From a virus, in the IMG/VR virus record IMGVR_UViG_3300027806_000035, positions 22,447 to 86,446 of that record: 64,000 nucleotides of DNA; one strand, 5' to 3'. Position numbers and translations under genes: made by a program. The notes beneath the pieces were generated by a model. It was not told the origin of the DNA. It searched no databases and saw only the letters and a list, made by a program, of their open reading frames with translations. This document shows positions 1 through 64,000 of the stretch, piece by piece (within the stretch, counting starts at the first letter, position 1; each line of letters opens with the position of its first letter).

Positions 1-204
1 TTTACCATTTGATTATCGCCAACATTTTGTAGTTAGTTTTACGCTCAGAGCTTTCTTGCACTTTTTGGATCTTCGCGCCAAGTTGGATGCACAGCTTGAG
101 ATTCGGCAACTTTGCGATCTGATGTGGCCACATCTTGAAAAATGGTCGCCAGAAATCGCAGCTTGGTATAAGGCCACCCGCTACGGCAAAGCGAGGCTTG
201 CGCC

Positions 205-1143
205 ATGACATGCGAGGACTACTTGAAGGACATTGGCAGAGTGCCACTGTTGACAAGCGAAGAAGAGATCGTGCTTGGTAATAGAGTCCAAGCAATGATC
301 AGAATGCTTGAATCGCACGGGATTGGCTATCAGCTATCGGCGAGCAATATTGACGAGGCATTGCAGCAGCTCAACCAAGACGAAAAACGGCTTGTAAGAC
401 TTGGAATCAAGGCAAGAAATCGCATGGTTTCAGCCAATATGAGACTCGTCGTTGCGATAGCCAAAAAGTACGTCAACAAGCAAGTCCACATGACAATGCA
501 GGACTTGATTCAAGAAGGTGCTATCGGCCTTACGAGAGCTGCTGAGAAGTTTGATCCAGCAAGGGGTTATAAATTTTCGACGTATGCGTATCTATGGATA
601 AAGCAAGGAATGACAAGGGGGTGTGAGGCCCAAGAGGGCATCATCAAGCTCCCGGCTCACTTGCAGCGTCTGATACGCAGGGCCGGTGAAATGAGAATTC
701 GGCTTGCAGCGAAGCTCGGAAGAGAGCCGAGCTTCAAGGAGCTTTCCGATCAGATGGGAGAAGCTGATCACGAAAAGCTCAGAAGCATCATCTCGATGCA
801 CTTCCTCATGTCACCTGCGATCCTGTGGATTGACAGGTGGGTGGAGACAGGGGATCGGTCATTCTTCACGCTATCAGATCTGGCTGGTGACGGCTACGCA
901 GAAGCCAAAAGCGAAGAGGAGGATACTAGTAAGCTGAACTTTATCATGCTTGCGATTCAAGCACTTGAGCCGATTGACAGGGAGCTTGTCACAAAGAGGC
1001 ATGGAATTGGCTGCGAGCCAACCAATTTCAAGGAGTTATCCGAAGCAACGGGCCTGACAGTACAGGTGGCAAAGGAAAGGTATCAAAAGGCTACAGCAAA
1101 GATACGGTATATCGTTACAACTTTCACCGCGCCTGATGGCTGA
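205..1143 (+). CDS. Phage-encoded sigma-70 family RNA polymerase sigma factor (cyanobacterial RpoD/group 2-like)
   Basis: Region 1.2 YLKDIGRVPLLTSEEEIVL; region 2 ANMRLVVAIAKKY...DLIQEGAIGLTRAAEKFDPARGYKFSTYAY; region 3 LGREPS. Confidence 0.93.
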   Translation: MTCEDYLKDIGRVPLLTSEEEIVLGNRVQAMIRMLESHGIGYQLSASNIDEALQQLNQDEKRLVRLGIKARNRMVSANMRLVVAIAKKYVNKQVHMTMQDLIQEGAIGLTRAAEKFDPARGYKFSTYAYLWIKQGMTRGCEAQEGIIKLPAHLQRLIRRAGEMRIRLAAKLGREPSFKELSDQMGEADHEKLRSIISMHFLMSPAILWIDRWVETGDRSFFTLSDLAGDGYAEAKSEEEDTSKLNFIMLAIQALEPIDRELVTKRHGIGCEPTNFKELSEATGLTVQVAKERYQKATAKIRYIVTTFTAPDG

Positions 1144-1435
1144 ATGGTTGCCACCGTCCCGTCACGGTGGACTTTTTACCAGGGCCGACTCTCAAGGAAA
1201 AACGGGCTGGACCTTGAGCCTGGAAAGTGGAAGGACGCACCGGACGTTTCCAGCATCGTCGTGCCACGAAGGCAAAATAGCACAAAACCCGGAAGCGGCT
1301 GCACACCTCCGGGCTTTGGCGGGGCTTCCTACAGGGCTGATTCCTGCAGATGCTACGAACATCCTAGCGCAATTTCCTGATCACCGAATCATGATGATGG
1401 GTCCGCGTCATAGCGATGAAGCTCAGCAAGCATAA
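1136..1435 (+). CDS. Hypothetical protein
   Basis: ATG overlaps the end of the sigma gene; the alternative frame 1144-1380 cannot be excluded. Confidence 0.35.
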   Translation: MAEWLPPSRHGGLFTRADSQGKTGWTLSLESGRTHRTFPASSCHEGKIAQNPEAAAHLRALAGLPTGLIPADATNILAQFPDHRIMMMGPRHSDEAQQA

Positions 1436-1829
1436 GGCTAAATCTAGTCTCAATTGCATAGTGGCCAACGAATACTTTGCAGTTTGGATGGGCACCGCGA
1501 AGCGTCATTGTCTGCCAGTCAAAAGTAGGCAGACCCGCGTGAGACTCAATTTTGATGCCAAGATTCCCATAACCAAGTTTTTCAACAAGATGCTCAATGT
1601 CCGACTCCTCTCTTGCGGAGGCGCAGATAATGTAAACTGCGCGGCCATCAAGTGCTGCAGACCCAGCATTTTTGACCATTCTGGTCGTGCGACCAGTACG
1701 CCTCAAATCAGCAAGACGGTTCATATAAGTAGAGTTGAGGTTTGCGGCCCGCAAGGCGGGACAATCACAATATACCACAAAACCCAAGACTCGCACAAGA
1801 GGCAAGCCTTGGGCCTTGCAGGGTTTCAT
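1389..1829 (-). CDS. Hypothetical protein with a Walker-A-like RRTGRTT motif (true start probably MNRLAD)
   Basis: RRTGRTTRM followed by a hydrophobic strand (VYIIC); coupled to the upstream gene. Confidence 0.55.
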   Translation of the reverse strand: MKPCKAQGLPLVRVLGFVVYCDCPALRAANLNSTYMNRLADLRRTGRTTRMVKNAGSAALDGRAVYIICASAREESDIEHLVEKLGYGNLGIKIESHAGLPTFDWQTMTLRGAHPNCKVFVGHYAIETRFSLMLAELHRYDADPSS

Positions 1830-2572
1830 GCTGGCTGCCCGTGATCGCCTCCGTTCAAGCGCGAGCTATTGGCCAGTTGACCACTTGATTTTAACCGTTC
1901 CAACAGTGCTGTTCCATCCCACTCCTCGATCCATGTCTCAGGCTTGTATTTGCCATCCACCCAAAGCATTTGCAACTCTTCAGGAGTGTAATTATCAAAA
2001 AGTAGAACGGCTGAAAATCGCTCCCTATCTTTTTCTGGGGCTTCGTTGACAAGGGTAGAGATGGATTCAGTGAATATGCCACCTCTCCGCACAAGCACTT
2101 CTTGAGTGTGCAAGCGCCACTTGTTGCAGAGTTCGGCAGCTCTTTTTGACGAAATGAGCGGAGCCGGGGAAGACCTATAGCGGCAGGGCACCTCACTGAA
2201 TCCAGTGTAGCATTTCCAGAAATCTACAGCATCCCAAATTCCATTGTCATCGCATTCTATTGGTCTTGCTTTTTCGATAAGTGATCGCAGGTTGATGTCG
2301 CTGATTTTCGTGAGATCTTTTTGCCATGCCAATCTACGATTCAATTCATCAAGCTGGAAGAAAGCTTTTTGGCGAAGCTCGCCAGCCTTGCCCTGCTCAA
2401 GAACTGACAGATTGCCATAGGAAATCGTTTCAAAACCGGCCTCCCTGGCCCACTTGCAGGCTGTGTACTGAGTCCAGCCATTGGAAAGTCGCCAGTTGAG
2501 CATCATCTTGCCAAAGGCCTTACGGCACTCCAGCTGGCGATCCAGTAACTCTTGGTAGTACGGTTGAAACAC
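1826..2572 (-). CDS. Putative XRE-like HTH transcriptional regulator
   Basis: N-terminal FGKMMLNWRLSNGWTQ...ISYGNLSVLEQGK matches the XRE helix pattern; TAGAAT -10-like element upstream. Confidence 0.65.
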   Translation of the reverse strand: MFQPYYQELLDRQLECRKAFGKMMLNWRLSNGWTQYTACKWAREAGFETISYGNLSVLEQGKAGELRQKAFFQLDELNRRLAWQKDLTKISDINLRSLIEKARPIECDDNGIWDAVDFWKCYTGFSEVPCRYRSSPAPLISSKRAAELCNKWRLHTQEVLVRRGGIFTESISTLVNEAPEKDRERFSAVLLFDNYTPEELQMLWVDGKYKPETWIEEWDGTALLERLKSSGQLANSSRLNGGDHGQPA

Positions 2573-2646
2573 GATTGCAGTTGTTGGTTGGAAGCCCTCA
2601 TAGCGAGGGCAGCCCGCATTCTATCACGGATGGCGACCTACAAGCG

Positions 2647-4347
2647 CTAGCGCTGCTGCTCTACACCAAGCCGCTGATCCTGCAGGAAATCTGGCGGGTC
2701 ATCATCCGCTGCCCATTCAGCCACCATTTTCATTAGCTCCCCATGCGTGAAATATCTTTTATCTGTTGGCATCTTAAATGTATTTTCAAAGATATCCCGA
2801 CTTTCTTGCAGTTTTTGCTCAAAAAATCTTGCAGGTTCCTCTGCCGTCCTCCGCTCCTGCTGGGGGGTTCCAGGGTTCCGGTGCTCACACCCCTTATGAG
2901 GGGGGGTATGGTGAACCAGTAGATCCCAGTAATGCCAGTGCTTCTGGATGGTGGCCCAGCCCATGCCGAGGAGCTTCCTGACCTGGTTCTTGCTCAGGCC
3001 TGCGGCTGTGTCCTTCATCTTGCAGAACAGGTCGCGCAGGCGTTCACGGCTTGCATTGAAAAGCCTTTCATTGCGGTTGCTATCTGCACTAACTTTGGCT
3101 TTTGCCGTTTTTCCATTTGCGTTCCAACCTCTTCTAAACGAGCAATTGGCCCAGCTTTTGCACCAACTGGTCAGGTTTTCTTTTGTTTCGTCGGATGCGT
3201 ATTGATCGAATCCAGGTGACTCAAGTGCAAGCTGCTCAACAATGGCTGCAAGTTTCTCGGGTGTTTGGGGCTTGTAGCGCAACCTTGCTTGTGTTGTAAG
3301 CGCTCCAAGGTTATCATTACTTTGGCTGGGGCCAGTCCACGCAATGTTGCCCGACGAGCGCTTGAATTCAGAAATCCCGTTGGACACTTTGCTGCACCGC
3401 TTGCTTTGCTTTCGCAAGCTATCTGCCTGAGATACCAGTTTCTTAAAGTTCAAGCAGCTTTGCGCCTCTTCTACAGCACTTTTCAGTTGCTGCAAGATCA
3501 GGACGGGATGGGTGATCGTTCGGTCGCCAACCACCAGGGCTGAGCCCTCTTGGCCGGGGAGGCGGAAACCGTTGCTCAGAGGGCGCTCAGAGGGGCTTCC
3601 GGCATGGAAGGGCATCTCGCTGGGGAACAGCTCGGCCTGGCCCGCTCCCGTGGCGATTCCGGCCCTCTGGAGAAGCGCACGGCCGATCCAGTGAGCCCGG
3701 AAGGCATGGACCCACTCCGGCAGCGCGATGTAGACGTGCAGCCCACCGGAATTGCTGCTGATAACAAAGTCAACCTTGCAGCCACAGTCTTCTGCAACCT
3801 CTTGCAGTCTCAGTAGTTCTTTGCTTTTGCCGAGTGGGTGCCAGTATTTGCTTGGCTTTTCGGGTTTATTGTCAATGTCAACGACGATAAGCCTTACTTG
3901 CCGCTCATGCCTGACTCCAATGATCTCCGCGTCATCAGAGGCGGCTCGGAATGCAATCTGAGAAAATGACAAGGGATGCCATCCAGACAGCCAGCTGGCG
4001 TCAGGCTTCCTGTAAATATAGTTTAGACAGCTTGTGTTGAAGGCCGAGCTAAGCAGCTTTTCATATTCGCGCTTCAGCTCTTTATCAGTTACTCTAAATT
4101 TAAGACCGTCTTCATCTTCGGCGTCAGCGGCGAGCGAATAGCTCTGCTCAAAGCTTTCCTCGCGGGGATCCCCGAGTCGCAGCCATTCCTCGGGCCACTC
4201 TGGGGGAGATTCTTGCCAGTCGTCCTGGGAACCCATTAAAGTGGGTGCGAGCGTGTTGGTGACGCTCATCCGGTCCGTAAAAAGCGATTCGCGTCGCTTG
4301 GACCGAAAGGGGGGATTCAGGAGGCTTGTCCTGGTCCCCCACCCCAT
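2647..4347 (-). CDS. AEP-superfamily primase-polymerase / replication protein
   Basis: AEP motif I VVDID, motif II SNSGGLHVY, downstream FRLPG. Confidence 0.75.
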   Translation of the reverse strand: MGWGTRTSLLNPPFRSKRRESLFTDRMSVTNTLAPTLMGSQDDWQESPPEWPEEWLRLGDPREESFEQSYSLAADAEDEDGLKFRVTDKELKREYEKLLSSAFNTSCLNYIYRKPDASWLSGWHPLSFSQIAFRAASDDAEIIGVRHERQVRLIVVDIDNKPEKPSKYWHPLGKSKELLRLQEVAEDCGCKVDFVISSNSGGLHVYIALPEWVHAFRAHWIGRALLQRAGIATGAGQAELFPSEMPFHAGSPSERPLSNGFRLPGQEGSALVVGDRTITHPVLILQQLKSAVEEAQSCLNFKKLVSQADSLRKQSKRCSKVSNGISEFKRSSGNIAWTGPSQSNDNLGALTTQARLRYKPQTPEKLAAIVEQLALESPGFDQYASDETKENLTSWCKSWANCSFRRGWNANGKTAKAKVSADSNRNERLFNASRERLRDLFCKMKDTAAGLSKNQVRKLLGMGWATIQKHWHYWDLLVHHTPPHKGCEHRNPGTPQQERRTAEEPARFFEQKLQESRDIFENTFKMPTDKRYFTHGELMKMVAEWAADDDPPDFLQDQRLGVEQQR

Positions 4348-4424
4348 TCAGGGCAGCTGGTAGCCAGTCTATCGCAGTGACGCAGGAACTGCAAGTACAC
4401 TGCCAAATACCCCGCCAGCCATAA

Positions 4425-4772
4425 ATGCCACGCAAGCCGAACCTTGCTGTAACCGAGCTGCCGGCCAACTACAAGGCGCCTCCTAGACCAGTACGGAAAT
4501 TCAATCCGACAAGAGCGAAGCTCAACCGCTTTCTTGAAGTTAGGTGGTCAAGCGGCGCCGTTCCAATCAGGATTTCCGAGGTTCAGTCTGCGCTTGAAAT
4601 ACCGATCGCATCTTGGCCAAAGTATAAACACGAGGTTGAGCGTTGGCTTACGGTTGTCGGCTGGAGAAATTGCACAAGAAAAATGGGTAGCGATAAGCCT
4701 TCTCTCCGGGGCTGGTGGCCGCCGCTCAAGCCGGTGAAGAGGATCGACGACTGGAGCGAGTACGACGATTGA
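4425..4772 (+). CDS. Hypothetical protein, possibly DNA-binding (winged-helix-like)
   Basis: 115-aa basic ORF divergent from the primase gene. Confidence 0.55.
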   Translation: MPRKPNLAVTELPANYKAPPRPVRKFNPTRAKLNRFLEVRWSSGAVPIRISEVQSALEIPIASWPKYKHEVERWLTVVGWRNCTRKMGSDKPSLRGWWPPLKPVKRIDDWSEYDD

Positions 4773-4918
4773 TCCAGTCGCCTGGTAGGCTCTCTTGGCG
4801 CTCTTGGACGGGCGGGACGGCGGCCCAGGATACAGCCCCCACAGGCTCCTGGGTTTAGCCCCTCAACAGGCAGCCAGCCAAGACGCAACGCCCAACAGAG
4901 CGCGAGACTTGCAAGGTC

Positions 4919-5224
4919 TTACGGCCTTTTGTCCTGCTTGACGTAGCGGCCATGCTCGTCACGAAGCAGTCCGCCTTCTTCTTTCCCTTTGAGTGCCGGG
5001 TTGTAGGTGTTGTAGCCTGCAAGGTAGCCACCGCCAACTCCGGCACCAAGACCCATCATTGGCAGTGCTGACAGATAGCACCTGTCGATTGCATCAGTGC
5101 CTTTTGCTGAAATGCGGCAATCAACAAGATATACCGCGCCCATGACAACTGCAAGGCTTGATGCAGTGCTGATGATCTTTGCACCACTACCGAAAATAGC
5201 CGCAGCAACACCTGGAATGTTCAT
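4919..5224 (-). CDS. Small membrane protein, holin-like
   Basis: Two hydrophobic segments and a charged C-terminus; last gene of the late block. Confidence 0.55.
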   Translation of the reverse strand: MNIPGVAAAIFGSGAKIISTASSLAVVMGAVYLVDCRISAKGTDAIDRCYLSALPMMGLGAGVGGGYLAGYNTYNPALKGKEEGGLLRDEHGRYVKQDKRP

Positions 5225-5523
5225 CTTAGCTCAAGTTTAATAAGACGGCGATCGTGTTCGTTGACCTGTTCTCTCAGTTCATTGAACTGCTGCCCAAATG
5301 CGGCTTGGTTCTGAATAATAAGGTTGATTTGCTCCTTCATCTTTTGCAGCTCATTCGGAAGTGAAATGACAAGCCATGTCATTCCAGTTGCCGTACCTAA
5401 GATCGCGGCTGCAAGAACTGCTGCGGCAGTTGCTTCAAGGACTTGCACCTTGCTGAATCTGCGAGGCTCGGCCGCGCTCGTTTGTTCTGGCTCCACGGGC
5501 GATACCGGTTCCCTCATTGGCAC
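5221..5523 (-). CDS. Single-TM coiled-coil protein (lysis-associated candidate)
   Basis: TM segment AAAVLAAAILGTATGMTWLVI followed by a heptad region. Confidence 0.55.
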   Translation of the reverse strand: MPMREPVSPVEPEQTSAAEPRRFSKVQVLEATAAAVLAAAILGTATGMTWLVISLPNELQKMKEQINLIIQNQAAFGQQFNELREQVNEHDRRLIKLELR

Positions 5524-5538
5524 TCTAGGCCGCCCGTT

Positions 5539-5988
5539 TTATGGCTTTTCCGGCCAGCCAATCTCCCATGGGAAGCCGGGCTGAGATGTAATGTCCCTCA
5601 GTGCTTGGCGATATTCAGCCCAAGCATCCTTGTCGCAGGTTGCATCCCAGATCTGAGTCCAATCACTTGACGCAAGTTCAGCATTTCGCTCGCTTCTCAC
5701 TTCGGCAGCCTTTGCTTCCGTCCTCGCGGAAACTTCCTCGCTACTTGCGTCCTCAATATCCCATTGCTGAACCCAGATCCCATCTACCAAGACGGCAGTT
5801 CTGCTGATGGCGTTTTGCCAGTAATCAATAAGAGGCTGCGCAACGGGAAGGGCTTCTTCGTAACCTTCCGGGGCTTCAAACGGAATCGGGAAGCTCGTTT
5901 CAGGAAAGCGAGCAATGATCTGCCGCTCGTAAAGCGGAAATTCTGCAACCTCTTCACCTTCAAGACGGAGAAAGATTCTGGCTGTCAT
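5539..5988 (-). CDS. Tail fibre assembly chaperone
   Basis: C-terminal RSERNAELASSDWTQ...WAEYRQALRDITSQPGFPWEIGWPEKP signature. Confidence 0.85.
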   Translation of the reverse strand: MTARIFLRLEGEEVAEFPLYERQIIARFPETSFPIPFEAPEGYEEALPVAQPLIDYWQNAISRTAVLVDGIWVQQWDIEDASSEEVSARTEAKAAEVRSERNAELASSDWTQIWDATCDKDAWAEYRQALRDITSQPGFPWEIGWPEKP

Positions 5989-6028
5989 TGCTCACTGAAA
6001 TGCTTAAGCAAAGCATAGCTCAAGTGAG

Positions 6029-6700
6029 CTAGAGGGCGATCCTCCGAAACGCTCTAACTGATCCCGTGTTTCCGCTTGGCGAGACAGCTGGCGACTCTCC
6101 ATTGGAAAAGCTCAGTCTATGCGTATTGTTGAAAAGGCTATCGTAAGTAGAGGTCCAGTGCCCGTTTGCCATAAAAGCCTGCGCATTGCCAGACTGAAAA
6201 AGTGTCAATGCGGTCTGAGATGGCGTTCCAGAGGAGTAATTTGAATTTGATAATGGGACTGAATACTGGTTGACGCCGTAGAAGGTTGAGTTCGTTTGCG
6301 TGGTCGGCTTGAGATTTCGATACGCTATCCCAAGTTCACTCAGGGACGGCAAATACCAATCCGTAAATCCTCCTATACTCAGCCCAATGCAAAACTGAGC
6401 AGCAAGAAATGTAGAGATGCCAATCTCAATCATCCTGTCCGTGTTCAGCCTTCCATCGTAAACGCTTGTAATTGTTGGCTGCGAATTACCATTGCTGGAA
6501 TTGCTGTAGGCTGTCGTAAGCGTATAACCACTGCCGCTTGCGCCTGTTTCAGCCGGAGCAATGATCAGGGCATGTGTTGCAATGCCATTCGCGCTGTGGC
6601 TTATGTATCCGGCGAAATAGCCACCACCAGTAGCCTCACCAAGCGTAAAGCTTGCCGGTGACCTGGACGAAGCAAAAAGGCGAAATGTATTTGGATCCAT
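6029..6700 (-). CDS. DUF1566/Lcl-like (C-type lectin fold) receptor-binding candidate
   Basis: GGYFAG...GGFTDWYLPSLSEL...HWTST...VRAFRR motifs; adjacent to a tail fibre gene. Confidence 0.7.
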   Translation of the reverse strand: MDPNTFRLFASSRSPASFTLGEATGGGYFAGYISHSANGIATHALIIAPAETGASGSGYTLTTAYSNSSNGNSQPTITSVYDGRLNTDRMIEIGISTFLAAQFCIGLSIGGFTDWYLPSLSELGIAYRNLKPTTQTNSTFYGVNQYSVPLSNSNYSSGTPSQTALTLFQSGNAQAFMANGHWTSTYDSLFNNTHRLSFSNGESPAVSPSGNTGSVRAFRRIAL

Positions 6701-6705
6701 GTTGA

Positions 6706-9189
6706 TCAGTTTGCGTAGTTGACGAGGGAAGACGCTCTCCAGCGAGTGCCGCCATCATCAGTGATAAACATGAAGAGATGAGTCTTCCCAGTTGTCAAAG
6801 ATGGAGCTGTTCCATTTGGCCACTCAACACCGCTAAACCAAGTAATTGAGCCGCTTGTGTGCGTGATCTCAAGGGTAAAGCTATATGCTCTACTGGCTGG
6901 AACATTGCTAACGGTGAAAGTAACCGAGGAGGAAATCGTTTTCGCAAAATAGTTACCAGCCGAACAGTCAATGTTTAGTGATGGGACGGCGACTGGAACC
7001 TGCGCATAGGTGCCGTTAACGTCAAGATCTGTATTGGCCGCTGCACTTGCTTGGCCAATGGCAACCGATCCACTTGTTGAAATGTTGCCAGTAGTGCTGA
7101 TGTTGCCGTAGGTGATAGCTGCACCGCTGACCTTGCCAGGGGTTGTGATGTCACCAAGCTTGCTCTGGTCGATTGAGCCAGCCAACATAGTGTTGGTAAC
7201 TGTCCCCGTATCAGCGCTTGTGATGATGGTTCCACTGACGTTGGGAGCCGTCAACGTCCTCGAAGCCGAAAGCGACGCCGGAACGATCTCAAGCACGAAC
7301 GAGCCCGTGCCACCGCCGCGACCACGAAGCAGAATGCCGTCCTGTGTTGCAGCCTGCCTGAAGGTCTGACCGGTTACGTTCGTGAAGGTATTGGCGCCAG
7401 TGAGCGCATTGTTACCGCCAGTGCTAATGCTATCCGTGATTCCATATCCAGAAAGCGTTGTCGGCTTGCTTGTAATATTTTCAAAGGCATAACCAGTGCA
7501 ATAGACAAGGTTGCCGGATTGCGGTGTTCCGAGAACTGGGGACAGCAGCGTCGGGCTGTTGCTGAGCACCACGCTGCCGATCCCTGTGCTGGTCGTGACG
7601 CCCGTGCCGCCGTTGGCCACAGCCAAGGTTCCAGCGAGCGTCACAGCGCCCGTGGAGGCCGCTGACGGCGTGAGGCCGGTCGTTCCACCCGAGAAGCTGC
7701 TGACGCCGGCTGTGGTCGTCGGAGGGACCGTCCAGGTGCCGTCAGCCCGCAGGAAGTTCGTGGTTCCGCCGCCGCTCGCGGGCGCCAGCCCAGCAATGCT
7801 GTTGCTGAACAGTGGAATCTCGGCATCTGATCCGGTGCTGCTTTCAATCGTTCTGTTGTATCCAGACCATGTAAGATTGGTCGGAACGTTGACTTGTGCT
7901 CCAGTCTCAATTCCGTTGAGCTTCACCTTGTCAGCGCCGCTCATGCTGCCAGCGGCACTGGTTGTTGCAGCACTGATTGAAACAGACGGAGTTGATCCGC
8001 TGCTGACAGAAATTGGCGCAACGCCACTGATGCTGGTGATCGCAACAGAGCTTGAGAATGAAATAACTCCTGTATTCGAGTCGTAAGTCAGATCGCCGCT
8101 AGCGCTGATTGCATTGCGAGCACGCGCTTGCGTAAAGTACAGATTCGTCGTTCCTTCCGTGATCGCATCCGAATTAGTCGGAATCGCGGAACTCGGTAGC
8201 AGGCTGGTTGGAATCTTCCCGCCAGAATCCAGCCTCGCAAGGCCGTTGGCGACGTTCATCGAAAGGGAGATGTTTCTTGCGAAAGTCCAGTCACCATTGC
8301 CATCCTTCGTGGCAACTCCGCTAACAGAGAAGGGCTGACCGGACTCTGATGTTACGTTTGTAATATAACGGCTGCCAGCAAATTCCTTGACGGCGAATTG
8401 AGTTGGCGCAGTATTTGCATCGACCTGACCAGTAGACGCAACAAGTGACGTATTGTTGCTGATCTCCCGAAGCTGTGCTCCAACGGTTGTGACACCGTTA
8501 TCGCGGCTAAGGGGACCGACCGTGTAAAGCGTGGAAGATCCAGAGCCGCTACCGCTTGAACTGCCGCTGACAATCAGCGTTCCGGTTGAGCCGTTGACAC
8601 GTCCAACCCTGGCGACAATTTGCTTGTAGCCACCGGGCTCAGAACTCGTCAGGCCACCGCTTTGACCAACGTACAGAGCTTGATTTGCTTGCCAGCCAGG
8701 AAAAACGGTGTTGTATCCGGTGATTTGTCCAACAAGAATTCCATTACCTTCGGCATTGACAGAGAGGGAATCTGCAATAAGTCCAATTGCCGGACCTTTT
8801 GCAGTGTCTGAGGCCATTGCCTTCTTGACCTCGACTGCCTCGCCACCGCTGGCAGTTCCGCTGATGTAGAAGGGGGTTCCCTTGGCAAGAGTTTCTGTAT
8901 CTGTATTCTTGACCTTGATATAAAGCGAGCCGGAAACATCCGCTTCAATCTGACCGGCTTCAAGCAGCCCAGTGATGGTCAGATTCTGGAAGGTTGGGCT
9001 GGCCGAGAAGTCAAACAGATATTCAAGATTGGCGAAAGTCGTTACACCGTCACCAATCTTGATCCATCTTGACTGGTCAGTCTTGATTTCAATCGCAATT
9101 TCACCAGCTGCAACCACAAATGGATTTACAGCGGCCCACTCAGCAGTTGTGCCAACAAGATGACGAGTCCGCGCCAGCTGCTCAGTCAT
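6706..9189 (-). CDS. Tail fibre protein
   Basis: N-terminal GTTAEWAAVNP...GEIAIE...KIGDGVTTF (Mtd/HylP N-terminal-like); G/S/T-rich repeats; C-terminal GVEWPNGTAPSLTTGKTHLF domain. Confidence 0.85.
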   Translation of the reverse strand: MTEQLARTRHLVGTTAEWAAVNPFVVAAGEIAIEIKTDQSRWIKIGDGVTTFANLEYLFDFSASPTFQNLTITGLLEAGQIEADVSGSLYIKVKNTDTETLAKGTPFYISGTASGGEAVEVKKAMASDTAKGPAIGLIADSLSVNAEGNGILVGQITGYNTVFPGWQANQALYVGQSGGLTSSEPGGYKQIVARVGRVNGSTGTLIVSGSSSGSGSGSSTLYTVGPLSRDNGVTTVGAQLREISNNTSLVASTGQVDANTAPTQFAVKEFAGSRYITNVTSESGQPFSVSGVATKDGNGDWTFARNISLSMNVANGLARLDSGGKIPTSLLPSSAIPTNSDAITEGTTNLYFTQARARNAISASGDLTYDSNTGVISFSSSVAITSISGVAPISVSSGSTPSVSISAATTSAAGSMSGADKVKLNGIETGAQVNVPTNLTWSGYNRTIESSTGSDAEIPLFSNSIAGLAPASGGGTTNFLRADGTWTVPPTTTAGVSSFSGGTTGLTPSAASTGAVTLAGTLAVANGGTGVTTSTGIGSVVLSNSPTLLSPVLGTPQSGNLVYCTGYAFENITSKPTTLSGYGITDSISTGGNNALTGANTFTNVTGQTFRQAATQDGILLRGRGGGTGSFVLEIVPASLSASRTLTAPNVSGTIITSADTGTVTNTMLAGSIDQSKLGDITTPGKVSGAAITYGNISTTGNISTSGSVAIGQASAAANTDLDVNGTYAQVPVAVPSLNIDCSAGNYFAKTISSSVTFTVSNVPASRAYSFTLEITHTSGSITWFSGVEWPNGTAPSLTTGKTHLFMFITDDGGTRWRASSLVNYAN

Positions 9190-9250
9190 TGATTCTAACG
9201 TCTTAGACGTACTACTGCTTCAAGGCAACTGTAGCCAAGACGCTCAATGG

Positions 9251-10519
9251 CTACTGCTGGAACACACCGACGTAGACGGTTCCTTTGTCGCAAAGGGGAA
9301 GAATTCTGTCCCTGCAATCAATGTTGTGGACGCGGATGCAGCCAAGTGTCGGGTGCAGTGTTTGACGTTCTGCCCATGCTCCAGGCCATCCACATGCACT
9401 CCCGCCGCCGTGCGTCATAATCCCAGCTCTGCCATTAACAGCTTCCTGATTTTCAAGCTCAATCATGTCGAATGAATACCAGCCATACGACTGAGCGGTA
9501 TCTGATTGAGGGGGATTCGGATTAGTCTCGTAATCTCGGTAGATCTGACCGATCTTGTAAAGTCCCGGAGGTGTATCGCCACCGGTTCTCTTCCAGTCAG
9601 AGTGCTGGCCGCTTGCAAGGCAGGGAATCTTCCACAATAGATTGCCTTCGTGGTCGTATGCCTCCATGTCACGATCGCGATCATTGACAAGCAGGTAGCT
9701 GTCTCCAGGTTTGACGGGAGCAGCAATCTTGGGGCCGGTCAGACCTTCTTCCTCTTTGCCGCGAGGGTCAAGTCCTGCGGGTTTCGGCTTTTCTTCTTGA
9801 ACGCCAGAAGGAATAGCTCGCGTTGCTTTTTCAAAGTAAGCTTCGCGTTCATCGAGCCCATTAGCTGGATCTCTACCATTCACTTTTGCGCTGACTTGCC
9901 TGCAGCTTGCGCCATTGTCAACAAAGGAATTGATGGCATTGAGATGCCACCAAAAACCAGCTGACGTGAACGGATACGTATTGGCAACATACTGGCAGCC
10001 AAGCATCACATCCTTGTCGCCAAGGAAGTCTGAAAGACGCTGATAGTTGTATCTGCCAGTGAGCTGCAATGCGCCGGCTCCCTTGAACCTTGGTCCATCG
10101 CCAACCTGGGTGTTGCCCAGATCCTTGCGCCCCTCGTAAGCGTCGCCAGACGCAAGCTCCATCATCCAGCGCAGGCCGCCGGATTCATGCGCCACCTGGG
10201 CCAAGAAGTGGCGGATCCTGGCCGGCGTGTTGATCGAGAACCGCTGCAGGCAGGCGTTCAGGTCATCGACCTGGGTCTGGCTCGGCATCCGGCCGAACAC
10301 AACGGCTGCCTGGTGGATCGAAACCAGCTCCTTGCCGGTTGGCGCGTCCTGCTCGTCCCAGGCGCCGCTCCAGATCTCGTAGAGCTTCCCGTCCCGGTCA
10401 AGGGCGGCAGGCTCCACGGCGACCAGGCGGACCAAGGCTTCCTTGACGAAATCGCGATGGCGACGAAGCTCGGAATTCAGGTTGTCGGCAAAATCGGCAG
10501 GAACTGGTTGATTGCTCAT
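9251..10519 (-). CDS. Endolysin: GH19 lysozyme/chitinase domain plus C-terminal L,D-transpeptidase (YkuD)-like domain
   Basis: GH19: FLAQVAHESGGL...YEGRKDLGN..GDGPRFKGAGALQLTGRYNY; YkuD: DTPPGLYKIG...GIMTHGGG...TLGCIRV. Confidence 0.88.
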   Translation of the reverse strand: MSNQPVPADFADNLNSELRRHRDFVKEALVRLVAVEPAALDRDGKLYEIWSGAWDEQDAPTGKELVSIHQAAVVFGRMPSQTQVDDLNACLQRFSINTPARIRHFLAQVAHESGGLRWMMELASGDAYEGRKDLGNTQVGDGPRFKGAGALQLTGRYNYQRLSDFLGDKDVMLGCQYVANTYPFTSAGFWWHLNAINSFVDNGASCRQVSAKVNGRDPANGLDEREAYFEKATRAIPSGVQEEKPKPAGLDPRGKEEEGLTGPKIAAPVKPGDSYLLVNDRDRDMEAYDHEGNLLWKIPCLASGQHSDWKRTGGDTPPGLYKIGQIYRDYETNPNPPQSDTAQSYGWYSFDMIELENQEAVNGRAGIMTHGGGSACGWPGAWAERQTLHPTLGCIRVHNIDCRDRILPLCDKGTVYVGVFQQ

Positions 10520-10538
10520 TGCTTGGTATGGGAGTGAT

Positions 10539-13500
10539 TCAAACCTTCACGACAACGATCATGCCATGAGCTTCGTGCTCGTTGATCAGCGAGCTTGCGG
10601 ATGGCGATCCAGCAGGGGCGAACTGCTTGTAGAGATAGTAGATGTTGTGCAGCCCTGGCGGCATTGCTTTCGCCCACTGCGAACCAGAGGTTGTATCAAC
10701 GGTTCTGTTTTCTCCATAGAAAGCGTCGGCAGCTGGCGACGATTGACTGTTGACACCTGGCGCAACGTAAGCAATCACGTTGTTTACGTCAGTGGTTGGG
10801 TTGTTGTAAATATCAAGAAATGCCGTCACGAGCGTATTGGATGCCTGCACCCAGCTAATTCTTGGAGCAACGGGATAGACAGACGAAGGAGCGACGGACC
10901 AGTTAAGGCTTGGGACGTTCCAAGAATTCCCAAAGAAGTAAACAGCCCGAGCGTCGTACAGGTTGTAGAAGTTGGCTAAGTAGATGCGGGGGAAGTTGGC
11001 ACTCCCAGATCCCTGAATCGTTCCGCCAAGGTCAATCGTGCTAGTTCCGGCCGAGGTAGTGCGAAGCACGCCAACAAAGCGTCTGGACGGATCACCATTT
11101 TTCACGATCACGCCGTCTCTGTCGCCCCTGGTTGGCATGACGGTATCACTTGGCCATGCCGTATAGTCAACTGCGAGTGTTGGACTTTGGGTGCTTCCAG
11201 CGTTATACAGGTAAATGTCGTAATTCCTGTTTGCAATGTTTGCTGGTGCAAAGCCGTTTCCAGCGTTGCCGGTCAGAAGGCTGAAGGCCTGCAGTCCAGA
11301 GAATCTGACAACCTGCCAACGCAGTGTTGCAGTGCTGTAAAGAGCAATCTCATTGCCGTTAAAAGGATGGACGTAGAGAGTTGTCGAATTCAGCTGGTTC
11401 TCCCCTGGCGTGCTTGAAGAAGATGAGAGGCTGAGTCGCAGGTTGACAACAGACTTGACCGCATCACCAAGAGTTTCAATTAGTGTTGCAGGGGTGATGG
11501 CAAGATCATTACGCACAAACTCTTGAGCCTCAAGGCTGGTCGCAATCTCAATCGCACCCCTCTGAGAAGTGCTTGCGGCTGGAAGTTCTGGCAGGACGCC
11601 GCCAAATCCATTTACACCTCCCCAGTTGGGTGAACCACTGATCGTCGCATTGCCAAGATTCAGTCCGTTGTTGACGGTGAGTGTATTGACGGCAAGTTGA
11701 TCAAAGAAAGTTGGGAATGCAATTTCGTCAATCGGAACATTGGAGTCGCCGATCGCCTCAAAGGAGATCTCATTGCCAGTGGCGAGATCCTGCAGGCCCT
11801 GCGGAGTTACAAGCAGCCCCTCTTCGTTGAAGCCACTTGCGTACACCCGACCACCATCTTGATTGGTGAAGTAATAGGTGAACTTGTTGACAGCGCTCAG
11901 TTCAAGTTGGTACTCGGGCAGTGCCTTTGTGTAATTCAGCGTGCCGGCCCATTCCCAAGCATGGCCGAACAGGCGAATGTTCGACGGGCGGCGGAACTCA
12001 ACAGGCCAGTTGCTCCAGCTCGTTGCAGCACCAGATGGAGCGGCAATGCCATCAAGAGCTGCATTTGGATTGCGCTCACGGGTGGCGGCAACCTTCGGTA
12101 GCAAGATTGTGTGAGCGTTTGACGAGCTGAAGCCAAGGCTCATCAGGAACGAATGAATACCGAGATAGTCGGTGGCGGATCTGTACTGAGCCTGAATCAG
12201 CGAATCAGACGACCAAACAGTTGTGAGGTTATAGCCGCAATTGATCGTGCCATCGTTGGCATCGGTGTCGTTGTCAAAGATGACAGCAGGCTGACTGTTC
12301 TTCCAGTAATCCTCAGGGTTGTAGAGGGTGTCCATGTGGACATAGGCCTGTTCCCACTTTTCGAGAGAGAATGAGGTATCGGTGTTCTGAATCTTGCAGC
12401 TCCACTTCTTGCCCTGGTAGGAAACGCAGTCGCCGGGACGATACAGCTGTCCAGAGAGCCAGTTGCGAAGCGGATTGCTACGACGAAGCTCAACGGACGC
12501 TGAACGAGTCACGCCATTCTGTTCGGGAGCAACAGAGTTGCCGATAGCAACAGTGAGAATTGCGCTATCTGGAATGTTGCCAACGATACCACTGCTACCA
12601 GGGCTGGTCTGCAGGATGTAGTCACGAACTGGAGTCCGCGACAGGACATTGGTATTGTTGACGCGCAGCGAATAGCGGCGTTCGTCAATCGAGCGCGTAT
12701 CTTGCAGGCGGCGAACGTAGATCCTTGCGCCAGCCAGATCGGGCCAGCTCTGGCCAGTGCTCAGGCCTTGCGAGTTCAGAATCGCATCGCCAGGCTTGAT
12801 GCCGTTCTGATCTTGAAAGACAGCGGTAACAGTGATGACATCGGGCTGCGCCGGATTCCATGCAGTTCCGGTAAGACGAGCGCGATAGTCAAGTCCTCTT
12901 GCATTTTCAATCCAGATGAAGGAGTTGCCCTTCAGCGAGTATCCGTCACGCGCAAGTGATGCAGGGGTTCCTGGGCTGGAAATGCTGTCAGTCAGTGGAA
13001 CTGTCAGCGTGATTGAGGTTGCGTTGTTTGCGACACCTTCGTCAACGACGCCAAGATAGATCTTGCGAACGTTGTTGCGCTTTTCTGTCAGATCGGTTGC
13101 AACACGGATTGATCCGACGTTCCAGTTCGAGTCACTGACAAATGCGGCATTCTTATAGCCCTCGGCGATCGCAGCGCATCCGCCGAAGTTGCTGTTGCTA
13201 TTTGTGATAGTGATTTCACCACCGGAATCAACCCAGTGGTGGACACCTTGGCCAATCGCAAAAACGGAAACCTCTTGGATGATCGCATCGTTGATGCAGC
13301 GAATATGGAAGCTCCGGCGTGCCGGATTCATCCGCACATCATCGGGATCACTGTTGATCAGGTCGTTGTAGCCAGTGAAGTAGTTGCCCCACTGCGGACT
13401 CTGATTCGATGCGTATTTCTGCCAGCAGGACAGGTCGCGCTGCAGGCTGACGCCAGTGAACTGCGCCGTCACCATCGACTTAAAGCCGGAAGGCTTGGAG

Positions 13501-14480
13501 CCGTCAGCAAAAATGCCGCAGATACCGTAGTTGCTTCGGATTGAGCAGTTGAAGATGTACGGAGAAGCGGAGAGAGTCGTATCAGTGTTGATTGTCTGAG
13601 CGCCAGACGCTGGCCTGGGGCCGACAATTTCGTATTCGGCCGTGCGCGTTACGGCAAGGCTGTTGTCAAGATTGCCGGTATTGTTGACGCCACCGAATGC
13701 CTGAACGATTTTGGCATAGAATTCATCAAGCTCAGCCTTACTTGCAAACTGAAAGCAGTCCAGTAGATGGTGCGAGGATGTGCTGCCGACTTGATCCATG
13801 AAGGTCATGCCGAAGTAGTATCCAGCGCCAGTCACCTTGAAGATGGCTCGGCGGTTGCTGCAGTCGGATGCCTCGTCAGCAGGCGCCGGAACCGAGCCAG
13901 GCCGAACGATCGTCTTGCGGAGGTCGATGTTGCACAGGCTCGCGCCACGGACCAGCAGGATGCCCCCGGTGCCGGAGGGGTTGAAAGCCTCCAGCTCCGC
14001 ATCCGTGGGATCCTTGCCGTTCTCCCACTCGCTCACGGACGCAGCCCCGGCGCCATTCAGGGCGTAGGAGACGCCAGGGGACAGGAAAATGCTGACGAGA
14101 TCAGTATTTGCAAGAGGATTTTCGTAGTATGACTTGGCGGTGATGATACCGGCTTCAATAACAGCGCGGTTGATTGTCTTGAAGGGCCTTGCCGGTGTGT
14201 AACCGCATTCCAGGCGCTGAAGTTCAATGCGCTCAGTCGCTGATCCGCTTGTTGAGTAACTTCCGCTTACGAATCTATCACTGCCGATATATGGATTGAC
14301 GTACAGGACATAGGGTGCGGACAGCGGATCACTGATGACAGCGCCAGAGCCAATTTCAGCGCCGCCGCTCAGCTGGCGAACAGCATCGGTGATCGCTGCA
14401 ACCTGAGCGCGAACAGTGCCTTGCGAGCTGTTGATGTTGTCGAAAGAGCCGACCTGGCCACTGCGGACAATCTTGGTCAC
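10539..14480 (-). CDS. Large tail/baseplate-associated structural protein
   Basis: 1313 aa in the tail block; LYVNPYIGSD...PFKTINRA beta-helix-type N-terminus; carbohydrate-binding-like WLSGQLYRPGDCVSYQGKKW. Confidence 0.7.
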   Translation of the reverse strand: MTKIVRSGQVGSFDNINSSQGTVRAQVAAITDAVRQLSGGAEIGSGAVISDPLSAPYVLYVNPYIGSDRFVSGSYSTSGSATERIELQRLECGYTPARPFKTINRAVIEAGIITAKSYYENPLANTDLVSIFLSPGVSYALNGAGAASVSEWENGKDPTDAELEAFNPSGTGGILLVRGASLCNIDLRKTIVRPGSVPAPADEASDCSNRRAIFKVTGAGYYFGMTFMDQVGSTSSHHLLDCFQFASKAELDEFYAKIVQAFGGVNNTGNLDNSLAVTRTAEYEIVGPRPASGAQTINTDTTLSASPYIFNCSIRSNYGICGIFADGSKPSGFKSMVTAQFTGVSLQRDLSCWQKYASNQSPQWGNYFTGYNDLINSDPDDVRMNPARRSFHIRCINDAIIQEVSVFAIGQGVHHWVDSGGEITITNSNSNFGGCAAIAEGYKNAAFVSDSNWNVGSIRVATDLTEKRNNVRKIYLGVVDEGVANNATSITLTVPLTDSISSPGTPASLARDGYSLKGNSFIWIENARGLDYRARLTGTAWNPAQPDVITVTAVFQDQNGIKPGDAILNSQGLSTGQSWPDLAGARIYVRRLQDTRSIDERRYSLRVNNTNVLSRTPVRDYILQTSPGSSGIVGNIPDSAILTVAIGNSVAPEQNGVTRSASVELRRSNPLRNWLSGQLYRPGDCVSYQGKKWSCKIQNTDTSFSLEKWEQAYVHMDTLYNPEDYWKNSQPAVIFDNDTDANDGTINCGYNLTTVWSSDSLIQAQYRSATDYLGIHSFLMSLGFSSSNAHTILLPKVAATRERNPNAALDGIAAPSGAATSWSNWPVEFRRPSNIRLFGHAWEWAGTLNYTKALPEYQLELSAVNKFTYYFTNQDGGRVYASGFNEEGLLVTPQGLQDLATGNEISFEAIGDSNVPIDEIAFPTFFDQLAVNTLTVNNGLNLGNATISGSPNWGGVNGFGGVLPELPAASTSQRGAIEIATSLEAQEFVRNDLAITPATLIETLGDAVKSVVNLRLSLSSSSSTPGENQLNSTTLYVHPFNGNEIALYSTATLRWQVVRFSGLQAFSLLTGNAGNGFAPANIANRNYDIYLYNAGSTQSPTLAVDYTAWPSDTVMPTRGDRDGVIVKNGDPSRRFVGVLRTTSAGTSTIDLGGTIQGSGSANFPRIYLANFYNLYDARAVYFFGNSWNVPSLNWSVAPSSVYPVAPRISWVQASNTLVTAFLDIYNNPTTDVNNVIAYVAPGVNSQSSPAADAFYGENRTVDTTSGSQWAKAMPPGLHNIYYLYKQFAPAGSPSASSLINEHEAHGMIVVVKV

Positions 14481-14539
14481 AGCACAAGCGCGTCAATACG
14501 CACAGTGTAGATGCGCTGAGATTGAGCCAGTTGGCAAGT

Positions 14540-15700
14540 CTAGGAGAAGGGGCCGATCAATGGCTTGATGCCAATTCCATCTTTATCCTTGACGACGACG
14601 AACTGAGAAGAGTAGTTGATCGCTTCGTCTACGGAAGCTCCGATTTCACCGGGGCCAAGCAGAATGTCGGCTTCAATCCATACGGCATCCTCTTTCTCGC
14701 AACCAACGGATCGCTGATCCTGAACGCGAAGGCGGACTCTTGCCTTTGATCCAGTTTCGGTCATCAACATCAACCTGATGAAGCCTCTTGCATCAAAACT
14801 GCCAGAGCCTGGATTGCTGACAGGTATGAATCCATTGAAGCTTCCAGATCCCCTGACCACATCTTTGACGCTATCACCAAAGTCTTCGCCAATAGCAGTC
14901 GTGTCGAGAACTGTTGGATCGGTTTGCAGCGTCCATTCGCGGCAGCCAACAAGAATCGACCAGCCACGCTGCTCCGGGTCATCGGCAACGCTTGTCATTT
15001 CTTCCGGTAGGTCGATATAAGCGCTTGCCCCCTGCTCTCGTTGAGGCATTTCCTCAAACAGAAACTCTCCAAGAGCTTCAAACGCAATTTGGTAGTCGGT
15101 TGACGAGCTGTAGGGAGCAATCAGCAGATTTTTGTAGTCAACATTTGAGAAAGTGATTAACTGGTCTGGACTTCTATTGATCGCTCCGTTTTCAGAGGTA
15201 TAAAAAGTAATGCGATCAAGCTGATCACGATTGACGTAGGCTTCAATCACCCGGTCAAAACCTGTCGTCAGCTGCGTTTCCCAAAAACCGGCGGAAATCG
15301 TGTAAGCGAAGAAGTCGTCAGCGGGATCCTGAAGCGTGCCAGGAACAATGAAGTCATCGGCTGGATCACCAGGTGTCCCTGGATTGACCATCAGCGGTGC
15401 AACGTCTGACTTCCAGAAAATCGTGTTTCCGCTTCCCCTGTGAGCGGTTTCAGGCCCCTGTGCCCAGCTACTGCCACCCCAAAATCTGTGCCCTTCTGGA
15501 CACGGGGCGTATTGCTGGCTGGAGGTTCTTACAGGAAAGCCGAGGTACGAATAGATCAGGACTCTCTGGCCGGTCCAGAAAGCCTTGTCTTGGCAGAAGA
15601 TCGCATTGGATCCAGCCCTGCTGGACTGCGGGAAAACGGTGGGCTCAGGCCATTCCCGGCTGAGCTGCACATAGCCGCCGTAGCCAAGAATGACAGACAT
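14540..15700 (-). CDS. Tail protein with a C-terminal tail-tube-like domain
   Basis: CREWTLQTDPTVLDTTAIG resembles VRDWSLEITRAEIDVTTIG of the major tail protein. Confidence 0.65.
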   Translation of the reverse strand: MSVILGYGGYVQLSREWPEPTVFPQSSRAGSNAIFCQDKAFWTGQRVLIYSYLGFPVRTSSQQYAPCPEGHRFWGGSSWAQGPETAHRGSGNTIFWKSDVAPLMVNPGTPGDPADDFIVPGTLQDPADDFFAYTISAGFWETQLTTGFDRVIEAYVNRDQLDRITFYTSENGAINRSPDQLITFSNVDYKNLLIAPYSSSTDYQIAFEALGEFLFEEMPQREQGASAYIDLPEEMTSVADDPEQRGWSILVGCREWTLQTDPTVLDTTAIGEDFGDSVKDVVRGSGSFNGFIPVSNPGSGSFDARGFIRLMLMTETGSKARVRLRVQDQRSVGCEKEDAVWIEADILLGPGEIGASVDEAINYSSQFVVVKDKDGIGIKPLIGPFS

Positions 15701-16101
15701 CAGAAGGAACCGGTGATAGGACCGCTGAACTGAATCGAGATGCTGATGCGCAGCAGATCACCAACAGAAACAGATGCACCGCGAGAGGTGATGATTGCCG
15801 TTCCTTCACGCGAGCCGTTGCTGGTATTCTTGATCCACTCAATCTTCAGCGTACCATCGGTCGTGTTGTTTTGATCAATGGCGTTGATCAGTCCTGCAGC
15901 AACCGAATCAGATGGATCGTAAAACAGTGTACCAGAAAACGTGTTATTCCTCAGCTTGCTGCTGACGTATGTTCGATCGCTGGCACCAAGCGCCGTAGTT
16001 TCAAGTGCGGGCTTCTCGGTTGGCTGTTCAGCAGAAATGAAGCTGCCGACATGCTGGCCGTTCCAGTAGACGTATGCGTCTGCGCCGGTTGCAATGCCCA
16101 T
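15700..16101 (-). CDS. Small tail-tube-like protein
   Basis: ALETTALGASDRTYV...FSGTLFYD...SIQFSG tail-tube pattern. Confidence 0.7.
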   Translation of the reverse strand: MGIATGADAYVYWNGQHVGSFISAEQPTEKPALETTALGASDRTYVSSKLRNNTFSGTLFYDPSDSVAAGLINAIDQNNTTDGTLKIEWIKNTSNGSREGTAIITSRGASVSVGDLLRISISIQFSGPITGSF

Positions 16102-16155
16102 TGGACTTGAATACTTTGCCTCATTCTACCGCCCTTGGTCAAAGCTGGCTAACAG

Positions 16156-16392
16156 CTAGTTGAGCCCCCTTGGCCATATCTGGCCAGTTGTTGGAACTGA
16201 GCCACCTCCTCCACCGCCACCGCTACCGGAGATTTCAATGTTCATAAAGTAGGTTGGCCCCGTTCCATCTTGCTGAAAGCGTTTGTAGTTTACACGCACT
16301 GTTCCTTCAGTGCTTCCGCTAACAAGTGACACACTTGAAGCTGAAAGCGAAGTCGTAGCCTGATTCGGTGGATCCTGGTTAAATATCGCCAT
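16156..16392 (-). CDS. Small virion-associated protein
   Basis: Gly-rich linker and C-terminal GQIWPRG; coupled to the neighbouring tail genes. Confidence 0.55.
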   Translation of the reverse strand: MAIFNQDPPNQATTSLSASSVSLVSGSTEGTVRVNYKRFQQDGTGPTYFMNIEISGSGGGGGGGSVPTTGQIWPRGLN

Positions 16393-17411
16393 CAGATAAT
16401 CCTTGCCCCAAAAGCCATGGAGGCCGACGTGTTGGCGCCACTACCGTTCAGCCTGAGAAGAATTTCCCATTCTTCAACTCCAGCTGTTACCACGAAGGTA
16501 TCGCCAATCCCAAGTGTGTTATTCACGTATGTTGGAATAATCCCAAAATCTGATGGGAGCTGTGAATTGTTCATGTAAAAAGAGTAGGGGACTCCGGTTA
16601 CAATCGGATTGTAGTTGCTTGTGTAAGCCGGATTTCCAGAAGCTACCGCATTTGGTATGAGCAGGGAAAACGCTGTAGAGTTTCCACCTGCGTAAGTCAT
16701 GGGAATTGGCAGGCTGCTTACATAGTTTGTTGATCTTCCTGGGATTGAGTAGCTTGACACGCACGTACTGAAATCAGCCCCAGAGCTAGTCGTTCCAGCA
16801 ATAATTGATCCAGCTCCATAAGATCTTCTCAATGTAAACAATGAATTGAATGAGAGTGTTTGACTTGCGTTTGAGGTGGAGATTACTGGAGTAATGAAAT
16901 GCGAGAAAAACGTTTTATCAAGATCCATCCAGCTAGCCACCTGATGGCTTGGATGTGAGATAGTAAATACAATATTTTGCGTTGTGCTTTGCTTGAGCAC
17001 AAAGTAAGAATGCGTATTATTTACCTGAGATGTGTAACGCAAAAGTTCTGCGTTAGTTGCAGTGGACATGCTGCCAGAGTGCATCTGCCTTCCAGATGGA
17101 GAGCTGGTAGTATTCGAGAAAAAATCAAGCCATAGGGTTCCAGTCGGAACATTTGTTGAAGTATTCCATCCAGTTGTAACTTGAAACCAAAACCCAGCAG
17201 TTGTAAACTGGAACCAGTAGAAGCAGTCTCCGTAAACCTTTCCGGCTGAGTATGTAATTCTGAGAACTCTGTTTAGAGTGCTGCCAGACGTAAAGGCTGA
17301 GTGCCAGTCCGACATCAAACCAGCATCAATAAAGGCAGACCTGAACGCATCTGCAAGCTGTGTTGCAGTCCAAGTGGCCGTAAGTGAATAGGTCTGCTTG
17401 GTGACTGGCAT
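16392..17411 (-). CDS. Virion structural protein (S/T-rich, low GC)
   Basis: 339-aa ORF in the tail operon. Confidence 0.65.
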   Translation of the reverse strand: MPVTKQTYSLTATWTATQLADAFRSAFIDAGLMSDWHSAFTSGSTLNRVLRITYSAGKVYGDCFYWFQFTTAGFWFQVTTGWNTSTNVPTGTLWLDFFSNTTSSPSGRQMHSGSMSTATNAELLRYTSQVNNTHSYFVLKQSTTQNIVFTISHPSHQVASWMDLDKTFFSHFITPVISTSNASQTLSFNSLFTLRRSYGAGSIIAGTTSSGADFSTCVSSYSIPGRSTNYVSSLPIPMTYAGGNSTAFSLLIPNAVASGNPAYTSNYNPIVTGVPYSFYMNNSQLPSDFGIIPTYVNNTLGIGDTFVVTAGVEEWEILLRLNGSGANTSASMAFGARII

Positions 17412-17413
17412 GA

Positions 17414-18784
17414 TCAGCTGTTGAAGGAAAGAATTGAGAACTGAAGGGCCAGCGCCCTGGTCACTGTATCAGTATTCTGAACCCTGAGGTACACAAGGCC
17501 AGCTGTCGGCTGAACGAGTGGGACTGGCGAGAGTCGGATGGTTTGTGGTGTCGCCGTGGTTACAAGTTCTGCGTAATACTCGCTACCAGCTAACGGCAGT
17601 GTGCCGCCTGGATTTGTTCTTGCATCAGCGGCGCGTGCAGCACTGGTCCCGTACACTCTAATCCAAGCTGGAGTGGATGCAGTAAGGCTCAGCAGCTGAA
17701 ACAGGCTGTTGCTTGACAGCGTGAAGTCTGCGCTGGCGCCAGCTGCAAGCGATCCTGTCGTATGCGTAAGCGTACCCGCTGAAACACCGGTTCCAGGCGG
17801 CTGAGCCCACGTACCATCGGCCCTCAGATAGTTTGATGTTCCGCCACCGCTTGCGGGTGCAAGACCGGCATCGCCACTGGAAACAAGTGGGAGTGTCGCA
17901 TCATTGCCGGTGCTGCTCTGAAGTAGCCTGATTGACGGTGTATATGACAGATCAGTAGAAGATTGCGGAGGCGCCGCCCATGTGCCATCTGCTCTCAGGA
18001 AATTGGTAGTGCCACCACCAGAAGACGGTGCAAGGCCGGGGTCAGCGCTAGATACAAGCGGCAGCGTAACATCATCGCCAGTGCTACTTGCAAGCAGCCT
18101 TGTTGACGGCGTATAGGCAAGGTTTGTTGGAACATTCGGCTGTGCGCCAACTTCAATGTTGTCCAGCTTCAACTTATCGTTCTTCGACATCCCGCCATCG
18201 GCCGTCTGGGTGGCCATGGGCAGGGAGAGCACCGGATTGGTGCCCCCGGTCGAGCTGAGGGGTGCTTCGGCGCTGACGCTGGTGACGTACTGGGTCGGCT
18301 GGACCGTGCCGCCTCCAGGGCCTCCTGGCGTTGGCAGAGGGGCCGGCAGGATCGGCGTGGTCGATGAACCGGTGGAGTCCGGCATGAGCCGAGCCGCCAG
18401 CTCCATCGACATATTTGATACTTCTGCGCCACCCTCCACGCGATTGATACGTGGTGGGGAGTCTTCAATAAAGTACCAGAGAAGCCCAGGATAGGCCGAG
18501 CCATCAAGAAACAGCCTCAGGTCATCACCAGCACCACGAAAAAAGCTTTCGTAAAAGGCAATCGGCGCAAGTCCCCTTGAGTTGATGCAGGTGAGCAGCA
18601 CCTGGGCGCACAGATAGTTCGAGATATTCCTGAATTCAACTGTAAGCCTGCCATCGTATTGACGATTGCCAAACTTGCGTCTTGACGAAACGCCGCCAAG
18701 ACTTGTATCGGACCCCACCGGAAAGCGCGGGGCCACAAAATCCATTGACGAAGGGGTGATGTCTGGGAACTGTACGAAGTTCAT
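17414..18784 (-). CDS. Distal-tail (Dit)-like N-terminal domain fused to fibre-like repeats
   Basis: N-terminal FPDITPSS...GGVSSRRKFGNRQYDGRLTVEFRNI; Pro/Gly linker; two APxSGGGTxNxLRADGTW modules. Confidence 0.65.
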   Translation of the reverse strand: MNFVQFPDITPSSMDFVAPRFPVGSDTSLGGVSSRRKFGNRQYDGRLTVEFRNISNYLCAQVLLTCINSRGLAPIAFYESFFRGAGDDLRLFLDGSAYPGLLWYFIEDSPPRINRVEGGAEVSNMSMELAARLMPDSTGSSTTPILPAPLPTPGGPGGGTVQPTQYVTSVSAEAPLSSTGGTNPVLSLPMATQTADGGMSKNDKLKLDNIEVGAQPNVPTNLAYTPSTRLLASSTGDDVTLPLVSSADPGLAPSSGGGTTNFLRADGTWAAPPQSSTDLSYTPSIRLLQSSTGNDATLPLVSSGDAGLAPASGGGTSNYLRADGTWAQPPGTGVSAGTLTHTTGSLAAGASADFTLSSNSLFQLLSLTASTPAWIRVYGTSAARAADARTNPGGTLPLAGSEYYAELVTTATPQTIRLSPVPLVQPTAGLVYLRVQNTDTVTRALALQFSILSFNS

Positions 18785-21700
18785 TTTTCAATCACCCAGT
18801 TTTCGTCAGTGGACAGCCCTCCCCAATTCTGGGACAAGATCAGCCTGCCATTTTCATCAGTCGGAGTCTCAATGGCATTTGCGATGAATCCGCTGTTTTC
18901 GGCCGGATCAATGTCCAGAATTCTGTAGGTCTTGTAGTCGGAGCCGGATTCCTTGATCACGAAAATGATGCCAGATGGTGAAGCCGTGCCATCTTCGTTG
19001 ATCGTCAACTCAGATTCCGTGACCTCGCTTTCAAGGATGCCATCCCAGATCATCGCCTGATAAGTTCCAGGCTCAATGTCGGTGACGGAAATCACAAGGC
19101 CATCGCTCTTAACGATGCCAGTCTTGTATTCATTGAAGAATGTCACTTCAACAGGGACTTGCACATAGTCGCCTGGCTTGATTGGTGCGAGCAGCGAGTC
19201 CTGCGTCAACTCCATTGTAATGCCATGTGTTGAAAGCCTGCGAATACGGGCCTTCATCTTCAGATAGTCAATCAGGTGCTTCTCGTTTGTCGCAAAATCT
19301 GATAGATCAAACGACTGGATCGGATCATCCTCCGACGAAAGCGCACCAGCTTCGCGCAACAGAATCTCGCGCTCAACAGGGAAGATCCCAGGATTCGTGA
19401 TCGTGCTCAGTTTCCGCTCTTCCCGCCAGCGACCAGAAACCTTGATCGACCTACGAGACTCTTCGTCAATCGCCGAGAATGAGAAGCTGCGCATTTGCAG
19501 CAGGCCGAATACACCCTTGATGTCAACGGGTGCGTTCCAGTTGGTTCGGTCACCCTCCACGTACGGGAACATGGGACGCAGCACGTAACGCCCATCAATC
19601 TCCATGAAATACAGCAGGTGCTCTTCCGCTTTCTTGGCTACCCATTCCTTGATATTCGTCGGGAGATAGACGAGATCACAGAAATACCTGTTGTCGTAGC
19701 ACCACTGAGCTGATTCACGGAAGCTATCAATGTCAATCTGCTCATCGCTGACCTGATCGCCGGTTCCGTAGACCGGATTGGTGAACAGCTCAAGAGCGAT
19801 GTCGGGGAACAGGTGCGTCGGCCCCGGCGTCATGTCATTCAGGAGTCTGCGAGCCTCTGGATAGCCAGCGTTCGCATAGCCAGAGAGCTGCCCCAGCTGC
19901 TGGAATGTGTTTCCAGGGAGGAGGTTCAGGCCGACAATGCCCATGTCCGGGTAGAGCGGCAGCGTCTCGTTCTGAACGATCTCGGTCACGGAGACGATTT
20001 CATGCTCCGGTCCGCCCTCAGCCGTTGAAGAAACCTCAGGGAATACGAATGTTTCAGCTAGCGCGCCAAATTCATCGACGAACTGCACGCCATCAGTGTA
20101 TCCATAGCCAAGGTTCCCGTATCCCTGCGCCTGGTCCTTGTGGACGGCTGGCAGCCGGAACGGATCATCGCCATCGTTGACAACGCCAACGTCACTGCCG
20201 TTACCCTCTTTTCCATAAACCTGCAGCACAACTGATTCGTGCGCTCTGGTGATCAGATTTCCATTCGCCTGCCGCTTATCTTCGATCAGGACGTAGGCGC
20301 CAGAAGCGTTACCAGATCTGATCTCCCAGCCAGAAAGCGGCTCAAACTCAATTTCCCACTGTTCAACGGTTGGGAACTGGAGTCTGACCGTATTGAACTG
20401 ACTTTGTTGATTGATTCCACGAATGCAATAGCACTCGGGAAAGGTGATCCATTCTCCAGTGCTGCTGCTTGGTCTGACGCGAATCCTGAAGAACGAGTAC
20501 CGCATCTGAGCGGTCGTTACCGTTCCAGACGTATAGTTGAATTGCTTGAGCGTTGATCCCTTGGAGATCGTGTCGCCCCTGTAGTCAAGACATGCCTTGT
20601 TATCTGCAGCTCCGTAGGAAATAGTGTCCCTGAAGTTGCACAGATTGTTGATCCTGATGCCAAGAGTGCTCCTGATGATGATTTCAATCAGGCGCGTCGG
20701 CCTTGTGGTCGTGATTGTTGCAATTGAAACCCTGAACAGGTGCGGGAAATTTGTTGCCGTGTAGCGGTCAATGTTGCTGCCAACGTTCGCATTGACACGG
20801 AGGTCGGAAATAGTCGTCAGATCAATGACGCCGGGTCTGACAACGGTGAACGTGGCTTCAATGCTTTGACCTGGGCGCGGATCTTGTGAGCCAGGATCAG
20901 AGAAGTTTGCCTCGCTAGTGAAGACCTCGCCTTCGGGGCTGCGCCCGGTGCATACGACAAGAGCCGTGCCGAACTTGTAAAGAGAGCCGATCTGAATTGC
21001 GTCGTCCCACTGCTCTTGCTTTCCGGCGATGGCGGAAGCGATGTCAGCGGCTGGCTCGCTGTAAAGCTCACCCTTATTTAGCGTTGCTTGAACCGTTTCC
21101 CTTGAATCAGCGGTTGATTCAACAACGTAAATAGTTGAGGCTGAACTGTAATTGCCGGAGAATGTCTGGTTGATGAAGTCGACATCGTAGTTTGCTTCAA
21201 CGTCGGTTTCCTGTTGAACGTTGACGCGGTAGTAAGTTGACGGCTCTTCGTCATCGTCAACTGCCCCATTCACGAATGTAATCTTGAATCTTGAATACAG
21301 CAGCGCCTTCTTCTGATCGTTCGTCAGCCCGGAAGCGTTGTACTGAAGTCGCGTACTGAGTGTTACGCGCTTGCCGGACTGCTGGGTGACGGTGACGATT
21401 GGATTCGGTACGACCTGATCACCCGAGTCAAGCCATTGGATACCAGCTTCAAGAGCCGAGAGGCTTCCACTGAAAGCGGTGGATCTAAGTCCAGTGGTTG
21501 AATTGGTTGATCTGTATTCATTTACGGTTGTCCCACTCCCACCAATTCGCTCAACCTCAACATTGACATCCCATGCTTGAGCATTGAACGCTTTGCTGAA
21601 GTCAGTTTCAACATCGCTGCTCTTGTCAAGAACGTATGTCAGTGTGTTGCCGATCGCGCTTGCGTCGCCAGAGATGAAACCAGATCGAGTTGAGTAGACT

Positions 21701-22638
21701 GCGCGTGTTTTGTCACGTTGCGCCGCTGCTACATCATCAATCTGACAAACAACCTTAGCATCGCCATCATCACCCTTTGGAATGAGTTGAGCTTGGTACT
21801 GAGCCCTGATGACAGGATTTATACGATAAGCGAGATTGTTGCCGATTGGAGAATAAACGCCAAAAGCAGCATTTGAACTGGGTCTGACGACAGAACAGAA
21901 GTCACCAGCCCATGCTCTGTCAATAGAGCGAGCTGCAAAAACATCGTCGCCACCCTGATTCTCAGCATTCCCCGGATCCAGATTTGCAAGTCTGCCGGCA
22001 ATTCTGTCCTCAGACGTGATTCTGCCGCCATCCGGCCTGAAGTAGATGACGTACGAGGATCCTAATTCTGTTCCTGGTCCAATGTTATACGCATTCAGAA
22101 GATTATTGCCCAGAGCAAAACCATTAGGGTCAAGTTCAGCAATTCCGCCATCGCCAGCAAGGAAAACAGCACGGAGTAGTTGCTGACCATTGCTTGTTTG
22201 CAGCTGACTCCACAGTAGATCCATGTTGACGCGGATGCCACCGTAGGTTTCGCCGTCAATCACCTCCTTCAGAGCGAAAACCATCGGCATCGGCTGGCCG
22301 ATCGCTGCCGGCTGCTGCAGCGAATCGAAGCCCTCCCGAGGGGCGTAGCGGCGCACATCGCTGACCGTCTTGCCCAGGCGCTCGCTGCTCTGGATCCGGG
22401 CTGGCTCCACCTCCCCAGGCCGGAAGAACTGGGCGATGATCGTCAGCCCCACGGAGATCGCCGAGGCGACCAGGGAGATCACAGCCAGCGTTCCCAGGGG
22501 CTCGCCGGCCACAACGGCTGGTCGAGGCCCTTTGGCAGCCCTCTTGGCAGCCTCTGCGTAGAACCGCTTCACCTCCTCCGGCCGGATCCCCAAGATGCGA
22601 CCGAGGCGATAGTGCATCGGCAGGAGATGAGGCTTCAC
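18781..22638 (-). CDS. Tail tip / host-specificity protein (lambda gpJ-like hub)
   Basis: About 1285 aa following the L/K-like genes; AIGQPMPMVF, LFTNPVYGTG and IKPGDYVQV motifs; the GTG start at 22638 overlaps the upstream stop (the ORF track starts at 22695). Confidence 0.75.
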   Translation of the reverse strand: MKPHLLPMHYRLGRILGIRPEEVKRFYAEAAKRAAKGPRPAVVAGEPLGTLAVISLVASAISVGLTIIAQFFRPGEVEPARIQSSERLGKTVSDVRRYAPREGFDSLQQPAAIGQPMPMVFALKEVIDGETYGGIRVNMDLLWSQLQTSNGQQLLRAVFLAGDGGIAELDPNGFALGNNLLNAYNIGPGTELGSSYVIYFRPDGGRITSEDRIAGRLANLDPGNAENQGGDDVFAARSIDRAWAGDFCSVVRPSSNAAFGVYSPIGNNLAYRINPVIRAQYQAQLIPKGDDGDAKVVCQIDDVAAAQRDKTRAVYSTRSGFISGDASAIGNTLTYVLDKSSDVETDFSKAFNAQAWDVNVEVERIGGSGTTVNEYRSTNSTTGLRSTAFSGSLSALEAGIQWLDSGDQVVPNPIVTVTQQSGKRVTLSTRLQYNASGLTNDQKKALLYSRFKITFVNGAVDDDEEPSTYYRVNVQQETDVEANYDVDFINQTFSGNYSSASTIYVVESTADSRETVQATLNKGELYSEPAADIASAIAGKQEQWDDAIQIGSLYKFGTALVVCTGRSPEGEVFTSEANFSDPGSQDPRPGQSIEATFTVVRPGVIDLTTISDLRVNANVGSNIDRYTATNFPHLFRVSIATITTTRPTRLIEIIIRSTLGIRINNLCNFRDTISYGAADNKACLDYRGDTISKGSTLKQFNYTSGTVTTAQMRYSFFRIRVRPSSSTGEWITFPECYCIRGINQQSQFNTVRLQFPTVEQWEIEFEPLSGWEIRSGNASGAYVLIEDKRQANGNLITRAHESVVLQVYGKEGNGSDVGVVNDGDDPFRLPAVHKDQAQGYGNLGYGYTDGVQFVDEFGALAETFVFPEVSSTAEGGPEHEIVSVTEIVQNETLPLYPDMGIVGLNLLPGNTFQQLGQLSGYANAGYPEARRLLNDMTPGPTHLFPDIALELFTNPVYGTGDQVSDEQIDIDSFRESAQWCYDNRYFCDLVYLPTNIKEWVAKKAEEHLLYFMEIDGRYVLRPMFPYVEGDRTNWNAPVDIKGVFGLLQMRSFSFSAIDEESRRSIKVSGRWREERKLSTITNPGIFPVEREILLREAGALSSEDDPIQSFDLSDFATNEKHLIDYLKMKARIRRLSTHGITMELTQDSLLAPIKPGDYVQVPVEVTFFNEYKTGIVKSDGLVISVTDIEPGTYQAMIWDGILESEVTESELTINEDGTASPSGIIFVIKESGSDYKTYRILDIDPAENSGFIANAIETPTDENGRLILSQNWGGLSTDENWVIEK

Positions 22639-23042
22639 TTTACAAAACGGCGAAAGTTGAACTTTGGCAGTCCGGGAGTTGTAAGAGGAAGCCAAACAAC
22701 ACCTTTCCTTGTGTGAATTGTAACGACACCAAGATTGCCGCTATTTTCAAGTACCGTAGAGATCCCGAGCTTTGGGTGTCCGCCGGCTCCCCTGTTCCGC
22801 GTCATTGCTACACAGCCCTGCTCAACAACATCAGTTGGACAGGTGTGATGATTCCAAGCCGTCTCCAGTGAACCCCAGAGTCCAGCAGCGGCCATGTCCA
22901 TCCAACGAGGATCAATCTCTGGCCTGTAGATTCCGGCTTCATCGAGAAGGGTGAAACAGAGGAGCAAGCAATCTGCGGCTTTTCCTTCTTTCGGGTCAGC
23001 CCAGAACTCATGCTTCAGTCCAAGATACTGATGAAGGCTCAT
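22635..23042 (-). CDS. NlpC/P60-like tail assembly protein (gpK-like)
   Basis: YLGLKHEF...ADCLLL motif; position between the minor tail and tip genes. Confidence 0.65.
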   Translation of the reverse strand: MSLHQYLGLKHEFWADPKEGKAADCLLLCFTLLDEAGIYRPEIDPRWMDMAAAGLWGSLETAWNHHTCPTDVVEQGCVAMTRNRGAGGHPKLGISTVLENSGNLGVVTIHTRKGVVWLPLTTPGLPKFNFRRFVK

Positions 23043-23527
23043 ACGGAAATGGTTCCAGATGTTGGCAGCGCTCCCACAAGCGACTGTGAAAGCGGTCTAC
23101 CACCAACTGTAGCGTTGACAGTATCAAGTGGACTGGCAAGCTGAAGAACAGATTGACCCGGCCTGCCCATCTCAACCGCACCCTCAACCCTGCAGGACCA
23201 CAGCATCTTGGTCAGCTGCGTAAGTTCTTGATCGGTTTCAGTGTCAATCTCTACTGAAGTTACCTCAACCAGCCACTTACTGGAGTCCGCTTGCCAGAAG
23301 ATGTTTTGGACAAGGGTGTTGGCTGGACATACGATCGCACCCCTGCTGCGTTCTCCGCCCTGCTTGCCGCCACCACCAGAAACGCCAAGAGGGGCAAAGT
23401 CGTAATCAACTCCACCGTAAGTGCGCGTTTCGTTAATGAAATAGTTTTGGTACGCATAGGGGAGGTAGCCCCCTCCCCCGCGTTCCTTGAAGCGGATGTA
23501 GCTGACAATTGCGAATTCCCCTTTCAC
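23039..23527 (-). CDS. Minor tail protein (gpL-like)
   Basis: YQNYFINETRTYGGVDYDFAP...LASPLD...LVGALPTSG; follows the tape measure gene. Confidence 0.7.
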   Translation of the reverse strand: MKGEFAIVSYIRFKERGGGGYLPYAYQNYFINETRTYGGVDYDFAPLGVSGGGGKQGGERSRGAIVCPANTLVQNIFWQADSSKWLVEVTSVEIDTETDQELTQLTKMLWSCRVEGAVEMGRPGQSVLQLASPLDTVNATVGGRPLSQSLVGALPTSGTISV

Positions 23528-23531
23528 TGAA

Positions 23532-23564
23532 TCAGAGCCCCAGGCGCTTACGTGTCTTCATGCT
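23532..23564 (-). pseudogene. Displaced original 3' end of the tape measure gene; also the predicted TnpB guide
   Basis: AGC ATG AAG ACA CGT AAG CGC CTG GGG CTC TGA = SMKTRKRLGL*, identical in protein to the current tape measure C-terminus. Confidence 0.92.
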
Positions 23565-23720
23565 TTGACTTCCAGCCACCATACAGATGGTAGCCTCCTT
23601 CTACGCTGTGCATGGGAATGCCTCAGCGATCGGGTGGGTTGACGCTTCACAGCCTGCCGCCACCGAAAGGGTGGACTGATGCACGGCTCCACGCCCGTTT
23701 TGACTCTCCGCCAGTCCGGC
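23545..23720 (-). ncRNA. Predicted TnpB omegaRNA/reRNA with guide AGCATGAAGACACGTAAGCG
   Basis: Overlaps the tnpB 3' end; right-end hairpin GGCTACCAT-CTGT-ATGGTGGCT, then GGAAG-TCAA, then the guide; the 5' boundary is approximate. Confidence 0.7.
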
Positions 23721-24809
23721 GGCGAGGATGTTCAAAGCAGCGTTGATGTCGCGGTCGTGAACCGTTCCGCAACTCGGGCACTGCCACTCCCGAATCGACA
23801 GCTCTTTCTTGCCGTCGTGATGGCCGCAAGCTGAGCAGACCTGACTGGTAGGGAGCCATCGGTTGATGACAACCACCTGCCTGCCATATTGCTCAGCCTT
23901 GGACTCCAGCAGAGCCCTGAACTGCCGCCAACCCGCATCGGCAATCGAGCGGGCCAGCTTCTTGTTCTTCAGCATCCCCGAAACGTTCAGGTCTTCCAGC
24001 ACCACCGTTTGGTTTTCACGGATGATGCGGGTCGAGAGCTGATGCAGGAAGTCGAGGCGCCGATCAGCAGCCTTGGCGTGCAGCTTGGCTACCCTGCGTC
24101 TAGCGAAAGCCAGACGGTTAGAGCCCTTTTCCTTGTGCTTCAGGTTGCGCTGCAGCCGCCGCAGCCGCTTAAGCGCCGAGCGCAGAAACCTCGGCGGAGC
24201 AATCTTTTTGCCATCTGAGGTAACGGCGAGGGATGTCAAGCCCAAGTCTATGCCAATCACTTTGCCGTTTTTCGGCATTTGACTTGGCTCGACTTCTACA
24301 ACAAAGCTTGCGAAATAACGTCCGCTGGAATCACGAATAATTGTGACACTGGTTGGCGATGACGGCAGTGAGCGACTCCAAATAATTGGCACTGAACCAA
24401 TTTTTGCAAGAATCAAACGATTATTTTTTACGCGAAATGCATTGGATGTAAAACGAGCTGACTGGGTGCCGCACTTTTTCTTGAAGCGCGGCGGGCCAAC
24501 CCCACTGCCCCTGCGCTTTCCTTTTAGGCTATTCCACCAATTACGATAGGCTCTGTCAAGGTCGCGCACAGACTGCTGAAGTATCGTATTACTTGGTTCG
24601 GCAAGCCACTTTCTTTCAGGAGTCTGCTTCGCTTGAGTAATGCAAAGCTTGGCTAAAATTGGATAGGTAACTTTTTGACCAGCACTGTATAGCTCGCGGC
24701 TTTTGGCTAGAGCGTCATTCCATACAACGCGAGCGCAGCCAAAGGCCTTGCCGATCGCACCTATTTGGTGCGGGTGTGGATACAGGCGAAACCGGTAGCG
24801 TCGCTTCAT
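23601..24809 (-). CDS. tnpB: RNA-guided endonuclease TnpB
   Basis: YRFRLYP...[10 protein letters not shown]-terminus; RuvC-I GIDLG, RuvC-II VLEDL, Zn finger CSACG/CPSCG, Ruv[15 protein letters not shown]; all three catalytic residues present. Confidence 0.97.
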
Positions 24810-24815
24810 CAGTCA

Positions 24816-24824
24816 ATTATACCA
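24816..24824 (-). promoter_or_regulatory. Extended -10 promoter giving a probably leaderless tnpB mRNA
   Basis: TGGTATAAT followed by 6 nt (TGACTG) and the tnpB ATG. Confidence 0.7.
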
Positions 24825-24901
24825 CGCGGGGCCACTCCTACCCACCCCCGGCTTCCCGTCGCCTTGGCGTATGGTCGCTTAATTGCCCGACAAGTATATA
24901 A

Positions 24902-27900
24902 CTACAGGCCGAGTCGTTTTCTGGTCTTCATGCTATCGGCAAGTTCACGAATCGTCTGGTTCCGGGCCACCTTAGCAGTACGGGCATTAGATGCCTCAAG
25001 CTGCTCGGGAGTGACGAAATCGTACTCGTTGACGCGAGTGGTTTCGTACTTGATCGGAGGCAGTTCTTTCGGGCTGCTGGTGACACGCTCCAGTCGGTCG
25101 ATCTCCCTGGTCGTTTCACTCCGCTGATACGGAACGGCCCGACCATAGTTGCCGGTGTAGATGGTGTCACTAGATTCACCATCACCGCTCTCCATGCTGC
25201 TCGCGGCGCGACGGGTATAGCGGCCGATCGAAGGGGCACTGCCGCCCTTGTCGTCAAGGCCGGGGACGTACAGCTCGTCGTTGGGAATGATCGTGCCTGG
25301 GCGGTCGGGAACCCACAGCTCAGGGCCGTTCTCGCCGATGATCGCCGGGTCGTAGGGATCAGGGCGACCGCCCGAGGCATAGCCAGGCAGGCCGAGGTTG
25401 CCGAGGTTGAGCATTTCGCCGGTAAAGCCGGGGAGCGACGACTTCGGCTTGCTGCCAAACAGACCTGACAGTCCACCGCCAGCGCCAAACATTCCAGTGA
25501 TAGAGCTGATGGATCCGAAGATTGAAGCTGCACCCATCAGGGTGTTGTAAGCCCCGCCCTTGCGGATCATCTGAGCGCCGCCAACGCCCATCGCGATGCT
25601 GCTGATCGCTTGCAGGCCGATGCCAACTGTTTTCTGGAACTTGGTGACAGAATCTGACATCTGAGTGCCGAGATCCTGAACGCTATCTGTCGCTTGCGCG
25701 GCTGCCTGGCCAAGCTGACCCAGCGATTCGGCCGTCTGATTTCCAGCTGCAGTAGCGGGACCATAGGCAGCGCCAACAGCCTCGCGCATTGCATCGTAAG
25801 CCTCAAGCATTCTCCTAGCATTTTCCTCAGCATTGAACTGAGGAGCTGGCTGAACCTGGGACACAACAGAGCCAATTTCGGAAAGAAGCTTGCTGGTGAT
25901 CGCAGGGTTTAGGCCGGGCTCTCTGCCTGGGCCGTGGAAGAAGTTCTGCCCCTCGGCTCGCAGGAAGTCGCCCTGCATCATATTGCCGTACTGGCTAACG
26001 CCTTTGAAATACAAGCGGCCATTGATGTCCTTGATCGACTGCTCAAGAAGTGCGGGATCAAGAAGCTCGGCCTTGACCTTGTTGAACAGGTCGGCGCCGT
26101 AACGATTTGGATTGACGACTTGGGCGCGACTCAGGCCAAAATTTGGTGCATACTGGCCGGCTTGGGTTACGACATCCACCAGATTCGATGGATACTGACC
26201 GGAGCGTGAGCGGCTGAGGATGTTCGCGAAAACATCAGTTCTGCCCAGCGGATCGGATCCACCATATTCGCCAATTGCAGTATTGACTGCAGCCGCAATT
26301 TCTTCATCCGTAAGACGCAGCGCCTCCTTGATGCTTCTGCCGGTCATCGGCAGATCAGGCCCGCCAACGCCCGTGAACTGTCCAGTTGCTCCACTGGACT
26401 GAGCGTCCCGATACCACTGACCGCTCTTGGGGGGCTCCGTTGCCGGCGACCTGCCGCCTGGACCTGGGACAATCCCGTTCGCGGGAGCCGTGGCCGGGGC
26501 CGGAGTGGCGCCGCGAGCCGCCGCAGCCGCAGTCTCAGCCTTTTTGACAAGTTCAATGGCAGCCTGAAGAATCTTGTCGGTATTGTCCTTGACAGCAGTA
26601 ATTGGCTGAAGCAGGGGGTTCTGCTCAGGTTTGATGCCTAAGACATCGGAGAGATTCTTGAACAGCTGATCCTGCAGGGGGCGCAGCGTAAACTCAAGGA
26701 GGACATCAAGAGTCCGATCTGCAACGCCTTCAGCGAAACGCTGAACAGATTCCAGCAGGTTCCCGCCTTTCAGCAGTTCTTTATTGAGCTGGATAAACGA
26801 GTCGGTCCAGCCACTTGCAATATCCCTAAGTCCATTAAGAACCTTGAGCTTGGCATTCAAGTTGTCAAGCGCTTTTGCGTTTCTGAGGATTTCCTCCTCC
26901 TGTCTTGGGTTGATGCCAAGCCCGCCACGGCTGTTGATGATTTGCAGCCACTTATCATATTCGCTGACAGGGAGCAGGAGCGCAGAAATCTCACCCCTCG
27001 CCTGAGTAATGGAGTTGCTGAGCTGGTCGTTTGACTGGGTGTAAAACTCAATTGTTGGCCGCAGCTTTTCAAACTCGACAGTAACTTTTTCCGCAGTGGC
27101 AATTAAGCCGAGCAGTTCGGGTGTCAGCTTGAAATCTGGCCGCCTTGCAAGAGAGCTGACAAGGCTTGTGTAAGAGCCTTGAATGACGCCGATGGCAATT
27201 GAGAAATCGTCTGCGACAAGGCCAAGTGCCTTCCTGGATCTAGTAAGAGAGTCGTCAAGCTCTTTGAATGGACCGGTGGCAAGATCGCTTATGCGACCAA
27301 TAAATTCATTGAAGTTGCCAGCCTGACCAGAATTGACAAGTGAAGTTTCAAGGTCGAGCAGGGTCTTCTGAAGCTGATCCCCGCGTGCCACGGCCTGCGT
27401 TACGCCAGCAGTAGAAACACTCCGAGTGGAGACAGACGGAATCTCCCTGAGCTTTGGAGGAGCCTTTGTTGTCTCAATCGCTTTCAGGTTTTCGCCCGCG
27501 AGCTTCAGATTTTCTGTGATGTTGTCGAAGATTGTTTGATTTGCCGTGAGTACGTCTTGATAGACCTGCTTGCCAGGATTCTCCTTCGCATTGACCTTTG
27601 CGCTTTCAAGGAAGCTGCTCTGCCTTGCCTGCATGACAAGGAGTTCGTTCTTGATAACCTCTGCCTTAAGCGAGGCAATTTTCTTTTCGGCTTCAAATGT
27701 ATTCAGGGCCGCATCTTCGTTTCTGCGTGCAACGCTTCTGTTGATCTCCTGAATTTTTTCGGCGGTGCTGATATTCAGGTCCGAAACCCTCTTGGCAACC
27801 TCGGCCTTGTACTTTTCAAGCTCAACCTGTTGGTTGCTAATCGCAATCTCAAACTGCTTACGGCGTTGCTCGATCTGATCCTGGGCCGAAAGCTGAGCGC

Positions 27901-30900
27901 CAAGGTAGGTGGTTACAGCGTCCGCAAGGCTTTGCGCAAGCTCGTCGCCAGCCAGCTCATTGCGAACCTCAAGCGCAGCATTCTTAAACTGCTGCTCCCT
28001 GATCTGACCCTGCTTGACAAGGATCTCAAGCTCTTTCTGGGCGTTTTCTTGACGAAGCTGGGAGATCCTGTCTTCAACGCCACGGCGAATATCCTCGATC
28101 TGCTTTTCGTAGTCACGACGCAGCTCAAAGGACTGACGATCAAGATCTTCCTGCTCGCGCTTGATGGCGTTGGCTTGTTGCTTGAAGCCCTTCAGGATGT
28201 CCGCTCCTTCGTTCCGCTTATTGAATACTTCGAGATCGCGTTGAGCTGTGTCGCGGCGGGTTTCTGCGTCCCTGATCGCCTTGTCGCGTTGCTCCTGTGG
28301 CTTGAGCTGTGGCGCAGGAGTGGATCTTACAAGTCCAGCGGTGATTTCAGCCAAATCTTTAGTCGGAATCCCAAGAATTGAACCAGCTCCACCGCCTCCA
28401 AGCGGGCGGCCAATCAACCTCTCAAGAAGTCCAGATCCCCTTGGTGCGCCTGCTTTTTCAGCGGCAGCCTGCAACTGCCTGTTTGCAGCCGCTCTAGCTT
28501 CTGGTGTGGCTGCAGCAAAGGCATTCTCAAATCTTTTTTCCGTCCCGCTTCTCTCCAGTCCTGATGCAATAGCATTCAAGATGTCAGTAAGCGGCCCAGC
28601 AACAAGAAGCTGGATCTGTACGCCAAGGTCGGCCATTGCACGCTTCAGGCGATCACCAGCATCAGCGGCTTCACGAAGCTTCGTAGCTCCATCGACCCCG
28701 AGCTTGTTATTCAGTTCACCCTGGATAATCGAGTAGGCAGCGGTCTTATTCCCAGCCTCAATCAGATTGCCAATCAGCTTTTCCTGGCCACGGCTTGCAA
28801 GCAGGCCGGAATCCTTGATCTGCTCAAAGTTGCCGACCAGATCACGCAGCATGTTGCCGGTGTCCTGGGTCGCCTGCATCAGCATGTCCACCTGGGAGCC
28901 GATCGCCGTGCCAGCAAGCGACAGGCCGAAGCCCAGCGTGCCGCCGGCCAGGCCACCGAAGAAGCCGCCCAGACCGCCACCAGCAGCGGCTCCGGCGCCC
29001 TGACCGAACAGGAGGGGGAAGGCGCCACCGATCAGGCCTTCCCCGACCGCCTGGCCGCCTCTCTGGCCGAACCTGCGGGTCAGGAAGTCAGCCCCGGTAT
29101 CCCGGCGAGCAATCTGGTCGTCAACCTTGTTCAGAACTTTGGTCAGCTGATCAAAGCTCGCGTCCGTCATCTTCACGCCTTCGCGTGTTTCAGACAGCGC
29201 CTGAGACAGAAGCTGCAGCTGCTTGATGCTGGCGCCTGACATATCAGCCAGATCCTTCAGGCCAAGAAGCTGATCAGCATTGCCGCGAGCAGCATTTACG
29301 CGGCCCTCAAAGTCGCCAGGATCCGGTCCGGCAGGAGGGGCTGGAGGATTCGGCCCACGACCGCCGCCGCCAGCAGACCGAACAGCGGAAGAGGTGAAAT
29401 TGGCAGCAGATTGAACGCTGAGCGCAAAGTCGCGAATCGGCTTTGTAGCGGAATTCAGTGCTTGCTGCAATTTTTCAAGCGGGGATCCAATAGCGGCACC
29501 GGCTTCGCTACCAAGGGTCTGCGTCTTACCAAAAGCAAAGATTGACGAAAGCGGTGATCCAATGCCGCGCCCCTGAATCTGATTGGCGGAAAACAGGGGA
29601 TTAGAAGGTGGAGCGCTCTGAAGAGTTGGTAGCTTACCGCGAATTCTTTGGTCGCGACTCATCAGAATACCAGGGTTCAGAATTGATGACTCGCCCGCTT
29701 GTCCGGCAACCGGAGACATGGGTGCCGTTACGAACCTGGCAGAGCTGAACTTGTTGGCACTCTTGACGAAGGCGTCATCAATCTGCTTTTCAAGAAGCCC
29801 CGGAAGGTTCCTGAAAATTCGCTCAAGCTTCATTTCCGGGAATACGTCCTGGAACGTACCCCTTGCGCTCGACTCCCTCAGTATTTCGGTTGGGAAGTTC
29901 TGGAGCCCAACCGCATCAATTCGCCTTCTGTATTTAGCCGAATCAATTGTCAGGTCAGCAATGGATTGCGAAAGTGTTCCATAGTTAGCTCCAAGGCTCG
30001 GACGCTTCACCGCAAAATCAAACTGACCTGCGATTCCAGTCTGCGGATTTCTAGTAGGAAGGTTTAGGGAGGCAGTCGCTATGCCCTCTCTTGCCGTTTT
30101 AACGGCTTTCCCAACTGCATTCGCGCCAGCACCAAAGGCCTTGCTGAAGGCCGCTTCAATAGCAGAAGTACCCTGCTCAAGCCTGCTAGTAGTGGCATTG
30201 ATGATGTCACTGATTAGCATAAGAATGAACTTGGGAGGGCTGTTCCTGCCAAAGACCTTATTGATCGCTTTTGTTGCAGCAGACGCAAACTTGGTTGCCG
30301 CCGCAGCAGCGCTGGATGAACCGCCGGCAAGCTTGTCGGCAAAAGTGCTTACAACGCTCGCGCCAGTTTCAGCGGCGCCAGAGACTGCGCCCTTGAGGCC
30401 GCCAGCACCAGTTCCTGTAGCTTTCCCGCCAACAGAAGCGTTGAACGCACCGATGATGTTGCTCAGGGCTTGCTCGCCACTGCGACCGCCACGGAAGACC
30501 TTGGCGGCAGTGTCTGCACGTCCGAGATCACCAAGAATCGAGGTCAGGGTTCCGGTATCGCGCTGCTGCCCACGGCCAAGCCTTTTTGCAAGCTGCTCGG
30601 ATGCTTTTGACTCAGCCTGCGCATTGGCCGCTCTTTGCTTCTCTAGCGCAAGCAGTTGCCTTGTTCCGTTTAGCTCTTCATCAAGAATATCCAGGCTCTT
30701 CGCGGAAATCTCAAACGTATCAGCCTTTGCGGCATTGAGTGTATTTTGGAGCTTGACAAGGGTGTCACCAATCTCAACGCCTTTTGCCTGCGCTCCGGCA
30801 AGTTTCTCCTGCAAAAGGAGGCCAGAGGCGAGGATGTTAGCGAGTCGCTTTGGCGCATCAATTGGTGAGACGTCAGTGGTTCGGATATTTGAAGGCCTGA

Positions 30901-32302
30901 TTTGTCCAGCCTGGCCGGCTCCAGCCTTGGTGGACACTCCACTGGAAAGCTCCTCCACCTGAGCTAATGCACTTCTCCAGTTTATTCCCTTTGCTGCAAG
31001 TTTCTGCGCCTCAGTTACTGGCGTTGGCGTTCCACGTCTATTCAGGCGCTCAAGCGACATTCGCTGGCGGTCAATTTCAGCTGTCTGACGCTTCGAGGCC
31101 GTTAGATCCCTTTCGGCAAGCGAGGAAGTTGCCTTGTCAAGCTTTTGGCGAAGCTCAAGTTTTTGGTTTTGACTGAGAAATGCTTGGTCAACACGAGTCT
31201 CAAGAGCCGCAATTCGATCAAGCTGCAGTTCAATCTTATCATAGTATCCCTGCTTCTTGATGATTGATTTCGGATCATCAAGCCTGGAGGCAGGGCCAAG
31301 CTGCGGCTGAATCTTCATACTTTGGCCACGCAGGCCAAATCCGCTCATTTCCTCGCGAACAGATGCAATCCGCTCCTCAAGAGCCCGGTACTCATTGGAG
31401 ATAACAGGAACAAGAGAGCGCAGTCTTTCTAGGTAGCCAAGGTATGAGTCCATTGCGGCCTCGCTTCTTGTCACCGTGTCACCCATTGCAAGCGCGGAAG
31501 CAATGAGCTTGCGGGAGCCGGCAAGATTGGCTTCTGATGTACCTTGACCAAAATTTTGACGCTGAGCCTGAGGAGATAAACCAAAGGCGATAGCCCGAAA
31601 GCGTTGCTGTTCGGCTTCTGCGAGCTTCTTGTTCGCCCCCTCTACGGCAACACTGAATCTATTGAAATCGGCAGACGCAATTTTAACGTTATTTGCAACC
31701 AGCGAAAGAGCGGATGCCTGCTCTTTGAGCTGACTTATGCTTGCGTCAAGGCCTACGTCTTTGCCAAGCCCGCCAGTTACGAGTTTCTTGCGGAGATCTC
31801 CAATGCGGAGATAGGCATCAGCAAGGCCCTGAAGCGCGTTTACGCTTGCCTGGTTTTTCATGGCAAGGCCAAGGGCTCTGTTAAGCCCGATCGCCCCGGT
31901 CTGGGCCTCCCTCTGCCTCTGTGTTAGCTGGGCTGTTTTGCTGTTGAGTTCATCAATAGCGCTGGCCGCGTCAAGAATATCTTGCTGTAACTTTTTATAG
32001 GTTTTTGTTTCTGGATTTTTCAGTCTTGACAGTCTTTGCTGCGCCTTTTCGATTTTATCAAAGTTTTTTTGAATTTCAGCTCCAGCCCCAGCAATACCCT
32101 TTCCAGCATCGTCCGAAATACGGTTAAGCGCAGTCATGCTTGACTGCAGCTTTTCCACATCACGCACAGCTCTTGACGCGGATACGTCCAGCGGGGAGCT
32201 ATTTAGCCTATTAACAATGTCGTCAAGCTTGCTAACTCTTTCAATCAGCCTGTCAACAGCTGAGCGGCCAGTTACCAGAAGGTCAATTGAAGCGCCAGCC
32301 AT
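24902..32302 (-). CDS. Tail tape measure protein with a SleB/Hydrolase_2-like cell-wall hydrolase insert
   Basis: 2466 aa, helical and Ala-rich; LIGGAFPLLFGQG motif; C-terminal YASGGRP...IGENGPELWVP; insert NTAIGEYGG...ILSRSRSGQYPSNLVDVVTQAGQY at about 25900-26330. Confidence 0.93.
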   Translation of the reverse strand: MAGASIDLLVTGRSAVDRLIERVSKLDDIVNRLNSSPLDVSASRAVRDVEKLQSSMTALNRISDDAGKGIAGAGAEIQKNFDKIEKAQQRLSRLKNPETKTYKKLQQDILDAASAIDELNSKTAQLTQRQREAQTGAIGLNRALGLAMKNQASVNALQGLADAYLRIGDLRKKLVTGGLGKDVGLDASISQLKEQASALSLVANNVKIASADFNRFSVAVEGANKKLAEAEQQRFRAIAFGLSPQAQRQNFGQGTSEANLAGSRKLIASALAMGDTVTRSEAAMDSYLGYLERLRSLVPVISNEYRALEERIASVREEMSGFGLRGQSMKIQPQLGPASRLDDPKSIIKKQGYYDKIELQLDRIAALETRVDQAFLSQNQKLELRQKLDKATSSLAERDLTASKRQTAEIDRQRMSLERLNRRGTPTPVTEAQKLAAKGINWRSALAQVEELSSGVSTKAGAGQAGQIRPSNIRTTDVSPIDAPKRLANILASGLLLQEKLAGAQAKGVEIGDTLVKLQNTLNAAKADTFEISAKSLDILDEELNGTRQLLALEKQRAANAQAESKASEQLAKRLGRGQQRDTGTLTSILGDLGRADTAAKVFRGGRSGEQALSNIIGAFNASVGGKATGTGAGGLKGAVSGAAETGASVVSTFADKLAGGSSSAAAAATKFASAATKAINKVFGRNSPPKFILMLISDIINATTSRLEQGTSAIEAAFSKAFGAGANAVGKAVKTAREGIATASLNLPTRNPQTGIAGQFDFAVKRPSLGANYGTLSQSIADLTIDSAKYRRRIDAVGLQNFPTEILRESSARGTFQDVFPEMKLERIFRNLPGLLEKQIDDAFVKSANKFSSARFVTAPMSPVAGQAGESSILNPGILMSRDQRIRGKLPTLQSAPPSNPLFSANQIQGRGIGSPLSSIFAFGKTQTLGSEAGAAIGSPLEKLQQALNSATKPIRDFALSVQSAANFTSSAVRSAGGGGRGPNPPAPPAGPDPGDFEGRVNAARGNADQLLGLKDLADMSGASIKQLQLLSQALSETREGVKMTDASFDQLTKVLNKVDDQIARRDTGADFLTRRFGQRGGQAVGEGLIGGAFPLLFGQGAGAAAGGGLGGFFGGLAGGTLGFGLSLAGTAIGSQVDMLMQATQDTGNMLRDLVGNFEQIKDSGLLASRGQEKLIGNLIEAGNKTAAYSIIQGELNNKLGVDGATKLREAADAGDRLKRAMADLGVQIQLLVAGPLTDILNAIASGLERSGTEKRFENAFAAATPEARAAANRQLQAAAEKAGAPRGSGLLERLIGRPLGGGGAGSILGIPTKDLAEITAGLVRSTPAPQLKPQEQRDKAIRDAETRRDTAQRDLEVFNKRNEGADILKGFKQQANAIKREQEDLDRQSFELRRDYEKQIEDIRRGVEDRISQLRQENAQKELEILVKQGQIREQQFKNAALEVRNELAGDELAQSLADAVTTYLGAQLSAQDQIEQRRKQFEIAISNQQVELEKYKAEVAKRVSDLNISTAEKIQEINRSVARRNEDAALNTFEAEKKIASLKAEVIKNELLVMQARQSSFLESAKVNAKENPGKQVYQDVLTANQTIFDNITENLKLAGENLKAIETTKAPPKLREIPSVSTRSVSTAGVTQAVARGDQLQKTLLDLETSLVNSGQAGNFNEFIGRISDLATGPFKELDDSLTRSRKALGLVADDFSIAIGVIQGSYTSLVSSLARRPDFKLTPELLGLIATAEKVTVEFEKLRPTIEFYTQSNDQLSNSITQARGEISALLLPVSEYDKWLQIINSRGGLGINPRQEEEILRNAKALDNLNAKLKVLNGLRDIASGWTDSFIQLNKELLKGGNLLESVQRFAEGVADRTLDVLLEFTLRPLQDQLFKNLSDVLGIKPEQNPLLQPITAVKDNTDKILQAAIELVKKAETAAAAARGATPAPATAPANGIVPGPGGRSPATEPPKSGQWYRDAQSSGATGQFTGVGGPDLPMTGRSIKEALRLTDEEIAAAVNTAIGEYGGSDPLGRTDVFANILSRSRSGQYPSNLVDVVTQAGQYAPNFGLSRAQVVNPNRYGADLFNKVKAELLDPALLEQSIKDINGRLYFKGVSQYGNMMQGDFLRAEGQNFFHGPGREPGLNPAITSKLLSEIGSVVSQVQPAPQFNAEENARRMLEAYDAMREAVGAAYGPATAAGNQTAESLGQLGQAAAQATDSVQDLGTQMSDSVTKFQKTVGIGLQAISSIAMGVGGAQMIRKGGAYNTLMGAASIFGSISSITGMFGAGGGLSGLFGSKPKSSLPGFTGEMLNLGNLGLPGYASGGRPDPYDPAIIGENGPELWVPDRPGTIIPNDELYVPGLDDKGGSAPSIGRYTRRAASSMESGDGESSDTIYTGNYGRAVPYQRSETTREIDRLERVTSSPKELPPIKYETTRVNEYDFVTPEQLEASNARTAKVARNQTIRELADSMKTRKRLGL

Positions 32303-32336
32303 TGAGCCAAAAACTCTTCTCTAGCCAGTATAGGCA

Positions 32337-32927
32337 CTATAAGCGAAAACCGATTTCGACCCCTCTCCGAACATTGAAAGATAGCTGGCCGCCTCTTGTG
32401 TAGGTCTGGAACCAAAACTTCGGAGCAGTAATTGAAGCATTTGGATCTTCCCTTGTGTATCCAATGGCAATGTCAGGGCGAAGGCCAAAGTCTTGCATTC
32501 CACCTCCATCCTTGCGCCTGAATCCACGCTCAATCACCGGCTTAATGGGAGTGCCGATCGCAAAGAAAAGCCCCTCTTCTTCGTCAATTGCAATTCCAGC
32601 ATAAGGAGATGAGTTCGTGATTTCAAATCTAATCATATCGCTGCCAACTTTTGAATTCAGAACTCGCTCGTATCTGCTGAGAGGGAAGTTTCTTTTGTTG
32701 TACGAGTAGACGGATCCCTCCTTTCTTGGGGGGCTTGCGGCGCCGCCAGGGATCACCACATCCCAAGCAGACGAAAAGCTGCCGCTCCACGCGGGACCGG
32801 CCTGCGCAAGTCCATTCGTCACCTCAACGGCGACCTGTTGCACCGCCTTTGCAACTGCCTTATTGATCTGCCCCTGCAGATCCTTGGCAAGGCTGATGTT
32901 TTGTCCGCGCCTTCTTACTCTGGCCAT
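32337..32927 (-). CDS. Neck/tail-completion protein (HK97 gp10-like), paralog 1
   Basis: GLAQAGPAWSGSFSSAW...ITNSSPYA...WFQTYTRGG. Confidence 0.7.
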   Translation of the reverse strand: MARVRRRGQNISLAKDLQGQINKAVAKAVQQVAVEVTNGLAQAGPAWSGSFSSAWDVVIPGGAASPPRKEGSVYSYNKRNFPLSRYERVLNSKVGSDMIRFEITNSSPYAGIAIDEEEGLFFAIGTPIKPVIERGFRRKDGGGMQDFGLRPDIAIGYTREDPNASITAPKFWFQTYTRGGQLSFNVRRGVEIGFRL

Positions 32928-32950
32928 TTTTTATTTCAACTCTAGCCAAG

Positions 32951-32975
32951 AAAAAGGGGCCTACCGGCGGCCCCT
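32951..32975 (-). terminator. Rho-independent terminator
   Basis: AGGGGCC-GCCGGTA-GGCCCCT followed by a T-run, overlapping the gpGT stop. Confidence 0.65.
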
Positions 32976-33158
32976 CTTCGCTTTACTTATCGCCTCTTCT
33001 TGATCTTCCTGTTTGATCTTGAAGTAAGCTGACCAGAGGATTAGTTCCTCTGGGGTCATCGTCGTATCGACTTCGCGGAGACTCTTGCCAAGAGTTTCTG
33101 CAACTACCAGTTTCAGGTAGGTCCAGCGGTCTTCGCGGAGTTCGTCTGCGATTTTTTT
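32961..33158 (-). CDS. Tail assembly chaperone gpT portion, expressed as gpGT by -1 frameshift
   Basis: The -1 frame after A AAA AAA reads KIADELREDRWTYLKLVVAETLGKSLREVDTTMTPEELILWSAYFKIKQEDQEEAISKAKRGRR*; absent from the ORF track. Confidence 0.85.
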   Translation of the reverse strand, partial: KKIADELREDRWTYLKLVVAETLGKSLREVDTTMTPEELILWSAYFKIKQEDQEEAISKAKRGRR

Positions 33159-33523
33159 GTCGAGGACTCAACCTCATCATCCTCACTGCCAAGGACAACA
33201 AGAATCAGCTTGTCAAGATCCTCAGCACGAATCGCGGTCTTCAGCTCGGGGATTTCCCCAGCTGCAAACATCGCGCTGCCATCAGCATTCTTGGCCTTGC
33301 TGACGAGCAGATAGATCAGCCAGTCGGAATCGTCATCCTTGGTCTTGGATGCAGCACGGGCATTGCGACGAGCCCGGTCACGCTCAGCTGCAACCAGCGG
33401 CGTGATATACATTTCAAGCTCGGTGAAGCCATCGCTGAGAGGAACGACCTTCTTGATTGGTTCAAGATTGGCGGCCTGCTTCAGCTTTTCAAGAGCTGTG
33501 CCGAAGCCAGTAGTGGAGGCCAT
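33113..33523 (-). CDS. Tail assembly chaperone gpG
   Basis: Lies between the major tail and tape measure genes; start MASTTG at 33523; slippery A7 near the 3' end. Confidence 0.85.
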   Translation of the reverse strand: MASTTGFGTALEKLKQAANLEPIKKVVPLSDGFTELEMYITPLVAAERDRARRNARAASKTKDDDSDWLIYLLVSKAKNADGSAMFAAGEIPELKTAIRAEDLDKLILVVLGSEDDEVESSTKKSQTNSAKTAGPT

Positions 33524-33556
33524 GTGAATAGACGGAGGCTTGAACAGGATAGCAAC

Positions 33557-33582
33557 AAAAAAGCCCCCGAACAAGCGGGGGC
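33557..33582 (-). terminator. Rho-independent terminator after the major tail gene
   Basis: GCCCCCG-CTTGTT-CGGGGGC-TTTTTT. Confidence 0.8.
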
Positions 33583-33606
33583 AGGCGAGGCTCCAGCCGA
33601 ACAGCA

Positions 33607-34359
33607 TCAGGTGCGGGTCAGGTCGAAGGTGACGTTGCCAGACGGACGGAAGTTGATGCTCACGCTCTGGGCATCATCCGGGTTCACGTTCAGGCTTGCG
33701 GAAGTCAGTACAACCTCAGTCGAGATCGAACGGCTCAGCGTTTCGGACAGCGTGCCACCCGAATACACGGCGTCAATGTAAAGCTTGACGGCGGTGCCGG
33801 TTTGACGACGCTGCAGCACATCGCTGATCAGACGGTTCGACATAGCCGAGTCGGCATCCGTGAAGTACACGGTGGTCGTGCCAGTAGCATCAGCAAAGCT
33901 GGTCACGTAAGTCCTGAAAGGAGCAAACTGACCATTCGGGACGCCGATGGTGGTTACGTCGATCTCAGCTCGCGTGATCTCCAGGCTCCAGTCCCGAACC
34001 TGGGCGATCGGGGCGAAGGCCTTGTAGACGATGGTGGCCAGCTGGCTGCCAAAGTTGGTCGGAGCAGCGGTTGCAGTAGCAGCCGTGCCGCCAACAGTGC
34101 TGGAAAGCGTCATGATCCCAGTTGCGGGATCATACGTCTTCACGAAGTAGTCGCCAGCCGCGATGGCATTGGTGACAGTCGCACCAACGGGATAGGTGAG
34201 GGTCACGGGGTCATCGACCTTGAAACCCAGGAAATCACCAACCGTGATATTGCTGCCGGTGGTGGGAAAAGCAGAGGCGCCGAGGCAGGCCTGGGTGTTT
34301 GCCGGCTTATACCAGAAAGCGCCCGAAGTGCCCGTCAGTACCGTGGTGTCACAGGACAT
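33607..34359 (-). CDS. Major tail (tube) protein
   Basis: MSCDTTVLTGTSGAFWYKPA...VRDWSLEITRAEIDVTTIG...VNPDDAQSVSINFRP; strong codon bias; downstream terminator. Confidence 0.85.
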   Translation of the reverse strand: MSCDTTVLTGTSGAFWYKPANTQACLGASAFPTTGSNITVGDFLGFKVDDPVTLTYPVGATVTNAIAAGDYFVKTYDPATGIMTLSSTVGGTAATATAAPTNFGSQLATIVYKAFAPIAQVRDWSLEITRAEIDVTTIGVPNGQFAPFRTYVTSFADATGTTTVYFTDADSAMSNRLISDVLQRRQTGTAVKLYIDAVYSGGTLSETLSRSISTEVVLTSASLNVNPDDAQSVSINFRPSGNVTFDLTRT

Positions 34360-34465
34360 GGACTTTGAAGAAATGAACAGCAGTGCGGGCACTGCCCGAT
34401 GTACCAATCCTAGCCACCACCTCGTTTCAGGCCGAATGAGAAGCCGTAGCCGGTAAGGTCAGTCC

Positions 34466-34897
34466 TTAGCCGAGATTGGTCGCATCCCAGGAAGCAGACA
34501 TTCTCGCCATGAAATGCGGCTGCTCCTGATCCATGTAAAACATCGGACCGGAAATATCGCGAACTCTCACAAAGGTTCCTGTCGCCGGCTTTTTTGTTGA
34601 GCCGAGATTCTTCAGGACGCAGGAAGCCGTTTCGGCAAGCTGTCTTGCACGCCTTCCGCCATTCCCCTTGCGCGTAAAAATGCGGATGATAATTGCACCG
34701 CGAGCGCGATCAAGGCTTTCTTCGAGAGCGGTTTCACTTGTTAGGCCAAATGTGATGTTGACCATCACGTACTCGCCAGGGGGATCCGGCGACATGGCAA
34801 TGAGGTTATCAAAGTAGATGCTGACAGGGGGAGTGAGCGCAGCAAATGCACTGTTGAGCGGGGTTTCAAGTGCTGCGCAGATTGCTTGGTAGTTCAA
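34466..34897 (-). CDS. Tail terminator protein
   Basis: IYFDN...RGAIIIRIFTRKGNG pattern; position before the major tail gene. Confidence 0.7.
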   Translation of the reverse strand: MNYQAICAALETPLNSAFAALTPPVSIYFDNLIAMSPDPPGEYVMVNITFGLTSETALEESLDRARGAIIIRIFTRKGNGGRRARQLAETASCVLKNLGSTKKPATGTFVRVRDISGPMFYMDQEQPHFMARMSASWDATNLG

Positions 34898-35529
34898 TTG
34901 ACGACCACTCCACTGTCACCCTTTCTAAAGGCAAGTCTAACGACGCGCTTCACATCGGCAGACATCTCACCGCCGCGAGCATAGTTTTCATACCAATCAC
35001 GCTCTGCGGTTGACACATTTGTCCCCTGCGGGTCTGGCTTGACATCCCAACGGAATGTAGGCCCTTTTTCCCTGATGCCATATACTGGTTTGAACTCAAT
35101 TCCACCAACCGGCTTTTCGGGCGTCTTCGGCTTTATCCACCTGCCTTCAAGAATATCCATTGCATACAGCGCGTATGGCGAAGTATTCACAATTTCAAAC
35201 ACCGTCACTCTTTGCAAAGCCTTGACAGTTGTTTTCAGCTGTGGAACGTCTTGGATTCTGTAGGGGTATCCCTTGGGTGATGGCTGATTCTTTGCGAAAC
35301 CACCAAGCGCGTTGGCTCTCCAGCTATTACGGAAGTCTCCGCTATAGGCCGGACCCTTGGCAGCGAGTCCATTCATGATCTCAGCAGCTGCCCTTCTCGC
35401 TGCGTTGTTAATATCTCTTTTGATCCTTTCTGGAACTTCCGACCATGGCTTGCCGCTGAGGGGATCTTTTTTGCCCCTCCTTGCGATTGTGCTTGGCCTG
35501 GGCTTACTCGGCCTTCTTGGGGTTGCCAT
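34894..35529 (-). CDS. Neck/tail-completion protein (HK97 gp10-like), paralog 2
   Basis: GLAAKGPAYSGDFRNSW...IVNTSPYA...WYENYARGG. Confidence 0.7.
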   Translation of the reverse strand: MATPRRPSKPRPSTIARRGKKDPLSGKPWSEVPERIKRDINNAARRAAAEIMNGLAAKGPAYSGDFRNSWRANALGGFAKNQPSPKGYPYRIQDVPQLKTTVKALQRVTVFEIVNTSPYALYAMDILEGRWIKPKTPEKPVGGIEFKPVYGIREKGPTFRWDVKPDPQGTNVSTAERDWYENYARGGEMSADVKRVVRLAFRKGDSGVVVN

Positions 35530-35589
35530 GCCTGGGACTGCAACTCTTGCTTAATTGTAGCCCAACAGGTAATCAAAGTGCCAAAAATG

Positions 35590-35940
35590 CTAAACGCGCT
35601 TCCAAGTGGCCGAATCGCTCCAGCTTCCAGCCTTGACGGCTCTGATCGGCTTGTTAGGTAGGCATCCCCTCGGCATCACAGTTGCAGGTCCATCCCACAC
35701 CGAAATGCTGCCGATGATTTCAGCCGTTCGTCCGCTTGGCACTTGAACTACTGCTGGCTCACCGTTCGATCCGTAGACATCGCCAATGACGATCAGATCA
35801 TTCAGAGCGAGAAGCTGAAGGATCGGCTTGCGGATCCAGCGGATGAAGCTCCTGTAACCTTCAGTCATCGTTGCGCCCTCCGGTGGCGTGATGGTCATGG
35901 ACCGGGTGCTGCAAGCACGCCGGTCCGACCAATCATACAC
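35590..35940 (-). CDS. Hypothetical protein
   Basis: Abuts the upstream stop; ends with RAVKAGSWSDSATW. Confidence 0.5.
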   Translation of the reverse strand: MYDWSDRRACSTRSMTITPPEGATMTEGYRSFIRWIRKPILQLLALNDLIVIGDVYGSNGEPAVVQVPSGRTAEIIGSISVWDGPATVMPRGCLPNKPIRAVKAGSWSDSATWKRV

Positions 35941-37986
35941 CTACGTCTCAAGAGCGTCTTGCACGATGTCGCCGACCTCCTGGGTGGTTGCACAGTTCGC
36001 AACGCGAGAAAGCTCTGGCGTCAATTCAGTTCGCACTTCATCTGCAATCTGGCCAGGAGTCGGCACTGTTGGCGCGTTCGTCAGGCTCGTAGCCGTATCA
36101 GTCAGCGTGACGCGGGCCAGGGTGTCAGACGGCTTCAGGCGGCTGCTCACCGTGGCGTCGATTCGCGATAGTTCCGTGCTCAGCTCGGCGCGGACCGCTG
36201 TGGCATTGTCGGCAGCGCTGGGGCCTGGGTTGGCCGTGAGCGTGCGGGTGGCCGCGCTCCAGGCCGTGGTGGCGATACTGGCGGCACTCGGCGGCGCCGT
36301 GTAGCCGGAAGAGGGCAGCCGGCTGCTGACGGTGGCATCCAGGTTGCCCAGCTCCGGGGCCAGCTCTGTGCGCACCTGAGCTGCAGTCAGGGTCGAGCGG
36401 GTGGCGAGGGCGCCGCCGGTCCGCTCCAGATCTGCACGGATGGCGGCCACCAATGCCACTTGATCAATGTTCTGGTTGCCAATTGCACCAACAATTGCAT
36501 TCAAAATTGCCTGACCGTCATTTTCGTTCAAGATTGACTGTTCAACTGCTGTTGCAATCGCTTGCCGTTCTCCGCTGGTGAGGGAGAAGCCGGTTCTATC
36601 AAGGGCGCTGTTGACAGCGGTGGCAATAGCAGAAGCGGTTGGGGGAGTCGTATAAGAAGAGGTTGCAAGCCTTGTTGAAATTGCAACGTCAAGACGCCCC
36701 AGTTCAGTGCTCAGCTCGGTGCGGACAGCCGTGGCGATCTCGGCCTCTGTCGGCACATCCGGGGCGTTGGTGAGGGTGGTGACGGTATCGGCAAGGGTGA
36801 CGCGGGCCAGGGTGCCACCAGGCGCGAGCCGGCTGCTGACGGCGTCGTCGATCCTGCCAAGCTCAGTTGCCAGCTCCGACCGCACGGCGGTTGCGGCCTC
36901 GGCGGCAGTGGGCAGGGCATCGAGCTGCGTGTCCAGGTTGGCGCTGGCCAGGCCTACGGCGGCGCGGATGCTGGCGCCATCAATGGCAGCAGTGCCGGTG
37001 GTGGCATCAACGGGCACGCCAAGCGCCACGGACCCGGCAGGGGGGACGGCGCAGGTGCCGGTCAGCTCACCAGCAGGGCCGTAGACCGTGCCGCTGCGGA
37101 CGTTGCTGGTGGCTGGGTTGCCGCCTACAGAGTCGGCGGTGTAGAGACTGCGGATGATTCCTGACCCACCTACCCTAACCTGATAGTAAGTAGAAGAAGG
37201 GCTGGCTATCCAGCCCCATCTTATTGCGTAAATCGGATTGATTCCATTTATTGAAGTCAAAAGCGGGCCGGTTACTAACACTTGAGCGGCACTGCTGGTG
37301 CTACTGACACCAGCAGCGCTGCCCGACGCCGTGATTGTGCCATTCACGGTAAGACTTCCCGCCCCTGTTAAACCGATTCCGGCTGCGACACCGGCATTTA
37401 CACTTCCAACTACTGAAATTGAACCAGTACCATTGCTAAAAATTGCACTTCCGATAGCGGCAGTTACGGTGCCCGTAACATTAACAGTTCCTGAAGATGT
37501 GAGTCTAATCGCCTCGGCATTGGAAACAGCGGAAACATTGCCTGTGAAGTTAAAAGTTCCTGAAGAACTAACCCTGACGCCACCAGTGTCAGTGGTAGAG
37601 CCTAGAATATTGGGTACAATTGATCCGACCATGTTTAGGGTGCCGGTGCCGTTGAAAAGTATTCCGACAGCGCCTGCTGATGCTCCATTATGATTTCCAT
37701 TAAGCTGAACTGACGTACCAGTATTGTTAGATACCGTTAAAACTGTTGCAGTGCTTGCGATAGTATTTGCCGTCAGCGTGATTCCATTGGCACTGATTAA
37801 AAACCCACCACCCGCCGTCACCCCCGTCGTACTCGCGTTGCTTATCTGCAGCACCGTCGGGCTGACATCAATCGTCACCGTGAACGTATTGCTATACACA
37901 TCATCCGCCGCAGTCGGCAACGCCCCGGTGTTCCACACCGTTGGGTCAGACCAGTTCCCAGATTTGACCGCCCGAACGATTGCCAT
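35941..37986 (-). CDS. Virion decoration/fibre-like protein: beta-helix-like N-half and helical repeat C-half
   Basis: G/S/T/N-rich N-half; five VRxELxxELxx(I/L/V) repeats. Confidence 0.7.
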   Translation of the reverse strand: MAIVRAVKSGNWSDPTVWNTGALPTAADDVYSNTFTVTIDVSPTVLQISNASTTGVTAGGGFLISANGITLTANTIASTATVLTVSNNTGTSVQLNGNHNGASAGAVGILFNGTGTLNMVGSIVPNILGSTTDTGGVRVSSSGTFNFTGNVSAVSNAEAIRLTSSGTVNVTGTVTAAIGSAIFSNGTGSISVVGSVNAGVAAGIGLTGAGSLTVNGTITASGSAAGVSSTSSAAQVLVTGPLLTSINGINPIYAIRWGWIASPSSTYYQVRVGGSGIIRSLYTADSVGGNPATSNVRSGTVYGPAGELTGTCAVPPAGSVALGVPVDATTGTAAIDGASIRAAVGLASANLDTQLDALPTAAEAATAVRSELATELGRIDDAVSSRLAPGGTLARVTLADTVTTLTNAPDVPTEAEIATAVRTELSTELGRLDVAISTRLATSSYTTPPTASAIATAVNSALDRTGFSLTSGERQAIATAVEQSILNENDGQAILNAIVGAIGNQNIDQVALVAAIRADLERTGGALATRSTLTAAQVRTELAPELGNLDATVSSRLPSSGYTAPPSAASIATTAWSAATRTLTANPGPSAADNATAVRAELSTELSRIDATVSSRLKPSDTLARVTLTDTATSLTNAPTVPTPGQIADEVRTELTPELSRVANCATTQEVGDIVQDALET

Positions 37987-37989
37987 GAC

Positions 37990-38283
37990 TCACAGCCCCT
38001 TTGCATCAATGAACGCCTGAGCCGCTGCCTCCAGCGCCTGCAGGAATCCAGCCACCGCTGGGTCGCTCGCAGCAGCCTCCACCGCATCGCCATAGACCAC
38101 CGCCTGCGCTGCATCATCCAGGCGCTCCGGGCCATCCGGGCCCGCCCGGTAGGGCGTCAGCCGCACTGCAATGCTCACGCCCATCCCATCGGCGTGCCAC
38201 ATCGGAGACAGCGCCAGGTTTGCCGCCAGCCGGTCAAAGACCTTGCCGTCGCGCTCAACAGGTCGGTTGGTGTGGAGAGCCAT
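37990..38283 (-). CDS. Hypothetical virion-associated protein
   Basis: Start MALHTNRP 4 nt after the upstream stop; the longer ORF-track start overlaps the neighbour. Confidence 0.6.
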   Translation of the reverse strand: MALHTNRPVERDGKVFDRLAANLALSPMWHADGMGVSIAVRLTPYRAGPDGPERLDDAAQAVVYGDAVEAAASDPAVAGFLQALEAAAQAFIDAKGL

Positions 38284-38287
38284 CGGA

Positions 38288-38917
38288 TCAGGTGTAGGTG
38301 TGGCCTGCTCGGCCGGTCCAGGTGACGTTGACTGCCGTGCCCTTGCTGGTGCGGACGCCAGCAGCGTTGTAGATGCTGCGGGTGATAGTCCAACCAACTG
38401 AAGATTCGGCCAGGCCATAAACACCGCGACCGACGTAAATAACGCCTTGGGTGTCTGTATCGACTCTGACCTCCTTCACTTCTCTGGCTCTTTCCGGCAG
38501 CTGAGTTGGATCACTTGTATCCACCACCATGATAGACCTGCCGATAACAGAGTGAAGTATTGGTTTTGAGCCTCTGTGCGTCAGCGGAGTGATTATCTTG
38601 GCTGTGATAATCAACTCAGCCTGAGCGTATTCAATGCAATCATCTGGCTTTGGAAAATAGTCGCCAAGATACGAAGCTGGAATCAGAAACTTTGTATCCG
38701 TGATTCTGATTTCACCATTCACGTCATCCGGCGCTACATTCAACGGAATGACAGATGTAGTGACTCTCGTGTCTGCGACGACCGGTGTTTCAAAGGTTCC
38801 GGTAGCAGGATCGTACACCTGCTCGCTATTCGCAACCTTAATGTAAGTTGCCGAAACACCCCACTGATCAATCAGTGGAGTTGGAATGGATCCAAAAACG
38901 TCGTCAACGAGTGACAT
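38288..38917 (-). CDS. Head-closure/stopper protein with a C-terminal extension
   Basis: MSLVDDVF...YDPATG...DTKFLIP pattern of head-tail joining proteins. Confidence 0.7.
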   Translation of the reverse strand: MSLVDDVFGSIPTPLIDQWGVSATYIKVANSEQVYDPATGTFETPVVADTRVTTSVIPLNVAPDDVNGEIRITDTKFLIPASYLGDYFPKPDDCIEYAQAELIITAKIITPLTHRGSKPILHSVIGRSIMVVDTSDPTQLPERAREVKEVRVDTDTQGVIYVGRGVYGLAESSVGWTITRSIYNAAGVRTSKGTAVNVTWTGRAGHTYT

Positions 38918-38919
38918 GA

Positions 38920-39576
38920 TCAGAGGCGGTTATTCCAAGAACCGCCATAAGGCCAAAGCTGGCCGTTGATCATGCGAACGCCACTTGGTTTCTGCCTGGT
39001 CACAAATCCCCTGTAGCCGATGCGGGCAGTAGATTCACGCCTGACCTTCGGCTGATAGAAGTCCCCGCGAATCATGTACTTTGCAAAGATGTCCATTGAG
39101 TACGGGGGAATGAACAGAGCGCCCGTCTGTGCATTTCCGCTTTTGTCAAACTTAACTCTCAGATCACTCCGGCCAAGCTCAACCTCTTCGTATTCACTGT
39201 TCTTTTGGCGTTTCGATCCGCCATCAGCATCCTGAATTCCGGTGTAACCGCCATTGATACCAAGAAATGCTGCCATGTAGGCAACACCGACCTTGAAGTC
39301 AAGCGGCAGCTCATCAACCTGAGAGTAGTAATAGTCAGCAATCAAGAGGCGTGGCCATGCCAGGCTTTGCTCTTGTGTTGCAGGACGACCTTTCCATTGC
39401 AGAGGATTGATCGCCATCGTCGCGGTGATCAATGTCTTCTGCTTATTTGAATCTGATAGCGCCAGCCACTGCTGCACGCCATAGCTAGGTGCGAGATCTT
39501 GAAGCAGAGCCGTGGCCTCAGCCACCGACAGGTAGGAATTGGCGTCAGGCGCCCCCAGCGTCGAGACAAAGGCCAC
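38920..39576 (-). CDS. Head-tail adaptor (DnaT-like family)
   Basis: DANSYLSVAEA...WKG...QSLAWPR signature. Confidence 0.8.
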   Translation of the reverse strand: MAFVSTLGAPDANSYLSVAEATALLQDLAPSYGVQQWLALSDSNKQKTLITATMAINPLQWKGRPATQEQSLAWPRLLIADYYYSQVDELPLDFKVGVAYMAAFLGINGGYTGIQDADGGSKRQKNSEYEEVELGRSDLRVKFDKSGNAQTGALFIPPYSMDIFAKYMIRGDFYQPKVRRESTARIGYRGFVTRQKPSGVRMINGQLWPYGGSWNNRL

Positions 39577-39585
39577 GATTCATCC

Positions 39586-39765
39586 TCAGGCGGCAGGAGC
39601 AGGCTCGGGAGCAGGCGCCGGCTTGGGCTTCGGCTTCACGGTAGCGGCGGCCTTCGGGGCAGGCTCAGGGGCCTTCTCGGCGGCCTCTGCGGTCGCCTCT
39701 TCAGCCTGGGCCTCCTTGGCGGCCAGGGCGGCTTCACGCCGCATACGAAACGTTCCAGCACTCAT
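39586..39765 (-). CDS. Small Ala/Pro/Lys/Glu-rich protein (59 aa)
   Basis: MSAGTFRMRREAALAAKEAQAEE...PKPKPAPAPEPAPAA*; fills the gap between capsid and adaptor; below the ORF-track cutoff. Confidence 0.7.
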   Translation of the reverse strand: MSAGTFRMRREAALAAKEAQAEEATAEAAEKAPEPAPKAAATVKPKPKPAPAPEPAPAA

Positions 39766-39784
39766 GATGAAAGTCCAGATAGAG

Positions 39785-39806
39785 AGAAGCCCCGGCGAAC
39801 CGGGGC
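39785..39806 (-). terminator. Terminator after the major capsid gene
   Basis: GCCCCGG-TTCG-CCGGGGC followed by TTCTCTCT. Confidence 0.7.
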
Positions 39807-39827
39807 ATTTGCAGATCGGGAAAGCGA

Positions 39828-40811
39828 TCAGACGAAGCAGCGCATCCGGGTGATACGGATGTTGCGGTCGTCATCGAACACCTTGACCCAGTTGGCACCA
39901 GTTGCCAGTTCGGTGTTGCTGGGGGCAGCCTTCGCCGAAGTACCTTTCCAGCTGATCCCGTTCGGGTGAACGAGGTAGTGGGTGCGGTTGATCAGGTAGT
40001 CGATGCCCAGGAACTTGTCGCGATCGGTTTCAACCGGATTCTTGGCGGGAGCAGTCGCGTAAGCGAAAGCACCAGGGCCGAAGAAGTAGGTGTCATGGAC
40101 ATCGGTGGAACCGGTGCCAGCACCAACGGCGACGGGCAGCTTGTCATCCACGAACACCGGGCGACCCAGATAGGTGCCCTTCTCCAGAGCCTGCTCGGAG
40201 AGGCGGGTGTCCAGCTGCGAGGTGCTGGAAGACGGAACAATCAGGTCCATCTTCATCAGAGCGTAATAGACCGGCGAACGCATCATGATGCCGGTCAGCT
40301 CGTCACCTGCATCACCCAGCTTGGCGATGCCGTCCACCATCAGGGACTGGGACAGCTGCGAGGAGGTGCCGCCGACAGCATGGCTGGTGGCCAGGGGACC
40401 GCCGGAAGCGAAAATGCCCTGCAGGATCGAAACGCAGGTCTTCTGCATGTCGCGGATCCAGTAGCGACCGGTGCTGCGGGCGATGGCCTGCATCGGGTCG
40501 GAACCGGACAGATCGGCAGCCAGGTCGGAAGACTTCCAGCTCTTGCGGCGCATGTTGCGCACACCGACCTGCAGATCACCTGCAATGTCGGTCGGGGCGG
40601 AAGCTTCGGTATCCGAGTCGATTTCGGAATCGCCGGACAGATCACCGAAGAAGGGGAGGTCGATGGTTTTGCCGCCCTTCTGAAATTCAGATTGGATGGC
40701 AGCGTTCGTGACCATCAGGCCGGAAGTAACCAGGGCATTCTTGTCCTGGATTTCTTCCTGCTGATAGTCAAGGAACAGCTCGGGGATAAGGGGAACACCT
40801 GCGAGAAGCAT
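39828..40811 (-). CDS. Major capsid protein (HK97 fold)
   Basis: IPELFLDY...GGKTIDLPFFGDLSGD...YLGRPVFVDD...HPNGISW; strong codon bias; flanking terminators. Confidence 0.9.
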   Translation of the reverse strand: MLLAGVPLIPELFLDYQQEEIQDKNALVTSGLMVTNAAIQSEFQKGGKTIDLPFFGDLSGDSEIDSDTEASAPTDIAGDLQVGVRNMRRKSWKSSDLAADLSGSDPMQAIARSTGRYWIRDMQKTCVSILQGIFASGGPLATSHAVGGTSSQLSQSLMVDGIAKLGDAGDELTGIMMRSPVYYALMKMDLIVPSSSTSQLDTRLSEQALEKGTYLGRPVFVDDKLPVAVGAGTGSTDVHDTYFFGPGAFAYATAPAKNPVETDRDKFLGIDYLINRTHYLVHPNGISWKGTSAKAAPSNTELATGANWVKVFDDDRNIRITRMRCFV

Positions 40812-40920
40812 TGTCCTAAAGCGGGTTTGTGGAAATTTGGTTCAGCTTCACAGCACTGCTGCCAGACCGCGTACGGTCGCTGCTGCGAGGCACTGCCTCT
40901 CTTGCCAAATAATAGCCAAA

Positions 40921-40944
40921 GAAAAAGCCGGGGTTGCCCCCGGC
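40921..40944 (-). terminator. Rho-independent terminator
   Basis: GCCGGGG-GCAA-CCCCGGC-TTTTTC. Confidence 0.8.
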
Positions 40945-41039
40945 CCATTTCCTCATGACTTGACGAAGCTAAAAGACTTTTGCCCGTTGATCTGCTTTAT
41001 CGGTAAACCAACAAGAAGCCTGGTAGCGCTCGATACAAG

Positions 41040-41327
41040 TCAGTTCAGTGTGTAACCCTTGCCGGTCAGCACGGCTTTCTCGCCGGAGTCCAGGGCGGCC
41101 CAGCCAGCACAGCCGCTGGCGGTGATGACCTTGGTGCCGGTCACGGTGGGAGCAGCTGCAAAAAGCTCATTGAGCTGAGCTTCAGTGAAAGCGTCGGGGA
41201 GAATGAAAGTAAAGTTCTTCAGGCCACGGGCACAAAGAACGATGGCAGACAGAACTTCATCAACAGCGGTGGCGGACTGAACGCCGCGCATGTTGACGTT
41301 GGTGCGATAGGCGCCACTGACAGTCAT
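41040..41327 (-). CDS. Small virion protein (capsid decoration candidate)
   Basis: 95 aa upstream of the capsid gene, followed by a terminator. Confidence 0.6.
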   Translation of the reverse strand: MTVSGAYRTNVNMRGVQSATAVDEVLSAIVLCARGLKNFTFILPDAFTEAQLNELFAAAPTVTGTKVITASGCAGWAALDSGEKAVLTGKGYTLN

Positions 41328-41417
41328 TGGAAGTCGGGGAAAGTGTCTGCGGACATGGTAGACAGTCCCGAGATTCAGCCAGAATCAAGAAGAAGTCCTA
41401 GGTAAAGCCTAAGCAAA

Positions 41418-41609
41418 ATGGAAAGGAGAACCTGGGATACACCTGTGCGGGAAGGGTGGAATCCCATCATTCATCACATGCTTAAAGCTATTGACAGCCA
41501 CAACCGAATGTACTTTCGGACAGGGGACAACTGGCACTTGTTGAAAGCGGAAGAGCTTAGGCGGTATGTAGTTGAGCTGAAGGACTGGATTAAAGATCAG
41601 GAGAAGTAG
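41418..41609 (+). CDS. Small hypothetical cyanophage protein
   Basis: WDTPVREGWNPII...AID.HN...YVVELKDWI; the only plus-strand gene in the late block. Confidence 0.65.
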   Translation: MERRTWDTPVREGWNPIIHHMLKAIDSHNRMYFRTGDNWHLLKAEELRRYVVELKDWIKDQEK

Positions 41610-41935
41610 CATTGCGAGCTAACCACAAACAAAACAATGGCCCACTTATAGCGATTTGACCACCAGCTTCCAGACATGCGGCCGGCAGCAATCCCCTTGG
41701 CATGTCTCGCTTTGAACGCTTCTCGCCTTTTGCGGTAGGCAGCTGATTCGCCTTCTTTTTTGGGGGATCCGCTAACACCTTGCTGGCCAAAGCGAATAAC
41801 CTTGTAGGTATCGCCTTCCTTTGCCATCACGACATGCGACTTTGTTGGGTGGCTCGGCGTGCGCTTAGGCTTATTGACACCGGAAAGGCCAAGCTCTTTC
41901 ATCTTGCTCTTGACGCGCTCGGGCATTCCGGCCAT
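41597..41935 (-). CDS. Small basic protein
   Basis: NKPKRTPSHPTKSHVV...IRFGQQG...RREAFKARH. Confidence 0.75.
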   Translation of the reverse strand: MAGMPERVKSKMKELGLSGVNKPKRTPSHPTKSHVVMAKEGDTYKVIRFGQQGVSGSPKKEGESAAYRKRREAFKARHAKGIAAGRMSGSWWSNRYKWAIVLFVVSSQCYFS

Positions 41936-41961
41936 TGCATCACTTCCTGTCTGATCAAACG

Positions 41962-42276
41962 TTAGCGACGGGGCTTACGCTTTTTTGTCCCCTTCCCAGG
42001 TGACAATCTCTTGTTGTTGCCATGGCCGTTGCGTGCTCGATTGGTGGAAGGATCCTCGGTCCTGAAGCCACCGCCAGAAGCATGTGAAAGATCCCTGCCA
42101 CCCTTCCCAGCAATACCGCGAGCTTCACGCTCTGCCCATAGTTCAGATCTGTACTTACGACGCTCCTTCGTGGAGTGATACTTCTTGTCGTAAGCCGCCT
42201 TCTTTTTGCGTGCTTCTGGATTGGCAGCGTAGAAAGCTGCAGTGCGGCGCTTGTTTTTTGCGGGACGTGGTGCCAT
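41962..42276 (-). CDS. Small basic protein with HNH-like remnant (DLSH...NRARN)
   Basis: Very K/R-rich; GGRDLSH...DPSTNRARNG. Confidence 0.7.
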   Translation of the reverse strand: MAPRPAKNKRRTAAFYAANPEARKKKAAYDKKYHSTKERRKYRSELWAEREARGIAGKGGRDLSHASGGGFRTEDPSTNRARNGHGNNKRLSPGKGTKKRKPRR

Positions 42277-42302
42277 GCTGCCTCCTATCAAGCAGACTAT
42301 AG

Positions 42303-42563
42303 CTATTTCTTATTCCGTTTGTGCTGGTAGCCGATTCGCTTTGAACCTGTTTTTTCGCGCTTGAACTTACGCTTTTCTTTTTCAGAAAGCTCGCTTGCTG
42401 TCTTGGGGGTTTCCGCGGAAACACGCCTCTTGGGTCTGCAAGCTGGATAGCTCCTGCGTTTCTCGCCAGTTTGACGACCGCAGGGCTTACCGGTTTTGAC
42501 GTCAATCCACTCTTCAGCAAACCAGCGACCAAGGCCGCCGCGACCACGCCTCTTTTCAGCCAT
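42303..42563 (-). CDS. Small basic protein (DUF5872-like C-terminal part)
   Basis: GLGRWFAEEWIDV...CGR...YPACRP..RVSAETPKT. Confidence 0.7.
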   Translation of the reverse strand: MAEKRRGRGGLGRWFAEEWIDVKTGKPCGRQTGEKRRSYPACRPKRRVSAETPKTASELSEKEKRKFKREKTGSKRIGYQHKRNKK

Positions 42564-42717
42564 TGCTTTTCAAGCTACGGTACTTTCCGCCGCGCTTTTT
42601 GTATTCGCGGACCAACCACGAATTAGCATATACGCTAGGATACACGGCGAACTTGCGCTTTGCCTCAGCCTTGACGCGAGCGTAAAGAGCCTTGTCAGTT
42701 GGAACATTCTTTTTCAT
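42556..42717 (-). CDS. Small basic protein (53 aa; DUF5872-like N-terminal part)
   Basis: [46 protein letters not shown]...; overlaps both neighbours; below the ORF-track cutoff. Confidence 0.7.
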
Positions 42718-42866
42718 TTCTTGCGGCTCGGCTTCTTTTTCTTGCGGGACTTGCCGGCACGATCAAGCGCAATCGCGACAGCCTGCTTCTCTGGATAACC
42801 CTCCCTGCGGAGCTTGCTGATATTAGACGAAATGCTCTTCTGCGACTTACCCCGTTTCAGTGGCAT
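42714..42866 (-). CDS. Small basic protein (50 aa)
   Basis: [34 protein letters not shown]. Confidence 0.75.
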
Positions 42867-42964
42867 GGCTTCATCCAGGCTGCCTGAACTGTAGGCAAGA
42901 AAAATCCCCCCATCAGCATTGCTGACAGGGGGAAGACCACCTTGCAAAGAAAAGCCTAGCACGC

Positions 42965-43810
42965 TCAGTTGACGGCGCGAGCAAGAATCGGATCAAGATC
43001 ACCGCGAGCGCGAGCCTGCTGCACAAGCCGCTTTGCAAGAGCCCGATCGCGACCGATGATCTCAGCGGCCCGAGTTGCGTTTGCAGTGGACTTCGCAAAC
43101 GGGTTATCGGTCGTCGGCATGGGGGAACGGTAAGACGGCAAGCCGCTACCAGTTGGAACATTGCCAGGGAAGTAGATACTGTAGTCGTCATCGTGTTCGA
43201 TCTGACCAACGCCATCCGTGACATTGATCGGATTTTCTTCGGGACCGAAGACGACGGTGACACCATCTTCAAGAAGCCGGAAGTCCTTCCCGCGCAGGGC
43301 GTACACATGAGCGGAACGCTTGCAGCCGGCTTTGTCAAGCTCCTGCATAACGATGCCCTTCTTGTACTCTTCCTGACGGGCACGCCTTTCGGCTTCCTTC
43401 TCCTTGCGCTCTTGCTTGAGCTGTTCGTCCATCTTGGCCAGCTGGCTTTGCAGGGAGGAGAGCTGGACTTTCATCGCCTCCTCAACGGCGCTGGAGGGGG
43501 TTCCGCTGCCATCCTGCTGCCCCTGGGCCTGGGGCTGGGCCGGAGGCTGCTGCTGGACCGCCGGGGCCTGGGCCTGCATCCTCTCGCCATTGACGGCGCT
43601 CAGCAGCTCGGAGATCCGGTCCTCGGCGTCATCGGCGGTCAGGTCGATGCCAGCAGCCCTGGCCAGTCGCTCTACACCCTTGCGCTTCACCAGATCAGCT
43701 TGCAGGCCGATCTTCGCTCGCTCCAGTGCGGCAAGCTGCGAATCACGTTCTTGCAGCTTGGCCTGCAGCTCTTCAATTGTCAGATCAGTGGCGGGGGACT
43801 CTTGAGACAC
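42965..43810 (-). CDS. Capsid scaffolding protein
   Basis: Coiled-coil, E/Q-rich; C-terminal GSG...NPF; lies between portal and capsid. Confidence 0.75.
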
Positions 43811-43841
43811 TCAGTTGCCTTGTGACTGTCGAAATTGTAGC

Positions 43842-45572
43842 TCAAGACTCGCGGAACTCAACAGTCACCTCGTTCGGCTCACCCTCCAGCGATCGGCCGG
43901 CCGCCTCCTCCATGGTGTTCTGGACGTTGTTCGTTCCCGGCACGAAGTCGCCATCAGACGGGCTGTCGTCAGATGAGTCCCCATCAGATGGGTCGGACTT
44001 AAACCTTTCGATCAGCTCGGACCTGCGCTCGGCTCCGGTCAAGCCCATCTTCTCAAGAAGTTTCTTGACATTGAAGCCATGTAGGCCTTCAAACATCTCG
44101 CCAGCTTCAAGCATCTCAAGCATGGTTCCAATCGGAATTGCTTCAGAATCCTTGTAAAGCGAACTAATCGCCATCACCTGCTGACTATGCAGCTTGGCAG
44201 GAATGAAGTTCTTGCTGATTACAATTTCAATTTTAGGGTACGTGTTCGGCTCGTAGCCAGACGCATACCACAGAGCGCGATTGATGCAGTCCTGCAACGA
44301 TCCCACAAGAACGGCGAGCTGCGAATCGGACTGCGAACGATCGAGCAGCTTGGCAAAGCCAGATTCAACCTGGCTCTTGCCCGGCGCCATTGCGATAGCT
44401 GCAAGGCGATCCATTGAAGCTTCAATCCTGGCAAGTTCCTTCAGGGTTGTCTCCGCCCCATCCATGCCAGGAGAAATCATCCCGAATCTTGCCTGTTCGT
44501 TCTGGCTGAACAAGCTTCTGCCGGATCCGGCGTAGATCTCGTCGTCAGGGCGAACACCAGTACCCGTCAGCAGTGGTGAAGAGTTGAGGTGGATCGTTTC
44601 CGACAGGTCAGCGCAGGTTGCCCAGTGATGCAGATTCAGTCTTGCAATGTCAAACAGCAGCGGCCTTGCCCTGCAGAAAGCCTCCTCCTTGCCGCCGTAA
44701 CAAGGAACAAAGGGAATATAACTGATGGAAAGGTAGTTTTCGTTTTCGGGCGGCAGATAGTATTCATTAGGATTACCGGTCATACTCTTTTCGTAGACCC
44801 GCACCCTTACGCGCTGAGGCTGCTCCAGATCTTCCTGAACGGGAATGTCGTAAACGACAACAGTTGGCACAACTTCCTCAAAGTGCTCGTTCGTCGCGCT
44901 TGCACGCCGGATCTCCGACTTGATACGAAGATACATAACGCGAGCTTGGTAAGAAACTTCGCCGTTGATAGTTACCGAGCCATTTTCATGTCGGCAATCG
45001 AGAATATCTTCAACCTTGATGATCGAGAAGTACGGGCGATACTTTCGCCTGCGAACTTCAACCTTTGACAGGCTCTCGTCAACCTTGGGATACTCGGCCA
45101 TCAAGCCAGCAATGCCGCCATTCAGCGCTTCGGTGAACAGGGTCTTTGCGAATGAAGTAATCGACTTGCCTTCAAGATTGGCATTCTTGAAGAACTCCTC
45201 CCATTCAGGCGGCATCTCCTGTGGGAGAATCACGCCCTTGCGAAGCGCCGTACCAACGATGATGTCTACAAGGTGGGAGTAGAACGGCTCAAAGCATGAC
45301 ATCGCTCGCGTCTTGCGAACGTTATAGCTGTCGCTATGCTCCTGGTAGTCTTGTGGAATATACTGGCCGATTGCTTCGTCCAGATAGAACTCTGGGAGCG
45401 TGCAAAACTTGATCGGAAGAATCCTGGCAACCTGTTCAGCCTGGTCAATCGAATAGGCGTCTACATCCGTGACTTGCGAGTAGACCCTTTCTGTTTCAGG
45501 CTCTCGCCGCTCAAATGGAATCGGCAGATCGTCCGAACTAAGAATAATCGAATTCGGTACGTCGATTGCCAT
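43842..45572 (-). CDS. Portal protein (DUF4055-type)
   Basis: YIPQ...SYNVRKTRA; IPFVPCY...RPLLFDIARLNLHHW; directly follows terL. Confidence 0.88.
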   Translation of the reverse strand: MAIDVPNSIILSSDDLPIPFERREPETERVYSQVTDVDAYSIDQAEQVARILPIKFCTLPEFYLDEAIGQYIPQDYQEHSDSYNVRKTRAMSCFEPFYSHLVDIIVGTALRKGVILPQEMPPEWEEFFKNANLEGKSITSFAKTLFTEALNGGIAGLMAEYPKVDESLSKVEVRRRKYRPYFSIIKVEDILDCRHENGSVTINGEVSYQARVMYLRIKSEIRRASATNEHFEEVVPTVVVYDIPVQEDLEQPQRVRVRVYEKSMTGNPNEYYLPPENENYLSISYIPFVPCYGGKEEAFCRARPLLFDIARLNLHHWATCADLSETIHLNSSPLLTGTGVRPDDEIYAGSGRSLFSQNEQARFGMISPGMDGAETTLKELARIEASMDRLAAIAMAPGKSQVESGFAKLLDRSQSDSQLAVLVGSLQDCINRALWYASGYEPNTYPKIEIVISKNFIPAKLHSQQVMAISSLYKDSEAIPIGTMLEMLEAGEMFEGLHGFNVKKLLEKMGLTGAERRSELIERFKSDPSDGDSSDDSPSDGDFVPGTNNVQNTMEEAAGRSLEGEPNEVTVEFRES

Positions 45573-45720
45573 GGTGTTCAGCGGGAGTTACCGTATTCTA
45601 GTTTGAAGCACAAGACCCCAGGCTGTAAGCCCGAGGCCTTCAACGAAGTTGCAATAGCGTGTCGTTAGCCCCCGCCGAGACAATGCTATTGGTGCCGTTG
45701 CACCCTAGCAGCGATTGGAC

Positions 45721-47601
45721 TCACCTCCAACGACCGCCATGGCCCGTCCTCATTCCCGCCCGCTGGAACACCTGCCAAATCAGATAGCGAAGCGCGTCAC
45801 CAGCATGTGAGTAATCGGTTGCGCCACCCTTACTCGGCTTCAACGTTTTACTGTCATACGACCAGCGCTCAGCGGAGCTGATTGTATTGTGGCAGGTTGT
45901 TGGATTCAAGAGCACCAACCCACGGTGCATGTGAACGTTTGCATGGGCCAGTGTTTCAGCGATCGGTGGGTTGCGGCGTTCCGCAATGACTTGCACACCA
46001 GCTGCCCTGAGGATTTCGTGATCGCTCTGGGTTGAAGATGTGGAATCATGTGAGCCGCTGGCATCCGGGTAGCAAGTGATCAGACCAGAGGAAAGATGAT
46101 GCGGATACTTTTCGCGAAGATGGGCGACAAGCGCAAACGTATCGGCAACCTTGGACTCAGCAAAGCAGTGAAGCTGCTGACCAGCAGGTCCGGCCTTAAT
46201 CACTCCGTACACCGCATGACACTGACCAACGTTGAAGTCAGCGCCAAATACGATTCGCTCATTACGTTCTGGCACAAAGATGCCAGTTGTATGCTTGGCC
46301 CTGTCAAACTCGTAGAAGACGGTCGCTGACTCAAGGTTGACAAACTCACCGTTGAGATACGCCTTGATAAGCTGTGGATGGTATTTTGTTTTGAGGTCTT
46401 CAACGAAGCCTGGATCAAGATAGGGATTGTCTTCTGACTTTCCACGATACAACTTCTTGTTGTCAGCTTTTTGCTCCTCAAAGAAGGTGTACATCCAGCC
46501 GTAGCCTTCTGGCGTGGATGCTGCAACGATCTGCGGACAGTTGCCAACACGAACACGGCCTTGCAGCTTGATCATTGCCTTTTCGGCGACTTCAGCCCTT
46601 GTCGTATCGGTTTCGTCAGTTGCGATACTTGCAGCGTTGACGCCAATGAGACGCTCGTAGTTCTCCATTGAACGGAGAAGTACAGGGGTTTCGCCGCCCG
46701 GAAGCAGAAGCTTAAAACTTGGCCGTGGCGATGCCTTAAAGGTATGTGGAATTGCGTATTTATCCAGTACCTCGTTCCACTTTGGTAGCGCAACGTCATC
46801 AATCAGTGGAATGGTTGGCTCAAGGAAGAGATGTGTAAAGCCCTGGGAGCGGAAGCAGAGCAATAACTGCTTCATTACAAGGCTGTACGTCTTGCCTGAG
46901 TTGTGGTTTAGGATGCCGTGAGCTTCGTAGTGATTCCAGAGCGGAACATGAAGATCGTAGAAATCATCATCCCTCACATACTCAATGGCGGCAATATTCG
47001 ACCATCCATATTCGCGACTTGACAAGAAGGCATCCGTGTCACCTTGGATGCCAAGCTCCCTAATTCTATTACCAACAAAGATTGCCCATGGGCTCGGCAT
47101 ATTGAGCCGCTCTTCTGCGCCATTTCTGCGAACAGCAATTGGAGTCTCCTTGTAAATATCTCCGAGCTTACGCCACCCAAGCAGTGTTAAAAACTTGTGC
47201 TCTTTGGTAACAATAATGCTGCATCCATTTGCAGTCGTTACCCTGAAAAGTGAAGCAACGCCTTTCCTGTAAGCGGGCGAAGCTTCAGCTGTGCCGCCAA
47301 TAGTTTGAACTTGAATTGTCGCCTCCGTCAGTTCTTTAATGGGTGTGCCGTTGATGAGTGTTTCACCAGCGACGCACCCGTAGCCCCCACAGAACCCGAC
47401 GTACTTATGCTGAAAGTCCTGGACGAACGCTCTTTGATATGGTAGCAGGTCTTCGAGTATCTTGATTTCAGCCGCTTCTGTGTCGAAGCTGGAGTTCGCA
47501 CGCTTTCTCAGTTTCGTCAGGATCTCCGTGCTGTGCAGCAAGCCGAGGGATCGAGCCGCTGCGCGATCGGCGTAGGCATTGGCCTTGGTCCTGGCGGGCA
47601 T
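45721..47601 (-). CDS. terL: Terminase large subunit containing a mini-intein
   Basis: Walker A GGYG|SGKT split by the intein; Walker B IATDE; ASTPEG; nuclease FGADFN and HAGDALRY. Confidence 0.93.
   Translation of the reverse strand: MPARTKANAYADRAAARSLGLLHSTEILTKLRKRANSSFDTEAAEIKILEDLLPYQRAFVQDFQHKYVGFCGGYGCVAGETLINGTPIKELTEATIQVQTIGGTAEASPAYRKGVASLFRVTTANGCSIIVTKEHKFLTLLGWRKLGDIYKETPIAVRRNGAEERLNMPSPWAIFVGNRIRELGIQGDTDAFLSSREYGWSNIAAIEYVRDDDFYDLHVPLWNHYEAHGILNHNSGKTYSLVMKQLLLCFRSQGFTHLFLEPTIPLIDDVALPKWNEVLDKYAIPHTFKASPRPSFKLLLPGGETPVLLRSMENYERLIGVNAASIATDETDTTRAEVAEKAMIKLQGRVRVGNCPQIVAASTPEGYGWMYTFFEEQKADNKKLYRGKSEDNPYLDPGFVEDLKTKYHPQLIKAYLNGEFVNLESATVFYEFDRAKHTTGIFVPERNERIVFGADFNVGQCHAVYGVIKAGPAGQQLHCFAESKVADTFALVAHLREKYPHHLSSGLITCYPDASGSHDSTSSTQSDHEILRAAGVQVIAERRNPPIAETLAHANVHMHRGLVLLNPTTCHNTISSAERWSYDSKTLKPSKGGATDYSHAGDALRYLIWQVFQRAGMRTGHGGRWR
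46900..47376 (-). mobile_element. Mini-intein (159 aa, no homing endonuclease) in the terL P-loop
   Basis: Starts CVAGETLI; block B IVTKEHKFLT; block F FYDLHV; ends HN followed by Ser. Confidence 0.92.
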
Positions 47602-47632
47602 TCAAGATCTGGTGAGTACCAGATTTTAGCAA

Positions 47633-47667
47633 CAAAAAACCCGAGACTGTTGACGCAGCGCTCGGGC
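47633..47667 (-). terminator. Probable terminator between the HNH gene and terL
   Basis: CCCGAG...CTCGGG stem followed by TTTTTT. Confidence 0.55.
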
Positions 47668-47749
47668 TATCGAAAGGTGGTCAGCGGCCCCGGAGTTTGC
47701 GGCTCGCGGGGCCAAGCAAGTTTACAGCATGGCATCAAAAGCGATCCCG

Positions 47750-48352
47750 CTAACCCAGAAGCCTGAATTTATCTATGAGTGGGCGCTTGGCGAGTTTCTC
47801 CAGCCCTTCGCTAGAAAGTGCCAATAGAGCATAGGCAGCAACAGCAGCAAGCTCTTCGGGGGTTCCATTGCCTTTGAGTGTATTTGCCTTCCTACTTATT
47901 ACGCAGATGTTGCCCTTGATATATCCCTTGCAATTGTCAATTCTATCAAGAGTCGGCGCATTCCAGTTGTTAGATCCGCCGGCCGAACCCCCACCAACAT
48001 CCTGAAAAAGGGGAATACCAAGAACGGGGCATACACTTGGAATCTCAAAATCATCCGTAGCAATAGAGAAGTCAATTCCAAATCTTTTCGCTCTACCTTT
48101 TGCGGCCTGAAAAAGCTTATCCTTTGGGGATCTTTTGATGTAGTACGCTATGCCGCACTCTTTGCAGCACGAATGCCGCTTCCTCCCGTAAAGATCAAGT
48201 CTGCCACTGTTAATTCTGTGTCCTTTCTGTCTGTAGGCGTAGAAAGACGTAACGGGCTTAAGGGTTTTGCAGCTTGAGCACGGCATCAAAAGTGGGCAGG
48301 GTGTATCAATTTTTGTCTCCCAGCAAGGGGGAAATGGGTAGACTCTGTGCAT
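47750..48352 (-). CDS. Free-standing HNH (His-Me finger) endonuclease with N-terminal Zn ribbon
   Basis: CSSCK...CKEC; PSVCPVLGIPL...PTLDRIDNCKGYIKGNICVISRKANTLK; AT-richer than the flanks; start chosen at MHRVYP. Confidence 0.85.
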   Translation of the reverse strand: MHRVYPFPPCWETKIDTPCPLLMPCSSCKTLKPVTSFYAYRQKGHRINSGRLDLYGRKRHSCCKECGIAYYIKRSPKDKLFQAAKGRAKRFGIDFSIATDDFEIPSVCPVLGIPLFQDVGGGSAGGSNNWNAPTLDRIDNCKGYIKGNICVISRKANTLKGNGTPEELAAVAAYALLALSSEGLEKLAKRPLIDKFRLLG

Positions 48353-48453
48353 CGGTCCAGGTGTGTGGATCGGTCTGGGGCGGGCGCTACCAACACACCG
48401 TCCCGTCCAAGTATATTCAACCGCCGTTGACAAGACCGTGACTAATCCAGCGG

Positions 48454-48546
48454 TCAGACCGATGCCGCCTTGATCACCAGCCTGGCGCCGGTTGGCTTCT
48501 TGATGATCAATGTCGCGCCGGTTGGCTTCTTCAGTTTCAGTGTCAT
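48454..48546 (-). CDS. Possible 30-aa peptide with a tandem KKPTGA repeat
   Basis: MTLKLKKPTGATLIIKKPTGARLVIKAASV*. Confidence 0.4.
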   Translation of the reverse strand: MTLKLKKPTGATLIIKKPTGARLVIKAASV

Positions 48547-48573
48547 CACCGCACCTGCTGTAGTGTCGTCGTC

Positions 48574-48678
48574 TTAGGCCACGGTCCACGCCTCATCCAC
48601 GTCCGGCGTGCTCGGGTCGTCGCCGATGAAGCAGCCTTGTTCATCGCGGGCTCTCTCTCGGCAGAGACAGCCCGCCAT
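48574..48678 (-). CDS. 34-aa peptide with an RARD..G.FIGDDPSTPDVDEAW motif
   Basis: MAGCLCRERARDEQGCFIGDDPSTPDVDEAWTVA*; start overlaps the upstream stop. Confidence 0.55.
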   Translation of the reverse strand: MAGCLCRERARDEQGCFIGDDPSTPDVDEAWTVA

Positions 48679-49076
48679 CACTCCCCCGGTTGTGCAAGCA
48701 CGGGACGGTCATAGGCCACCAGCTCGGTCACGCGCTCAGGGGCGATCAACCCGGCAGCGGCCAGGCTCTCCAGCGCAGGCTGCAGACGTGGATCGGTCAG
48801 CGGCACCCAGGCTTGAGCAGCAAGCTGTGTGATGTAGCCGGCCACGTCAGGGTTGCTCGGTGCAGCATTGACGATCGCGGCGTACTCATCAGGAGTGAAG
48901 CGCAGCACAAAGGCGGCGCCGGTGACGCGGGCGAGGCCGAACAGTTCGGCGTAGCTGTTGCCCTGGTTGGTCAGCGCCTCAGCAGCAATGGCCTCGGCGG
49001 TGGTGTTGTTGCGGTTGCCGGCTTCGATCAGGCCGTCAAGGGCGCTGTCGGGCAAGTTGATGGTCAGTGTGGCCAT
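48678..49076 (-). CDS. Fibre-associated/assembly protein
   Basis: FVLRFTPDEYAAI...LTDPRL...GLIAPERVTEL; follows a fibre gene. Confidence 0.65.
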   Translation of the reverse strand: MATLTINLPDSALDGLIEAGNRNNTTAEAIAAEALTNQGNSYAELFGLARVTGAAFVLRFTPDEYAAIVNAAPSNPDVAGYITQLAAQAWVPLTDPRLQPALESLAAAGLIAPERVTELVAYDRPVLAQPGE

Positions 49077-49081
49077 GGTGA

Positions 49082-51208
49082 TCAGGCGGAATGAGTGATT
49101 TGAACAAGGTCCAGCTTGCAGACCCAGTTGCAGGTGATGTTGGCGGTTACCGTGCCAGTGGCCGGCGAAGCAGATGGTGTAGAGCCTGCGGTATAGGTGA
49201 AAGTTGTATCACCTGTTTTTGTGATCGTGAACGTGCCGTTGTACGCCGTCTCAGCAGCTCCGGCAATGGTCACATAGTCACCAGTCAGCAGGCCATGGTT
49301 GGCGCTCATGGTGACGGTGCATGTGGTGCCGCTAGATGTGACGCTGCTAACAGTTCCGCCGACCTTGGCAGTACCTTCCACCTTGAGGCTTTCGTTGGTG
49401 TCGTCTGCCGTGATGGTCACGGTCGCGCCAAAGTCGGCATTTGACTTGATGTCCGTGCCGAGTGTTTTGACGGTATCAACAAGCGTTGTGTTGTTGCTGC
49501 CGTCACGTTTGATCATCACTTGTCGCTGGAAATGAGCATTAGAAATGCCATTACGGGTGCGGGCAAGAATGGTGGCCGTACCGGCCCATGTGGTATTGGC
49601 TGGAATAACTTGCCTGTAACCGCTAAATCCTTCTCCGAATAGCTCAGTTGCGCTACTAGTTGTGGTCTGGGCCGCCATGCCCATGACTGTCCATTGCGCC
49701 CCGTAGTTCCTAAAGCCATAAGCAAACTGGCCAATGTTTGGCGTAACAGCTCCCCAGTTAAATGCAATACTGCGAATACCTGTGGCGCTTGCGCTAGAAC
49801 CTAGCGCCACTGCGTTCGTATTTGACGCGTTTCCGCCAGCCGCACCAAAAGAATCCTGGCCGCTAGCATTTCCAAATGCAAGCGCTACAGACCTGGATCC
49901 GCTTGCCTCCCCGCCGCTTGTTGCAAAGCTGTCATTGCCAGAAGCAATAGAATTATGAAAAACAACCGAGCGAATTCCCATGGCCCTGCCTTCCGTGCAG
50001 GCCGCTTGAAATGAATTGTTACCGCTGGCTACGTTGACGGCATTGGTTCTGCCAGTGCTGAGGTCAACAGCATTGGCGCCCCTGGCATTGCCACCCGTGG
50101 CAGTGCCATCAGGATTCTGCAGGGCAATAAAGTTATGCCCAACAACAAACCGGCTTGCGCCATTGAGCTGCAGGTCCAGCAGGCGTCCGGTCCAGCCGCT
50201 CGGCGCATTGACACCCAGCCCCGTCCCGCCGGTGCTCCAGTTGGTTGACGTGGTGCCCGCTGGCTCGATCAGGAAGTGCGGCTTGGTGGTCGTTGCCGTT
50301 CCACCCGTGAACCACGTACCCGTGAACTGCTTGGCAGGAGCCGATGCAAGCGACGTATAGCTATTGGTCAGCCGACCGCTCAGTGTCAGGTTCCCGCTAA
50401 CATCAACATTCAGTGTGCTCAGGCCTGCATACGCACCATTCAGGTTGTAGGCAACATTGCCACTGCTGCCAGCAACCAGGCCAACAGTTCCCGTAGCGTT
50501 GGGTAGACTGATCGTACGATTGTCGGTTGGCGTGATCGTCTGCAGTGTGGTAGTAAACGAACCCCCATCATCAAGGTTAATGTCGCCGGGAATGCCAAGA
50601 TTGCCGCTTGCATCAATATCGAAACCAGTTACCGTCCCAAGATTTCCAGCATTGTTGACCTGAATCTGTCCGCCGCTCCCAGCAGCATCATCCATTTGGC
50701 TGCCGATCTTGATCAGCAGTGTTCCAGTGCTGGAATGAACGCGACCGACAATGGCAATAGCTTGCACGTAGCCAGTTACCGGCTTGGTAGCAGTCAGACC
50801 ACCGCCAGCAGCAACATAAAGCTCGTCGTTAATCTGGTATGAGCCAGTATTGACTCCGGTGATTTCACCGAACATCACGGCATGGCCGGAAGCGTTGTGA
50901 ATTAGCTGTTCGTTAAGAACGCCAATCGCCGGAGACTTTGCGGGATCCGCGGAGTCCGCCGCAGCAACCTCAAGAGTCGTCGTATCGCCAACAGCACCAA
51001 CTGCATAGACAGGCGTGCCTTTTGCAAGCGTTGTATTACTTGTATTTTTTACGTGAATGTAAAGACTTCCGGCAACATTGCCGTGAATATGCGCCGCAGT
51101 CAGCAGCGTGTTGACAGTAAGATTATTGACTGTCAGCGGATCTGGAACAGAGGCCGCAGCACCGGTAACATCAAAGTTCCCGGTAAACGGGTTGAAGGCG
51201 TATCCCAT
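49082..51208 (-). CDS. Second fibre/adhesin protein with YadA-head-like repeats
   Basis: Shares the KNT..TLAKGTP.Y module with 6706-9189; ASG..S.A repeats; C-terminal HGLLTGDYVTIAGA..YNGTFTIT domain. Confidence 0.75.
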   Translation of the reverse strand: MGYAFNPFTGNFDVTGAAASVPDPLTVNNLTVNTLLTAAHIHGNVAGSLYIHVKNTSNTTLAKGTPVYAVGAVGDTTTLEVAAADSADPAKSPAIGVLNEQLIHNASGHAVMFGEITGVNTGSYQINDELYVAAGGGLTATKPVTGYVQAIAIVGRVHSSTGTLLIKIGSQMDDAAGSGGQIQVNNAGNLGTVTGFDIDASGNLGIPGDINLDDGGSFTTTLQTITPTDNRTISLPNATGTVGLVAGSSGNVAYNLNGAYAGLSTLNVDVSGNLTLSGRLTNSYTSLASAPAKQFTGTWFTGGTATTTKPHFLIEPAGTTSTNWSTGGTGLGVNAPSGWTGRLLDLQLNGASRFVVGHNFIALQNPDGTATGGNARGANAVDLSTGRTNAVNVASGNNSFQAACTEGRAMGIRSVVFHNSIASGNDSFATSGGEASGSRSVALAFGNASGQDSFGAAGGNASNTNAVALGSSASATGIRSIAFNWGAVTPNIGQFAYGFRNYGAQWTVMGMAAQTTTSSATELFGEGFSGYRQVIPANTTWAGTATILARTRNGISNAHFQRQVMIKRDGSNNTTLVDTVKTLGTDIKSNADFGATVTITADDTNESLKVEGTAKVGGTVSSVTSSGTTCTVTMSANHGLLTGDYVTIAGAAETAYNGTFTITKTGDTTFTYTAGSTPSASPATGTVTANITCNWVCKLDLVQITHSA

Positions 51209-51211
51209 GGC

Positions 51212-51541
51212 TCAGCTCTTGGCGACGGAGATCAGATTGTTGCCACCGTCGTATGTGAGCGTCAACGTTGCAACAGTCGTCCCACCAGATCCACCGGTCT
51301 TGTAGACAACTCCTGTCAGGTTGCTTCCCGTGTAGCTCAGGCTGATGTAATCGTGCTCCGGGATTTCAAGACCAGTGACAACGGGAACCGGATTGCCGGA
51401 GTCATTTTTGATTTCAACGCCATCAGCCGTAACAGAAAGCGTTGCACTGCCAATATCAACCTTCAGTGCGCCATCCGTGTTGACAGTTGCGGGCCTGTCC
51501 TTGCCATCTGGCCCCCTGCCGATCAGAAAAGCGCCAGACAT
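51212..51541 (-). CDS. Small virion structural protein
   Basis: GLEIPEHDYISLSYTGSNLTGVVYKTGGSGG..VATLTLTYD. Confidence 0.65.
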   Translation of the reverse strand: MSGAFLIGRGPDGKDRPATVNTDGALKVDIGSATLSVTADGVEIKNDSGNPVPVVTGLEIPEHDYISLSYTGSNLTGVVYKTGGSGGTTVATLTLTYDGGNNLISVAKS

Positions 51542-51613
51542 GATCGACCACTACCACCTACTGCCAATCGTAGCGAGGGGTTTCAGTCGATCTCTTGCAG
51601 CCCCGGAAGCCGC

Positions 51614-52189
51614 TCAGGGCGCCTGGTTGTCGCTCGGGGATCCGAGGTCGCCGCCGGCACCAAACAGCTGCCTGAGCCGCTGAAACCCACCAGCTGGACG
51701 CGACCAAGAGGGTGCTGGCCAGGTGAACCGGATGCCGTCGATCAGAAACCCGTCCCGCCCGGTGGTAATCGAACGAATCAACCGCGACAGAGCGCTATCT
51801 GTAAGGCGATTGCCAAAAAGAAGTGCAAGCTTAACTGCCTGATCAGAATCTTCAAGCTGAATTGATACGGGTGAGTTGAGGCCATTGCGCTGAAACGCAG
51901 CCCTCAATGTCTCAACAGCGGCTGCAACATCATTCACGCCAGACAGTTCTTCTCCGGTGCTCATTTTTACTGCTGTTTCAAGATTGACTCGTCTGATGCG
52001 GCCGGTCATAGGATCAATGACAACGACTTTTGCGTGAACGGGGATGTCACCAGCTTCAACCTCTTCAATGCCGTAGTTGATCGGAGAAAAGCAAACTGGA
52101 TTGTTGGCTACGCAGTTGACGTTTTCGTGCTCTTCGGCAAGCACGTAGAAAGTTTCCTGGGGAAACGGCTCGATGCGATGGAACTTCAT
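51614..52189 (-). CDS. Hypothetical protein
   Basis: 191-aa ORF, coupled to the upstream gene. Confidence 0.6.
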   Translation of the reverse strand: MKFHRIEPFPQETFYVLAEEHENVNCVANNPVCFSPINYGIEEVEAGDIPVHAKVVVIDPMTGRIRRVNLETAVKMSTGEELSGVNDVAAAVETLRAAFQRNGLNSPVSIQLEDSDQAVKLALLFGNRLTDSALSRLIRSITTGRDGFLIDGIRFTWPAPSWSRPAGGFQRLRQLFGAGGDLGSPSDNQAP

Positions 52190-52350
52190 TCTTGGTTAGC
52201 CTGCTTCACGCATGGCCGAATGGCGATAATGCGATGCTTGCCGCCAGAATTCTTATATCTCATTCGTGCATCGTATGCACATGGCGCCTCAACGCGAATG
52301 TCCATTGTACGCTGAGCATCAAGCTGCAGCGTCAGGAAGTATTCAATCAT
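52186..52350 (-). CDS. Hypothetical protein (54 aa)
   Basis: MIEYFLTLQLDAQRTMDIRVEAP...; ATGA overlaps at both ends. Confidence 0.55.
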   Translation of the reverse strand: MIEYFLTLQLDAQRTMDIRVEAPCAYDARMRYKNSGGKHRIIAIRPCVKQANQE

Positions 52351-52550
52351 TGGTCGGATGGGCTGGCGAATGGGAAGTCAATACCTTTTTGCCGCATGAT
52401 CCAGCTCGTAGCACATCGTTGAATCATCCAGGCCCTGGTAAGAGCTTTCAGCGTGTTCTTGAGCTTGTCCACGTCAGTCTCACGATCAATGGCTCGATTG
52501 ATCTTCTCAATCTCAAAGTGTTGAGAAGCTGAAAGCTCGATTTTTTCCAT
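52347..52550 (-). CDS. nblA: Phycobilisome degradation protein NblA-like
   Basis: 67 aa; ELSASQHFEIEKINRAID...LKNTLKALTRAWMIQR...IMRQ fits the NblA LS..QxF helix-loop-helix pattern. Confidence 0.72.
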   Translation of the reverse strand: MEKIELSASQHFEIEKINRAIDRETDVDKLKNTLKALTRAWMIQRCATSWIMRQKGIDFPFASPSDQ

Positions 52551-52918
52551 TAGTTCAAGCTCACTCTGTGGGAAAATGGGCTTCCACTGGGCCTGGTACG
52601 ATTAAGTTGCGCCGCCGCTTCTGCAAGATAAAGGCGGGTTTCGGCTTGCTTATGCTCCTCTTGCAGCATTCTGGTGATATAGCCGACGAAGTGGCTTACA
52701 AGCCAGCAAAGCGCTGCTGCCGCAAGTGCCGTGTTGCCGATAAAGATTCCAACAAATGCAAACGGAATGGCTGCGATTCCACTGAGAGACGCAAGGTTCG
52801 TCAGCACCCTCGCGGACTGCGCCTGCTCTCGCAGTTTCTCAAGGTCCTTTTTAACTTCCTGATCCAAGGCTGTATGGCGGGGACACCGACACTCTACCGC
52901 GCCCCCGACCAAATTCAA
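52550..52918 (-). CDS. Membrane protein
   Basis: Two hydrophobic segments. Confidence 0.6.
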   Translation of the reverse strand: MNLVGGAVECRCPRHTALDQEVKKDLEKLREQAQSARVLTNLASLSGIAAIPFAFVGIFIGNTALAAAALCWLVSHFVGYITRMLQEEHKQAETRLYLAEAAAQLNRTRPSGSPFSHRVSLN

Positions 52919-52925
52919 CTAAGTA

Positions 52926-53330
52926 TTAACGAATACCAGCTTTTGCCATGCCAAGCTCTGCCCACAGGTTGATGAACGCATCATCAATCCGATTCTTGTT
53001 CTGAATTGCCTTGCGGTCGATCTGACGCCCAAGGTTTTCAAAACGAGCGGCGGCCAGCAGCTGAAGCTCGTCTTCAACAACGATGTCAGTGTCCCTGAGG
53101 ATAACGGTGATCGGAAGCTTGAAGGTGGCCACTACTTTCATGCCACCGCCTGTTCCGATGAACTGACCGAATCGCCAGTCAGCCGGCCATTCGTTGGGCT
53201 TATCAAAATCAATAAAAACAAACGCATTGCCAGTTCTTGTATCAATGTCGATACAGTTCTTGATCTCATTGCCGTCGCCATCCAGCAATAGGATGGGAAT
53301 GGACGAAACTTCTTCAGCTTTCAAGTACAT
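52926..53330 (-). CDS. Hypothetical protein
   Basis: Coupled ORF in the operon. Confidence 0.6.
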   Translation of the reverse strand: MYLKAEEVSSIPILLLDGDGNEIKNCIDIDTRTGNAFVFIDFDKPNEWPADWRFGQFIGTGGGMKVVATFKLPITVILRDTDIVVEDELQLLAAARFENLGRQIDRKAIQNKNRIDDAFINLWAELGMAKAGIR

Positions 53331-53779
53331 TCGCTTGCCTTGACGTAGAGCGGCTCGTTAGTCTGCTCAAGTTTATACCATTCCGGGGCGAATGCAAATC
53401 TTGCCGAATTAGATGGCTCGGCTGGCATCGGCAGCTTAAGCGCCAACTCGGCTGCAACCAGTTGCTGTCTCAGATGCTTCACTTGCTTGCGCTTTCTTGC
53501 AAGGAAGGACTCCCATGCCTGTTCCTTTGTTGGCCATGCGTAACGCTTGCGGCCAGCGTCAAGAACAAACTTTTTCCGACCGTAACTGCGTTCGATCCAG
53601 GCCCCCTTTGGCGTTTTCTTGGTTTCGCGCCAAACTTCAAGATCGACGACACCATCCAGATAAGAGCCCTGGCACCAGTCCCCGAACTCATCGGTCCAGC
53701 CTGTGCCGTGAACTTTCAGAACGTACCTGTAATAGCATTTCTGCTTGTGGTGGGGCGGATCAACACTCGTCCATTCCAT
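53321..53779 (-). CDS. Hypothetical phage protein
   Basis: KKTPKGAWI...KFVL...RKRYAWPTKEQAWESF motif. Confidence 0.65.
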   Translation of the reverse strand: MEWTSVDPPHHKQKCYYRYVLKVHGTGWTDEFGDWCQGSYLDGVVDLEVWRETKKTPKGAWIERSYGRKKFVLDAGRKRYAWPTKEQAWESFLARKRKQVKHLRQQLVAAELALKLPMPAEPSNSARFAFAPEWYKLEQTNEPLYVKASECT

Positions 53780-53815
53780 AGGCGAAGTCCAAATTTGGAG
53801 GAAATTAGGAGTTGG

Positions 53816-54049
53816 TTAGGAGTTGGGCTGGCTCTGGGGGAGCTGGGCGGCGACCCGATCGAGCCAATCACCAGCCCTCGGCAGACCCTCCAGGCGAGCT
53901 GCAGTGGCCAAGGTGAGGGCAATGGTCGCAGCCTCGTTCCGGCACCGCTTGCAGGGGCCTGCACAGGTCAATCCTGTGCCATCGGGAGAGTCGGAATCGC
54001 CAGGGCACAAGCTCAGGGCCAAATCATCGAGCAACGGTCGATCTTGCAT
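53816..54049 (-). CDS. Hypothetical Cys-rich protein
   Basis: CPG...CAGPCKRC; start uncertain. Confidence 0.45.
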   Translation of the reverse strand: MQDRPLLDDLALSLCPGDSDSPDGTGLTCAGPCKRCRNEAATIALTLATAARLEGLPRAGDWLDRVAAQLPQSQPNS

Positions 54050-54089
54050 GGTTGGCTGGGTGCAATGTTGCAAGGGTTCTAGCGACGGC

Positions 54090-54491
54090 TCAGCTGTTCG
54101 GCAAGTGCTTGCCAGCAGCAACACGGTTCATGCCATCAAGGAAGATCGCGTAGGCGTTGTCAACTGATTCATCTTTTGTGGATTGCTTGCCTGCTTCAGC
54201 TTCCTCAATGAAGAACTCCATTGACTTACGATGATGTTCCCAGCCCTCCATGTATGCGAGGCTTCGATCGGCCTTGATGTAGGTCGGCGAGCGGTAATCC
54301 CGGGTTTTCGCAAAAAGTACAGGCAGCGAGGCTGCTAATGCGGAAATCGCCCAGCCAATTGCAAAAGATTCTGCAACTCTGTCGCCATCCTTCGCCAAGA
54401 GAATGAAGGCAACGCCAATTGCAACGTTTGCGGTCGTCCAGCTGCGCGGTTCTTGCAGAAATTCCCAGTAGGGCTTGATACGCTTAAGCAT
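54090..54491 (-). CDS. Membrane protein
   Basis: Two TM segments; TATAAT just upstream. Confidence 0.6.
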   Translation of the reverse strand: MLKRIKPYWEFLQEPRSWTTANVAIGVAFILLAKDGDRVAESFAIGWAISALAASLPVLFAKTRDYRSPTYIKADRSLAYMEGWEHHRKSMEFFIEEAEAGKQSTKDESVDNAYAIFLDGMNRVAAGKHLPNS

Positions 54492-54589
54492 TTGTGGATT
54501 GACGGGGACACGGTATTATACATGCGCTGGCTCCGTTGCGGTGTTGCGTGTGTTACGGCTTGCAAAGTGCTCGCGTTGAACGCAGAGGG

Positions 54590-54619
54590 TTGACGGACCC
54601 GCAAGAAAGGTGCTACCCT
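54590..54619 (+). promoter_or_regulatory. Putative sigma-70 promoter for the plus-strand operon
   Basis: TTGACG-N18-TACCCT with an extended TG. Confidence 0.4.
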
Positions 54620-54641
54620 TGGGGCTCCCCGCCAACCAGAC

Positions 54642-55064
54642 ATGGAAGATGCCGAGTTGATCGCGCTTGCCAGAGCAAAAGCTGCACGGTGGCAGATTGA
54701 AGATGACGGGACTACGGGTTACTGCATTTTTACGTGGCAGCGCTACCTTGACGTTGCGCGAACCATTGAAAAGTTGGCGAAAAAAACACCGCCAAGTATC
54801 AAGGAGGTTATCAAGCACACGCTCAAAAGCAGGGAAGCGGCAAAGGCGCCAAACATCTTCAATGGCCTGCGCTTGGCCGATGTTGTCTTTTCGGCGCATC
54901 GAGAAACCTCGCTTAACGACGAGCCTTTCGTGGCTGATCGCTTCAGCCTTGCGGCAGCGCTTCAAGCACTTGCCTTCAATGCAGACTGGGAAGCAGAAGA
55001 TCCGAAGTTCATGGTGCTGCGGATTGCCGAACAAATCAAAAGTGGAGAGGCTGCACAGCGATGA
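54642..55064 (+). CDS. Hypothetical protein
   Basis: First gene of a coupled plus-strand operon. Confidence 0.6.
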   Translation: MEDAELIALARAKAARWQIEDDGTTGYCIFTWQRYLDVARTIEKLAKKTPPSIKEVIKHTLKSREAAKAPNIFNGLRLADVVFSAHRETSLNDEPFVADRFSLAAALQALAFNADWEAEDPKFMVLRIAEQIKSGEAAQR

Positions 55065-55465
55065 GCATTATGGTTGATGGCAGCGAGTGGATTGTTGATC
55101 GCCTGCCTACCAAGAAAGACGCCGACAAGGACGGCGAAGTTCAGGTCATGTGGCGAGATGTTTCAACCTGGACTTACGTTCCAGTCAAGGACGTAATGCC
55201 CGGAATTCCATGGAGGACTCCAGTTTCAACAGTGTTTGTGAGTTTGACCTATTTCTTGCGGCGCAGTGGTGAGTACAGGGCAGAGAGTAGTATTGAAGTT
55301 CTGGAGAGTGCCAGCTTTTCCGAAATTCTGGACGAGGTGCAGGAGCTTCGTAAAAGCGGAAAGCTCCCAGGACGCAGCCAAGGAGAGTATATCGGAGGCT
55401 CTGAGTACATAGTGCTTGTCAGCGTCCCATACCACTCCTACAATAAACCATACCTAATCATCTGA
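55061..55465 (+). CDS. Hypothetical protein
   Basis: WIVDRLPTKKDADKDGEV motif; ATGA overlap. Confidence 0.65.
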   Translation: MSIMVDGSEWIVDRLPTKKDADKDGEVQVMWRDVSTWTYVPVKDVMPGIPWRTPVSTVFVSLTYFLRRSGEYRAESSIEVLESASFSEILDEVQELRKSGKLPGRSQGEYIGGSEYIVLVSVPYHSYNKPYLII

Positions 55466-55842
55466 TGACTTTCATCAACACCAAAAACTGCACAATCGAG
55501 ATCAGCGGCGAAATTTACGAAGCGAAGAATTTCAAGGTTGAACTCAATGGCAAAACTTACGCAAGCGGATCGGCTGAGCTTTTTGAGGCTCTGAAGCAAA
55601 TCGCGCATACCAATGCCGAAGCAGAAGCAGCCTTCAATGCCTGCGTCATTCAGGAAAGCTACTGGAACCATGCGTTCAACCAAACCGCTTATAGGATGAA
55701 GTGCGTCAAACACCTTTGGTCTGTCGAAGGACCGGACAGGGAAGACGTAAGACGGCAGGCACTGCATTACCTGCAGCAATACTGGGCGGATGGCGAGTAT
55801 GGCGACATCCTCTACAAATCCATTGACAACGAGGAATCATGA
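55465..55842 (+). CDS. Hypothetical protein
   Basis: Coupled ORF; ALHYLQQYWADGEY. Confidence 0.6.
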   Translation: MTFINTKNCTIEISGEIYEAKNFKVELNGKTYASGSAELFEALKQIAHTNAEAEAAFNACVIQESYWNHAFNQTAYRMKCVKHLWSVEGPDREDVRRQALHYLQQYWADGEYGDILYKSIDNEES

Positions 55843-56198
55843 GAGTCATTATTGCTGGTTCACGCGAAATCACTGATCCGCAGGTGCTCCTGGACGCACT
55901 ACAGGAGGTGCAGTGGCCGATTTCGCAGGTCGTGTGCGGCATGGCTCGCGGTGCCGATCAGCTCGGATACGACTGGGCCAAGGCCAATAACGTTCCGATC
56001 GCCGAGTTTCCTGCAGATTGGAATCGTTACGGAAAGCAGGCAGGCATGAAGCGCAATGCCGAGATGGCACGCAATGCCGATGCCCTGCTGGCGTTGTGGG
56101 ACGGTGAAAGCCGTGGCACGGAACACATGCTCTATGTCGCTGCGTGCAATAATCTGAAGGTTCACGTTGTTTACGTTATTGACGAGGAAAAGCCGTGA
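55839..56198 (+). CDS. SLOG-family (YspA/DUF2493-like) protein
   Basis: MRVIIAGSR...VVCGMARGAD...FPADW..YGKQAG..RN.EMA..ADAL.A.WDGESRGT. Confidence 0.88.
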   Translation: MRVIIAGSREITDPQVLLDALQEVQWPISQVVCGMARGADQLGYDWAKANNVPIAEFPADWNRYGKQAGMKRNAEMARNADALLALWDGESRGTEHMLYVAACNNLKVHVVYVIDEEKP

Positions 56199-56509
56199 AT
56201 TTCTTCGTAAAGCGTTTCTGGATGGGGTGCCAGAAGCCATCCGCTGCTATCAATTCCGGGATGGTCGACTACGTGATGCCAGACCCAACTGGCCTGATTC
56301 GCGTCGTTGCAAAGCCCGTTTCGCTATCAGATCGCGACCCGTTGAGCCAAGAACTTACTGAAAGCGGGTTCTGCTGGTACGGATACTGGCATAACGAAAG
56401 TTGGCACTGGGAATGGGACAGGAACCCATGGGCATCGCATACACACTTTCTGCCGGCGGGTGTTGAGGTGCTCCCAGCGACCTGCTTCAATCCACTGGAG
56501 GATTCATGA
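56195..56509 (+). CDS. Hypothetical Trp-rich protein
   Basis: GFCWYG...THFLPA; coupled. Confidence 0.6.
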   Translation: MNFFVKRFWMGCQKPSAAINSGMVDYVMPDPTGLIRVVAKPVSLSDRDPLSQELTESGFCWYGYWHNESWHWEWDRNPWASHTHFLPAGVEVLPATCFNPLEDS

Positions 56510-56823
56510 CCGTTCCATGCCCAGTATGCCTGCACGTAGAAACCATCAGAAGAGCCGGCCATTCAGCCACGCCGGAGCTGAAATGGCGAAAGATTCCGCG
56601 ACGCAATCCCTTTAACACGGCCGACACACTTATTCAGCGCAGTGTTGCCATGCGCATCGCTCGATTGGATAACGGCTTTTGGGAGTGCGAGGCCTGTGGA
56701 GCCGGTTTTAACAGGCGCGATGCAGTTGTTCTGCTGGATTCCGTGCTGAAGGCTGACTTGCTGGACGTTCCGGCCCAGGAAATCGAAGAAATGATCTTTG
56801 AAGCTTTTAACGGAGGCAAATGA
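56506..56823 (+). CDS. Hypothetical Zn-ribbon protein
   Basis: CPVC...CEACG. Confidence 0.6.
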   Translation: MTVPCPVCLHVETIRRAGHSATPELKWRKIPRRNPFNTADTLIQRSVAMRIARLDNGFWECEACGAGFNRRDAVVLLDSVLKADLLDVPAQEIEEMIFEAFNGGK

Positions 56824-57428
56824 TTTATTCCGAAAAAAACCTCAACACGGCGATACTTTTTCGCGCACTTGCGGAACTTTCTGAAAAGTATCCAGCCACC
56901 GAGTCCGGCATTGAACTGAAAAGCAATGAAGGCGAGCTTGGTAGATACATTGAGCGGCCTGTCTATATTGAGCAGCTCAGTGTAAGTTGCCTGTTCCGCG
57001 AAGATCCACAAGAGCTTTGGCTTGAGGTTGGCCGGCTGTACGAAAAGCATGGGGGCAACCCAGAAGACCTGCTGGCATGTTGGGAGATCCGCAAGATGAG
57101 AGGGGCTACTGATGTACCAGCAGCAGGGGTCCAGCCCCTCCAGGAACCTGCAATCGCGGAAGATGAACTGAGTCGCGATGAGTGGGATATAGCAGCGGAT
57201 GCAGTTGAAAAGGAAATCGACATACTCTGCGGAAAGCCGGTGTATTACGCAAGAGCCGTGATTCAAAGGAAAGACCGTAAAGTATTCGAGAATCTAGTTG
57301 ATAAAAAAATTAAACTTGCCGGTCAACTGTTTACCATTATCGGGGGACGCATGACTCATTTAGCCAGTGCGGACGGCTCTGCTTCTACAAGTGCTTATGT
57401 TTTGTGCAAATTTGACGGGAAACTGTGA
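56820..57428 (+). CDS. Hypothetical protein
   Basis: Coupled 202-aa ORF. Confidence 0.6.
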   Translation: MIYSEKNLNTAILFRALAELSEKYPATESGIELKSNEGELGRYIERPVYIEQLSVSCLFREDPQELWLEVGRLYEKHGGNPEDLLACWEIRKMRGATDVPAAGVQPLQEPAIAEDELSRDEWDIAADAVEKEIDILCGKPVYYARAVIQRKDRKVFENLVDKKIKLAGQLFTIIGGRMTHLASADGSASTSAYVLCKFDGKL

Positions 57429-57748
57429 TGCCATACGTCGCTCCACCCAGCATCCCTGGTGACTGGGATTTCGAGATCATCAAAGAACAGACGGAAATCG
57501 TCGAATGTCCGTGGAGTTGCATCCATGACTTTATCAGATGGGACCATGGGCGCACTTTTTGCACGGTCAGGATGTGGCCACTGGCGCAAAAGGGCGTGTT
57601 CCTACTAGAAAGAGAGCTAGTTGGTCATGGATTCGTGTTGCACGGAAGTCAACATCGAATTCTTCGCGTTATCACATTCATTCCAATGGTTGTTGAGACG
57701 CAAGCCGTAGCACTGTCCAGTGTTGTAGGCGAGGAGGAGCCTGAGTAA
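57425..57748 (+). CDS. Hypothetical protein
   Basis: Coupled ORF. Confidence 0.5.
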   Translation: MMPYVAPPSIPGDWDFEIIKEQTEIVECPWSCIHDFIRWDHGRTFCTVRMWPLAQKGVFLLERELVGHGFVLHGSQHRILRVITFIPMVVETQAVALSSVVGEEEPE

Positions 57749-58050
57749 TGAGCATCAGTGAACCCAAAAGAGCCATTCAAGACATGCCAGAACCGGAAAA
57801 TCCATCCATCAAGCTGAGCGCCACCGCAATCATGATGAAGATCCAGCAACAGCTGGAGCAGATGGGAGCGGACAACCCACCAGTTGCAATTTGGATCGGA
57901 TCGGAGGCGTATTACAGGATTCTGCAAGCGGCGATGGATGCCGAATGGCCGTTCAAGGCAGATTTTAACAATGAGAAAGCTTTGATCTTTGGCCATCGGT
58001 TCACTGTTTGCAACCAATACGGCGAGGATGCCATCACCTACTACCCATGA
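57748..58050 (+). CDS. Hypothetical protein
   Basis: Coupled ORF. Confidence 0.55.
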   Translation: MSISEPKRAIQDMPEPENPSIKLSATAIMMKIQQQLEQMGADNPPVAIWIGSEAYYRILQAAMDAEWPFKADFNNEKALIFGHRFTVCNQYGEDAITYYP

Positions 58051-58142
58051 CAGCTGCAACCATCTTGTATATCACGATCTACGGCGTGATTCTGTATTTG
58101 TTTCTGAACATGATCCTTAGCGAGTGGCGGAATCGTGATTGA
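58047..58142 (+). CDS. 31-aa single-TM peptide
   Basis: MTAATILYITIYGVILYLFLNMILSEWRNRD*; overlaps both neighbours. Confidence 0.5.
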   Translation: MTAATILYITIYGVILYLFLNMILSEWRNRD

Positions 58143-58464
58143 CGCTTGTGAAGGCGAGGTGTTGGCGCAGATCATTGAAGATCTGAAGTTTTATGCCGAC
58201 ATGAAGCTGACAGTAAAGGCGATCCGGCTTGGCATGAGCGCTTGGGATGACCTGCGTAACAGCGATGTTCGGCTCGTCATCGAACCCGGCCATTTCGTTG
58301 CAGATTCGTACCCCAAGCTCTTCGGTATTCCGGTCATCGTACTTGATCGAGGAAATCCGTGGGCGCGGGGTTACACGTTTGCCGAAACCAATGCTTCGGT
58401 GTTCCAGCTTCCTGCTGCAAAAGTGCGGGATGACTTTACAAATCCAATGAACTTCACAAAATGA
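58135..58464 (+). CDS. Hypothetical protein
   Basis: Coupled ORF; KLFGIPVIV. Confidence 0.55.
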   Translation: MIDACEGEVLAQIIEDLKFYADMKLTVKAIRLGMSAWDDLRNSDVRLVIEPGHFVADSYPKLFGIPVIVLDRGNPWARGYTFAETNASVFQLPAAKVRDDFTNPMNFTK

Positions 58465-58757
58465 GCGAAACATGGGTTGTGCGCGGTTGCTATGTTTACG
58501 CAATCGCCCAAACACAGCGCGAATGCCATGGTCACGGTGAATTCCCGGACGTACAGGCTATACGAAGGATCTACTCAAGACCGCCATGGGAGCCATACTT
58601 ACGGGAATATCCACCTTTGTTTTTGACAGAGAAAGAAGCGTGGGATTGGATCAAGAAGCAGAGTCACGCTTTTGATCTGGAACCAGTTAAATTGCGGCTG
58701 ATGCTGCCGGAGAAAATTTGGCGAAAACTTCACTCTGAGGGTGAGACTGAATCCTGA
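58461..58757 (+). CDS. Hypothetical protein
   Basis: Last gene of the plus-strand operon. Confidence 0.55.
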   Translation: MSETWVVRGCYVYAIAQTQRECHGHGEFPDVQAIRRIYSRPPWEPYLREYPPLFLTEKEAWDWIKKQSHAFDLEPVKLRLMLPEKIWRKLHSEGETES

Positions 58758-58959
58758 GGCCACTGGTTGACAAGGAGAAATCAGCGCGAATTACCGTCGG
58801 GCCTCCATCGGAGGGTTGTGTTGGGCTGGCAGCAACAGGGCTTACGTGGATCGCGCAACTGGTGGCCTCAGCTGCTCCCGGAATGCAGGGAAAAAAATTT
58901 GACGACTTCGCTCGGTAAATTGCTTGATCTCGAACTCTGGGCGGAAACTTGTGGGCTGA

Positions 58960-59260
58960 CAACCTTATGGGTTGAGTAATTTGTAGGGATGGGTGGGGGA
59001 TGGGTGCAAAGCTATAGCAGCGATTACTTACAAGTCTGAGAATCCGTAAAGATAGGTGGGGATGTAGAAAAAAGGTGGTGGAAGGGGGTCTTGCAAGTTA
59101 GACAATCTGTAAGGATGAGTGGGGGATGTGGGAAAAGGGTAGTCGAGGGGGGAAATTTTTAGAAAAGTAATTGCTTTTGGGTGGAGAAATAGGGAAAAAA
59201 TTGCTAGAAGGGGGAGGCGCACCACCTCGCCCCTGGAACTACCCCACCCCACCCAACTTC
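58960..59260. other. Non-coding G-rich to C-rich skew switch; candidate genome end or packaging region
   Basis: G/A-rich top strand up to about 59220, then C-runs; lies at the convergence of transcription. Confidence 0.45.
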
Positions 59261-59495
59261 CTGCCGACTTTCTATAGATTAGTCCGGCCGATAGCTTAAC
59301 ACTACCGGCCGGAAACTAGCATTATCTCCCGTAAACCTTAAGGCGGCACTCTGTAACGCTATTCTTGGTCTGACATTCTGACACCAGCGAGGCATCCTGC
59401 CGCGCAAGTTCAGAAACTAGACAGAATGTAAGATAGGTGGAGGCCACGATAATCAAAAGCCTGTTCATTGATTGAAACTAGGATGATAGCAGGAA

Positions 59496-59526
59496 GGACA
59501 GGCCAACCCTAAAGGCTAGCCTGTCC
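59496..59526 (-). terminator. Hairpin downstream of the 59541 gene
   Basis: GGACAGGCTAGCC-TTTAG-GGTTGGCCTGTCC, 13-bp stem including G-U pairs. Confidence 0.55.
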
Positions 59527-59540
59527 GGTAGAGTTAGGTG

Positions 59541-60167
59541 TCAGGTCTCAGGCTGAACCTTAGGATCCTCGGTCGTCAGCCTCACCATACCGTCAGTACT
59601 GACAGTAACGTAACGGCCCGAAAGGTTAGCCATAACCGTCAGAAGCCTGCTCAGGCTTTGCCAGGATTCCACCTTCCTGTAGACAGTGTGGTTAAGGTCT
59701 AGGATTGTCAGAATCCACTCGAGCGAGAGGGGATCCCCTGCTGACAGATTTGCGGGCAGTTGCACGCCATTGTAGGTTCCGTTAATCACGTCGGTCAGGA
59801 TCTGGGCGGAGATAACGGCACGCTTGGAGCTGCGGCGAATAGGGTTCTGGAGAGCCGATGCCTTGGCGGGTCTGCCGTGGGGGAGCTTCCGCGTTGCAAG
59901 GGCGAACGGTGGTTCCATGGCGCGGGCTGCTTCCCTGACCGCCTCTGGCCAGGTGATGGCACCATCACCAGAGCTGCCGCGCTGCCCCCTGACGGGCTCT
60001 CGCAGACTGGCGGGCACAGCGGCACCCATACCACGGAGGATCTCCAGCATTGCCGACTCGCGCCGCGCGGGCTTCTGCTCTGCGATGGGAGTCGCTCCAG
60101 CTTCTGGCGCGGCAGGCTTAATGATCTTGACGGCGCCATTGCGGCGGGACTGAGATGAGGATTGCAT
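59541..60167 (-). CDS. Hypothetical protein
   Basis: 208 aa from MQSSSQ; flanked by hairpins. Confidence 0.55.
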   Translation of the reverse strand: MQSSSQSRRNGAVKIIKPAAPEAGATPIAEQKPARRESAMLEILRGMGAAVPASLREPVRGQRGSSGDGAITWPEAVREAARAMEPPFALATRKLPHGRPAKASALQNPIRRSSKRAVISAQILTDVINGTYNGVQLPANLSAGDPLSLEWILTILDLNHTVYRKVESWQSLSRLLTVMANLSGRYVTVSTDGMVRLTTEDPKVQPET

Positions 60168-60250
60168 GGTGTTAGTTGGGAGGGGTGATAGGGGGGAGAT
60201 TCCCCTAGGGTGCCAGACTTTAAGGACTGGCACAGTAGGGGAATCTATGA

Positions 60251-60529
60251 TTAGCGGTTGCGCGTTTTAATCAAGTAACCGTCAGAATCAAGGCCATAGA
60301 CTTTTCGACTCTCGCCAGTTAGCAGGCTAACGGCGTCCCGCGCCTCGTGCAAAAAGCGAAAAGCGCCATTAACGGTCAACCATCCGACAATCCTAGTGTC
60401 GCCGAACGTATCTGTACGGCAGACTGCGGCACCATCGTTTGCCGCCTCCCATAGGCCTACGGCGAGGGGAGCAGTCCGACTCTCAGCGCAGGGGCCGTCA
60501 ACTGGTGAGATAAAGGGGAATCCTTCCAT
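60251..60529 (-). CDS. Hypothetical protein
   Basis: 92 aa from MEGFPF. Confidence 0.5.
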   Translation of the reverse strand: MEGFPFISPVDGPCAESRTAPLAVGLWEAANDGAAVCRTDTFGDTRIVGWLTVNGAFRFLHEARDAVSLLTGESRKVYGLDSDGYLIKTRNR

Positions 60530-60819
60530 GGGGAACCTAGGGCTCTGGTTTGCGTGAAACCGGCGGTGAGAGAGACCTACGGCCCCGCCCCCCCGGTTCC
60601 CATATTGTACGGCATGGTGTCCCGGTTTGCAAGCGATCGGCCGGACGGATCCCACAAGCTACCAAACCGCCGATAGCCCATAAAGTTAGCTAGTGGCACA
60701 AAATAGCCCGCTAACTCACTCTATAGGCTGCGGAACCGTCAAAAATGCTCGCTGTAGCTTGTGACCGCGACAGTCTGCCGTACGTTCAGCGCAGATCAGG
60801 ATGCGGCTCAAACAAAAAC

Positions 60820-61430
60820 TAACACGAATCGCACCATACAGTTACGCTAACCTAACCGCCGTTACAGTTACGCTCGAAGCTAACAGCAAGCTCAGCACAC
60901 CTTGCAGTTGAGCTAACGTCTCGCCGTTACAGTCTCGCCAGGACTGTTAGCCTGTCAGGCAGGTAGGCTCTCACGCTTTACAGTCACGCTCCGCTGCTAG
61001 TCTCACCAGGATTGTAAGGTTACGCCTACCGTAGTTTCCGCACCATACAGTTACGGCACCTTCTACAGTCTGGCAGGTTAGCTTGTGACGCTAGCAGGTA
61101 AGATCGGCCAGAGTTAGCTTAGTTGTAAGGTTAGCTAGTCTGGCAGGTTAGTTACGCTCATTCAGGTAAGTTTCGCCCGGATAGTGAACACAACAGATAC
61201 GCTAGGCTAGTGTATAGGTTAGCTTGCGCAAGTTACAGTTACAGATACTAGCCACAAGTTACAGTTACAGTAGCGCCAAGATTAACGTTCTGTCAGGTTA
61301 GGCTAGCGCCGGTCAAGTTAGGCTAGGCTCCGATCAAGCCAGTAGCCGATCAACCCAGCCAGCCTGTCAGATAGGTTAGGCTTCAGGTTAGCTAGTGGCC
61401 GCGGCGTTAAGTTAGCTGGCGCGATAGGTT
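60820..61430. repeat. Degenerate non-coding repeat tract (CAGTTAC / AGGTTAG units)
   Basis: CGCACCATACAGTTACG at 60830 and 61039; CAAGTTACAGTTACAG at 61228 and 61255; many AGGTTAG. Confidence 0.7.
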
Positions 61431-61438
61431 CCGCCAGG

Positions 61439-61737
61439 GAATGCAACTTAGCGGCGCAGCAAGCTAGCAATGAATGCAGTTGACAGGGGCGAATGCAACT
61501 CAGTGGTGAATGCAAGTTAGTAGTGAATGCAACTTGCGGGTGAATGCAAGTTAGACATGAATGGCATTTAGCAAGGGTGAATGGCATTTATACATGAATG
61601 GCAAGCTAGCAGTGAATGCAACTTTACGCATGAATGGCAAATTGACATGAATGGCATTTAGCAACGTGAATGGCAAGTTAGTGTGAATGGCCTCCAAGCG
61701 TGTGAATGGCGAAACCGATCAACAAGGGGAGTGAATG
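61439..61737 (+). repeat. Iteron-like array: 16 GAATG cores (TGAATG(G)CA) spaced mostly 17-20 bp
   Basis: GAATG at 61439, 61472, 61491, 61508, 61525, 61542, 61559, 61579, 61596, 61614, 61632, 61649, 61668, 61685, 61704 and 61733. Confidence 0.9.
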
Positions 61738-62088
61738 TTACTTTCCTTGCTCGCCAGCTTCAATCCAGAGCCTGTACTTAAATGTTCGACGTTGAGGTGA
61801 TGGAGTAACAGTGAATGTTGGATCAACCATGAATCCAACCATGTCCTTGTACTTTACTTTGCGAATGTAATTTAACTTGCGCAGCTTAGCAAGTGAGCGA
61901 TAGGTAGCCTTGAAATGAAAGCCAAGATTCTCAGATAGTTGCGCTGGCGTCAAGCCAATGATGATGCGAGAGTTGGACAGGATTACAAGGTAGAGAAGAA
62001 TGGTAAGGTCATTACCAGCAATGCCAAGTAGTTTACGGTTGCAGATAATTGATTGCATACGCTGTTCAGGACGCTGAGGTTTGTTCAT
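61738..62088 (-). CDS. Winged-helix DNA-binding protein (RepL-like)
   Basis: ILLYLV...LTPAQLSENLGFHFKATYRSLAKLRKLNYIRK...FMVDP. Confidence 0.7.
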   Translation of the reverse strand: MNKPQRPEQRMQSIICNRKLLGIAGNDLTILLYLVILSNSRIIIGLTPAQLSENLGFHFKATYRSLAKLRKLNYIRKVKYKDMVGFMVDPTFTVTPSPQRRTFKYRLWIEAGEQGK

Positions 62089-62382
62089 TTTACAGCCTTC
62101 AGCCAGCTTGGCAGGGAGGGAACGTTTTGTAGAAAACAGCGTACCATAGAACCCAGTCAGGGACTGGCCCGGTCATTCCACTTTGTAGAATATCTGAGTT
62201 TGAGATCCCTTGCGCCGCAGTCGATCTGAGGTCGTGCTTTTATACCAGTTAGATGGGTAAGGAACAGGGGGGTCTGGCAGGTAGGCGGTCAGGTAGGCAG
62301 GGGGGTCGCGAAGTACAGGTACTCAGCTGGACGTGCCGTTAATGAGTACCTGTAAGTTTGCTGACGTGCAGACAAAAGTTAC

Positions 62383-63153
62383 TTAGTCAACTTCAGACTC
62401 TTCGATTGCTGCAAGTAACTGGTCTACACCAAGTGCATTACTTTGTAGATTCTTTCCTACTTCAGCCAACTTGGATGCTGCATTTAACATTGAGGGAAGA
62501 TCACGTACATCGAGATCCTGTTCACTATCCAGCAATTTAGTCAACTTGCGATCTGCCAGGTATGCGATACGTGCTGCATTTAGGCTAAGTTGATGGCCAA
62601 TCTGTTCCTGCTGCTCACGGTATGCTTCCAGTCTGTTAAGATGCTTCTGATGACGAGCATCCTGTACTTCATTTAACTTTTTGCTGAGTTGGTACCTATC
62701 AAAATCCCCCACCCTAACCAACCAGTTATTGCGTTTAGCTACTTGTTGTAGTTTAGAAATGCTGAAATTGGTAATCTGGGATACATATTGTAGTGAACGT
62801 CCCCCACCCAACCTACAATAACAGGAGAACAATTCAAATTCTTTATCAGACTCAGAAGGTGCAAGGACACTATTTTTCAACCAAGTAGCATTACGGTTAG
62901 TGGTAGTGGAGGTAGTGAGGCTAGTGTTTTCCGAGAGGTTGTTACTTTGTTGGGGGGTGTTATTTGCTACATTAAGAGTATCAGTATTGACGGTAGAGGG
63001 AGCTAGATGTTCAGTTTCTGTAAGCTCCTCACTATTTAATTCCTGTTCATCTACAAGTTCACCGAACTCATTGGTTGTTAAGTTAATAGCATCATTTTCG
63101 ATTTCTTCTGCATTTTGGAGTAGTTCCTCGAAATTAAAGTCAGAAGGTTCCAC
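62383..63153 (-). CDS. Terminase small subunit-like HTH/coiled-coil protein
   Basis: ESDKEFELFSCYCRLGGGRSLQYVS...KRNNWLVRV..FD followed by a coiled coil; the assignment is tentative. Confidence 0.5.
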   Translation of the reverse strand: MEPSDFNFEELLQNAEEIENDAINLTTNEFGELVDEQELNSEELTETEHLAPSTVNTDTLNVANNTPQQSNNLSENTSLTTSTTTNRNATWLKNSVLAPSESDKEFELFSCYCRLGGGRSLQYVSQITNFSISKLQQVAKRNNWLVRVGDFDRYQLSKKLNEVQDARHQKHLNRLEAYREQQEQIGHQLSLNAARIAYLADRKLTKLLDSEQDLDVRDLPSMLNAASKLAEVGKNLQSNALGVDQLLAAIEESEVD

Positions 63154-63176
63154 GGTTAGTGTTCGGGTGCTTACGT

Positions 63177-63206
63177 ATTCTACGGCGGGAATCTGACAGC
63201 TGTCAA
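63177..63206 (-). promoter_or_regulatory. Sigma-70 promoter
   Basis: TTGACA-N18-TAGAAT upstream of the 63153 start. Confidence 0.7.
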
Positions 63207-63214
63207 TAGCTACT

Positions 63215-63249
63215 AAAAAACCCGGCGCAGCGGTTAAGCTGGCCGGGTT
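63215..63249 (-). terminator. Rho-independent terminator
   Basis: CCCGGC...GCCGGG-TTTTTT. Confidence 0.65.
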
Positions 63250-63276
63250 CTGTAAGCTGATTAAATCTATAGGTTG

Positions 63277-63474
63277 CTACGCTTGCTGATCTACCAAGCC
63301 CTGTGGCTTCATTGAATCACTTATCACATCAACAATAGCATGTGGATACTTATCAGTGTGTTCATCTACCAAGCTATCGGCTTCCTCATACGTTAAGTCA
63401 GTGGCGAGTATCTGCCAGCTTCCTTCATCATCAAGCACAACAACTTTCCACTTCGTTGAGTCAGGCATCACCAT
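63277..63474 (-). CDS. Hypothetical acidic protein
   Basis: 65-aa ORF followed by a terminator. Confidence 0.55.
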   Translation of the reverse strand: MVMPDSTKWKVVVLDDEGSWQILATDLTYEEADSLVDEHTDKYPHAIVDVISDSMKPQGLVDQQA

Positions 63475-63641
63475 ACCTCCTTGTAGCGTTTACGTTTGTG
63501 CGGGAAACTTTTAATAGGCACCACTTTGTAGCAGATACCCTTGCCAGGTATGTAAGCCGTGACCAACTTACGGTTCCTGGATAGTCGATCTTCGATAGAC
63601 TGAAGATCATCAAGTTTAGTAACGGGTCGCCAACCTGTCAT
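63468..63641 (-). CDS. Hypothetical protein (57 aa)
   Basis: MTGWRPVTKL...YKEVW*; overlaps both neighbours. Confidence 0.5.
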   Translation of the reverse strand: MTGWRPVTKLDDLQSIEDRLSRNRKLVTAYIPGKGICYKVVPIKSFPHKRKRYKEVW

Positions 63642-63880
63642 TCGACCTCCGTAAAGAATCTCTTGCCATTCAGCGTTTTACCGTGACCAGATAGATCGGA
63701 GTCACCATCACGCCAAGTCAAACCGATGTACCAGTCGGTTAGCTTGCAATGGATCAGGTACTGGCCAATACAATCTCTGATGACAACATAAGCCAGTGAG
63801 TCAACGTAAACCACTTTTCCCTTGTCAACTGTCTGACGAATCAGGTCAGCATTGTTGGCCAGATCAACATAAGTCTTCAT
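63638..63880 (-). CDS. Hypothetical phage protein
   Basis: GKVVY...YVVIRDCIGQYLIHC...IGLTWRDG motif. Confidence 0.6.
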   Translation of the reverse strand: MKTYVDLANNADLIRQTVDKGKVVYVDSLAYVVIRDCIGQYLIHCKLTDWYIGLTWRDGDSDLSGHGKTLNGKRFFTEVE

Positions 63881-64000
63881 CGTGAGAACTCCCGCAGATC
63901 ACTTTTTAGCTGACTTACCTGAGCCTCAAACACAAGCAGTTCAGCGCGTTTGCTTGCAATCTCCTCAACGGTATAGTCACTGCGCCGTTCAGTGATCGGC

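Follow-up and report, generated by a model that had tools for sequence, protein, structure and literature searches.

A transposase-less TnpB element with a spare gene end in a cyanophage tail gene: proposed RNA-guided homing with gene rescue

Most tnpB genes in nature have no adjacent transposase gene. The ISDra2-type TnpB with its omegaRNA, and the "restorative homing" ascribed to TnpB, reportedly go back to Karvelis in 2021 and Meers in 2023, and the former is said to give TTGAT as the motif used by ISDra2. The TnpB/omegaRNA of IS200/IS605 elements, their preference for TTGAT targets and restorative homing have been reviewed (PMC13565253), and Mears et al. (2025) described TnpA-independent spread of IS605 by TnpB in multicopy plasmids, in the laboratory and with a complete IS at a non-essential site (PMC11870625). 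IStrons combine a group I intron with an IS605/IS607 element carrying TnpB (PMC4227781, PMC13565253), and the free-standing phage endonucleases SegF, SegB and Mob are known for intronless homing (PMC13565253). Mobile ORFs (mORFs) or "gene hybrids" of fungal mitochondria occur in atp6 of Allomyces macrogynus and in atp6, atp9, cox2 and nad3 of Glomus (PMC3630166). Prophage e14, which resides in icd, supplies a substitute gene end (PMC6379469), and synthetic home-and-rescue drives place a guided nuclease in an essential gene together with a recoded rescue that their own guide cannot cut (PMC7968924).

The locus described here belongs to a lake cyanophage (IMG/VR record IMGVR_UViG_3300027806_000035, 86 kb), of which positions 22,447 to 86,446 form the window, i.e. 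the whole stretch of 64,000 nt that was analysed. All its parts, namely the end of a tail gene, tnpB, a displaced gene end and the next gene of the tail module, are on the minus strand (Table 1). The locus has the layout of a natural "cut empty allele, copy in, rescue gene" element, in which the cutting would fall to TnpB. Judged by its family, the element occupies a canonical target site of the YTGAT type, 33 nt before the end of a tape-measure-like gene. The 2466-aa product of this gene matched no PHROG or NCBIfam family and Pfam TMP_N only weakly (E 0.78), so that the designation tape-measure-like relies on its size, position, motifs and homologue domains rather than on a family model: the gene lies upstream of tail genes (a 1304-aa gene there encodes a phrog_27845 tail protein), the protein harbors a GENGPELW motif and glycine-rich hydrophobic segments, and both PF09718 (lambda tape measure C) and PF01551 occur among its distant homologues. 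The sequence ADS[ML]KTRKR[LI]GL is the very C-terminus in about 25 of the 32 homologues found, with a looser form in more distant ones. For the next tail-module gene, identity is 84-98% across eight related phage contigs.

Table 1. Features of the TnpB locus, in positions of the window.
Feature	Position	Strand	Basis or remark
Giant tape-measure-like tail gene, 2466 aa, with the recoded cassette as its present end	24902..32302	-	ORF
Position of the target-adjacent motif, CCGAT here	24935..24939	-	CTGAT in most relatives
Spare gene end (cassette), 10 codons + TAG	24902..24934	-	Sequence comparison; accompanies the element in another phage background
TTAT, probable copy of the TTCW spacer after the original stop	24898..24901	-	Inference
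Non-canonical left side	24810..24897	-	Degenerate remnant of a tnpA-5'/intergenic segment; weak alignment to family copies
Candidate extended -10 TGGTATAAT, 6 nt before the tnpB ATG	24824-24816	-	Reading of the sequence
tnpB, 402 aa, RuvC D/E/D and zinc finger intact	23601..24809	-	Pfam, structure match, motifs
Predicted omegaRNA scaffold, which takes in the 3' end of tnpB and the right end	23565..23804	-	Similarity to 25 family copies
Terminal hairpin of the omegaRNA scaffold	23593-23576	-	Compensatory changes on both sides
Element right end, ...GGAAGTCAA, with final TCAA	23568-23565	-	Similarity stop in family copies
Guide position, first 20 nt past the right end, start of the displaced gene end	23545..23564	-	Sequence
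Displaced original gene end, 10 codons + TGA, detached from the tail gene	23532..23564	-	Spelling as in six empty alleles
Next tail-module gene, 162 aa, GTG start at 23527	23039..23527	-	ORF; phrog_25799 match

The tail gene (24940-24902) ends GCCGAT AGC ATG AAG ACC AGA AAA CGA CTC GGC CTG TAG, and the displaced end (23564-23532) reads AGC ATG AAG ACA CGT AAG CGC CTG GGG CTC TGA. Both are translated as SMKTRKRLGL*; the first 11 nt are identical, and the next eight codons, including the stop, all differ silently, a peptide duplication noted in the sequence-only reading and confirmed here on the minus strand. A repeat search paired the two ends at a spacing of 1370 nt, with 76% identity over 29 nt. 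Because a random 24-mer would encode TRKRLGL plus a stop with a probability of about 4e-10 (own arithmetic from codon degeneracy), a chance origin of the duplication is excluded; that all eight codons differ exceeds what random synonymous choice would give by only a small margin (p about 0.05). The cassette continues as TAG TTAT and the displaced end as TGA TTCA, the four nucleotides that precede the GTG of the next gene, compared to TGA TTCT in relative L002. The TTAT is thus probably a copy of the TTCW spacer, which would place the duplication at the DNA level, running past the coding part. As the left side carries this re-spelled copy of the displaced gene end, the tail protein retains a C-terminus that is strongly conserved. 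Of the two junctions, the right one is canonical, whereas the left one holds a diverged target duplicate of 33-37 nt, against the IS200/IS605 rule of insertion without target duplication.

Six element-free relatives were found among IMG/VR contigs, in which GCYGAT runs uninterrupted into the downstream spelling and its stop, and the next gene begins 3-4 nt later. As had been foreseen, these empty alleles carry the spelling of 23532-23564 and not that of 24902-24934, and their tail gene directly adjoins the following one. The motif before the target is CTGAT in five of the six and CCGAT in the remaining one (L002), the closest relative of the carrier, which shares this deviation from the family consensus. 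Directly before the canonical left end, TGAT was present in 12/12 copies of the family (11 cyanobacterial and 1 phage), preceded by C in 7, T in 4 and G in 1. This consensus, YTGAT, indicates that the insert lies at the canonical target site with the displaced gene end as its guide, and the (C)CGAT motif suggested earlier stands for the carrier and one empty relative, but as an off-consensus variant of the family motif. The second carrier background described below keeps CTGAT, so the CCGAT of the carrier is not needed for the layout.

Comparison with 25 family copies placed the right end exactly at the proposed TCAA, since similarity to the family stops immediately after GGAAGTCAA. The predicted guide that follows is, by its spelling, the displaced original gene end. 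It matches the empty alleles L004 and L006 at 19/20 positions after CTGAT, with a single mismatch at position 15, and L002 also at 19/20 (1 mismatch) after CCGAT; a 20/20 match was found in 0/6 empty alleles. Against its own cassette it scores 16/20, with mismatches at positions 12, 13, 15 and 18, as expected if the guide position pairs with empty alleles and not with the cassette. The locus is therefore polymorphic for presence and absence at one homologous site (six empty alleles and two carrier backgrounds), with the guide target intact only in the empty alleles. The scaffold region of the predicted omegaRNA is highly conserved, and its terminal hairpin is preserved through compensatory changes on both sides; an Rfam scan matched no family for this omegaRNA. 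A contig from an RNA library spans exactly 23551-23799 with 100% identity, which hints weakly that the omegaRNA region is expressed but could also be explained by carry-over of DNA.

As for the origin of the spare end, it is possible, though somewhat unlikely, that it was a foreign gene end from an unsampled distant phage with the same C-terminus, an origin that has also been put forward for the mORFs of fungal mitochondria and that is compatible with homing. The cassette differs from the original at 8/10 informative codons, compared to a synonymous codon difference of 0.15-0.21 for the phage against its nearest relatives and of 0.40-0.50 in those pairs that lie farthest apart, among them phage and host tnpB; the gene hybrids of Glomus and Allomyces are alike in having a native end near-identical to that of relatives and an inserted end 64-81% identical (PMC3630166). 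On the other hand, a degenerate pattern of the cassette spelling (AGR Arg, TAG stop) was unmatched in IMG/VR and JGI metagenome contigs, 7/7 ancestral-type sequences, distant ones included, share an invariant CTG GGG CTC TGA as in the last four codons of the displaced end, the gene of one more distant relative ends quite differently, and the cassette peptide is identical to the resident one and not to a distant variant.

The protein encoded by tnpB contains the Pfam domains HTH_OrfB_IS605, OrfB_IS605 (RuvC) and a Cas12f1-like TNB zinc finger (E-values 1.2e-15, 3.9e-31 and 3.7e-26, all beyond curated cut-offs) and matches ISDra2 TnpB structures (E 1.7e-75). The RuvC D/E/D triad is kept, as previously claimed, with D188 in GIDLG, E272 in LEDLN and D354 in HDRDIN aligning to TnpB structures, and the two CxxC pairs (CSAC and CPSC) are intact. 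By these comparisons the phage protein is an ISDra2-type TnpB, which would cleave under RNA guidance. Related tnpB copies are abundant in likely host genomes, at about 80% aa identity to the phage protein, and host copies of the family carry a frameshifted tnpA. The phage was said to have no tnpA, and indeed the Y1 tnpA profile (PF01797) had no match in the 86-kb record while controls responded; what is left on the left side of the element is a degenerate remnant of the tnpA 5' part that aligns weakly to family copies. The host-type left end, CAGTGGCTG...CCGTCC-TTCG-GGACGG, is absent there, and whereas the host left end folds into this hairpin, folding of the phage left side is no stronger than that of shuffles (z +0.8). 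An autonomous IS200/IS605 transposon was thus rejected, as Y1 tnpA and the left-end hairpin are missing and the left junction holds a target duplicate. A self-splicing carrier of the IStron type was rejected as well, as an Rfam E-value scan of 22500-26000 found no group I intron ribozyme (only a chance lncRNA match) and the tail gene has its stop codon ahead of the element.

The second background comes from run X13, an independent 2024 lake metagenome of another study, which was read as a table of differences from the window. A 3036-nt contig of this run has 5 listed differences in the 945 nt of element and cassette (about 99.5% identical) compared to 15 in the next 133 nt of the tail gene (11-14% outside, in the left flank; Fisher p 1e-10). 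On the left side the first differences fall at 24931 and 24938, so that the identity is lost no more than 8 nt from the recoded part, implying that the cassette travels with the nuclease. Another X13 contig, which extends across the right end, differs at 83 positions in 745 nt and has the 3-nt spacer of the relatives (an indel) at 23528, the break on this side lying within 37 nt of the right end. The same element and cassette are therefore present in two diverged phage backgrounds with sharp edges. TnpB had been credited with repairing and recoding the gene that it interrupts, but it does neither: the spare end is, by its co-inheritance, a piece of DNA moving together with the nuclease gene.

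We propose, with a probability of roughly 0.65, that the locus is a TnpB-omegaRNA module lacking a transposase and a left end, which carries a spare gene end and homes into empty alleles with rescue of the gene. The predicted omegaRNA would read its guide from the displaced gene end directly after the right end. In a cell infected by both a carrier and an element-free relative, TnpB would cut the empty allele inside the indispensable gene end, and repair from the carrier would copy nuclease, guide template and spare gene end together into the cut genome (homing), whereas failed repair would mean loss of the rival genome. Self-immunity would come from the cassette, unmatched by the guide (4 mismatches from position 12), plus the CCGAT of the carrier genome. 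OmegaRNA production, cleavage, self-immunity and homing in co-infection, like the first origin of the cassette, are steps that we infer from sequence. The sequence-only reading of a homing endonuclease is partly supported: those of its sequence-level predictions that could be checked all held, and its motif, the "repair and recode" role and its engineered analogue were corrected, home-and-rescue drives replacing "cleave-and-rescue" as the closest counterpart. A broader interpretation, for which we put the odds just short of even, is that of an evolved RNA-guided "home-and-rescue" phage drive that propagates itself among related phages by homing alone, in which nuclease, guide template and spare end would form one mobile unit, the spare end would have been selected to be maximally unlike the guide within protein limits, CCGAT and Met/Leu seed variants would be resistance alleles in an arms race, and transposase-less tnpB genes would widely share this way of life.

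TnpB might instead act mainly as a weapon between phages, cutting the indispensable gene end of co-infecting relatives, with copying-in rare or irrelevant. The target occupies the final codons of a structural gene that is conserved, overlapping a conserved stretch before the next start, and a phage intron endonuclease is reported to act in interference competition (Birkholz 2024, cited in PMC13565253); nevertheless we consider this unlikely, since the presence of the same element and cassette in a diverged phage, delimited at the edges of the element, is the footprint of copying-in and not only of killing. A fossil IS605-type insertion, in which unequal or illegitimate recombination restored the frame and removed the left end and tnpA, leaving TnpB as an inactive passenger shared by ordinary mosaic recombination, would agree with the degenerate left side with tnpA remnants, with the TTAT after the cassette stop, which suggests plain DNA duplication, and with the visibly mosaic tail genes of these phages. 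Such a relic appears improbable given a tnpB that is intact with its catalytic residues and an identical protein on record from 17 contigs, a conserved omegaRNA scaffold with a compensated hairpin, and breaks in X13 that lie, as generic mosaicism would not place them, at most 8 nt from the recoded part on the left and 37 nt from the right end. Finally, an assembly artefact in which a host TnpB copy was fused to phage sequence has a negligible probability, even if copies of about 80% aa identity abound in likely hosts and assemblies break near them, because contigs of other runs and studies bridge both junctions (X13 records 9 and 13; X14 record 20, from another study, spans 24684-25049 and shows 0 differences there), the element and the host copies share only about 80% identity, and ten runs each contain 98-100% of the words sampled from the stretch.

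For the persistence and spread of transposase-less tnpB, a question of the field from which Cas12 emerged, the proposed homing between co-infecting phages offers a concrete and testable answer. The cost of sitting in an indispensable gene would be removed by the spare end carried along, where the usual solutions are splicing (IStrons, introns and inteins) or intergenic sites. With empty alleles of natural origin, putative resistance alleles and two backgrounds that carry the element, defined sequences are at hand for tests of cleavage, immunity and drive. New here is the occurrence of element and cassette together in a second phage background with a diverged tail-gene flank.

The phage element resembles ISDra2-type TnpB in protein family, in an omegaRNA scaffold that overlaps the gene 3' end, in the right end ...TCAA, in a guide taken from the DNA directly past that end and in a TTGAT-like target motif. 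Unlike ISDra2 and restorative homing, the phage locus has no TnpA, no left-end hairpin and no excision that needs restoration, and its proposed target is the homologous site in other genomes. At its left junction stands a duplicate of the displaced gene end in another spelling, a feature that is not known from canonical IS200/IS605 insertions. As in the plasmid IS605 drive (PMC11870625), where element-free copies are cut and element-bearing copies win without a transposase, cutting would favor the carrier, but the phage case is natural, in a virulent-type phage genome, in an indispensable gene and with a rescue piece. IStrons likewise let a TnpB element sit in genes by neutralising its own insertion, with TnpB kept after loss of TnpA, but they do so through RNA self-splicing, whereas the phage gene is kept whole at the DNA level by the spare end. 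With SegF, SegB and Mob the element shares presence and absence among related phages, a proposed action in co-infection and co-transfer of adjoining DNA; those endonucleases are intergenic and read a few substitutions by protein to tell self from rival, whereas for the phage TnpB this distinction would lie in guide-target pairing and in the insert itself. Prophage e14 also carries a replacement 3' end that keeps the interrupted gene functional, but it uses an integrase and att sites, with no nuclease aimed at empty alleles. The home-and-rescue drive (PMC7968924) has the same kind of replacement end, engineered in insects with Cas9, and the phage locus would be its natural counterpart. In mORFs (PMC3630166), an endonuclease gene likewise lies near the 3' end of an essential gene, and a diverged copy of the C-terminus replaces the native one, whose end is left downstream, near-identical to that of relatives. 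Their nucleases are protein-only (LAGLIDADG or GIY-YIG) and eukaryotic-organellar, whereas that of the phage is of the RNA-guided type, and here the leftover native end would be the guide template and so have a function for the element. The pairing of an endonuclease with a foreign gene C-terminus, as in the fungal mORFs, is extended by this locus to nucleases of the RNA-guided type and to bacterial viruses.

Translation of two 33-nt stretches on the minus strand of the window, one closing the giant tail gene and the other directly past the right end of the TnpB element, yielded the same peptide, SMKTRKRLGL*, with the first 11 nt identical and the next eight codons all silently different (8/8). 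As TRKRLGL plus a stop would arise from a random 24-mer with a probability of about 4e-10 (our own arithmetic from codon degeneracy), the duplicated and synonymously respelled peptide described in the sequence-only reading is real. The features, from a window whose source is an 86-kb IMG/VR virus record, are listed in the table; the re-spelled end of the tail gene is referred to as the cassette, and the one past the element as the displaced end.

Layout of the locus in window coordinates
Feature	Position	Strand	Remarks
Tail gene ORF, 2466 aa	24902..32302	minus	end reads GCCGAT AGC ATG AAG ACC AGA AAA CGA CTC GGC CTG TAG
tnpB, 402 aa	23601..24809	minus	begins 92 nt past tail gene
Element right end	23565	minus	final letters GGAAGTCAA
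Displaced gene end	23564-23532	minus	AGC ATG AAG ACA CGT AAG CGC CTG GGG CTC TGA, abuts right end
162-aa gene, GTG start	past displaced TGA + TTCA	minus	ORF

The displaced end also contains a 9-codon mini-ORF with an in-frame ATG (MKTRKRLGL*, 23532-23561), whose stop lies 4 nt before the next GTG and which might keep the downstream tail gene translationally coupled despite the insertion. An extended -10 (TGGTATAAT, 24816-24824) lies 6 nt before the tnpB ATG, leaving no room for a Shine-Dalgarno sequence; this position suggests that tnpB is transcribed from its own promoter as a leaderless message. It was not among the hits of a consensus promoter scan that requires a -35. A 13-nt inverted repeat (12/13 complementary) between 24747-24759 (tnpB codons 17-21) and 24931-24943 (the target-motif/junction of the tail gene) may be due to chance, as 19 similar pairs occur in the region.

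Element-free relatives were sought with the neighbouring proteins, and six phage contigs (L002-L007) were found in which the tail gene runs directly into the next gene. All six empty alleles read GCYGAT AGY MTS AAR ACN CGY AAG CGY CTG GGG CTC TGA, followed by 3-4 nt and a GTG, and thus bear the spelling found downstream of the element (23532-23564), the test that the sequence-only reading had named. In 5/6 of them CTGAT, the canonical motif of the element family, stands immediately 5' of the sequence found past the window's right end. The sequence in the guide position (AGCATGAAGACACGTAAGCG) matched 19/20 nt in L004 and L006 after CTGAT and 19/20 in L002 after CCGAT, with 18/20 in L003, 17/20 in L007 and 16/20 in L005; against the carrier's own cassette, which follows CCGAT, the match was 16/20, with mismatches at positions 12, 13, 15 and 18. 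The flanks of the insert are each about 90-92% identical to the nearest relative, L002, in contrast to 55% over the recoded 22 nt, and no asymmetry in flank divergence around the insert was detected relative to this contig. No tnpB was present in the relatives' records, which are 10-27% fragments. The empty allele of the closest relative (L002 5955-5990) has CCGAT where the others have CTGAT, and guide positions 3-6 in L005 and L007 (5960-5990) coincide with Met/Leu, the one residue at which the conserved C-terminus varies; the corresponding window positions are 24931-24939. Both variants could be nuclease-resistant alleles, or chance.

The peptide is itself conserved, with ADS[ML]KTRKR[LI]GL found at the very C-terminus in about 25/32 of the homologues found (51-88% identity over the searched C-terminal part) and a looser form retained in more distant ones. 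Canonical insertion here would exchange the conserved C-terminus for another; the cassette restores it exactly. At the nucleotide level CTG GGG CTC TGA is invariant in 7/7 ancestral-type sequences, even though GGG and CTC are rare codons in the tail gene, which would fit a second role of these four codons in starting the next gene 4 nt downstream. The insert would then split two roles, with the cassette coding and the leftover end staying before the next gene and serving as guide template. The 2466-aa gene likely encodes the tape measure, given its size, its position before the tail genes, a GENGPELW motif, and the lambda-type tape-measure C and M23 domains of its homologues; none of the family models searched with the protein identified it as such. 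Beyond about 700 nt upstream of the insert (window 25650-26434) the tail genes of L002-L007 could not be aligned (about 30-40% identity), whereas the last 700 nt and the downstream genes are 75-97% identical to them, and we read the giant gene as a mosaic with a conserved C-terminal module.

By its sequence, the nuclease is a typical representative of the ISDra2-type TnpB family. All three TnpB Pfam domains are present in the 402-aa protein, which matches solved structures of ISDra2 TnpB (E 1.7e-75) and keeps both CxxC pairs and the RuvC D/E/D residues, the latter as originally noted. The lack of tnpA, likewise claimed from the start, was borne out, as no Y1 transposase was detected anywhere in the 86-kb record by searches whose controls responded. 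An identical TnpB protein is encoded by 17 contigs. One variant, P0001 (99%, contig of 25,962 nt), departs from it at just five positions, all within the last 25 residues, and there resembles host-type copies (APTHPIAEASPCAA); this region corresponds to window 23601-23680, the tnpB 3' end and omegaRNA, and the pattern suggests that the omegaRNA region of the phage underwent gene conversion from host copies. Phage-type and host-type residues are mixed in the shorter ENA variants P0122-P0124.

Family copies of about 80% protein identity are abundant in genome bins of freshwater picocyanobacteria (Prochlorococcaceae/Cyanobium type), and viral contigs carry four further ones. As similarity to the window ends exactly after GGAAGTCAA in 25/25 copies with a readable 3' end, with unrelated DNA beyond, we regard 23565 as a firm right end. 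Conservation is very high over the preceding ~240 nt, and the terminal hairpin (CTACCAT...ATGGTGG in the window, CTCCGCCG...CGGCGGGG or CCGGCC...GGCCGG in others) has changed on both sides with pairing kept, as an omegaRNA scaffold should look. This support comes from the comparison, since the single-sequence fold was no stabler than shuffles (z -0.67). At the other side, eleven host copies and one phage copy share a canonical left end (CAGTGGCTGTTCTGGGATACAAACCCC...) that contains a CCGTCC/GGACGG hairpin and is located 488 nt upstream of tnpB, past a divergent, frameshifted tnpA, or directly upstream in locus L025. TGAT precedes it in 12/12 of these copies, mostly as CTGAT or TTGAT, in agreement with TTGAT, the target motif of ISDra2. 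The window's insertion therefore lies at a site of the canonical type, although CCGAT, initially proposed as the motif, is not that of the family.

This canonical left end is absent from the window's element, whose left 92 nt align weakly to the tnpA-5'/intergenic segment of family copies and are no more structured than shuffled sequence. The element cannot serve as a TnpA substrate. An autonomous IS200/IS605 transposon was rejected, as TnpA, a left end and duplication-free insertion were each looked for and not found, and an IStron was discarded because no ribozyme was found. The host copies (L030-L052) have a divergent Y1 tnpA with frameshifts 230-500 nt upstream of tnpB, and several are truncated at shared internal positions, 234 and 355 nt upstream of it. 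No intact transposase was seen in the host copy read in detail; intact tnpB copies number dozens per cyanobacterial genome. Screening of about 40 family loci for peptide duplications returned the window as the sole case. Host locus L032 was rejected as a recoded duplicate, being a plain DNA repeat within host flanks, with the same 13-nt string (GTGATCTGGCCGT) at ~1470-1510 and 3247-3290.

The stretch is contained in sequencing runs from 2017, 2019 and 2024, and contigs of four runs were mapped onto 22900-25900. A contig from an independent 2019 run (X14) spans the cassette junction (24684-25049) with zero differences. In a 2024 run from another study (X13), a 3036-nt contig extends from inside tnpB over the cassette into the tail gene, with 5 listed differences in 945 nt of element and cassette versus 15 in the next 133 nt (24931-25063; Fisher p 1e-10), four further differences being unlisted and probably beside the piece ends; sequence beyond 25063 is still more diverged. 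Its first flank differences are at 24931 (ATG to CTG, the relatives' Leu variant) and 24938 (GCC to GCT, which restores CTGAT), placing the identity break inside the 11 nt common to the cassette and the original end. Another X13 contig, which shows 83 differences over 745 nt, spans the right end; at 23528, four bases beyond the stop of the displaced end, its spacer is the 3-nt one of the relatives. A second phage, with flanks 11-17% different and edges at the element, thus carries the same nuclease, scaffold and spare end. We take these sharp edges as the footprint of copying-in at the site rather than of generic mosaicism, and the cassette appears to move together with the element. A junction inside the shared 11 nt fits recombination repair better than transposition at the motif; the 11-nt identity alone was dropped as an indication of a recombination joint, since it holds just two synonymous sites and is uninformative. 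No contig joining across the element site, as in an empty allele, was found in the four runs; the junctions in X11 had no contig coverage. In the metatranscriptome X15, a single 249-nt contig (23551-23799, 100% identical) corresponds in extent to the omegaRNA scaffold plus 14 nt of guide, with the rest of the 3-kb stretch uncovered, which is only a hint of omegaRNA expression, as RNA libraries can hold DNA.

Regarding its origin, the cassette differs from the original end in 8/10 informative codons, compared to synonymous codon differences of 0.15-0.21 to the closest relatives and 0.40-0.50 in the most distant pairs compared, including phage versus host tnpB; under random synonymous choice, all eight would differ with p ~0.05. 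The TTAT past the cassette stop resembles the TTCW spacer past the original stop, suggesting a duplication at the DNA level running past the stop. By one route, an empty genome and a canonically occupied one would have recombined unequally, and the copy, no longer bound by the next-gene-start constraint, would then have diverged under pressure from self-cleavage and from deletion between repeats. By the other, the cassette would have been captured as a foreign gene end, the origin proposed for the mobile ORFs of fungi; our searches returned no source sequence, and the cassette spelling, exact or degenerate, had no match among the IMG/VR and JGI metagenome contigs scanned, from which records close to the window's own may have been missing, so that this absence weighs little.

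Guided by its omegaRNA, TnpB is known to cut DNA in which the target motif precedes the sequence found past the right end; such cutting restores excised elements and, even when TnpA is lacking, can spread an IS across plasmid copies (PMC13565253, PMC11870625). From anatomy and comparison, we infer cutting, copying-in and carrier protection at this locus: when a carrier and an element-free relative infect one cell, TnpB would cut the rival's gene end, and repair from the carrier would copy in the whole unit, or the rival would be destroyed. Protection of the carrier would come from the insert, the four mismatches to the guide and, in this genome, CCGAT. The first interpretation, with TnpB as a putative guided homing nuclease that repairs and recodes the gene it interrupts, agreed with every sequence-level test, and was corrected with regard to the target motif and to what does the "recoding".

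No description of such a TnpB arrangement was found in the searched literature, and the GenBank phage collection held no relative of the locus, only distant transposase matches. A right-end-plus-target pattern had no match in IMG/VR and five chance matches in metagenomes, and two element-specific patterns had none in IMG/VR, again among records from which the window's closest neighbours may have been missing. The closest layout is that of fungal mitochondrial mobile ORFs, in which an endonuclease gene comes with a diverged second C-terminus for atp6, atp9, cox2 or nad3 and the native end is left behind (PMC3630166). Prophage e14 likewise supplies a gene end, that of icd (PMC6379469), and engineered home-and-rescue drives are also similar to the locus (PMC7968924). 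New here would be the RNA-guided version, in a phage, with the leftover native end doubling as guide template.
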